From contig JASMDC010000049.1 of the NCBI GenBank assembly GCA_030753015.1, positions 1-26,159 on the forward strand: 26,159 nt of DNA. The letters are read 5' to 3'. Source of the stretch: Candidatus Undinarchaeales archaeon. GTDB lineage: Archaea; SpSt-1190; JASMDC01. This document shows, piece after piece, positions 1 through 26,159 of this stretch. The notes under the pieces were generated by a model. The model was not told the origin of the DNA. It worked only from the letters and a program-made list of their open reading frames with translations, and made no database searches. A program made the translations under genes and the position numbers. Each line of letters opens with the position of its first letter. Position 1 is the stretch's first letter.

Positions 1-61
1 GGCGGGAGCGTAGTGATGGGGTAGGGAGAGGGGGCAAACGTCGAGGTTATGCAACAAAGCA
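1..61 (+). mobile_element. Probable right end of an IS5-family (IS903-group-like) insertion sequence, truncated by window start
   Basis: TTATGCAACAAAGC (47-60) has reverse complement GCTTTGTTGCATAA, resembling the IS903-type terminal IR (GGCTTTGTTG...). The reading frame switches from hydrophilic nonsense to hydrophobic TadB-like sequence exactly here. Confidence 0.5.
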
Positions 62-200
62 CTTCATGATCGTGCTCTCGGGCCTCCCGTCAGTGAACGT
101 GTCAGAGATCATGTTCTGGATGCTGTACGCGGGGGTGGCAGTGTTCCAGTTCATGTTCATGGGGATGATCAAACAGAAGAGGCCCAGCCTCTTAGGGTGA
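62..200 (+). pseudogene. 3' fragment of type II secretion system F / TadB-like pilus platform gene
   Basis: Reads FMIVLSGLPSVNVSEIMFWMLYAGVAVFQFMFMGMIKQKRPSLLG*: hydrophobic segments ending in K-x-K-R-P, as in archaeal T2SS-F proteins. The stop lies 1 nt before the tadC-like ATG. Confidence 0.65.
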
Positions 201-201
201 T

Positions 202-1209
202 ATGATGGCGTTCCGCAAAGAGTACTTGTACATCACGCTCGCTCAGCTGGTGCCCCGCGTCGTACAGGAGAGCATCGAGGAGCTCATGTGCTTCTGCGAG
301 ATCGAGATGGACTCCAGGGTGTTCCTCGGGCTCATGCTCATCGGCGGGGTTTTCATCTCCCTGGCAGCGGGCACTTACGCTGTTCTCGCCTTCAAGGTAG
401 GCATCATCTTCGGGTTCATCCCGATCATCCTCGTCGCATTCATTCTCACAGAGAGCGGGATCTACATCGCCCTCACGCTCTCGGCAGATGCCAGTGGCCT
501 CTATGCGGAAGAAATCCTCCCCGACGCACTGCAGCTCATGGCCTCCAACCTCCGCGCCGGGCTCACGCCCGACCGGGCATTGCTGGTCTCAGCACGACCC
601 GAGTTCGGATCGCTCGAACGGGCCATCCGTCGCACCTCGAAGGAGGTCATCACGGGAAAGAACCTCCCCGACGCACTCCTCGAGCTCCCCAAGAACATCA
701 AGTCCAAGGTGCTCATGCGCACCATCCAGCTCATCTCCCAGGGAATCCGCTCGGGCGGGAAGATCGCCGACCTCCTCGAGCAGACCGCCGACGACATGCG
801 CACCCAGAAGATCATCCAGAAGGAGGTGCGGGCGACGGTTCTCATGTACGAGATCTTCATCACGTTGGCCGTTGGCTTCGGTGGACCACTGCTCTTCGGC
901 GTGTCGTCCTACCTCACTACTGTGCTCACCGCGCAATCGGCGGCAGGGGACGTTCCCGACGAGGTCACTTCGAGCATGCCAATCGCCCCCATGGGCAAGA
1001 TCACCATCGACGAGAACTTCGTGGTGATGTACGCAGTGGCCTGTATCACCCTCTCCTCGGTGTTCGGCTCGCTCATCATCGGGCTGCTTAAGGAGGATAA
1101 TGAACTCGCGGGCGTGAAGTTTATCCCACCGTTGCTGGTCACTGCGCTCTCCCTCTTCTTCGGCGTCAGGTGGTTCATCTTCACCTACTTCGGCTCCATG
1201 CTGATGTGA
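202..1209 (+). CDS. Type II secretion system F family protein (TadC-like, archaeal type IV pilus platform)
   Basis: LPDALQLMASNLRAGLTPDRAL...RPEFGSL...GIRSGGKIADLLEQTADD is the T2SS-F core, with flanking TM helices. Confidence 0.9.
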   Translation: MMAFRKEYLYITLAQLVPRVVQESIEELMCFCEIEMDSRVFLGLMLIGGVFISLAAGTYAVLAFKVGIIFGFIPIILVAFILTESGIYIALTLSADASGLYAEEILPDALQLMASNLRAGLTPDRALLVSARPEFGSLERAIRRTSKEVITGKNLPDALLELPKNIKSKVLMRTIQLISQGIRSGGKIADLLEQTADDMRTQKIIQKEVRATVLMYEIFITLAVGFGGPLLFGVSSYLTTVLTAQSAAGDVPDEVTSSMPIAPMGKITIDENFVVMYAVACITLSSVFGSLIIGLLKEDNELAGVKFIPPLLVTALSLFFGVRWFIFTYFGSMLM

Positions 1210-1405
1210 CGCCGGCAGGCAGTGATCCCTCCCCGGCATATGCAGCCATCGCGGTGACGGCGAGGCTCAGATAGTTCAAGTGGAGCGACCGCATGAAGAA
1301 GGATACCACTAGAAGGGTGAGGACCAGCGTGAGGAGGCCATCGGTGCTCAAGATGCTGTCAGGCTCCCTGGAAGGGCCGTCATCATCCGTCGTACGTTCT
1401 TCCAC
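1181..1405 (-). CDS. Small hypothetical membrane protein
   Basis: 74-aa ORF with a hydrophobic stretch LLTLVLTLLVVSFF and an AT-rich TATA-like element at ~1438-1446. No family recognised. Confidence 0.3.
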   Translation of the reverse strand: MEERTTDDDGPSREPDSILSTDGLLTLVLTLLVVSFFMRSLHLNYLSLAVTAMAAYAGEGSLPAGVTSAWSRSR

Positions 1406-1585
1406 AGCGGCCGATCCGTACGTGTGAGCACGTCAGACGTTAAATTCTTGACACCCGCGACCGTACCGCCGCGCGTGCAACGGAAACGTTTAAAACCTGC
1501 AGCGGGCTGGGCAGGGGAGCCGGGAACCATGGCGCATCGGAGCCACCCGTCCCGGTGGAACAAGATATACCATAACGGTGATAGC

Positions 1586-1804
1586 ATGGAAGACGAGGTC
1601 AAGAAGATCATCGAGACAGAGATCGCCCCCGCCCTCAAGATGGACGGCGGCAACATCGAGCTCCTCGGCGTCAAGGACGGCGTCGTCAAGGTCAAGCTCC
1701 AGGGCGCCTGCGCAGGGTGCCCCATGAGCCAGATGACCCTGATCAACTTCGTGGAGAAGACCCTCAAGCAGAAGGTCCCCGGTGTCAAGCGCGTCGAAGG
1801 CTGA
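1586..1804 (+). CDS. NifU/Nfu family Fe-S cluster carrier protein
   Basis: IAPALKMDGGNIELL...KLQGACAGCPMSQMTL is the Nfu CxxC signature. GGTGA SD precedes ATG 1586. Confidence 0.93.
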   Translation: MEDEVKKIIETEIAPALKMDGGNIELLGVKDGVVKVKLQGACAGCPMSQMTLINFVEKTLKQKVPGVKRVEG

Positions 1805-1971
1805 AGAGCACCAGGACACGACCACGAGCGCTTGTCGGGTCGCCATCAACGGCGACCCCCGGCAATAGGCAGGTGCCTCTATCGAGATGGACCGAGGTTG
1901 CGCTCCCTGGCGACACCCAAATCTTTTAAAGAGACACGCGGCATGACGTATGAACAAAGGTGGAACGGACC

Positions 1972-3168
1972 ATGATCCCGAACACGCATCACCTGTTCGC
2001 GTTGCTCGCCTGCTGCCTGCTCCTTGCTGGTTGCACCGGCAGCGATTCGCCCGTGGAGGACCCGCGTACCAATGCCAAACCAGTCGGAGCTGACGGTCTC
2101 ATCGCCAGGACAGCGGACATGCCGACCGGAAGCACCCATCACTTCCTTTTCAGGGGGAACACGCCCGCCGTGCTCATCAACGCGAACGGCATGTTCAGAG
2201 CGTACATCAACACCTGCGACCACGAAGGCGGTCCTGTCGTGTTGGATGAGGGAACCCTCGTCTGCCAGTGGCACGAAGCCCAGTTCGATCCGGTCACGGG
2301 TGCCCTGCAGCAGGGACCGGCCACTGGACCCTTGAGCGCCATCCCTGTTACTCTTAAGGATGGCGGCGTGTACCTCACCGAGGCCCTGAAGACTGAGGGG
2401 ACGGTGGTTGCCACACAGATACCCACCACACCTACCGAGGCACCTCCTGCGGCCACACCAGAGCCATCTCCAGCCCGTGCCCCGGGATTCGTTGCGCGTA
2501 CCGGAGACGTGCCCCCCGGGAGTACCTACGAATTCAATCTTGAGGGCAAAGGCGCGATCCTCATCAATTTCAACGGTGAGTATCGGGCCTATATCAACCG
2601 CTGCAACCACGAGGGCGGACCGAACGAACTCAGGGACACAGCCATCGTGTGCAAGTGGCATGACTCCCAGTTCGATCCCAAGACAGGTGCATTGATGAGG
2701 GGGCCGGCCACCGCGCCCCTTGAATCGATCGCGATCGAAGTGCGGGACGGGAGCGTGTTCGTAACGTCTGCAGCAACGGATGCGCCCACGGATGTACCTG
2801 CGCCCACAGAGCCACCAGTCATACCCACGGACGCGCCAGTGATCCCCTCCGAAGCACCGGAGCCGACACCTGCCCCTGCCCCAGGATTCGTAGCGCTTAT
2901 CGACGATGTGCCCCCGGGGAGCACCTACGATTTCAGGTTTGAGGGCAAGCCCGCTATCATCATCAACTTCAACGGACTCTACCGGGCGTACGTCAACAAG
3001 TGCAGTCACCTCGGTGGGCCGAACGAGCTGAGGGACACCGCCATCGTATGCAAGTGGCACGGCGCCCAGTTCGATCCCGAGACCGGTGCCCTCGAGAAAG
3101 GACCTGCGACGGCTCCCCTCGAACAGATCCCGATCACCATCACCGGTGACAGCATCTACGCTCCTTAG
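1972..3168 (+). CDS. Predicted lipoprotein with three tandem Rieske [2Fe-2S] domains
   Basis: Signal peptide with lipobox LAGC. Three CxH-x13-CxWH motifs (CDH/CQWH, CNH/CKWH, CSH/CKWH), each followed by QFDPxTG..GPA..PL. Pro/Thr/Glu-rich linkers. Confidence 0.88.
   Translation: MIPNTHHLFALLACCLLLAGCTGSDSPVEDPRTNAKPVGADGLIARTADMPTGSTHHFLFRGNTPAVLINANGMFRAYINTCDHEGGPVVLDEGTLVCQWHEAQFDPVTGALQQGPATGPLSAIPVTLKDGGVYLTEALKTEGTVVATQIPTTPTEAPPAATPEPSPARAPGFVARTGDVPPGSTYEFNLEGKGAILINFNGEYRAYINRCNHEGGPNELRDTAIVCKWHDSQFDPKTGALMRGPATAPLESIAIEVRDGSVFVTSAATDAPTDVPAPTEPPVIPTDAPVIPSEAPEPTPAPAPGFVALIDDVPPGSTYDFRFEGKPAIIINFNGLYRAYVNKCSHLGGPNELRDTAIVCKWHGAQFDPETGALEKGPATAPLEQIPITITGDSIYAP
2479..3144 (+). repeat. 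Internal tandem duplication (Rieske domains 2 and 3, 399-bp period)
   Basis: gccccgggattcgt (2479) and gccccaggattcgt (2878) start near-identical blocks, e.g. GGPNELRDTAIVCKWH occurs in both. Confidence 0.85.
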
Positions 3169-3177
3169 TATCATGGA

Positions 3178-4923
3178 GTGCCCATCATGGTAGATCCTTC
3201 CGGTGTGCTCCCGCCCATCGAGGTCGGACTGGGATACGCCTTCATGTATGGGCTGTCGAACGCCCTTGGTGCCTGCCTCTACTCCTGCCTACCGGTGTAC
3301 ATGCCGATCATAGTGAGCTACGGCGACAGTCCGGAAAAGGGGTTCAAGCTCTCCCTGGGATTCGCCGCCGGGAGGTTCACGGGCTACTTCCTCCTCGGCA
3401 TCGCCGCGGCCATGCTTGGAGCTGCCTTCATCGACATACTCTCCACCACGTTCCCGCGTATCAGTAATGTCGTGCTCGCGATCCTCGGGTTCGTAACGTT
3501 CCTTTATGGTGCGATCGTGGTCTCCCGGACCGGCCTACCTGCCATTTCGGGACACTACTGTGCGGCCTTCCGGGACCGGACACGGGGGATTGACAATCCC
3601 TACTTGGCGGCCTATCTCCTTGGTCTCACGTCGACGGTCACGCCCTGCGTGCCCATCTTCACCTTCCTCCTCCTGCCCTTCGCCCTGGGACGGGTGTGGG
3701 AGACCGTACCGGTGACCCTCGCCTTCGGTCTCGGCGCAAATATCCCCTTCATCGTCATCGGCGTGGGCCTCGCATTGGGCGTGCAGAACGTCAAGCAACG
3801 GTTCGACACCTGGCGCCCCCGGCTCGAGCTGTTCAGTGGTCTGATGCTCCTCTTGTTCGGCGCGATCTACGTTCTCTGGGCCTTGGGGCCCATCCTCTTC
3901 GGTTGGCAGGTGACCTCCTTCGCCCTCCCCGACGTCCGGGACATCATCGCACTTGTGACCTACATTCCCCCCGCGGTGGCCCAGGGGCAACAATTGTCCC
4001 CATGCCTGCTCGTCCACTCCGTACGAACGCCCGGGGCCGAGCCCTATGTCGGTCGGCCGTTCAACGTGGACGTCGTGGTGTCCAACATCTGCGAGAAGCC
4101 CATTGAGGCAAAGCTCATCCCTTCGCTCCCACCCGGACTGCACACCGGTGCATCATCGCCCATCGTGGCAATCGTCGGGCCCCTGCAATACGCCATGCTC
4201 CGGCTCCCCCTCTGGTCCGACGTGGGGTGGGGCGACATCGTCGATGTCAGCCTTTTACTCGCTGCAAGCGACGATCCTGGCCGGTTCCTACATCTGGTTC
4301 TTCCCGTCGAACTGCGCAATCCATTCCTGGAGATGTCCTTCCTCGCCATCACGATCATACTCATTCTCGGAACGCTGGTCCGGCGCTCCCGGAAGGAGGG
4401 TGAGAACACCATGCTCTCGCATGCTCTGAGGACGATGGGGGTCATCATCGTCGCGGTGGCCCTCCTCTCCCTTGTCAGGAATCCCGTTCTCGGGAACGGG
4501 GGATTCTACGACCTCGAGCTCCTTATGGTGGGGGCCGTCATGGCGTTCTGGTCAGCTGACATAGCCGACCTCTTTCAAGATCACCCGGACATGTTCCTTC
4601 TGGCCACGCTGTTCTTCGTCAGGTTCTACCTCTTCGAGCCCGCCTACGGTCTCGGGACCGGAATGGGACAGCTAGCGGCCACGGCCCGTACCTATGTGAT
4701 GGACCTGTCCGTTGCGCTCGTGGCCTTCTTCCTACCGCCCGTGTTCCACTTCAATGCCCACATGTTGCCATCCAAGATCGCCCCTGTCATTGGCGGGACC
4801 GCTTATCTCTGCTGGTGGCTCATCCTGCTCAAGGCCATCAGGAGGACCGCCAGAGCGAGGGCTCCGGCTGCAGAGGATGCCATCGCTCCACCGGGGCTCA
4901 CCGGCGATGCGGGTGCTGCCTGA
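3178..4923 (+). CDS. DsbD/CcdA-like (DsbD_2 type) membrane protein fused to an Ig-like domain and extra TM helices
   Basis: N-terminal multi-TM domain with ACLYSCLP and TPCVP cysteine motifs. Central FNVDVVVSN...LPPGL beta-sandwich-like segment. C-terminal hydrophobic helices. The start may be ATG 3187. Confidence 0.7.
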   Translation: MPIMVDPSGVLPPIEVGLGYAFMYGLSNALGACLYSCLPVYMPIIVSYGDSPEKGFKLSLGFAAGRFTGYFLLGIAAAMLGAAFIDILSTTFPRISNVVLAILGFVTFLYGAIVVSRTGLPAISGHYCAAFRDRTRGIDNPYLAAYLLGLTSTVTPCVPIFTFLLLPFALGRVWETVPVTLAFGLGANIPFIVIGVGLALGVQNVKQRFDTWRPRLELFSGLMLLLFGAIYVLWALGPILFGWQVTSFALPDVRDIIALVTYIPPAVAQGQQLSPCLLVHSVRTPGAEPYVGRPFNVDVVVSNICEKPIEAKLIPSLPPGLHTGASSPIVAIVGPLQYAMLRLPLWSDVGWGDIVDVSLLLAASDDPGRFLHLVLPVELRNPFLEMSFLAITIILILGTLVRRSRKEGENTMLSHALRTMGVIIVAVALLSLVRNPVLGNGGFYDLELLMVGAVMAFWSADIADLFQDHPDMFLLATLFFVRFYLFEPAYGLGTGMGQLAATARTYVMDLSVALVAFFLPPVFHFNAHMLPSKIAPVIGGTAYLCWWLILLKAIRRTARARAPAAEDAIAPPGLTGDAGAA

Positions 4924-6134
4924 GCGGATCGGACGGACACCGCCGGAGGCGGATCACGCTTTGAACGGGTGCGCCATGCCACGACGGTCCCATCGTCGAG
5001 CCCGGCCATGAGCTCGTCCACGCCATCACCATCGAGGTCGGCACGCATGAGCGCCGTGGCGAGCGCGTGGTCGAGCTTGACCGGACCGCTCTCACTGTCG
5101 ATGAGCGACAGACCGTCGAGCACGGGCACGAGCACCTCGTCGCCCCGGGCATCGGCAACGTCCGCCCCGACGGGACCGCCCAGGACCGCTGCGCCCAGTG
5201 GGACCGACCGGACGACCGCACCCGTGCGGTCCAGTATGATGAGGGTTGTTCCGGACACCGCTGCGATGCGCGCCCCGTCGTCCAGGACCACAGGAGCGTG
5301 GTCCACGTGGCCTTCTGTCGGCGCCCGCCAGAGCACACCTCCGTCACCGTCCAGTGCATGGACCGTGCCGGCCTGGTCACCCACGATAACCTCGGCAAGA
5401 TGATCGCCGTCGAGGTCGAGCAGGAGCGGCGTGCCGGTGATCCACTCTCCGAGCGTCCGACGCCAGCGTAGAGTGCCGTTGCCATCCAGGCAGTAGACGT
5501 TGCCATCCATCGAGCCGACCACCAGCTCGCCAGCACCGTCGCCGTCCACGTCACCCAAGGCGGGCGGTGAGAGGACATCATCCCCGGCCTGGAACGCCCA
5601 TCCGATAGAGCCGTTCGCATCGATCCGGACGAGGAGCCCGCCGTCGTACACCACTATGAGCTCTGGACGACCGTCACCTTCAAGGTCCACGGCCACCGGG
5701 ACCACGGACCCTGAAGAGAAGGGTAGGAGGTTGGTCACGTTGAGATAGCTCGAGCCCATGTCGATGAGGGTCCTGTTCCCGGTCCCGTCGGGACTCACGA
5801 GGGCAAGGGTCCCATCCCGCGTGCCCACGACGATCCCGGGCGTCAACTCATCTCCGAATGCGCTCACGGCCAGCGCAACGGCCCCGCTCCCCTCGAGGGA
5901 CACGTTCGCCGTGACCGTACCCGTGGCACCTGACATCACCACGAGACGCTCACCACGTGTGAGGGCGACCACCTCGACGTCGCCGTCGCCGTCCAGGTCC
6001 GCTATCGCAAGGTCTACGTTCACCTTCCCCCCAAGGTTCGTGCGCCACACGCTGTCGAGATCAAGGCCGACGGAAGTGAGGAGGACGAGGAGCAGGACGA
6101 CCGTCGCCACAGTCGCTGCATGGGAGCGCGTCAC
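4803..6134 (-). CDS. Secreted FG-GAP/PQQ-like beta-propeller repeat protein
   Basis: Signal peptide, repeated Ca-binding DLDGDG/DVDGDG...E motifs, and VYCLDGNGTLRW PQQ-type blades. Confidence 0.85.
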   Translation of the reverse strand: MTRSHAATVATVVLLLVLLTSVGLDLDSVWRTNLGGKVNVDLAIADLDGDGDVEVVALTRGERLVVMSGATGTVTANVSLEGSGAVALAVSAFGDELTPGIVVGTRDGTLALVSPDGTGNRTLIDMGSSYLNVTNLLPFSSGSVVPVAVDLEGDGRPELIVVYDGGLLVRIDANGSIGWAFQAGDDVLSPPALGDVDGDGAGELVVGSMDGNVYCLDGNGTLRWRRTLGEWITGTPLLLDLDGDHLAEVIVGDQAGTVHALDGDGGVLWRAPTEGHVDHAPVVLDDGARIAAVSGTTLIILDRTGAVVRSVPLGAAVLGGPVGADVADARGDEVLVPVLDGLSLIDSESGPVKLDHALATALMRADLDGDGVDELMAGLDDGTVVAWRTRSKRDPPPAVSVRSAQAAPASPVSPGGAMASSAAGALALAVLLMALSRMSHQQR

Positions 6135-6222
6135 GGCACTTCACTGGGCGCTACCGTTTAAATCGGTTGCGTACAGGACGCCAGCAGCGTACATAAAAAG
6201 GTTCGGTGCGATGACATGACGC

Positions 6223-7233
6223 ATGGCGCGCACCTCCGTCCTCCCCTCCGGGAAGCTCGATCCCCGGCGGCTGCCTGCCCTTGTGTTCGGCGGCCTTGCC
6301 GTGGGCGAGGACGTCGTCGTAGGACCCTCCCTGGGAGAGGATGCTGCGGTGATGCGTCTCGGGGAGGGCTACCTCGTCGCCGCATCCGATCCCATCACGG
6401 GGGCCGAGGGTCCCATCGGTCGGCTATTGGTCCATGTCAACGCCAATGATGTCGCCACCATGGGCGCGCGTCCGCAGTGGTTCCTCCCTGTGGTGCTCCT
6501 TCCCGAGAGTGCCTCGGAGGACGACCTGGTCACCATCATGGACCAGATGTCACGGGCGGCGGAGGAGGTGGGTGCCGTGATCGTCGGCGGCCATACCGAG
6601 GTGACCCCGGGGCTGGACCGACCCCTCGTGAGCGGGTGCATGCTCGGTACCACCGACCACCTGATAACGTCCGGTAGTATCCGGTCGGGGGACGCCCTGG
6701 TCCTCACCAAGGGGGCCGCAATCGAGGGCAGCTGCATCCTTGCCACCGACCGGGCCGCGGAGGTCGAGGCCGCCGTGGGCCTGGAGCTGGCAGAAGAGGC
6801 GCGAGGGTACGCGGACCTCATCTCCATCGTCCCGGAAGCACAGGTCGCTGCACGGGAGAAGTGCACGGCCATGCATGACGTTACCGAGGGCGGTGTGCTC
6901 GGTGCGCTCCACGAACTATGCTCGGCCGGCGGTGTCGGTTTCAGCGTAGAGAGGTCCCGCATCCGCATATCAGAAGCGACCAGTGCGATCTGCGACCACT
7001 TCGGCATCGATCCTCTAAAGACCATCTCGTCCGGCTCGCTCCTCGTGTCGGCATCCCCCGAGCGTGCCGATGCCATCGTTACCGGCATCAGGGCTCTGGG
7101 CGTATGGGCCGACATCATCGGGCGAGCAGTGGACATCGGCGAGGGGGCCGTCATGGTCGATGAGGGAGGGACGGCCCGTGAGGCGCCCTTCCCGCCGCAG
7201 GACCATCTCTGGACGGTCCTCGACGGAGATTGA
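6223..7233 (+). CDS. AIR synthase-related (PurM/HypE/ThiL superfamily) protein
   Basis: GEDAAV, ASDPIT, VNANDVATMGARP, VGGHTEVT, MHDVTEGG and SSGSLL motifs. Confidence 0.88.
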   Translation: MARTSVLPSGKLDPRRLPALVFGGLAVGEDVVVGPSLGEDAAVMRLGEGYLVAASDPITGAEGPIGRLLVHVNANDVATMGARPQWFLPVVLLPESASEDDLVTIMDQMSRAAEEVGAVIVGGHTEVTPGLDRPLVSGCMLGTTDHLITSGSIRSGDALVLTKGAAIEGSCILATDRAAEVEAAVGLELAEEARGYADLISIVPEAQVAAREKCTAMHDVTEGGVLGALHELCSAGGVGFSVERSRIRISEATSAICDHFGIDPLKTISSGSLLVSASPERADAIVTGIRALGVWADIIGRAVDIGEGAVMVDEGGTAREAPFPPQDHLWTVLDGD

Positions 7234-7235
7234 GC

Positions 7236-7811
7236 ATGGTGCGTGCACGTTCCCTCGGGGCACTGGTCGCGGTGCTGTGGTTGACCGCTTTACTGGCGTT
7301 GTCACAGGACGCCGAGGTCGTGATCGCCAATGCTCCCGAGATCCCCGAGTGCGACGCCAAGGCTATCGATGCGGCGCGACAGTTCTGCTACTTCGACGCC
7401 GCCATGGAGCTGTGGCGCACGGACACCAAGGGAGCGCTTGCCATCTGCAACGAGCGCATCACGGACGTGAGCGGACGTGACCTCTGTCGACTCGACGTGG
7501 CCTCCCACCTACTGGGCAAGGACATCGAGATGGTGGCCCGCGTATGCACCACCGACTATATGGGGCGGGAGGACGACTGCTTCAACTGGGTGTGGAACAA
7601 CGCCACCACCGTGCAGGCGGTCCAGCTCTATGCTCGCTGGAAGCCGCTGCGGACCGCTCTCGGAATCACAGTGGCCCTGTTCCTGCTCTTCAAGATATCC
7701 CGGCGTCTCAGCCCCGCTCCCGATCCGTACGCGGAGCAGATGAGGCTACAAGCACAGCAGAGCGGCTACTACGCGCAGAGCTGGCAGATGACCGGCCGGC
7801 GGTACTACTGA
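7236..7811 (+). CDS. Hypothetical single-pass surface protein with six spaced cysteines
   Basis: Signal peptide, C-x11-C-x19-C-x12-C-x19-C-x10-C ectodomain, TM helix and Q/Y-rich tail. Directly follows the upstream stop codon. Confidence 0.65.
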   Translation: MVRARSLGALVAVLWLTALLALSQDAEVVIANAPEIPECDAKAIDAARQFCYFDAAMELWRTDTKGALAICNERITDVSGRDLCRLDVASHLLGKDIEMVARVCTTDYMGREDDCFNWVWNNATTVQAVQLYARWKPLRTALGITVALFLLFKISRRLSPAPDPYAEQMRLQAQQSGYYAQSWQMTGRRYY

Positions 7812-7966
7812 GCCTTGTCCTCGTCCGAGTACTCGTTGTCCGAGTCGTTGGTGAGGCGCTCCTCGGCCACAGCGATGGAAGACCACTTGAGCATGTCCAC
7901 TACGGTCTTGCGCACGAGTTTTGTCATCTCACGTCCCTTGAGGGCGATCCCGTCAGGTTCGGTCAT
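7805..7966 (-). CDS. Small hypothetical protein (53 aa) downstream of aRF1
   Basis: ATG lies 2 nt after the aRF1 stop, preceded by GAGGTG SD. Sequence MTEPDGIALKGREMTKLVRK..., acidic tail. Confidence 0.5.
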   Translation of the reverse strand: MTEPDGIALKGREMTKLVRKTVVDMLKWSSIAVAEERLTNDSDNEYSDEDKAQ

Positions 7967-7968
7967 GG

Positions 7969-9201
7969 TCACACCTCGTACCGCAGGATGGCGGCGATGC
8001 CGCCAAGCTCGTACAGCTGCACACCCTCGGACGTGTCCGTGGAGATAATCTCCAGTGTACCGCCCGTCGCCTCGGCCAGGTCGGTCATGTCCTCGACGAG
8101 CGTGACCTCCTCGATCTTCGCCAGACGAGAGGCGTCGCACTTGGGGCAGTTCTGGCTCGCGAGCTTCTCATCGAAGGCCTTGGGGTCCTTGACCGTTCCC
8201 TTGTAGTTGAACTTGCAGAGGCCGCACTCGACGGTCACCCGGTTCCACTGCAATTTCTCGGAGAAGAGCACGATCTCGACCGCCTTCGCCTCGAGCGCAC
8301 GCCGGACCTCGGCCTCGCCGTAGGTGACCGGCTGGCCCGTTCCCAGTCGCTCGAGGAACCGATACATCAGGTGCTTCTCATGGGTGACCTCAGCCTCGGC
8401 GAGCACGTCCTCGCTGCGCTCGACCAGCTCCTTGATACCGAAATCGCCGGTGTAGGATGTGTCCTTGACAGCGAGCACCTTCGTCCTGACCTCCGGACTG
8501 AGGAAATCACCGTCCATCCAACTCTCCTTCGTCGGTCCGGGCCCACCGATGATGATCCCCTTGATGTCCTTGATGTTGGCGAACACCTCGTTGGCCGCCA
8601 CTCCCACGCGCTTGTAGAAGTCTTTGGCGAGGCCCTCGCGGGCGCGCTCGAAGCGGGCAGCGGACTGACCGCCGGCCCGGAACTTGCCCGGGACCATGGA
8701 CTTCACGTCGCGGATGATATCGATACGCTTGCCTTTGAGGAACGCGATGGTGGCCCCGCCACGGTCGAGGACCAGGAGGCCGTAGGTGTCCATGAACTGG
8801 AGCATCTCGAACAGTGGCGCAAGGATGAAACGCTGGCTGCACCGGTAGAGCTTGTTGGTGATGGGGAAGGGTGGGATCACGGGGAAGAGCTGGATGTCCT
8901 GCATCCCCTCGCGTTCGGAGATGTTGCCGCAGAACACTGCCATCCCATGCTCGGGCGCCCTCGGATGGAGCCTGAGATGCTGGACGATGCGCTCCAAGGC
9001 GGACACCACGTTCTTGCGCGTGGTCTTCGACTTGATGTTCGTGGCAGTCCCCTGCTCCTGCTTCAGTTCGTTGGAGATCTTGGATATCTCGTACCCTGGC
9101 GGGATGTACACAGTCACGAGCTCGGTGCCCCTGCCGTGCATGTCCTTGAGCTTGTTGAGCACAGCACGGAACCGCAGAAGCTCCTTCTGATCGACCTTGA
9201 T
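7969..9201 (-). CDS. prf1: Peptide chain release factor aRF1
   Basis: GRGTELV, NIKS, YRCxxxF and GGQS motifs, plus a CGLC...CPKC zinc mini-domain and GGIAAILRY. The frame stays open and aRF1-like upstream of GTG 9162 to an ATC at 9201 with a GGAGGG SD; the start position is an inference. Confidence 0.97.
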   Translation of the reverse strand: MKVDQKELLRFRAVLNKLKDMHGRGTELVTVYIPPGYEISKISNELKQEQGTATNIKSKTTRKNVVSALERIVQHLRLHPRAPEHGMAVFCGNISEREGMQDIQLFPVIPPFPITNKLYRCSQRFILAPLFEMLQFMDTYGLLVLDRGGATIAFLKGKRIDIIRDVKSMVPGKFRAGGQSAARFERAREGLAKDFYKRVGVAANEVFANIKDIKGIIIGGPGPTKESWMDGDFLSPEVRTKVLAVKDTSYTGDFGIKELVERSEDVLAEAEVTHEKHLMYRFLERLGTGQPVTYGEAEVRRALEAKAVEIVLFSEKLQWNRVTVECGLCKFNYKGTVKDPKAFDEKLASQNCPKCDASRLAKIEEVTLVEDMTDLAEATGGTLEIISTDTSEGVQLYELGGIAAILRYEV

Positions 9202-9208
9202 CGCAGAA

Positions 9209-9246
9209 CCCTCCGGGCCAGCCCTTGCCCGTCAACCTTATAAATC
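9209..9246 (-). promoter_or_regulatory. aRF1 promoter (TTTATAAG) and SD (GGAGGG)
   Basis: Plus-strand cttataaa at 9237-9244 and ccctcc at 9209-9214. Confidence 0.65.
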
Positions 9247-9311
9247 GTTGGCTTGGGCCGGGCCCGCGCACATAAGTAAGGCTTATGTATTTTTACACAG
9301 AGGCCCTGACC

Positions 9312-9515
9312 ATGTCCAAGCTCAAAGGCGTGTTCGACGCTCTCTTCGCCATGGCGGTCACCGTAACGGTCCTCGACTGCATGGACAGGATCGCGGCGCT
9401 CACCGACAGCCTCGAGGCACGGGAGAAGCAGATGAAGATGCTCTCCATCCACGACGAGATTCTCCAGAAGCGGAGCGCCGATATGGCCACCCGTCTAGAG
9501 AAGCTCGAGAAGTAG
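9312..9515 (+). CDS. Small hypothetical coiled-coil protein
   Basis: 67 aa, hydrophobic N-terminus then heptad-like LTDSLEAREKQM...LEKLEK. Host-like codon usage. Confidence 0.6.
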   Translation: MSKLKGVFDALFAMAVTVTVLDCMDRIAALTDSLEAREKQMKMLSIHDEILQKRSADMATRLEKLEK

Positions 9516-9586
9516 TCCAACAGGCACCACTTCATCTCTCCGGCCTGCCCGACCGACATAAAAAGCTTAGCTACGTGTCAGGTCCC

Positions 9587-9913
9587 ATGGCACCGCCGCT
9601 CACTCCTGAGATCGTCCTCCCGCTCGTGCTCCTCGTAGCCGGGCTCGGCATCACCATCGCTGCTAAGACTCTTGAAGGCCTCGCCGGGACCCTGTCGACC
9701 GTCCTGACCTTCATCGGCATCGCCCTTGCGGGAGCTGCTGCCGCGAAGGTCGTCCCTCCTGTGGGATTCATTGCAGGGGTCATCAGCATCGCCGTGGGTC
9801 TTGGCATCAAGTTCTTCGTGAAGGCCAACCTGTGGGCCGTCCGCATCGCGGGCATGGGGCTCATGGGTGTCGGTATCGCCCTCCTGGCGCGCACCGGGCT
9901 CCCCATCCCCTAG
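9587..9913 (+). CDS. Small multi-pass membrane protein
   Basis: 108 aa, about four Gly/Ala-rich hydrophobic helices. Confidence 0.7.
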   Translation: MAPPLTPEIVLPLVLLVAGLGITIAAKTLEGLAGTLSTVLTFIGIALAGAAAAKVVPPVGFIAGVISIAVGLGIKFFVKANLWAVRIAGMGLMGVGIALLARTGLPIP

Positions 9914-9923
9914 GGTTGCGACC

Positions 9924-11870
9924 GTGTACGCGATCCTCCTTGGACTGGCCGGGACCTGCGCCCTGGGTGCTGCAGTCACCGGTTCGGGCGTGCTCTGGAC
10001 GTGGTCCGCGCTCTCCTTCCTCCTGGCGACGTTCGTGCTGGCCGCCCTCCGCATCACTGGCGAGGATGATCCTGTGTCGCTCCTGGTCCACGCGTTCGCG
10101 CTGATGCTGGCAGTGGTCCCGGTGTTCCTTGCCTCTCCGGTGTTCCTCGTCCTCATCGCCCTCCTCCTCACGCCAATTCTCGCCAGCGACCGGCCGAGGA
10201 GCAAGGACCGGCAGGCGTACGGCTCGCTCGTCGTCATCCTCGTAGTGACGCTGATGATCGGGGCCCACTCGCTGAGGAGCTTCACCCCCATCGTCTCCGG
10301 TGACGACCACTCGATGTGTAGTGTGGTAGGCCAGGGCAACAGGCCCTGCACCGACGCTGACGCGGGCATGCTCCGAGTGAGCTCCTGGATGACCTTCTAC
10401 CACCCCGACATCCTCTACTACCTGGGCATCGTCTCCCAGATGGCCGCTTCAGGCCAGCGCACATACACCCATCCCCAGTTCGGCGGCAGGACCATCCCCT
10501 ACCCGCCGAGCTACTTCGCATTCTACGCGACATTCTCCCGGTTCGACATCCCCGTCCAGGACGTAGCCCGGGCGCTGCCCCCGGTGTTCACCTTCATGGT
10601 GCTCGCCTCGCTCCTTTACTGTTTCACACTCTTCACGGGCCGTCGCGACCAGGCGCTCCTCGCCACCCTGCTGTCCCTGGGCACCTTCGTGACGCGCACA
10701 GCATGGGACAACATCTACAGCTACTACCCCTACCTCCACTGGTTCAAGGGAACACCCCTCGGTGTCGAGGCCATGTTCATGACTCCACAGCAGGCAGGAT
10801 TGTTCCTCATACCCCTGTGCGTTGTGCTCTTTCAGCGGACGTTCCGCGACCGGACGCTGACGTCGGCCGTACTGCTGGGACTCTTTACGGGTACCCTCCT
10901 CAACTATCACGTGCTCTCGGCGCTCCTCATGACCGTTGCCCTACTTCCATCCGCCATTTACAAGGTGTACCGGGGGCGGCCCGTGAGCGGGCTGGTCGTG
11001 GCGGTCGTTGTGGCGTCACTGGTGGCGTACACCTACCTGGCACAGGTCGGCCCCTCGTCGTCGAGCTTCATCGAGCGCCGGCGGTGGTACTCGAAGCAGC
11101 CCAGCGAATATCTCCAGCAGTACGGTATCGCGGGTGTGCTGGCCATCCTGGGCCTACCCGGCTGGTGGCGGCACCGCCGCGCTCTCGAGGAGCAGGCCCA
11201 TCTCCGCCCCGATGGCACCATGGTGGCACCTGCGCTGTCCGGGGGGACGTTCCTACTCTGGATGCTGGGCTCGCTCGTCTTCATCAACGCCTTCACCCTC
11301 ACGCACACCCACGACATCGACCGGGTGATGACCCTCCTGTGCATTCCCATCGGATTCTTCGCCTCGTTCTCCCTCTACGACTGGTCCTCACGACACAAAC
11401 GGGCGGCGCGAACGGCCGTCCCCCTGGTGCTGGTCCTCAACGCGCTGGTGCTCCTCAAGATCGCCCACGTGCTGTCGGTGATGCACGCGGCCCATCCACC
11501 CGTGGACGAGATGTGCGGGCTGCTCACCGGTAGGCTGGAGCCAGGTGCCACCGTGCTCGTCGCGAACGAGGAACATGCCCGGGGTCACGAACTCGTGACC
11601 GCCCTGTGCGGATTCCCGGCCTGGGCGGGGAACGAGCATCTGGCACGCACGTGGGGGCTCGTCTGGAGCGAGCGCATGAAGCTCTATGACCGGGTGCTCG
11701 AGGATCCCTGGGAGCACTGTGACTACGCTCATGCCGAGGGTATCGCCGCCTTCGTGCTCCCGCCCGAGCTGTGGCCCGGAGAGGGCATGGAGGTGTGGCA
11801 CGTCACCGAGCACTACGTCGTGGGCGACTGCATCGAGGTCGAGGAATCCGCCGGGCCACCAGCCTTTTAA
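9924..11870 (+). CDS. Polytopic membrane protein, probable GT-C-fold glycosyltransferase
   Basis: Many TM segments. Loop DILYYLGIVSQM...PQFGGRTIPYPPSY resembles the archaeal GT-C D...G...YPP motif. C-terminal soluble domain. Start uncertain. Confidence 0.6.
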   Translation: MYAILLGLAGTCALGAAVTGSGVLWTWSALSFLLATFVLAALRITGEDDPVSLLVHAFALMLAVVPVFLASPVFLVLIALLLTPILASDRPRSKDRQAYGSLVVILVVTLMIGAHSLRSFTPIVSGDDHSMCSVVGQGNRPCTDADAGMLRVSSWMTFYHPDILYYLGIVSQMAASGQRTYTHPQFGGRTIPYPPSYFAFYATFSRFDIPVQDVARALPPVFTFMVLASLLYCFTLFTGRRDQALLATLLSLGTFVTRTAWDNIYSYYPYLHWFKGTPLGVEAMFMTPQQAGLFLIPLCVVLFQRTFRDRTLTSAVLLGLFTGTLLNYHVLSALLMTVALLPSAIYKVYRGRPVSGLVVAVVVASLVAYTYLAQVGPSSSSFIERRRWYSKQPSEYLQQYGIAGVLAILGLPGWWRHRRALEEQAHLRPDGTMVAPALSGGTFLLWMLGSLVFINAFTLTHTHDIDRVMTLLCIPIGFFASFSLYDWSSRHKRAARTAVPLVLVLNALVLLKIAHVLSVMHAAHPPVDEMCGLLTGRLEPGATVLVANEEHARGHELVTALCGFPAWAGNEHLARTWGLVWSERMKLYDRVLEDPWEHCDYAHAEGIAAFVLPPELWPGEGMEVWHVTEHYVVGDCIEVEESAGPPAF

Positions 11871-11894
11871 TGCTTGGCGTGCCATGGACGTCCC

Positions 11895-13007
11895 ATGGAT
11901 GACAGCTCGTCGACCACAACCCTCACATCCTCGTCCTTCGGCCAGCGGCTCGTTGGGCTGTTCCTCGTGGGGTTCTCCTCGATCTTCTTCATCGTGGGCA
12001 TCGGCGCCGCGCTGTTCGCCGAGGACGGACCTCCGGTCTTCTTCCTCATACCCTTCCTCGCCGTCCCCGGGCTGTTCATGCTCATCGGGCTCTACCTCCT
12101 GCTCTCGACCGACGAGGTCATCGTCGATCGTGGTCGGAGCGAGGTACATATAGTCTCCCGGATCCCGCTCTACACACTCAGCGACGAGCGGGTACGGTTC
12201 GGCCTCATCCAGGGCATCACCATCCAGCGGGAGATCCGAGTCCACCACTCGAACAAGGGTAGCAGCAGCCGATACGAAGTATGGGTGCTCTATCTCCAGC
12301 TCGCCTCAGGTGAGAAGAAGAAGCTGTCCGAGTCCTCCAGCGAGGTCGAGGTCCGGGGCCGGTCCGAGGCGCTGGCCAAGGCCACCCATCGGCCTATTAT
12401 AGATAACTGCACGAGCCCGCCCACTATCCGCCAGCCCAATGAACTGGACATCCCCGCGTCAGATAGCCTCAGACGGGAGGACTTCGAGCGGGTGTACCAG
12501 CTCCCCCAGGGCCACCCCGTGGCCGAGACGCACCTGGCCGAGGCCGTCGTGTTCACGTGGTCCATGCGGAATCCAGCGATCGGTGCGTTCCTGCTGATCT
12601 TCGCGATCTTCTGGCTGGGCGGTATCGTCTCCGGCCCGGGTGCCGGGATCGCGATCGCGCTGAATGCAGGTACGGTGTTCGCAGCGTTCTTCGCCGTGTT
12701 CATGCTCCCGTTCCTCGCCGCGGGCCTGCTCGTGCTGGGCATGGCCCTGCTCATGTTCGCCGGCGAGCAGGTGCTGGAGGTGTCGCCACGGGCGGTGAGC
12801 CTCACTACGCGTCTCTATGTCCCCATCCGCACGAGGACCGTCGCCACCAACGCCATCGAGGAGGTACGGAAGGTCAAGCGCATGGGAGGTCCTGCGGTCG
12901 AGCTCGTGTCCGACGAGGAGGTGCTCACCCTCCAGGGGATGGGGAGCATCAAGGACGTGACGGTCATGGATGACCGGATCAAGACGGCACTGGTGTACCG
13001 GCGGTAG
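11895..13007 (+). CDS. Hypothetical membrane protein (two TM-hairpin + beta-domain units)
   Basis: Two FLxxF...PFLAxG hairpins, each followed by a beta-rich soluble segment. Confidence 0.7.
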   Translation: MDDSSSTTTLTSSSFGQRLVGLFLVGFSSIFFIVGIGAALFAEDGPPVFFLIPFLAVPGLFMLIGLYLLLSTDEVIVDRGRSEVHIVSRIPLYTLSDERVRFGLIQGITIQREIRVHHSNKGSSSRYEVWVLYLQLASGEKKKLSESSSEVEVRGRSEALAKATHRPIIDNCTSPPTIRQPNELDIPASDSLRREDFERVYQLPQGHPVAETHLAEAVVFTWSMRNPAIGAFLLIFAIFWLGGIVSGPGAGIAIALNAGTVFAAFFAVFMLPFLAAGLLVLGMALLMFAGEQVLEVSPRAVSLTTRLYVPIRTRTVATNAIEEVRKVKRMGGPAVELVSDEEVLTLQGMGSIKDVTVMDDRIKTALVYRR

Positions 13008-13034
13008 TGGCTCTGCTGGAAAAGGCCTCCGCCC

Positions 13035-13682
13035 TCAGGCCGGACCGGCACCGGAGAGCTGTCCTTTTACCCACTCACCGAAAGATCGCCCGAACGCCAC
13101 GGCATCATCCCGCCGCGCCTCGACCTCATCGTCCTTCACCCATAGCTCACGGTCGAACGTGGCCAGACGGGCGTCTCCGAGCTTGCGGGTGATGATGCCG
13201 TCCTCGCCCTTCAGCTCCCAGCCGAAGGTCCCGAATCCACCGGCAGGCCGATTTGCCAGGGCGATGATGCGCAAACTCTCGAGCAGCCCCTTGATCGCCT
13301 CGGAGACGTTCTCGAACTGGCTGGGCGAGCCCAGGAGCACGGCATCGGCGAGGAGCACCTCGGGAATCGCCTCTCCAGAGGCCTCCAGCACCGCCACCGA
13401 GCACTCTGCCTGACGGACACCCTCAGCGATGGCCTTGGCCAGCGTGGCCGTTCGCCCGCTCACGCTGTCGTACATGACCAGTACACGTGGTTTTCCTGTC
13501 CGCGAATGCTCCAGGGTGACAGCGTACTTCAGGCACGCCCGGACGCATTCCTCGCACTCAGTGCAGTCCGCGGGCCGCATGACGACACCCTTACCGTCAA
13601 TGAAGTCGAACACATTAGCAGGACACACGGAAACGCAGGTACCCGCTCCCGTGCATCGCCGGTAATCTATCCTCGGGGGCAT
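13035..13682 (-). CDS. Ferredoxin-flavodoxin fusion protein
   Basis: CTGAGTCVSVCP and CTECEECVRAC Fe-S motifs, followed by flavodoxin YDSVSGRT, LGSPS and FGTFGW. Confidence 0.88.
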   Translation of the reverse strand: MPPRIDYRRCTGAGTCVSVCPANVFDFIDGKGVVMRPADCTECEECVRACLKYAVTLEHSRTGKPRVLVMYDSVSGRTATLAKAIAEGVRQAECSVAVLEASGEAIPEVLLADAVLLGSPSQFENVSEAIKGLLESLRIIALANRPAGGFGTFGWELKGEDGIITRKLGDARLATFDRELWVKDDEVEARRDDAVAFGRSFGEWVKGQLSGAGPA

Positions 13683-13765
13683 CGATCTGCCGATGGATGG
13701 GAACTGATAAAAGCCTGTGCCCTCGCTTCCACGCACGTGCAAAGTCCGGACGGAACTCCGCCATA

Positions 13766-13794
13766 TGACTCGGGTTCAAATCCCGACCAGGGGA
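13766..13794 (+). pseudogene. tRNA 3'-end fragment (Asp/Glu-like T-arm and acceptor strand)
   Basis: TGAC-TCGGG-TTCAAAT-CCCGA-CCAGGGG-A has a perfect T-stem/loop, a 7-nt acceptor strand and a discriminator, then TCA and a T tract. No complementary 5' acceptor strand was found upstream. Confidence 0.7.
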
Positions 13795-13810
13795 TCATTT
13801 TTATATTAAA

Positions 13811-15911
13811 CCCACCTTCTCCAATCTAACTCCTGACGACCTTGCTCGCGCCACGTAACTGATCGTGTAATAGCTCCCCCGCTACTGATTTCCCTCTGGA
13901 GTTTGTGGAATCCCCCCCAATAGTTTCCGTCCCGACTTTTTCAAAAAGAGAACACTTAAATAAGATAACTAGATAACATTCATTGGGTGCTCAGAACGTC
14001 CCGACCAAGATCGAAGCTCAACTGGTTTCTCAAGAAGCAGACCCGAACGAAGAAGGGCGACACGCGATACGACTACTACAGCATCGTCGAGCCATACTAC
14101 GAGGACGGGAAGAATAAGCACAGGGTAGTATTCCGGCTCGGGCGATTGATGCCTCAGCAGGCACTTCTCGTCAGGAGCCTGCTCAATGCTGCGAAATCCG
14201 GGGATGACGTGCTCTGTCTGAACATCAAGGACATACTTTTCGAGGACCACTGGAGGTATCTGGACGTCGCCTTCCTCAACCACCTCTGGGACGAGTGGGG
14301 GCTATCGAAGGTGTTCCCGTCGCCCGAGGAAACGAGCAGCAGGAGGGGGAAGGACATCGCGACCGCCGACGTCGCGAAGGCACTGACCTTCTACCGGTGC
14401 CTGGAGCCGGGGAGCTACCTCTCGTCGGCGGGGTGGTTCGAGGGGACGGCATGCGACCGCATCCTCGGCATAGACGGCTCACACTTCAACGACTCCAGGG
14501 TGTACCGGGAGCTGACGGTGATCGACGGGCTCAAGGAGAAGCTGGAGACGTACCTCTACACCACGCTGAGGGACAGGGACGAGGAGAGCTTCAAGGTAAT
14601 CTTCTACGACCTTTCCGACTCGTACTTCGAGGGGACCAAGTGCAAGCTCGCGAAACCGGGGATCACCAAGGCCAACGGCTTCAAGAGCAGGAAGATCGTC
14701 CTCTCCCTCCTCGTCAACTCGATGGGCTACCCCTTCTCGTGGGAGATCCTCCAAGACTACACCTCGGACGTCAAGACGCTCACGGCCAACGCTGACCGGT
14801 GGAAGCAACGGTTCGATCTCCCAAAGATCATCTCGGTGTTCGATCGCGGGATGGTGTCCGACGAGAACCTCAAGCACCTGGAGGAGAGCGAAACCTACCT
14901 GTACATCACCGCCCTCGACAAGGACCAGGTCGCCGGCGTGCCCGGCGTCCGTCTGGACCGGTTCAAGGACCTCACTGTGGAGAATGTCGAGAAGAAGGTC
15001 GGCCGCTCACGGTTCCTCACCAAGTACGACGACTGTGCGTACTACGAGGATCTTGGTACGGCCGAAGGATCGGTCAGGCGTCACATCCTGGGGTTCAACC
15101 CCGAGCTCTTCAAGGACCAGAGGAAGCAGCGCGAGGAGCAGATCAAGAAGGCACTGGACTGCCTGAAGGAGGAAGGGGCGGCGCTGCTGAAGGCGAAGAA
15201 GAGCAGACAGAAGAAGCCGACTGAGCAACGGATCGACCGCAAGCTCAAGAAACTGAACGTGACGCGCTTCATCGGCTACGAGCTCAAGGAAATTGAGCTG
15301 GAGAGCGGGGTGCGGACCTTCGAGCTCAGCTACCGGAAGAAGACAAAGGCGATCGAGAAGGCCAAGTTGACCGACGGCCTCTGGGTACTCGTCACCAGCA
15401 TAACCGCGGATACGCAGCCGAGGGAGTTCAGGCTCGGGCCGGAGGAGATCATCAGGGCCTACCGCGACAAGAACCGCGTGGAGGAGGCGTTCAGGGAGCT
15501 GAAGTCGTTCATCAAGTTCAAGCCGACGTTCGTCTACACAATGGAGCACGTCAGGGCCCATTACACCATCTGCATACTCGCGTATCTCTTGGACGTGACG
15601 GTCACCAACAGGCTGCGCGAGGGCCCGATAGAGGGCATGACCAGTGTGAGGAAGGTGTACAAGCTCCTGGAGCGGATCAGATTGGGAGAGCTGAAACTTC
15701 GGGGCATGGATCGAACGGTGAGAAGGATCGTCACCCCGAGACCGATCGAAAAGGACGTGCTGAGATCATTCGGTTGTGAACACTTGCTGAAGAAGACGTA
15801 TCTTCGGTCGATACAGACCGACTGAGCGGTGAGAACGTGGTTTCAGTCCCGATATTTGAGAGGGGGTTCGTCTCCGTACCACCTTTTCGAGTTTAGACTG
15901 GAGAAGATGGG
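13811..15911 (+). mobile_element. Complete IS1634-family insertion sequence (2101 bp)
   Basis: TIRs 13811-13829 and 15893-15911 match at 17/19 positions. 6-bp direct repeat ATTAAA at 13805-13810 and 15912-15917. Single transposase ORF. Confidence 0.92.
13987..15825 (+). CDS. IS1634 family DDE transposase
   Basis: YDLSDSYFEG, FDRGMVS and VEEAFRELKS catalytic segments; HVRAHYTICILAY; N-terminal YYSIVEPYYEDGK. Confidence 0.92.
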   Translation: MLRTSRPRSKLNWFLKKQTRTKKGDTRYDYYSIVEPYYEDGKNKHRVVFRLGRLMPQQALLVRSLLNAAKSGDDVLCLNIKDILFEDHWRYLDVAFLNHLWDEWGLSKVFPSPEETSSRRGKDIATADVAKALTFYRCLEPGSYLSSAGWFEGTACDRILGIDGSHFNDSRVYRELTVIDGLKEKLETYLYTTLRDRDEESFKVIFYDLSDSYFEGTKCKLAKPGITKANGFKSRKIVLSLLVNSMGYPFSWEILQDYTSDVKTLTANADRWKQRFDLPKIISVFDRGMVSDENLKHLEESETYLYITALDKDQVAGVPGVRLDRFKDLTVENVEKKVGRSRFLTKYDDCAYYEDLGTAEGSVRRHILGFNPELFKDQRKQREEQIKKALDCLKEEGAALLKAKKSRQKKPTEQRIDRKLKKLNVTRFIGYELKEIELESGVRTFELSYRKKTKAIEKAKLTDGLWVLVTSITADTQPREFRLGPEEIIRAYRDKNRVEEAFRELKSFIKFKPTFVYTMEHVRAHYTICILAYLLDVTVTNRLREGPIEGMTSVRKVYKLLERIRLGELKLRGMDRTVRRIVTPRPIEKDVLRSFGCEHLLKKTYLRSIQTD

Positions 15912-16147
15912 ATTAAACCTATTAATGGTGCCCCGCGCAAGCACCGTGCTCAGGGATGGATGAGCGTGTTCGGTGCATCCTCGTCTCACCCGACTCGCAG
16001 ACATGTCCGATCCGATGGATGCGGTCAGAGCCAGCCGTCAGGGCCAATTGTGTTGCTTTTCGCTCATAGTCCATATTGACCTAAGAAACAGCACCGGTTG
16101 CAGGTACACAAGCTCACCTTTTAATGGTTTGAAAAAAAGTCGTTTGT

Positions 16148-17005
16148 GTGTTCAAGATCGGCCGCGTCAAGATCGATCCCCCTGTCATCTTTGCTCCGAT
16201 GGCGGGAGTTTCCGATATGGCCTTCCGCCTGATGTGCAAGGAGTACGGGGCAGGTCTGGTCGTCACGGAGATGATCAGCACAAACGCTCTTGAAAGGAAC
16301 AATGCGGCGATGCTGAAGCTTGCGGAAACGACGGACGAAGAAAGGCCGGTGGCGATCCAGCTCTTCGGCTCGAGGACTGAAGCCTTCGTCAAGTCCGCCA
16401 AACTCATCCAAAATCAATGCGACATCATAGACGTCAACGCTGGCTGCCCGGTGAGAAAGATCATGTCCCAAGGAGCCGGTTCGGCTCTCCTCAAGCGGCC
16501 GAAACACTTGGCTTCAATCGTCAAGTCTCTTGCCGAGTCTTCCAGCAGACCGGTCACGGTAAAGATGAGGACGGGACTTACGTATTCAAAAGCGGACCCG
16601 GTAAAGATCGCAAGGCACCTTGAAGAGGCGGGCGCCTCTGCCGTGACCCTTCACGCGAGGACGACAGCTCAGGGATACGCGGGCAAGGCTGACTGGGACG
16701 CGATACACAAGCTCAAAGAGTCGTTGTCGATCCCGGTGATTGGTAACGGTGACGTCCGGTCTCCCGAGGACGCGAAGAGGATGCTCGACGAGACCGGGTG
16801 CGACGCGGTGATGGTCGGACGGGCCGCGCTCGGAGACCCACAGATCTTCGAGCGGATCAAGATGTATCTCGAGAAAGGAGAGCTTCTCTCTCCGCCGACA
16901 GAAAAAGAGAAGGCAAAAACCTTCCTCAAGTATCAGCAGCTGCGTCGGAGCGTATCAGACGGAAACTTCACGACTCTGAGAGAGCAAGCAAGTCGTCTTT
17001 CTTAG
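16148..17005 (+). CDS. dusB: tRNA-dihydrouridine synthase (DusB-like), C-terminus possibly shortened
   Basis: APMAG, QLFG, DVNAGCP, GAGSALL, VTVKMR, HART, IGNGDV and MVGRAALGDP motifs. TATA-like TTTTAAT ~24 nt upstream. Confidence 0.88.
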   Translation: MFKIGRVKIDPPVIFAPMAGVSDMAFRLMCKEYGAGLVVTEMISTNALERNNAAMLKLAETTDEERPVAIQLFGSRTEAFVKSAKLIQNQCDIIDVNAGCPVRKIMSQGAGSALLKRPKHLASIVKSLAESSSRPVTVKMRTGLTYSKADPVKIARHLEEAGASAVTLHARTTAQGYAGKADWDAIHKLKESLSIPVIGNGDVRSPEDAKRMLDETGCDAVMVGRAALGDPQIFERIKMYLEKGELLSPPTEKEKAKTFLKYQQLRRSVSDGNFTTLREQASRLS

Positions 17006-17107
17006 TAGCAATCCTCGTTATGCAGGCATCATGACTATAGCGCCCCCCTGCTGCCGTTTTCCCGCTCATTTGCCCTCAAATGTGCGCTCAAATCCCGACC
17101 GGCGCAT

Positions 17108-17210
17108 CCATCCTGCGGACACATCTTCACAGGCTCTGCAGGTGCCCGCTCCCGTGCGTCGTCGGTAGTCGATCCTCGGTGTATCGGAGTGCCGATGCGT
17201 GTGAACTGAT
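17108..17210 (-). pseudogene. Degenerate ferredoxin gene remnant; diverged direct repeat of 13635-13708
   Basis: 17138-17210 aligns with 13635-13708 (~80% by hand). It encodes PRIDYRRRTGAGTC (Cys to Arg, ATG lost), then frameshifts into VKMCPQD. Confidence 0.8.
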
Positions 17211-17267
17211 GGAATGCCCCCGGGCCGTAAAGTAGGATATTTATCGATTGTTCCTTTAGCATACTGC

Positions 17268-17492
17268 ATGGCCAAGTGCGATCAAGAACTCGCCATGTTC
17301 CTCAACGATGCCCTTCTCGTGGAGGACCTGGAGCTGGCCGTCAAGATCAGCAACCTCATCGAGCGTGTCACGCTCTCCCCTATCGAGAAAGGATCGAAGA
17401 TGGAGATGCTCACCCGGCTCAACTCCCTCCTGTACGAGACGCACGCCCACTCCCTGATCTTCTCCAAGGCCCTGAAGGAGGTGTTGAGCTGA
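17268..17492 (+). CDS. Small ferritin-like two-helix protein
   Basis: 74 aa, helical. ALLVED...LLYETHAH resembles one half of a ferritin/rubrerythrin bundle. TGATG-coupled to the next gene. Confidence 0.55.
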   Translation: MAKCDQELAMFLNDALLVEDLELAVKISNLIERVTLSPIEKGSKMEMLTRLNSLLYETHAHSLIFSKALKEVLS

Positions 17493-18244
17493 TGGCGGAC
17501 GACCTTCGTGACCATCTCATCAAGGAGTTCACGGCGCTCAAGGACATCGAGCGCCAGGCCCACGACTACTACACAGACCACCTCGACCTGATCAAGGACA
17601 AGAAGCTCAGGGGGGTCGTGTCCGACATCGCCCAGGAAGAGCTTCATCACGAGTCCATCGCAGGAGAGCTCATCAAGCTGGCCAAGTCGCTCCCTGCGGG
17701 CGAGGCCACAGCGGACGTCGAAGGGGCGGGTGAGGCTATGACCGCCATCGAGGAGGCCACTGAGGACCTTGATAGCCCGCTCACGCTCCTCGTCCAGACA
17801 AGTCTCGAGAACTACCCCCGGACATGCCAGGCGCTCATCACGTACTTCAGACGTCAGGACAGACCTGTCCGGTACGTGTCGGTGAACAAGCCAGCCTCCA
17901 AACTCAAGCGCATTCTAAAGAAGCGCGGGGCCGAGGTCGACGACGTGTCCTTCATCGATCCGGTCACATCGACGAGCGGAATAATGTTGGACCCCAAGAA
18001 CCTCACCACTCTGTCCGTGCTGTTCACGCGCAACTCCGGAGAGGACATGGTCGTCATCGTCGATTCGCTCTCGGTGTTGTCTGTGTACCACTCAAAGGAC
18101 ATCCTACAGCGGTTCGTCCACTCCACGACCATGGGCGCGAAGATGAGGGGCGTCGACCTGGTGTTCCTCACCATGGACGCAGAATCGGACATCGGTAACG
18201 ATCCGAGCTTCGAAGCGTTCTTCGATGATGTCGCGAAGGTCTAG
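17492..18244 (+). CDS. Ferritin-like half domain fused to degenerate KaiC/RecA-like ATPase domain
   Basis: IERQAHDYY...IAQEELHH di-iron half motif. C-terminal YVSVNKP...FIDP...VIVDSLSVL (Walker-B-like) with no Walker A. Confidence 0.75.
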   Translation: MADDLRDHLIKEFTALKDIERQAHDYYTDHLDLIKDKKLRGVVSDIAQEELHHESIAGELIKLAKSLPAGEATADVEGAGEAMTAIEEATEDLDSPLTLLVQTSLENYPRTCQALITYFRRQDRPVRYVSVNKPASKLKRILKKRGAEVDDVSFIDPVTSTSGIMLDPKNLTTLSVLFTRNSGEDMVVIVDSLSVLSVYHSKDILQRFVHSTTMGAKMRGVDLVFLTMDAESDIGNDPSFEAFFDDVAKV

Positions 18245-19590
18245 CCGAGCGCCTTCAGGTTCCCGCTGGCCGCCTCGTTCTTCGGATCTATGGTGATGGC
18301 CTTCTGGAAGCACTCACGGGCCCGGGCAGTGTCACCTGAGACCTGGTAGACAGCGCCGAGGTTGTTCCAGATCATGGAGGCGTTCGGATCGGCTTCCAGC
18401 GCCTTCTTGTAGCATTCGATCTCCTTTGCATGGTCGCCAGCGTCGCCCCAAGCGGCGCCGAGGTTGTTCCAGGCGGCAGCGTACCCGGGATCGAGCTCTA
18501 TTGCCTTGCGGTAGCACTCCATGGCCTTGGCGGCTACACCCGAGAGGGCGTATACAGAGCCGAGGTTGTTCCAGGCCGGCGGGAAGTGATGAGCTATCTC
18601 GATGGTCCGCTCGAAGCACTTCTGCGCCTTCGAGAGGTCCATGCGGTCCTTGTACAGCACACCGAGGTTGTTCCATGCCAGTGCGTCCCGGGGGTCCATG
18701 GCCAGGGCCCGCTGGAAGCAGTGCTCGGCCTTGGCCGCGATGCCCGCCCGCTCGTAGGCGGTCCCGAGCACGGTCCAGGCCTGCGGGAGGCCGGCGTTGA
18801 CGGACAGGGCCTGGGAGGCGCACTCGATGGCGGCCATGTGGTTGCCCGTCAGGTTGAGGAGCACGTCGGCCAGCATCACCGCCGCCTCGGCGAGCCGCGG
18901 ATCCCGCTCCAGCGCCCTGGTGTAGAGCGACCGGGCACCGGAGAGGTCGCCCTGGAGGTACCGCACGTTGCCCAGCCTTAGGAGGGCGGCCGGTTTCAGG
19001 TTGAGGGTGTCCAGCATCTTCTCAGCGGCCTTGACCGTCCGCCGGTCCTCGGGCGAGAGCTCCACCCGGTCCGTGGCCGATACCAAGACGGGGACGCGCA
19101 GTCGCATGATGGAGCTTTCCATGGAGCGCGACTGCGACTCCTCCACGGCCAGCCCGTCCAGCTTCACGCTGGTGCCGCTGATGAGCAGCTGTGCCTCGTC
19201 GTCAGAGACATCGCCCAGTGTCCGCATCGATTCCTTGTAGAGGACGCCCACCTTCATCCGCAGGTCCTCCTCCAGACGGGAGCTGAGATACTCGTGACGG
19301 TTCCGCATATGGTTTGTGAGCCCCACTCGCGACTGCGGGGACAACAATAGGTCCTTCTTGGCGCGTGATATAGCGGCGCCGGCTACGGCCTCTGCTGCAT
19401 GCGGGTCCAGGCCTGCGGCCACCATCTCGTTGATGAGCGCGGTCCGGTGGCCCTGGGCGAGATCGGTGAGGAGCATCTTCTCGCACAGGTTGATGATGAC
19501 TCGGACCGTGATGGCCGGAGGCTTGTACTCCAGCACCGACAGGGTGCCCGCGCACAGGCCGAGGTTGAGGATGAACACTCCGAGGTCCAT
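18241..19590 (-). CDS. Tetratricopeptide repeat protein
   Basis: Multiple 34-aa AWNNLG...A..C(F/Y).(R/K)A repeats. Start moved to ATG 19590 to avoid overlap with the aminopeptidase and to match the TATA spacing. Confidence 0.9.
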   Translation of the reverse strand: MDLGVFILNLGLCAGTLSVLEYKPPAITVRVIINLCEKMLLTDLAQGHRTALINEMVAAGLDPHAAEAVAGAAISRAKKDLLLSPQSRVGLTNHMRNRHEYLSSRLEEDLRMKVGVLYKESMRTLGDVSDDEAQLLISGTSVKLDGLAVEESQSRSMESSIMRLRVPVLVSATDRVELSPEDRRTVKAAEKMLDTLNLKPAALLRLGNVRYLQGDLSGARSLYTRALERDPRLAEAAVMLADVLLNLTGNHMAAIECASQALSVNAGLPQAWTVLGTAYERAGIAAKAEHCFQRALAMDPRDALAWNNLGVLYKDRMDLSKAQKCFERTIEIAHHFPPAWNNLGSVYALSGVAAKAMECYRKAIELDPGYAAAWNNLGAAWGDAGDHAKEIECYKKALEADPNASMIWNNLGAVYQVSGDTARARECFQKAITIDPKNEAASGNLKALG

Positions 19591-19607
19591 TGGGCTTACG
19601 GGAACGC

Positions 19608-19628
19608 GCCCGTCAAACCTTATAAATC
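19608..19628. promoter_or_regulatory. Shared TATA element between divergent genes
   Basis: cttataaat at 19619-19627 lies 28 nt from ATG 19590 (-) and 21 nt from ATG 19649 (+). Confidence 0.6.
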
Positions 19629-19648
19629 CTCCACGGTCATCGACAATC

Positions 19649-20713
19649 ATGGGTTCGGACGAGGAAGAGAGCGACATCCTCGACGCCGTGCGCGCCCTGC
19701 TGGACGTGAACCTGGGCGTGCGTGAGGGCGAGTCAGTGCTCGTGGTCACCGACGAGCTCGTCCCGGGAGTGGGGGCGGACCGATCCGCGGAGCTCGTCCG
19801 GGACATCGCCGCTCGCCGCGAGCTTGCCAAAGAGGTGGCGCGGTGCGCCAAGGTCGTGCTCGGGCCTGGGAGGGTGTCCTTCCTCGCGTACCCGGCCCCG
19901 CGCTCCCACGGCTCCGAACCCTCCGCAGAAGCGGTACGTGCCATGGCCGCCGCCGACGTTGTCATCGCCATCACCACATTCTCCATCACCCACACGCGCG
20001 GTCGTGAGGAGGCGTGCGATGCGGGAACCAGGGTGGCATCGATGCCCAGGTTCGAGCGCGGGATGTTCGAGCCCGGGGGTGCTATGTCCGCCGACTATCG
20101 TGCTGTGGGCGAGCGGAGCGAACGCCTGGCCGAGGCCCTTGAAAGCGCGAAGGAGATTCGCATCACAGCACCGGCCGGCACCGACCTGGTGATGAGTGTC
20201 GAGGGCAGGGAGTTCCTCCTGGACACGGGCTCCATCACCGCTCCCGGCGAGATGGGCAATCTCCCCGGCGGCGAGGTGTTCTGCGCGCCCGTGGAGGGTA
20301 CCGCCCGCGGTAGGTTGGTCATCCCGGTCGGCTGGCACGAGGGCCTTGACGGACCCCTCACGCTCGTCATCGCCGACGGCCTCGTGAAGGAGGTCGACGG
20401 GACCGGCCATGCCGTGGATGAGATACGCTCGTTACTTGGCGTCGGTTCGGTCTGCCTCGATCCCGCGAAGGCCGCTGCCCGGCGCAACATCGCCGAGCTG
20501 GGTATCGGGACCAATCCGAACGCACACCGCCCGGACAACGTGCTAGAGTCCGAGAAGATACTGGGCACGGTGCACGTGGCCTTCGGTGACAACTCGCATT
20601 TCGGCGGCTCCGTGGAGGCAGACCTGCATCAGGACCTGGTGATCCCAGAACCGACCATCGACGTGGATGGTCGAATCATCATGGAGCAGGGTAGGCTCCA
20701 GCTCGAGAGGTGA
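19649..20713 (+). CDS. Aminopeptidase (M29 / thermophilic metalloprotease family)
   Basis: HGSEP, SITHT, GNLPGGEVFCAP, NIAELGIGTNP, ESEKILGTVHVAFGDN and HQD motifs. Confidence 0.9.
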   Translation: MGSDEEESDILDAVRALLDVNLGVREGESVLVVTDELVPGVGADRSAELVRDIAARRELAKEVARCAKVVLGPGRVSFLAYPAPRSHGSEPSAEAVRAMAAADVVIAITTFSITHTRGREEACDAGTRVASMPRFERGMFEPGGAMSADYRAVGERSERLAEALESAKEIRITAPAGTDLVMSVEGREFLLDTGSITAPGEMGNLPGGEVFCAPVEGTARGRLVIPVGWHEGLDGPLTLVIADGLVKEVDGTGHAVDEIRSLLGVGSVCLDPAKAAARRNIAELGIGTNPNAHRPDNVLESEKILGTVHVAFGDNSHFGGSVEADLHQDLVIPEPTIDVDGRIIMEQGRLQLER

Positions 20714-20719
20714 GCATCA

Positions 20720-21703
20720 GTGGCATCTGACGCCGACCTGTGCACCCCGCGCAACATGCTCATGGACCGGGCAGGGCGTGCGTTCGCAGTGGTGGGACAG
20801 TTCCACCTCGAGGACGCATCGGTGGCCTCTCTGCGGTACGTCACCTGCGGCGATCGGCTCGTGAAGGCGGGACCTGCCGACATCGCACGACTCCACGAAT
20901 GCGAGCCAGCGTACCGGCTGCCGGCGGGCGACACTGTCCACACCATCGTCCCCCACGACCGAGTGGTACGGACGCTCGACCAGTTCGCCGGTGTCGGGGA
21001 CCTGGACGAGGACGAGCGATCGCTCATCGACACGCTCGCAAGGGAGGCAGGAGTACGTATAGGCGTCACCGGCTCCTCGCTCCTCGGGACCGCACGATCG
21101 GGCTCGGACCTCGACCTCACCGCGGCTGCGTGTGACCATCCCCGTCTGCTCGCAACCGCCCGCATCCTGGCAGAGCGGGGGGACGTGCTCAGTCCACTGA
21201 CGGACACCGACTGGCGTTCTGTGTACGACAAGCGCGGGATCTATGCGGACCACTACCCGTTCAAGCTCTTCCTCGCTCATGAGCGACGGAAGGGCGACCG
21301 TTGGATGGCCGGACCCCGACGTATCGATCTTCTGCCCACGCCCCTCTCACGGACCGTCGGTCCCGAGGACCTAGCCGTGTACAGGCTGGGCCATGCAAGG
21401 GTCTCTGGTAAGGTGGCCGATGGTTCGGCACCCTACGGACATCCTGCCATCTATCTGCTGGAGGACGGTCTGGCCGACCTCAAGGACGGTCGCGAGTCCA
21501 CGGTGGAGGCCGTCGTCTGCTTCACCCACACGTATGCTGCCCAAGCCTTCCCGGGGGAGCATGTTCGTGCCTCGGGCGTCCTTGAACGGTACGGTACGAC
21601 GGCTGCGGGTTTCGAGGGACCTGTCCTGATCGTGGGCACCGCCCGGGACGAGAAGGGGGAATGGCTCGTCTCCCGGGAGCTCGCGGGCCGCACGGTTTTA
21701 TAA
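20720..21703 (+). CDS. Predicted archaeal nucleotidyltransferase (COG1665-like)
   Basis: IGVTGSSLLG...SDLDL Pol-beta motif. C-terminal VVCFTHTYAAQAFPGE.V.ASG.LE segment. Confidence 0.78.
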   Translation: MASDADLCTPRNMLMDRAGRAFAVVGQFHLEDASVASLRYVTCGDRLVKAGPADIARLHECEPAYRLPAGDTVHTIVPHDRVVRTLDQFAGVGDLDEDERSLIDTLAREAGVRIGVTGSSLLGTARSGSDLDLTAAACDHPRLLATARILAERGDVLSPLTDTDWRSVYDKRGIYADHYPFKLFLAHERRKGDRWMAGPRRIDLLPTPLSRTVGPEDLAVYRLGHARVSGKVADGSAPYGHPAIYLLEDGLADLKDGRESTVEAVVCFTHTYAAQAFPGEHVRASGVLERYGTTAAGFEGPVLIVGTARDEKGEWLVSRELAGRTVL

Positions 21704-21729
21704 ACGAACAACGCACGTGTAGTTACTGA

Positions 21730-21756
21730 CCCCCTTTCCTCCTTTCTTTTCTTTTT
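21730..21756 (+). terminator. Pyrimidine/T-rich tract, probable archaeal terminator
   Basis: 27-nt purine-free tract 26 nt after the stop of the aminopeptidase-NTase pair. Confidence 0.5.
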
Positions 21757-21822
21757 ACGCTCAGCAGGCCGTCCTCCGCGGCCCGTGCACCTTTATAAGC
21801 GATGACAAACCTACTTCCGGGT

Positions 21823-22104
21823 ATGGACACGGACCCGGCCCTCCTGCTCAATCTGGGGCTGGGCGTGCTTGCCCTCATCATGAGCGCCAAGCTCGCCTTC
21901 AAGCTCAAGCCCGACATCATCGGTACGGCATGGAAGAGCTCTGTCATGGTGTCCGTGCTCTACGTAATCCTCAAAGGAGGTCAGGTCGTGGGTGATGCAC
22001 CCACCCAGATCGTGGAAGTGCTCCTGGCATTGACGGTGTGCGCGTCGCTGATATTCCATAACAAGGTACTTGCGGGGGTGGGGTCCGATGGAGGGTCTGT
22101 CTGA
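21823..22104 (+). CDS. Small 3-TM membrane protein
   Basis: Three hydrophobic helices. TTTATAAG 23 nt upstream favours a leaderless start at 21823. Confidence 0.65.
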   Translation: MDTDPALLLNLGLGVLALIMSAKLAFKLKPDIIGTAWKSSVMVSVLYVILKGGQVVGDAPTQIVEVLLALTVCASLIFHNKVLAGVGSDGGSV

Positions 22105-22372
22105 GGCATCCTACGCGCTCATGGCCCTCGCGGGCCTGGGTGCCGCCTCCCTGCTCATCTTCCACAAGGACGAGGAGATGGACAAGTCCCAGCGATACTA
22201 TTTCATCGCTCTCATCGCCCTGGCCGTCGCCTCGGGACTGCGTCTAGCCGGACCGTCGGTGCTCCCCTTCGTGGAGCCCTTCGAGGCGGTTTTCGCGCTG
22301 TTCCTGGGTGTGTCCATCTACGTGCAGAAGGACAGCACGCCCGACGCGTCGTCAAGAAAGGAGGACGAGTAG
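22088..22372 (+). CDS. Small 3-TM membrane protein
   Basis: Three hydrophobic helices; overlaps the upstream gene by 17 nt. Confidence 0.65.
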   Translation: MEGLSEASYALMALAGLGAASLLIFHKDEEMDKSQRYYFIALIALAVASGLRLAGPSVLPFVEPFEAVFALFLGVSIYVQKDSTPDASSRKEDE

Positions 22373-22373
22373 A

Positions 22374-22601
22374 ATGATGCCGCATCCTGACGAAGAAACA
22401 CTGCTTACAGCACCCACATCGCTCCATGAAGCTGACGAGGCCCTCATAGACACGTTCCTCGACTACCGTGGCGCTTATGGGCCCGAGATCGGAGCGAGCG
22501 GGATGTCGGGAAGCGAGCGGTGGGACCACTCCAAGGAGCATGCCATCGCCGACCTGTGGAGCGACGAGGGCGTCAACGACTTCCGGCCGACCATCATCTG
22601 A
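22374..22601 (+). CDS. Small acidic hypothetical protein
   Basis: 75 aa, ATG 1 nt after the upstream stop, GGAGG upstream. Confidence 0.5.
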   Translation: MMPHPDEETLLTAPTSLHEADEALIDTFLDYRGAYGPEIGASGMSGSERWDHSKEHAIADLWSDEGVNDFRPTII

Positions 22602-22673
22602 TCTGACGGCGAGGACTTCATGTCCTACCCCGCCAGCAGCTGCCATTACTGATTGATGGGCCTCATCGACCGT

Positions 22674-23270
22674 TCATCGCGGCCAGGTCCACACGTTAAT
22701 CTCCTGCCAGCGTGCCCCCTGCTGCTTCAACACGCCAATGATCCGTGGCGCCTTCTCGGTATCCACCAGAAGGACGCTGTCCGCGACCTTCTCCACGCCC
22801 TCCTCTTCGGCTACACCGCGTGCCCTTGAGACGTATTCTTTGCCTTTCCGGGTGGAACGTGACACTCCTCCATAGAGCGCTCTGCGTATCCTCATCTTGT
22901 CGGATTGTGCAAGACCGCTCATGTCGTACGCGATGAGTACCTTCGGGGCCAGAGCGACATCGTCCGAGGTGACGTTTACGGGCCTCCCATGAAGAAGAAG
23001 GCCCTCGCTTGCCAGCGCACCGGCCAGGGTCGGCTCCTCGGTGAGCCGGGAGAGCGTCAGATGTGTGAGCTGGACCTTCTCGTCCTTGATCGACTCGAGC
23101 TCGGCCTCGGTCCCCGGATTCCTTTTTGCGTACACGACCGCTACGTCTACATCGGAAGTAGGTGTGTCCTCCCCCCGAGCGACCGACCCGAAGAGCACGA
23201 CCTGAAGCACGTCTGGAAAGTCGCGAGCTCGATGTGCGAACGAGATGGCCCGCCGTAGGTTCCCTCTCAC
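22674..23270 (-). CDS. Minimal nucleotidyltransferase (MNT) with C-terminal Cas2/VapD-like domain
   Basis: VVLFGSVARGEDTPTSDVDVAV MNT motif. C-terminal VLIAYDMS...RIRRALYG...VADSVLLV. GTGA overlap with the HEPN gene. Confidence 0.85.
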   Translation of the reverse strand: MRGNLRRAISFAHRARDFPDVLQVVLFGSVARGEDTPTSDVDVAVVYAKRNPGTEAELESIKDEKVQLTHLTLSRLTEEPTLAGALASEGLLLHGRPVNVTSDDVALAPKVLIAYDMSGLAQSDKMRIRRALYGGVSRSTRKGKEYVSRARGVAEEEGVEKVADSVLLVDTEKAPRIIGVLKQQGARWQEINVWTWPR

Positions 23271-23641
23271 GAGGTCTCACCCTCCGTGCAGAGCCCGATG
23301 ATCAGATGTGCGATCTCCCGGGCGACCTTGGCGGACCCGCCGTTCCTGCCTGTCCCATAGACATGGAGCGGTCTCATGCGCTCGATCCGGTCGAGGAGGT
23401 CCGCGACCTCGGCGCTCTTCTCCCCGAGCCGCTCCCAACGACGGAGCTCACCGGGGAGCCGGTTATGCTTGATGTCCTGGCTGACCTTCAACGTACCGCG
23501 CACGTGCATCCCGAGGTTAGCTGCGTGGGAACAGACGAGCACGCACACCTCGATGACCGTCTCGTGGTCCTCTTCATCATCGAGCTTGTCGAGGGTTCTG
23601 AGCATGCGCTCGATCTTCTGACGGTGCATGTCCACACGCAT
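23267..23641 (-). CDS. HEPN-domain protein (putative toxin)
   Basis: 124-aa all-helical protein with KHNRL and ERMRPLHVYG (R-x4-Y variant), coupled to the MNT gene. Confidence 0.65.
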   Translation of the reverse strand: MRVDMHRQKIERMLRTLDKLDDEEDHETVIEVCVLVCSHAANLGMHVRGTLKVSQDIKHNRLPGELRRWERLGEKSAEVADLLDRIERMRPLHVYGTGRNGGSAKVAREIAHLIIGLCTEGETS

Positions 23642-23757
23642 AGTTATTGATAAGACAGAATTAGAATATTAACTTTTCTGTTATATGTATATACCGCAGG
23701 TTATAATTATCTATATAACGAAATCTAATTTCTGTTTATTTCGTTATATTTATTTCA
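23642..23757. promoter_or_regulatory. AT-rich promoter/operator region with inverted repeats
   Basis: Perfect 12-bp IR ATATAACGAAAT (23713-23724) / ATTTCGTTATAT (23738-23749). Related half-site TTTCTGTTATAT at 23675-23686. Confidence 0.7.
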
Positions 23758-23762
23758 CACCC

Positions 23763-25277
23763 TCACCCCGCCAGCAGCTGCCAGCACTTCTCCGTGGCCT
23801 CGAGGCGCTTGGTGGCGCCGTCCTCGACCTCCACGAGATAGCCGAGCCTGATGAGCTCGCGGATGCGCTTTCGTGCCGTGGGCTTGCTGATGGCAAGCTC
23901 CCGGTCCACGTCCGAGTAGGAGGGTCGCTCCCCGTCGAGCCCGGTACGGTACACGTACCGCACGATGGCCAGCAGCTCCTCCGAGATCCCGCCGAGCTCG
24001 CGTGCGTCCACCTGCTCGCATTCCTTCTCCAAGCGGCGTAGCGCGCGCTCGTCCAGGTCCGACGGATCGACGCCAAGGACGATGACATGACCGCCCACAT
24101 AGGCCATCTCCCGCAGGTGCTGCACGAAGGAAAGCGTGGCCTCCAGCCCGTTCTTGAACAGGATGTAGTCGAGCCGGTCGATGAGGACGGCGCTGTGCCG
24201 TGGCAAACCGCCTATGCGGCGCTCGAGCGCGGTCAGCCGCGGCGGCACTCCCCGCTCGCCACCATGCTCGGCCAGCCAGACATAATCGTACTCGCCTTCG
24301 AGGTCCTTGCGGAACGCCTCCTCGGTCGTGCACGAGATGACCGTCCCGTCGTAGCCCGTGGTAAGGAGGTCCTTGAACGCTTCGACGTAGTGGCGGTGGG
24401 TGCGGCCTTTCATAAGATAGACCTGCCCCTCATCGAGGAGATAGCGCATCAGCCTGCGGCGCAGTAAGCGCTCGGCCTCACGTCGCTCGGTGACGTCCTC
24501 GAGCGACAGCAGGACACGCTCACCATGGCCGGGCCGTCGCTGGAGCCGGCGTGCGCTCAGCAGCATCGTCCGCGTCCCGGCCCCAGGGAGCTCGCACCCC
24601 ATCTCGGCCCCGTCGACCGGCTGGCCCTTCTGCAGGACGTCCTCGAGCAGGCGCCGCAGTCGCCACACGTCCCACTGCCCGCCGCCCAGCCCGTAGAGCG
24701 GGCGTCCCTCGGTGCGCTTTCCCGTGGTACGGAAGGTACGATAGAACGCTCGGTTGGCCGAGAGCACCTTGAGCCCGTCGTCCAGCACCACGAGCGGTAC
24801 GGGGACTGTCTCGACGATGTTCACCGCGAATTCCTGGAGCTGCTGCTCGGCCTGCTCGAGCTGGCGACGCGCGGTGACATCGACCATGAACTCGATCACG
24901 TGGGTGACCGCGCCCTTCTGGTCGTGGACGGGATAGACGTGAATCTCCGTTGTCAGCGGTTGTCCCTCGGCGTCCTTGTGTACGTGGTCGACCGTTACGG
25001 CATTGCCCGTCCGCACCACCTCGTCGAGCGGGCAGGGCTCGTCATCGCCCGTGCACGGGATGTCCCGCTCGTGGGTGAGCTCGTGGCACGTGATACCCTC
25101 TCTGAACTCACCGCTCGGGCCAGCGGTGTTGGCGGCGACCACTTGGTGCGTACGGGCGTCTATTACCATGAACGTGTGCGGGTGGTGGTCGAGGAACGAG
25201 CGGAGCACACGCTCGCCCAGCGTTCCGTCGCTCCCGACATGCTTGCCACCGGCCATGAGGGTGCTTTTTTTCACCAT
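23763..25277 (-). CDS. PAS-PAS-DUF835-wHTH one-component regulator
   Basis: PAS1 with TCHELTH...PC...PCP. PAS2 IVETVPVPLVVLD...ANRAFYRTF...GQWD. DUF835-like VLIDRLDYILFKNG. wHTH SYSDVDRELAISKPTARKRIRELIRLGYL. Confidence 0.85.
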   Translation of the reverse strand: MVKKSTLMAGGKHVGSDGTLGERVLRSFLDHHPHTFMVIDARTHQVVAANTAGPSGEFREGITCHELTHERDIPCTGDDEPCPLDEVVRTGNAVTVDHVHKDAEGQPLTTEIHVYPVHDQKGAVTHVIEFMVDVTARRQLEQAEQQLQEFAVNIVETVPVPLVVLDDGLKVLSANRAFYRTFRTTGKRTEGRPLYGLGGGQWDVWRLRRLLEDVLQKGQPVDGAEMGCELPGAGTRTMLLSARRLQRRPGHGERVLLSLEDVTERREAERLLRRRLMRYLLDEGQVYLMKGRTHRHYVEAFKDLLTTGYDGTVISCTTEEAFRKDLEGEYDYVWLAEHGGERGVPPRLTALERRIGGLPRHSAVLIDRLDYILFKNGLEATLSFVQHLREMAYVGGHVIVLGVDPSDLDERALRRLEKECEQVDARELGGISEELLAIVRYVYRTGLDGERPSYSDVDRELAISKPTARKRIRELIRLGYLVEVEDGATKRLEATEKCWQLLAG

Positions 25278-26159
25278 CCTCCCTCCAAGGAAGCCCCCCA
25301 ATTCATTGGGGGGATGAATTGGAGAGTAGTACGTCGTGACACCTTCGCCGTGAACCCTCCCTGGGAGAAATACCGGCACGCTGCCCCCCAAATTGATAAA
25401 TGAGCTAAATGATAGAACATGGACTGATGGAGCAGACGATCATCGTCAAGCTCGACACGACGGTTGAGCAGCATGACAAGCTCCTTTGGACAATGAAGAC
25501 GTTCAACGCCGCCTGCAACCATGTAGCTGGGTTTGCCTTCGATCTCCGAACAGCCAGCAAGTTCCGGCTTCAGCACGGTATCTATCATGAGGTTAGGGAG
25601 AGGTTCGGCCTCTCTGCTCAGATGACCGTGAGGGCCATCTCCAAGGTCTGCGAGGTCTACAAGCGGGACAAAAGCATCAAGCCGACATTCCAGAAGCGGG
25701 GAGGAATGGTCTACGACCAACGCATCATGTCGTGGAAGGGGCTTGAGAAGGTATCTCTCCTGACACTCGAAGGACGGGAGATAATCCCCATCCGCATAGG
25801 CGAGTACCAAGAGTTGAGGTTGAAGAACCACATCCGTGGTCAGGTAGACCTCATCTACCGCAAGGGGAGGTTCTACCTCGCGGTTGTAGTCGATGCTCCC
25901 GAGGCCGATGAGTTCGATGCCGTTGGTGCGCTCGGCGTGGACCTCGGACTCAACAACCTCGCCGTCGACAGCGACGGTGACTCGTACAGTGGGAAGGATG
26001 TCGATACCGTACGCGTCAGGACGGACAGGCTCAAAGCATCTCTCCAGCGGAAAGGGACCAAGAGTGCTAAGCGGCATCTCAAGAAGCTCTCCGGCAGGGA
26101 GAATCGTTTCCGTCGCAATACTAATCATATCATCTCGAAGCGTCTGGTGGCGAAAGCCA
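25275..26159 (+). mobile_element. IS200/IS605-family (IS1341-type, tnpB-only as far as visible) element, truncated by window end
   Basis: Left-end hairpin CCCCCCAATTCATTGGGGGG (25294-25313), with GAAG at +16..+19 after the TCAC target (25271-25274). tnpB follows ~150 nt later, with no tnpA ORF between. Confidence 0.85.
25427..26159 (+). CDS. tnpB: RNA-guided endonuclease TnpB (5' partial, absent from ORF track)
   Basis: Open to the window end: MEQTIIVKL...FNAACN...RERFGLSAQMTVRAISKV...YDQR...LGVDLGLNNLAVDSDG (RuvC-I Asp)...NHIISKRLV. Confidence 0.95.
   Translation, partial: MEQTIIVKLDTTVEQHDKLLWTMKTFNAACNHVAGFAFDLRTASKFRLQHGIYHEVRERFGLSAQMTVRAISKVCEVYKRDKSIKPTFQKRGGMVYDQRIMSWKGLEKVSLLTLEGREIIPIRIGEYQELRLKNHIRGQVDLIYRKGRFYLAVVVDAPEADEFDAVGALGVDLGLNNLAVDSDGDSYSGKDVDTVRVRTDRLKASLQRKGTKSAKRHLKKLSGRENRFRRNTNHIISKRLVAKA

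Follow-up and report, generated by a model that had tools for sequence, protein, structure and literature searches.

A Rieske lipoprotein and a four-cysteine DsbD_2-type membrane protein encoded as a gene pair in two archaeal phyla: a possible thiol-redox module outside the cytoplasm

Described bacterial CcdA/DsbD systems include the CcdA-ResA pair, the alpha-beta-gamma arrangement of DsbD and the CcdA-Etrx-MsrAB pathway. To our knowledge, all described Rieske proteins outside the cytoplasm cross the membrane folded with their cluster, via Tat in prokaryotes and plastids and via Bcs1 in mitochondria. Exported Rieske proteins travel by Tat, or in mitochondria by Bcs1, since their cluster is already in place when they are transported (PMC13673990). 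In chloroplasts, CcdA hands reductant on to HCF164, an interaction partner of the Rieske protein (PMC3813922).

The window analysed here is a 26,159-nt stretch of DNA from Candidatus Undinarchaeales archaeon (GCA_030753015.1, contig JASMDC010000049.1; host genome G000), in which a NifU-type protein, a triple-Rieske lipoprotein and a DsbD/CcdA-like membrane protein are encoded by three co-oriented genes. This arrangement, reported in an earlier note, is confirmed with its strand and coordinates (Table 1). Like the thylakoid CcdA-HCF164 relay, which is needed for cytochrome b6f assembly, the locus encodes a CcdA-type protein that would move reducing equivalents across the membrane. In the chloroplast relay, the Rieske protein is exported by Tat and belongs to a bc-type complex, and the acceptor is a separate thioredoxin-like protein, whereas the archaeal Rieske protein is a lipoprotein of Sec type that is part of no bc complex, the archaeal operon contains no thioredoxin-like gene (although paralogue C31 fuses such a domain to a Rieske domain) and the archaeal carrier differs from chloroplast CcdA in its four conserved cysteines. 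With the bacterial systems it shares a PF02683 plus PF13386 core with cysteines in helices 1 and 4, and a thioredoxin reductase upstream in relatives; formally, its Ig-like domain with a cysteine pair, predicted to face outward, also resembles DsbD alpha. It differs from DsbD proper by scoring far below the curated model (NCBIfam PRK00293, 16.1 bits versus 330), by lacking the gamma thioredoxin domain, by four core cysteines instead of two, and by the C-terminal placement of its Ig-like domain, in which no similarity to DsbD alpha was detected and after which further helices follow; unlike in the bacterial systems, its client appears to be a Rieske lipoprotein.

We propose that the last two genes encode an extracytoplasmic module that is fed by thioredoxin, holds surface Rieske centres in the reduced state and is linked to oxygen-stress defence, a reading to which we give roughly even chances. 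Loading or repair of the Rieske centres outside the membrane, with the apo-protein exported by Sec and then provided by the DsbD_2 protein with reductant, perhaps even with iron or a whole cluster, seems rather unlikely to us; if true, it would be the first case of Fe-S maturation beyond the cytoplasm and would break the rule that Fe-S proteins must be folded to cross a membrane, whether through Tat or Bcs1. Sec-signal Rieske lipoproteins with a CcdA-like carrier in oxygen-defence operons of anaerobic archaea would point either to Fe-S assembly or repair outside the cell or to an unrecognised thiol or metal function of the Rieske fold. The four-cysteine DsbD_2 family is large and uncharacterised, and the proposal also gives it a candidate client; two small genes would suffice to test the question.

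Domain architecture of the encoded proteins

The Rieske gene encodes 402 aa when counted from a GTG at 1960; downstream of the TATA-like box, GGTGG at positions 1960-1964 precedes an ATG at 1972, which is likely the true start and yields the 398-aa form on record. The N-terminus, MIPNTHHLFALLACCLLLAGC, ends in a lipobox (LLAGC, residues 21-25, matching [LVI][ASTVI][GAS]C) and contains no RR; lipidation itself is predicted, and many ORFs with LLAGC or LAGC lipoboxes are present in the host genome. PF00355 matches the protein in three stretches (E 8.5e-42, 141.4 bits versus a cut-off of 20.3; 49-51 bits for each single domain), in agreement with the lipid-anchored triple-Rieske architecture on Pro/Thr linkers described previously. 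Domain 1 is 93% identical to domain 1 of homologue P0005, and domain 3 is 66-69% identical to the second domain of P0005 and of the congener genome G001, and 62% to that of P0007. Domain 2 is the extra one relative to two-domain orthologues and shares 70% identity with domain 3. The CxH...CxxH ligand boxes are intact in all three domains, and alignment A2 shows no variation at C48, H50, C64, H67, G81, P82, A83 and P86, positions that include the GPA..P loop. Across all intact subfamily domains compared, from two phyla and at 39-93% identity, CxH...CxxH is likewise invariant. The mature protein contains no cysteines other than that of the lipid anchor and two cluster ligands per domain. The host of the Rieske lipoprotein is a marine archaeon.

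Table 1. Positions of the features discussed, numbered along the window
Feature	Position	Strand	Evidence
NifU/Nfu-type Fe-S carrier domain protein, 72 aa	1586..1804	+	PF01106 E 2.1e-29
TATA-like box TTTTAAAG in NifU-Rieske spacer	1923..1930	+	read from sequence
Lipobox (LLAGC) protein, three Rieske domains on Pro/Thr linkers	1960..3168	+	Pfam, sequence
Sec-type signal peptide, last residue lipobox cysteine (C25 from GTG)	1960..2034	+	sequence
Rieske domain 1 (CDH...CQWH)	2101..2340	+	PF00355 E 1.7e-12
Rieske domain 2 (CNH...CKWH)	2488..2727	+	PF00355 E 5.8e-13
Rieske domain 3 (CSH...CKWH)	2890..3132	+	PF00355 E 3.8e-13
581-aa fusion: four-cysteine DsbD_2/CcdA-type core, beta-sandwich, C-terminal helical membrane module	3178..4923	+	
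DsbD_2 core, residues 21-227	3238..3858	+	PF13386, PF02683 above cut-off
Ig-like beta-sandwich, residues 277-376	4006..4305	+	AlphaFold2 strands, pLDDT about 60-88
C-terminal module, about 5-7 helices	4321..4854	+	AlphaFold2 pLDDT 40-77, helices at residues 382-559

The DsbD_2 gene begins 9 nt past the Rieske stop codon, and its earlier description as a thiol-containing DsbD/CcdA-like protein with an Ig-like domain was borne out by Pfam (PF13386, 58.4 bits versus a cut-off of 24.9; PF02683, 35.5 versus 27.1), by four core cysteines and by a modelled beta-sandwich. In the AlphaFold2 model, residues 14-241 form a helical core predicted with confidence (block pLDDT mostly 80-95); its helix 1 contains C33-x3-C37-L-P, its helix 4 contains P156-C157, and the remaining cysteine is C128. 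The four cysteines are kept in 85, 79, 75 and 86 of 87 aligned family members. The juxtaposition of cysteine and proline in helices 1 and 4 is near-invariant (C37-L-P39 and P156-C157), and C33 and C128 are two conserved cysteines beyond the classical CcdA pattern. Two further conserved cysteines belong to the Ig-like domain, Cys 276, one residue ahead of the first modelled strand, and Cys 305.

No known family matched the Ig-like domain, and the C-terminal module had no Pfam match. Foldseek gave no match at E <= 0.001, and the beta-sandwich resembles only generic macroglobulin/Ig-like domains; matches to a bacterial toxin headed the list but were rejected as spurious (rmsd about 20 Å). The C-terminal module shares 38% identity with P0016, a stand-alone homologue of 327 aa with its own signal peptide and both cysteines of the Ig-like domain, while the ESM Atlas yielded leads for it only below 0.9, to Ig-like families, a metagenome scan gave 39 pattern matches of which none was confirmed, and a PDB sequence search with the 581-aa protein returned no matches. 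Complex prediction for the DsbD_2 core plus Ig-like domain (residues 1-385) with Rieske domain 3, run without controls, scored 0.00, a value that speaks neither for nor against an interaction.

Recurrence of the pair and the position of NifU

In a one-genome-per-species scan, a DsbD_2 gene was sought within about 6 kb of the best 80 Rieske-domain loci and found at two, those of G001 and of L034, a genome from a second archaeal phylum, which are the two closest homologues; none of the other 78 loci had one. G001 carries the same pair, with a two-domain Rieske protein. Among 61 genomes scanned from the phylum of L034, seven (L034 and L121-L126) encode the Rieske-lipoprotein subfamily, and in five of these seven the Rieske gene is immediately followed by a four-cysteine DsbD_2 orthologue (47-51% identical, HMM E 1e-47 to 1e-51). 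The lipoproteins of L123 and L124 have no adjacent DsbD_2 gene, which counts against obligatory coupling; with one query, no orthologue was found anywhere in these two possibly incomplete genomes. As the arrangement recurs in independent lineages and is absent from the 78 control loci, it is not a matter of chance, and the conserved unit consists of the last two genes only. These are probably co-transcribed; one RNA-library contig spans their junction (3100-3251), which is weak evidence because DNA carry-over is possible. Searching for homologues of the L034 lipoprotein among 86 candidates yielded nothing but the query itself, and the location of P0005 and P0013 on one contig is only suggested by the longest contig of 12,669 listed for both. 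Literature searches found no published description of a Rieske-lipoprotein/DsbD_2 pair.

The first gene encodes, as the earlier note had recognised, a NifU/Nfu domain (101.9 bits versus a PF01106 cut-off of 27) with the CxxC motif CAGC, and it is adjacent to and co-oriented with the Rieske gene in both genus genomes, host and congener. It could thus be argued that NifU passes clusters, or iron and sulfur, to the DsbD_2 protein, which would export them to the surface Rieske domains: a second NifU gene, on contig C62 of the host genome, would leave one copy free to specialise, the four conserved membrane-core cysteines could hold a cluster, and a Sec-exported Rieske protein needs some loading route outside. 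We regard such a three-gene module as quite improbable, as NifU occurs within 6 kb at only 1 of the 80 Rieske loci (that of G001), at none of six further pair loci and nowhere near the L034 pair, and the synteny within the genus also takes in many unrelated genes, including those for T2SSF, an FG-GAP propeller, an AIR-synthase-like protein and aRF1. Furthermore, the NifU-Rieske spacer measures 155-167 nt and contains the TATA-like box, a candidate promoter of the Rieske gene judging from its motif and position; the RNA-library contigs leave this spacer uncovered, a gap that proves nothing either way. NifU is therefore probably a genus-level neighbour outside the module. Of the proposed neighbourhood conservation across archaeal genomes, the DsbD_2 part held in G001 and in the second phylum, while the NifU part did not extend beyond the genus.

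Export route and thiol-redox context

All 11 subfamily N-termini have a lipobox and lack a twin-arginine motif, with neither RR nor KR next to the hydrophobic core. By comparison, RR is present in six other exported Rieske proteins of the best 80 loci and in ORFs at three of eight loci taken from relatives, and G000 itself encodes TatC and a canonical RR-plus-lipobox protein. Like Tat-exported Rieske proteins (the bc1/b6f Rieske proteins, the arsenite oxidase small subunit and actinobacterial QcrA), the archaeal subfamily would place a membrane-anchored Rieske domain outside the cytoplasm; unlike them, it does so with a lipobox signal without RR, which makes metal-centre maturation outside the cytoplasm a real question.

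Alternatively, the protein might fold and receive its clusters in the cytoplasm, leave by Tat through a non-canonical signal or by piggy-back, and serve as a plain surface electron carrier, with DsbD_2 in general disulfide housekeeping. TatC, present in two of the five other pair-bearing genomes as well as in G000, would permit this, and in a quick tree of poor resolution (113 columns, with 41 of its 96 forks open) 18 Sec-lipobox domains group with four Tat-signal ones among their nearest relatives (SH-aLRT 86), the Tat label being a crude regex that mislabelled several over-extended ORFs. The members from L124-L126 additionally have an extra cysteine pair (CxHxxC...CxCH), which we take to be the pattern of high-potential exported Rieske proteins. 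This ordinary route nevertheless has only a slim chance of being correct, given the uniform lack of RR/KR in a subfamily whose host genome uses a canonical RR lipoprotein signal elsewhere, the failure to find TatC in three of the five (possibly incomplete) pair-bearing genomes, and the lack of a Tat-signal partner in the operon and of a cytochrome, quinol oxidase or other electron donor at the locus. The 'surface electron conduit' of the earlier note gained no support: apart from the dithiol carrier the operon contains no membrane electron donor, and the host genome yielded neither a haem-copper oxidase nor another Rieske protein.

The relatives provide a thiol-redox context. A thioredoxin reductase with a CxxC motif (CATC, CALC or CSIC) is located upstream of the Rieske gene in L121, L122, L123, L124 and L126, adjacent or with only a desulfoferrodoxin gene between, and 2.1 kb away in the sixth locus, L125. 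Five of these flavoproteins are full-length (about 305-327 aa) and the sixth is cut by the contig end; the CxxC found in all six is presumably the redox site of thioredoxin reductase. Their length and CxxC led us to drop an assignment as ferredoxin reductases serving a cytoplasm-facing Rieske ferredoxin, and flanking charges and fused surface domains point outward for the Rieske domains themselves. Further genes in the second-phylum operons encode desulfoferrodoxin (L121-L123), flavodiiron protein (L123, L124 and L126), glutaredoxin (L123 and L124), rubrerythrin (L121 and L124) and ferritin (L123). G000 also encodes desulfoferrodoxin; in the window, no thioredoxin reductase or oxygen-stress genes were found among 17 further ORFs scanned. 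Paralogue C31 fuses a lipobox and one Rieske domain to a WCPTC thioredoxin domain, and a paralogous four-cysteine DsbD_2 gene on C34 lies beside one for a membrane-anchored thioredoxin.

Proposed mechanism and competing functions

In the proposed thioredoxin-fed module, the functional unit would be the two-gene operon of Rieske lipoprotein and DsbD_2. The first product would be anchored at the cell surface by a lipid, carry domains of the Rieske [2Fe-2S] type (three in this case, through domain duplication) and leave the cell by the Sec/lipoprotein route, as suggested by its lipobox and the absence of a twin-arginine motif. The four-cysteine DsbD_2 protein would draw on the cytoplasmic thioredoxin system for reducing equivalents and pass these to the outer face; this carrier role, from thioredoxin to an outer partner, is proposed from the upstream thioredoxin reductases of relatives. 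In this genus, DsbD_2 is fused to the putatively outward-facing Ig-like domain with its conserved cysteine pair and to an extra membrane module. The reductant would most likely serve to keep the Rieske ligand thiols reduced or to restore that state, so that the centres could be loaded, kept or repaired outside the cytoplasm; the ligand thiols are the most likely target because the mature protein has no other cysteines except the lipid-anchor one. The module may help an anaerobe to withstand oxygen stress. The direction in which electrons flow, the ligand thiols as client, cluster occupancy and the stress role are all inferred. Against this reading, a dithiol carrier, which moves two electrons, does not classically serve a one-electron centre of the Rieske kind, and the four conserved membrane cysteines, which differ from the two-cysteine CcdA pattern, could bind a metal. 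The previously suggested transmembrane redox or extracytoplasmic maturation module thus survives in part, resting on the conserved pair and its thiol-redox links (thioredoxin reductase and the C31 fusion), without NifU.

With a small likelihood, DsbD_2 could instead act like LysE/ArsG and transport a metal or metalloid that binds thiols, such as Fe2+, Ni or As(III), which the Rieske lipoprotein would bind or oxidise at the surface. The best curated matches are indeed efflux permeases, the nearest being ArsG, and the four-cysteine pattern is conserved family-wide; however, all of these matches fall far below cut-off (ArsG 26 bits versus 200, RcnA-type 26.7 versus 195), while PF02683 and PF13386 lie above theirs with the P-C motifs in place. 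The L034 pair has an ArsP_1 permease behind it, with a Cys-rich and presumably TRASH/YHS-like N-terminus, yet this holds at only one of seven loci, whereas a CxxC thioredoxin reductase lies next to the Rieske gene, or is separated from it by desulfoferrodoxin alone, in five of six, and paralogues have thioredoxin partners or fusions. Very improbable indeed is that the surface Rieske-fold domains are cluster-free structural or binding modules, or single-metal-ion binders: the C34 paralogue, retained with an FGE-sulfatase fusion despite the loss of both His ligands, indicates that the fold can serve without a cluster, and the fold occurs in varied surface architectures (a Lipoprotein_15 fusion, a DUF7282 fusion and a 1335-aa Cys-rich protein), but no other domain lacks any of the four ligands, even where identity falls to about 40%, and this invariance across two phyla argues for selection on the metal site.

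Domain architecture of the Rieske and DsbD_2 proteins

The earlier note had described three co-oriented genes for a NifU, a Rieske and a DsbD-like protein, and their positions were recovered exactly. The N-terminus of the Rieske protein consists of a short N-region followed by HHLFALLACCLLLAGC, a hydrophobic core closing with the lipobox. The upstream region suggests that the true start of this gene is the ATG at 1972 and that it has its own putative promoter; the database form of the protein is 398 aa long. All three Rieske domains retain CxH...CxxH and contain no other cysteines, and are therefore of the type that lacks the extra disulfide pair.

Features of the window in and around the NifU, Rieske and DsbD_2 genes
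Feature	Position	Strand	Remarks
GT87-type glycosyltransferase remnant, 74-aa ORF	1181-1405	-	intact form 469 aa
NifU/Nfu domain, 72 aa	1586-1804	+	PF01106, E 2.1e-29; CAGC motif present
TATA-like TTTTAAAG	1923-1930	+	read from sequence
GGTGG, with ATG at 1972	1960-1964	+	read from sequence
Rieske lipoprotein, 402 aa	1960-3168	+	hydrophobic core and lipobox; three Rieske domains; Pro/Thr-rich linkers
Rieske domain 1	2101-2340	+
Rieske domain 2	2488-2727	+
Rieske domain 3	2890-3132	+
DsbD_2 fusion protein, 581 aa	3178-4923	+	start 9 nt past Rieske stop
FG-GAP/beta-propeller surface protein	4803-6134	-	converges on DsbD_2 gene; 121-nt overlap with its 3' end
ORF, 612 aa	13987-15825	+	weak DDE transposase match (PF01609, E 2.9e-5)

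Among 5.8 billion proteins, the Rieske lipoprotein and its close homologues form four clusters; the three besides its own are two-domain forms of 293-297 aa with 56-69% identity. Domain 2 shares 70% identity with domain 3, and domain 1 shares 93% with the first domain of the two-domain homologue P0005, which indicates that the third domain originated by duplication of the second domain type.

Residues 21-227 of the 581-aa protein represent a DsbD_2/DsbD_TM core, for which both Pfam models exceed the cut-off, followed by a beta-sandwich (277-376) and another five to seven helices. An AlphaFold2 model from a 60-row alignment reached a mean pLDDT of 71.5 (core mostly 80-95, sandwich 60-88, tail 40-77). 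The complete fusion is found in four clusters (72-100% identity), and an exhaustive profile-free search returned 104 matches at E <= 0.001. Among these are two stand-alone proteins, P0014 (a DsbD_2 protein of 255 aa; 53% identity with residues 19-263) and P0016 (327 aa; 38% identity with residues 258-577). P0016 has a signal peptide of its own at the N-terminus and retains both cysteines of the sandwich, which places the beta-sandwich domain outside the membrane and identifies the 581-aa protein as two fused modules.

In an alignment of 87 DsbD_2 sequences, four cysteines are widely conserved: C33 (85/87) and C37 (79/87), which form a CxxxC-L-P motif in helix 1, C128 (75/87), and C157 (86/87), which is part of a P-C motif in helix 4. 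They comprise the classical CcdA pair and two extra cysteines.

Conservation of the Rieske/DsbD_2 pair

The congener shares the gene order of the window (T2SSF, NifU, a two-domain Rieske protein, 581-aa DsbD_2 protein, FG-GAP propeller, AIR-synthase-like protein and aRF1), including the FG-GAP gene at 4803-6134, which is genus-level synteny and carries little functional information. With an alignment of seven Rieske domains as query, a search through one genome per species yielded 324 confirmed relatives. The 80 best loci were retained, and the ORFs in their flanks (at most 6 kb, or less where contigs were short) were scanned by HMM. Among these best 80, a DsbD_2 gene was present in the flanks of two loci, the congener and L034, labelled Candidatus Altiarchaeota archaeon, and NifU in those of one, the congener.

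L034 encodes a 180-aa Rieske protein (53% identical) with lipobox, Pro/Thr linker and one Rieske domain, directly followed by a stand-alone DsbD_2 gene and an ArsP_1 permease gene. This permease (7227-8372, + strand) has a Cys-rich N-terminal stretch, which we take to be TRASH/YHS-like. The Rieske subfamily occurs in 7 of the 61 genomes of this second phylum. At four of the six further loci (L121, L122, L125 and L126) a DsbD_2 orthologue lies immediately downstream, and neither NifU nor the C-terminal helical module was found at any of the six. L123 and L124 have no adjacent DsbD_2 gene, so that the coupling is not obligatory; a single query detected none elsewhere in these two genomes, which may be incomplete. 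The association with DsbD_2 proposed in the earlier note extends to a second phylum, and that with NifU was not found beyond the congener at these loci. The Rieske lipoprotein and the four-Cys DsbD_2 carrier make up the conserved unit. Several second-phylum lipoproteins carry extra N-terminal surface domains, namely a pair of Lipoprotein_15 repeats (PF03640) in L122, L124 and L126 and a DUF7282 in L123, and those of L124-L126 contain an extra Cys pair (CxHxxC...CxCH).

The source genome encodes six Rieske domains in four proteins, located in the window and on contigs C31, C34 and C38. The C31 lipoprotein (L014 4684-5730, - strand) combines a lipobox, a Pro/Thr linker of ~100 aa and one Rieske domain with a thioredoxin domain (WCPTC) at the C-terminus. 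Its linker could be glycosylated by the product of a gene 78 nt upstream (5808-7562), a PMT_2-like membrane glycosyltransferase. The C34 lipoprotein (L015 5039-6412, - strand) contains a Rieske-like domain in which both His ligands are lost, fused to a formylglycine-generating-enzyme-like (FGE-sulfatase) domain, and a four-Cys DsbD_2 paralogue on C34 adjoins a membrane-anchored thioredoxin. On C38, neighbouring genes (L016 230-6556 and 6620-10627, + strand) encode two giant surface proteins rich in Cys, 2108 and 1335 aa long; the second has a signal peptide followed by an intact N-terminal Rieske domain, and Pfam gave no match at E <= 0.01 for this whole protein.

Export signal and putative redox function

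According to a 2026 review, the Rieske proteins that bacteria, plastids and streptomycetes anchor in their membranes are Tat substrates, and Bcs1 takes the place of Tat in mitochondria (PMC13673990). In all 11 subfamily N-termini compared (window, the two-domain homologues P0005-P0007, L034 and L121-L126), a short N-region precedes a hydrophobic core and a lipobox, and none has RR beside the core. An Arg-rich stretch ~90 residues upstream of the core in the long ORF of L124 is read as a probable product of over-extension. The four Rieske proteins of the source genome likewise have Sec-type signal peptides without RR, three of them with a lipobox. RR does occur in exported Rieske proteins at six others of the best 80 loci (L035, L036, L067, L069, L088 and L106) and in ORFs at three of eight loci from relatives of the source genome (L004, L007 and L011). 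The source genome itself encodes TatC and a canonical RR-plus-lipobox protein, and TatC was found in two of the five pair-bearing, possibly incomplete, genomes of the second phylum. The point of interest is the route by which a cluster would enter a Sec-exported Rieske domain.

Upstream of the Rieske gene in L121-L124 and L126 of the second phylum lies a gene for a flavoprotein of ~305 aa (pyridine-nucleotide-disulfide family), either directly or with desulfoferrodoxin in between; in L125 it is 2.1 kb away. All six flavoproteins contain a CxxC motif (YCATCDG, YCALCDG or YCSICDG), presumably the redox site of a thioredoxin reductase. Based on this upstream thioredoxin reductase, the fusion of Rieske and thioredoxin domains on C31 and the motifs resembling those of CcdA, we hypothesize that the DsbD_2 carrier exports reductant. 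Its likeliest client would be the cluster-ligand thiols of the Rieske lipoprotein, since these are the sole thiols of the mature protein besides the lipid anchor. The closest described analogue is the chloroplast CcdA-HCF164-Rieske link (PMC3813922). No description of the Rieske lipoprotein/DsbD_2 pair was found in the titles and abstracts of the literature searched.

Operons of these relatives also encode desulfoferrodoxin (L121, L122, L123), flavodiiron protein (L123, L124, L126), glutaredoxin (L123, L124), rubrerythrin (L121, L124) and ferritin (L123). Because of these operon partners, the pair may function in the oxygen-stress defence of an anaerobe. Such genes are absent among the 17 other ORFs scanned in the window; the source genome encodes a desulfoferrodoxin, and no haem-copper oxidase was found in it.

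Expression and genomic background

Assembled contigs (100% identical) from two metatranscriptome libraries of one study lie on NifU (1526-1819), on pieces of the Rieske gene (within 2382-2984), across its junction with DsbD_2 (3100-3251) and on two stretches of the latter gene (3539-3677, 4404-4788), although they may stem from DNA carry-over and the two-gene contig is no proof of a single transcript. Marine or seawater metagenomes from 10 studies contain near-identical DNA.

The source genome (3.85 Mb, 117 contigs, 98.9% complete, 5% contamination) is placed in a phylum represented by 17 genomes in the genome set, 15 of which measure 0.6-1.2 Mb, compared with this genome and its 3.6-Mb congener. 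The congener (L033) is labelled Candidatus Undinarchaeota archaeon, and the host of a close homologue is labelled Methanopyri archaeon. Either the source genome is a large-genome outlier in its phylum or its placement is unsettled.

Of the other window features, the 612-aa ORF lies in a stretch of lower G+C content (0.55-0.59 vs 0.60-0.68 elsewhere). The GT87-type membrane glycosyltransferase is intact in the congener (L013 5901-7310), and the remnant joins its first ~27 and last ~46 residues in frame; a DNA contig from another sample spans this stretch without differences.

Follow-up and report, generated by a model that had tools for sequence, protein, structure and literature searches.

A tnpB-only element of the IS200/IS605 family has inserted at the start of a PAS regulator gene in a marine Candidatus Undinarchaeales archaeon, where the chimeric initiation region at the junction is probably a by-product of the element's target motif and of a stem in its left end. 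The window (the whole stretch of DNA that we analysed, 26,159 nt) is contig C61 of a genome that is 98.9% complete with 66% GC. The source organism is an archaeon because this genome encodes four TBP genes. The features of the left end are as follows.

25271..25274, plus strand: TCAC target or cleavage motif, host DNA; it precedes 4/4 left ends and is predicted by the guide GAAG.
25275..25289, plus strand: first 15 nt of the element, the linker between cleavage site and guide, CATCCTCCCTCCAAG, from copy comparison.
25283..25288, plus strand: CTCCAA, 5' arm of the left-end lower stem, pairing with TTGGAG (DNA fold, register-specific pairing).
25290..25293, plus strand: guide tetranucleotide GAAG, element +16 to +19, assigned by the IS608 rule as given in the extracts of PMC3201880.
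25294..25313, plus strand: subterminal left-end hairpin CCCCCCAATTCATTGGGGGG, with an 8-bp stem and a 4-nt loop (DNA fold; kept in 4/4 copies).
25319..25324, plus strand: TTGGAG, 3' arm of the lower stem (DNA fold, pairing across left ends).
25393..25400, plus strand: A/T-rich box TTGATAAA, complement TTTATCAA, most likely the tnpB TATA box.

We searched positions 25201-26159 against the own genome using BLAST and found four left ends in all, on contigs C61, C66, C56 and C75. The sequence common to the copies starts at TCAC in all four, and the DNA 5' of TCAC is unrelated. For the sibling copy on C56, a genome of the same genus (G001) carries an empty site in which TCAC is joined directly to the right-end flank found on contig C40, without a target-site duplication. 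These observations and the IS608 guide rule place the boundary at 25274/25275: the element starts at 25275, immediately 3' of the TCAC target, which makes the minus-strand GGAGGGAGG-ATG transposon DNA. The first-pass annotation had placed the boundary at this point by mapping GAAG to TCAC, and both the position and the mapping held up against the copies. Its letters were also correct, with TCAC at 25271-25274 followed by GAAG and the hairpin, and with a minus-strand SD-like run and ATG in frame with the PAS gene.

That annotation had also called for an empty allele. The sibling site in G001 supplies one for the C56 copy, but the window copy's own site was not found: a DNA search of 41 genomes (G000 and 40 relatives) returned no empty allele of the PAS insertion site, its only match being G000 itself. 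The filled junction was present with 0 differences in the contigs of 4/4 runs, from four studies. No loose end behind 25274 was seen in the contigs of the four runs, although contigs drop rare variants and this absence is not proof. Run X2 shows at least one further left flank, as a loose end 30 letters long. A metagenome pattern scan for more copies of the subfamily added one contig, which belongs to the same organism, and the comparison stands at n = 4 left ends. Metagenome contig L097 contains one complete copy of the element, 1290 nt long.

The right flank of the window copy was not recovered in the assembly. A join of C61 to C40 through a common 77-mer was considered and ruled out by synteny, which assigns the C40 flank to the C56 copy and the C11 flank to the C66 copy. 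Synteny with G001 points to the end of contig C20 as the right side of the window copy; C20 breaks inside a tandem-repeat gene.

The element carries one gene:

25427..26159, plus strand: tnpB, first 244 codons, ended by the contig end (Pfam OrfB_IS605, PF01385).

The full-length sibling TnpB has 378 residues and matches PF01385 and PF07282 (the Cas12f1-like TNB domain), and the start MEQT(I/L)(I/V)VKLD is common to the copies. We found no match to the Y1 (HUH) transposase TnpA (PF01797) in the own genome at its 98.9% completeness; controls matched in 6 of 14 genomes. Because the genome has no tnpA, the element is non-autonomous and fits the transposase-less subgroup. It has hairpins at both ends, a target without duplication, guide tetranucleotides and TnpB domains, as expected of IS200/IS605. 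By its sequence, it is an ordinary transposase-less tnpB-only member of this family of about 1.29 kb, which we take to be IS1341-like (IS1341-type). As in IS1341-type elements, the copies are multiple and diverged (84-93% identity) and need a transposase in trans. TnpB-omegaRNA systems such as ISDra2 were reportedly the subject of work by Karvelis et al. in 2021. The window element resembles IS1341-type and ISDra2 TnpB systems in having a single tnpB (OrfB_IS605 plus TNB zinc-ribbon) between hairpin ends, and differs in that no tnpA was found anywhere in its genome.

The best-described point of comparison is IS608 of Helicobacter pylori, for which we rely on extracts of He et al. 2011 (PMC3201880). 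According to these extracts, the IS608 cleavage site lies 19 nt from the hairpin foot and the guide pairs as g1/-3, g2/-4 and g4/-1, with C-3 paired to guide base 1, T-4 to base 2 and A+18 flipped out. The window element matches this layout: its 15-nt linker plus 4-nt guide puts cleavage 19 nt from the foot, insertion is 3' of a tetranucleotide outside the element, there are no inverted repeats or target duplication, and cleavage at the right end falls within the element, a few nucleotides 3' of the hairpin (same extracts of PMC3201880). Whereas IS608 in that text has target TTAC and guide AAAG, the window element has TCAC/GAAG on the left and TGAC/CAAG on the right. It also differs from IS608 in the absence of tnpA, in its archaeal host and in an extra covarying lower stem. 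Right ends have the layout CAAG-hairpin-N4-TGAC; their hairpin was seen in C40, C11 and L097, and there are no terminal inverted repeats.

We assessed the lower stem by folding and by pairing across related ends. As single-stranded DNA, the left end folds into the hairpin and the lower stem, which borders a 5+5-nt internal loop (-13.2 kcal/mol, z = -2.25). In the 37 left ends compared, 122 of 222 pairs formed in register, versus 31-78 when the 3' arm was shifted, and compensatory changes comprised CCGCAA/TTGCAG, GGCCCA/TGGGCC, GGCGCA/TGCGCC and CTCCGT/ACGGAG. By this measure the lower stem is a covarying feature, not remarked before. The first 8 nt of 35 related left ends are not conserved and differ freely. 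Within the window's own subfamily, the minus-strand purine run is kept in 4/4 copies, and its three differences are all pyrimidine transitions. The retention of this run could reflect a constraint beyond the stem, which would speak against a by-product.

Guide and target covary across these 35 ends: GAAG or GATG goes with TCAC at 26 loci, GAAA or GAGA with TCAT at 8 and AAGA with TTAT at 1, counts that come from 51 loci passed through a boundary algorithm that itself required the rule. The independent checks of the rule are the copy comparisons and the empty sites. Sixteen of the 51 loci gave no boundary and were left out, except L040 and L088, which were placed separately. Another 29 loci (L044, L085, L089, L090, L092, L093 and the actinobacterial loci) were left out of the end analysis. 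As an archaeal case of the IS608 guide rule, the window locus is fully resolved. As a separate observation, many of the actinobacterial loci have a common, possibly coding, upstream region.

The gene on the host side of the junction reads away from the element:

23763..25277, minus strand: PAS-PAS-DUF835 regulator with a C-terminal HTH, 504 residues counted from the transposon-borne ATG (Pfam PAS_9, PAS_4, DUF835).

The minus-strand ORF (23763..25391) reads ...GGRMVKKSTLMAGGKH... and is in frame with both the linker ATG and the GTG. Minus-strand positions 25286-25275 are GGAGGGAGGATG, followed by GTG AAA AAA; the run itself occupies 25286-25278 and the ATG 25277-25275. Alternative starts of the gene are GTG at 25274 and ATG at 25256, and the insertion lies 0 nt from the GTG and 18 nt from this next ATG. 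Because the complement of TCAC is GTGA, the GTG at 25274-25272 is a candidate for the native start. The exact 504-residue protein is recorded from 14 contigs. No domain was lost, as a homologue (P0002) carries a leader of similar length at its N-terminus. The database protein's first methionine is transposon-encoded, and the annotated start should be treated with caution for this reason.

We compared the spacing of the element's SD-like run with the host's own genes. In 2727 long ORFs of the own genome, GGAGG start positions peak at -13 (43) and -12 (38), where the background is about 3-8. In the element, GGAGG lies at -12 from the GTG, the genome's preferred SD distance; relative to the ATG it lies at -9 (count 16). 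Genes with such a signal are a minority: GGAGG starts at -15 to -12 in 139 of the 2727 ORFs. The junction may thus act as a surrogate ribosome-binding site for the PAS regulator. We infer that translation would start from the element's signals and that transcription would arise inside the element or run through it; none of the sequencing runs listed for the locus was an RNA run. Because an outward transcript would hold the first GGAG in the lower stem, only a GGAGG 3 nt from the GTG would be left, off the preferred spacing.

The first-pass annotation had further proposed that the end may have become adapted to restoring translation of the genes it disrupts, and the copies do not bear this out. 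Element positions 1-3 are CAT, AAT, CAT and CAA in the four copies, giving CAT (ATG on the other strand) in two; one of the four lies at a gene start, and CTCCAA is accounted for as a stem arm. A check of flanking ORFs found a long in-frame ORF in only one of the four copies. In the other three the in-frame read ends after about 12, 29 and 57 codons; the C56 copy falls within the final codons of a gene and the C75 copy apparently inside a small ORF in another frame. More widely, at most 6 unique left-end sites of the TCAC type lay 0-19 nt from a start (five supported by homology plus the putative C61 site, among 34 non-group-B sites and counted by eye); the null, roughly estimated from non-genic TCAC sites, is 0.14-0.18. 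Long ORFs started within 60 nt of 5 of 17 right ends, at least two of them supported by Pfam as whole genes. Left ends were no closer to gene starts than right ends, and were near them about equally often. Neither conservation of the signal among copies beyond background divergence nor its recurrent use at other insertions was found. In the window's lineage the SD/ATG tip looks accidental, a by-product rather than an end evolved for translation.

Under this by-product reading, the element would have inserted by single-strand peel-and-paste 3' of TCAC, at the very 5' end of the PAS-DUF835 gene. The linker of this lineage happens to be pyrimidine-rich and sets GGAGGGAGG-ATG, on the opposite strand, against the target-derived GTG. 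The outcome would be a chimeric translation-initiation region in which gene callers pick the element's ATG. Two things would combine to give it: a target that resembles a start codon or SD tail, and a lower stem that requires CTCC. Because the family's target motifs complement start codons or the SD tail, many insertions fall within 20 nt of gene starts.

Insertion sequences such as IS1, IS2, IS10 and ISAba1 drive neighbouring genes from their ends through outward or hybrid promoters. The window element is like these in supplying candidate expression signals to the adjoining gene, but the candidate signal is a ribosome-binding site with a start codon, not a promoter. A limited literature search found no account of IS200/IS605 ends that donate both.

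An alternative that we consider unlikely is that the insertion decapitated the PAS gene, cutting it from its promoter and 5' signals and leaving it silent, intact-looking and decaying, with the SD and ATG irrelevant. The gene is dispensable in the genus, since G001 has neither the element nor the PAS gene and keeps at the syntenic place a remnant matching the last 46 residues. A relative that is 95% identical (P0001) is annotated only from residue 226, and one ENA contig encodes a 218-residue form (P0122) that diverges after about residue 202, although these short forms may be artefacts of assembly or gene calling. None of the three candidate starts has a TATA-like box 25-30 nt upstream. Because tnpA is absent, the tnpB-only copies here could not be excised. 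Against decay, the ORF is intact over 504 codons without a stop at 66% GC, with all domains whole, and the filled allele has an unchanged 5' half in the contigs of the four runs and studies.

It is more doubtful still that the left end of the window element was selected to carry an outward SD and start codon, which would let a host gene stay translated when the element inserts at a GTGA or ATGA start site and would lower the cost of insertion. The preferred spacing of GGAGG at -12 of the GTG and the purine run in all four copies would fit this, as would a Latescibacterota sister subfamily (group B) in which, at all five unique sites, an outward ORF of 220 codons or more begins at a target-derived ATG. 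However, the window's subfamily shows the scatter of ATGs and gene starts described above, its first 8 nt are unconserved across the family, the stem explains CTCC, and right and left ends are equally close to gene starts. The group B sample is also small and was noticed post hoc, two of its five ends carry CCTGC rather than CCTCC, and no outward sigma-70-like promoter was found in the scanned group B end. In addition, the T-rich extended group B targets TTTTTCAT, the complement of ATGAAAAA, would alone enrich Met-Lys starts.

A third alternative, highly improbable, takes the ATG at 25256 as the native start, on a leaderless or short-leader mRNA from a promoter inside the element, and makes bystanders of the tip's SD and ATG. 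In its favour, the archaeal host has four TBP genes and an SD in only a minority of its genes, and the tnpB TATA region at 25393-25400 (TTTATC on the minus strand) is a candidate promoter if used divergently, but a start about 25 nt downstream of the box would leave a leader of about 115 nt to this ATG, which is not leaderless, and the box is placed for tnpB. This box had been noted earlier as a possible outward TATA. Its reverse complement is indeed TTTATCAA, but it stands 27-32 nt upstream of the tnpB ATG at 25427 and GATAAA is conserved in other copies, so it is better read as tnpB's own.

With the window's junction read as a by-product, the general idea of translation-restoring ends finds support in group B and not in the window's subfamily. 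Group B has target TTCAT and end TTTACCTCC, with the end TTT(T/A)CCTCC and its complement GGAGG(T/A)AAA-ATG. TTCAT is the complement of ATGAA, as TCAC is of GTGA. Residues 1-8 of Ddl, of a sulfatase and of an RbsB-like binding protein align to positions 1-8 of the NCBIfam profiles. Matching sister loci were empty in 5/5 cases for ddl and in 4/4 for the binding protein, and comparison with them places both insertions exactly between the 5' UTR and the ATG. The ddl gene is single-copy, being the sole match above the cut-off in the filled genome. The rough null for TTCAT is 0.19, the share of non-genic sites that coincide with a start or lie up to 19 nt upstream of one; in a sister subfamily that lacks CCTCC and targets TCAC, none of five unique sites was at the start of a long ORF. 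Because the group B pattern is hard to explain by chance, selection for such ends may exist somewhere in the family. We tentatively suggest that in some tnpB-only IS200/IS605 lineages the left tip could be a portable ribosome-binding site beside a start-codon-complement target, so that the element lands on the start codon and replaces the whole 5' UTR while even an essential gene (ddl) stays translated. Group B would be the clear candidate, and the window element a weaker and possibly incipient one. If the group B lead holds, transposon ends that substitute for ribosome-binding sites would give selfish elements a new means of lowering host cost and would also generate chimeric N-termini and rewired 5' UTRs.

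The window, contig C61 of the 3.85-Mb genome G000, ends within the tnpB gene of the transposon. We regard the genome as archaeal because it encodes four TBP genes. The features on which the analysis depends are as follows.

25271-25313, plus strand: target TCAC, element left end CATCCTCCCTCCAAG, guide GAAG and a 20-nt hairpin
25283-25288 with 25319-25324: lower stem, with covariation across 37 related left ends
ATG at 25427, plus strand: start of tnpB, OrfB_IS605 by Pfam, running off the contig end
23763-25277, minus strand: PAS regulator gene, 504 codons, PAS_9, PAS_4 and DUF835 by Pfam

The ATG at 25427 is the real tnpB start, since MEQT(I/L)(I/V)VKLD is common to the copies. The PAS reading frame extends across the tip of the element (GGAGGGAGG ATG GTG AAA AAA on the minus strand), and an identical 504-aa product beginning at the transposon-borne ATG is recorded from 14 contigs. 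The window holds a second mobile element, an IS1634-family transposase gene (13987-15825, plus strand; 244 bits against an NCBIfam cut-off of 100). Two neighbouring minus-strand ORFs (22674-23641), situated between the PAS gene and genes syntenic with the same-genus sister genome G001, resemble a nucleotidyltransferase/HEPN pair, names that come from reading the translations; the pair is missing at the syntenic place in G001, so a toxin-antitoxin-like cassette has probably been inserted here. In both genomes a very large gene of ~150-290-nt tandem repeats adjoins the PAS locus (G000:C20 89528-92843, where it breaks the assembly, and L098 9551-12904).

We searched positions 25201-26159 against the genome by BLAST and recovered four left ends, on C61, C66, C56 and C75. 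Similarity begins at TCAC in all four, with unrelated DNA ahead of it. At the right end the order is CAAG, hairpin, four bases and TGAC, and one entire 1290-nt copy is present on L097, a metagenome contig of the same organism. The site of the C56 copy is empty in G001, where TCAC runs straight into the sequence found beyond the right end on C40 (87% identity over ~590 nt). The element thus begins directly after TCAC, as the first-pass annotation had placed it, and the Shine-Dalgarno (SD)-like run and ATG belong to the transposon and stand in frame with the PAS gene. The guide rule applied in that annotation agrees with the published one. In IS608 (PMC3201880), cleavage on the left occurs 19 nt from the foot of the hairpin, with a 4-nt guide 5' of the foot; the first guide base pairs with C-3 and the second with T-4, A-2 stays unpaired and A+18 inserts into the protein. 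By this rule GAAG specifies TCAC, the pairing originally proposed, and CAAG specifies TGAC. Among 51 loci examined for ends (50 of 80 related loci plus L100, a further copy), 35 had a target 9-16 nt from the hairpin, a count that is partly circular because the algorithm demanded the guide rule; copy comparisons and empty sites checked three guide/target pairs independently. The 35 comprise GAAG or GATG with TCAC (26), GAAA or GAGA with TCAT (8) and AAGA with TTAT (1). No Y1 transposase gene was found in G000, so the element is non-autonomous and IS1341-like. It adds an ordinary new member to a family already known.

The first-pass annotation had further suggested that the end may be adapted to restore translation of the genes it disrupts. 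Across the four copies, element positions 1-3 read CAT, AAT, CAT and CAA, giving an outward ATG in two. Positions 4-12 are pyrimidine throughout, with three differences, all transitions. A long in-frame ORF continues from the C61 copy only, one of four; the reads from C56, C66 and C75 end after ~12, 29 and 57 codons. The C56 copy sits in an NnrD-like gene, 8 nt short of its stop, as read from the empty site in G001. The C75 copy appears to split a small ORF of a different frame (G000:C75 187-395 and L097), which has no Pfam family match and lies just upstream of a nucleotidyltransferase-like gene. The C66 copy adjoins another repeat (G000:C66 ~19650-19882; L014 2885-3115), ~231 nt that are lacking at the syntenic site in G001 and contain a CCTCTCC...GGAGAGG palindrome; the last 88 nt recur in at least three places in G001 at 78-81% identity. 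This stretch probably represents a further small repeat or MITE.

The family as a whole shows free variation in the first 8 nt of the end. The 5' arm of the lower stem occupies positions 9-14 and pairs with six bases that come after the hairpin and a 5-nt loop. Of 222 positions in 37 distinct ends, 122 pair in register, compared with 31-78 under a shift of the 3' arm by 1-3 nt, and compensatory pairs are obvious; for C61 and C75, where automatic hairpin placement was off register, the pairing was read by eye and from a DNA fold. The GGAG nearest the hairpin is therefore a structural requirement of the transposon DNA. The stem flanks a 5+5-nt internal loop whose two sides carry the guide and (A/T)GGAA. 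The excerpted IS608 account (PMC3201880) makes no mention of such a covarying stem. The first-pass interpretation is supported in part: the transposon donates an in-frame SD-like run and ATG, but adaptation is not supported in the archaeal subfamily, where both signals are best explained as by-products of end structure and target motif. The possible outward TATA box (TTTATCAA) makes better sense as GATAAA on the plus strand, 27-32 nt before the tnpB ATG, a position suited to tnpB, and kept in other copies.

We assessed whether the junction could still drive translation from the spacing of SD motifs ahead of the first ATG in 2727 G000 ORFs with 250 codons or more. The start of GGAGG falls most often at -15 to -12 (31, 27, 43 and 38, against a background of ~3-8) and that of GGTGA at -11 and -10 (46 and 34). 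The candidate PAS starts, on the minus strand, compare as follows.

GTG at 25274, target-derived: element GGAGG at -12 and -8, genome counts 38 and 8
ATG at 25277, transposon-borne: element GGAGG at -9 and -5, genome counts 16 and 7
ATG at 25256: junction GGTGA at -19

By these counts the target-derived GTG is the best-placed start codon. The element run could act as a surrogate SD, but in outward RNA the first GGAG would be sequestered in the lower stem, and the donated signals are candidates for use in PAS translation. The N-terminal stretch ahead of the first PAS domain is close in length to that of homologue P0002, so no domain has been lost. Contigs of all four runs examined, from four studies, span the filled junction with 0 differences; the locus turned up in no RNA run. 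Elsewhere the gene may be dispensable or decaying: in G001 no more than its final 46 codons survive, the annotation of a 95%-identical relative starts at residue 226, and one contig has a 218-aa form diverging after ~residue 202. Run X2 contains a further left-end flank outside the assembly, with a loose end before 25269; its 30 letters outward from GTG translate to the signal-peptide-like VKSAWALLATIC, and it may mark a second insertion at the start of a gene.

We compared left ends with gene starts at 39 unique sites (35 related, 4 own). At 12 of these an outward ORF 90 codons or longer begins within 60 nt. NCBIfam profile coordinates back native starts at 0 nt (L037, L040 and L088), 5 (L019), 7 (L034), 9 (L030), 15 (L100) and 19 nt (L080), and weakly support one at 16 nt (L023). 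As a control, right ends were placed in 17 of 35 loci, and 5 of the 17 had a long ORF start within 60 nt; Pfam backs at least two of these as whole genes, one of them beginning 1 nt past the end. In a rough null from ~150 kb of Latescibacterota flanks with crude gene calls, the fraction of non-genic sites that coincided with a start or lay no more than 19 nt upstream of one was 0.14-0.18 for TCAC or TTCAC and 0.19 for TTCAT. TCAC-type elements, the window copy included, are about as close to starts as surviving non-genic insertions would be. The complement of the target (GTGA, GGTGA) itself belongs to start and SD signals.

Of greatest interest is a lead in a sister subfamily from Latescibacterota (group B), whose TnpB is ~49% identical to the sibling copy on C11 used as query. 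It has target TTCAT, guide GAAA and an end beginning TTT(T/A)CCTCC, so its complement places GGAGG(T/A)AAA immediately before a target-derived ATG. From this ATG an outward ORF of at least 220 codons runs at all five unique sites (L037, L040, L088, L100 and L122), a small sample noticed post hoc in metagenome-assembled genomes. Profile alignment identifies three as native N-termini, those of Ddl (488 bits, cut-off 457), a sulfatase and an RbsB-like binding protein; of the remaining two, one has its native start 15 nt further in and one start is predicted only. A sister subfamily with the same hairpin, guide GAAG and target TCAC and without CCTCC is at a long ORF start at 0 of 5 unique sites. 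CCTGC replaces CCTCC in two of the five group B ends, and no outward promoter was found in the end. Upstream, the targets are rich in T, with TTTTTCAT in 3 of 5, and this by itself favours Met-Lys starts. Our literature search found no paper on an IS200/IS605 end supplying a ribosome binding site or start. Orthologous loci in sister genomes are empty (L137-L145), with TTCAT joined directly to the DNA beyond the right end (ddl 5/5, binding protein 4/4 matching loci), and at the ATG the element has therefore replaced the whole native 5' UTR. Ddl is normally essential, and the ddl at L040 is the sole above-cut-off match in the filled genome, from which we infer that it must still be expressed there.
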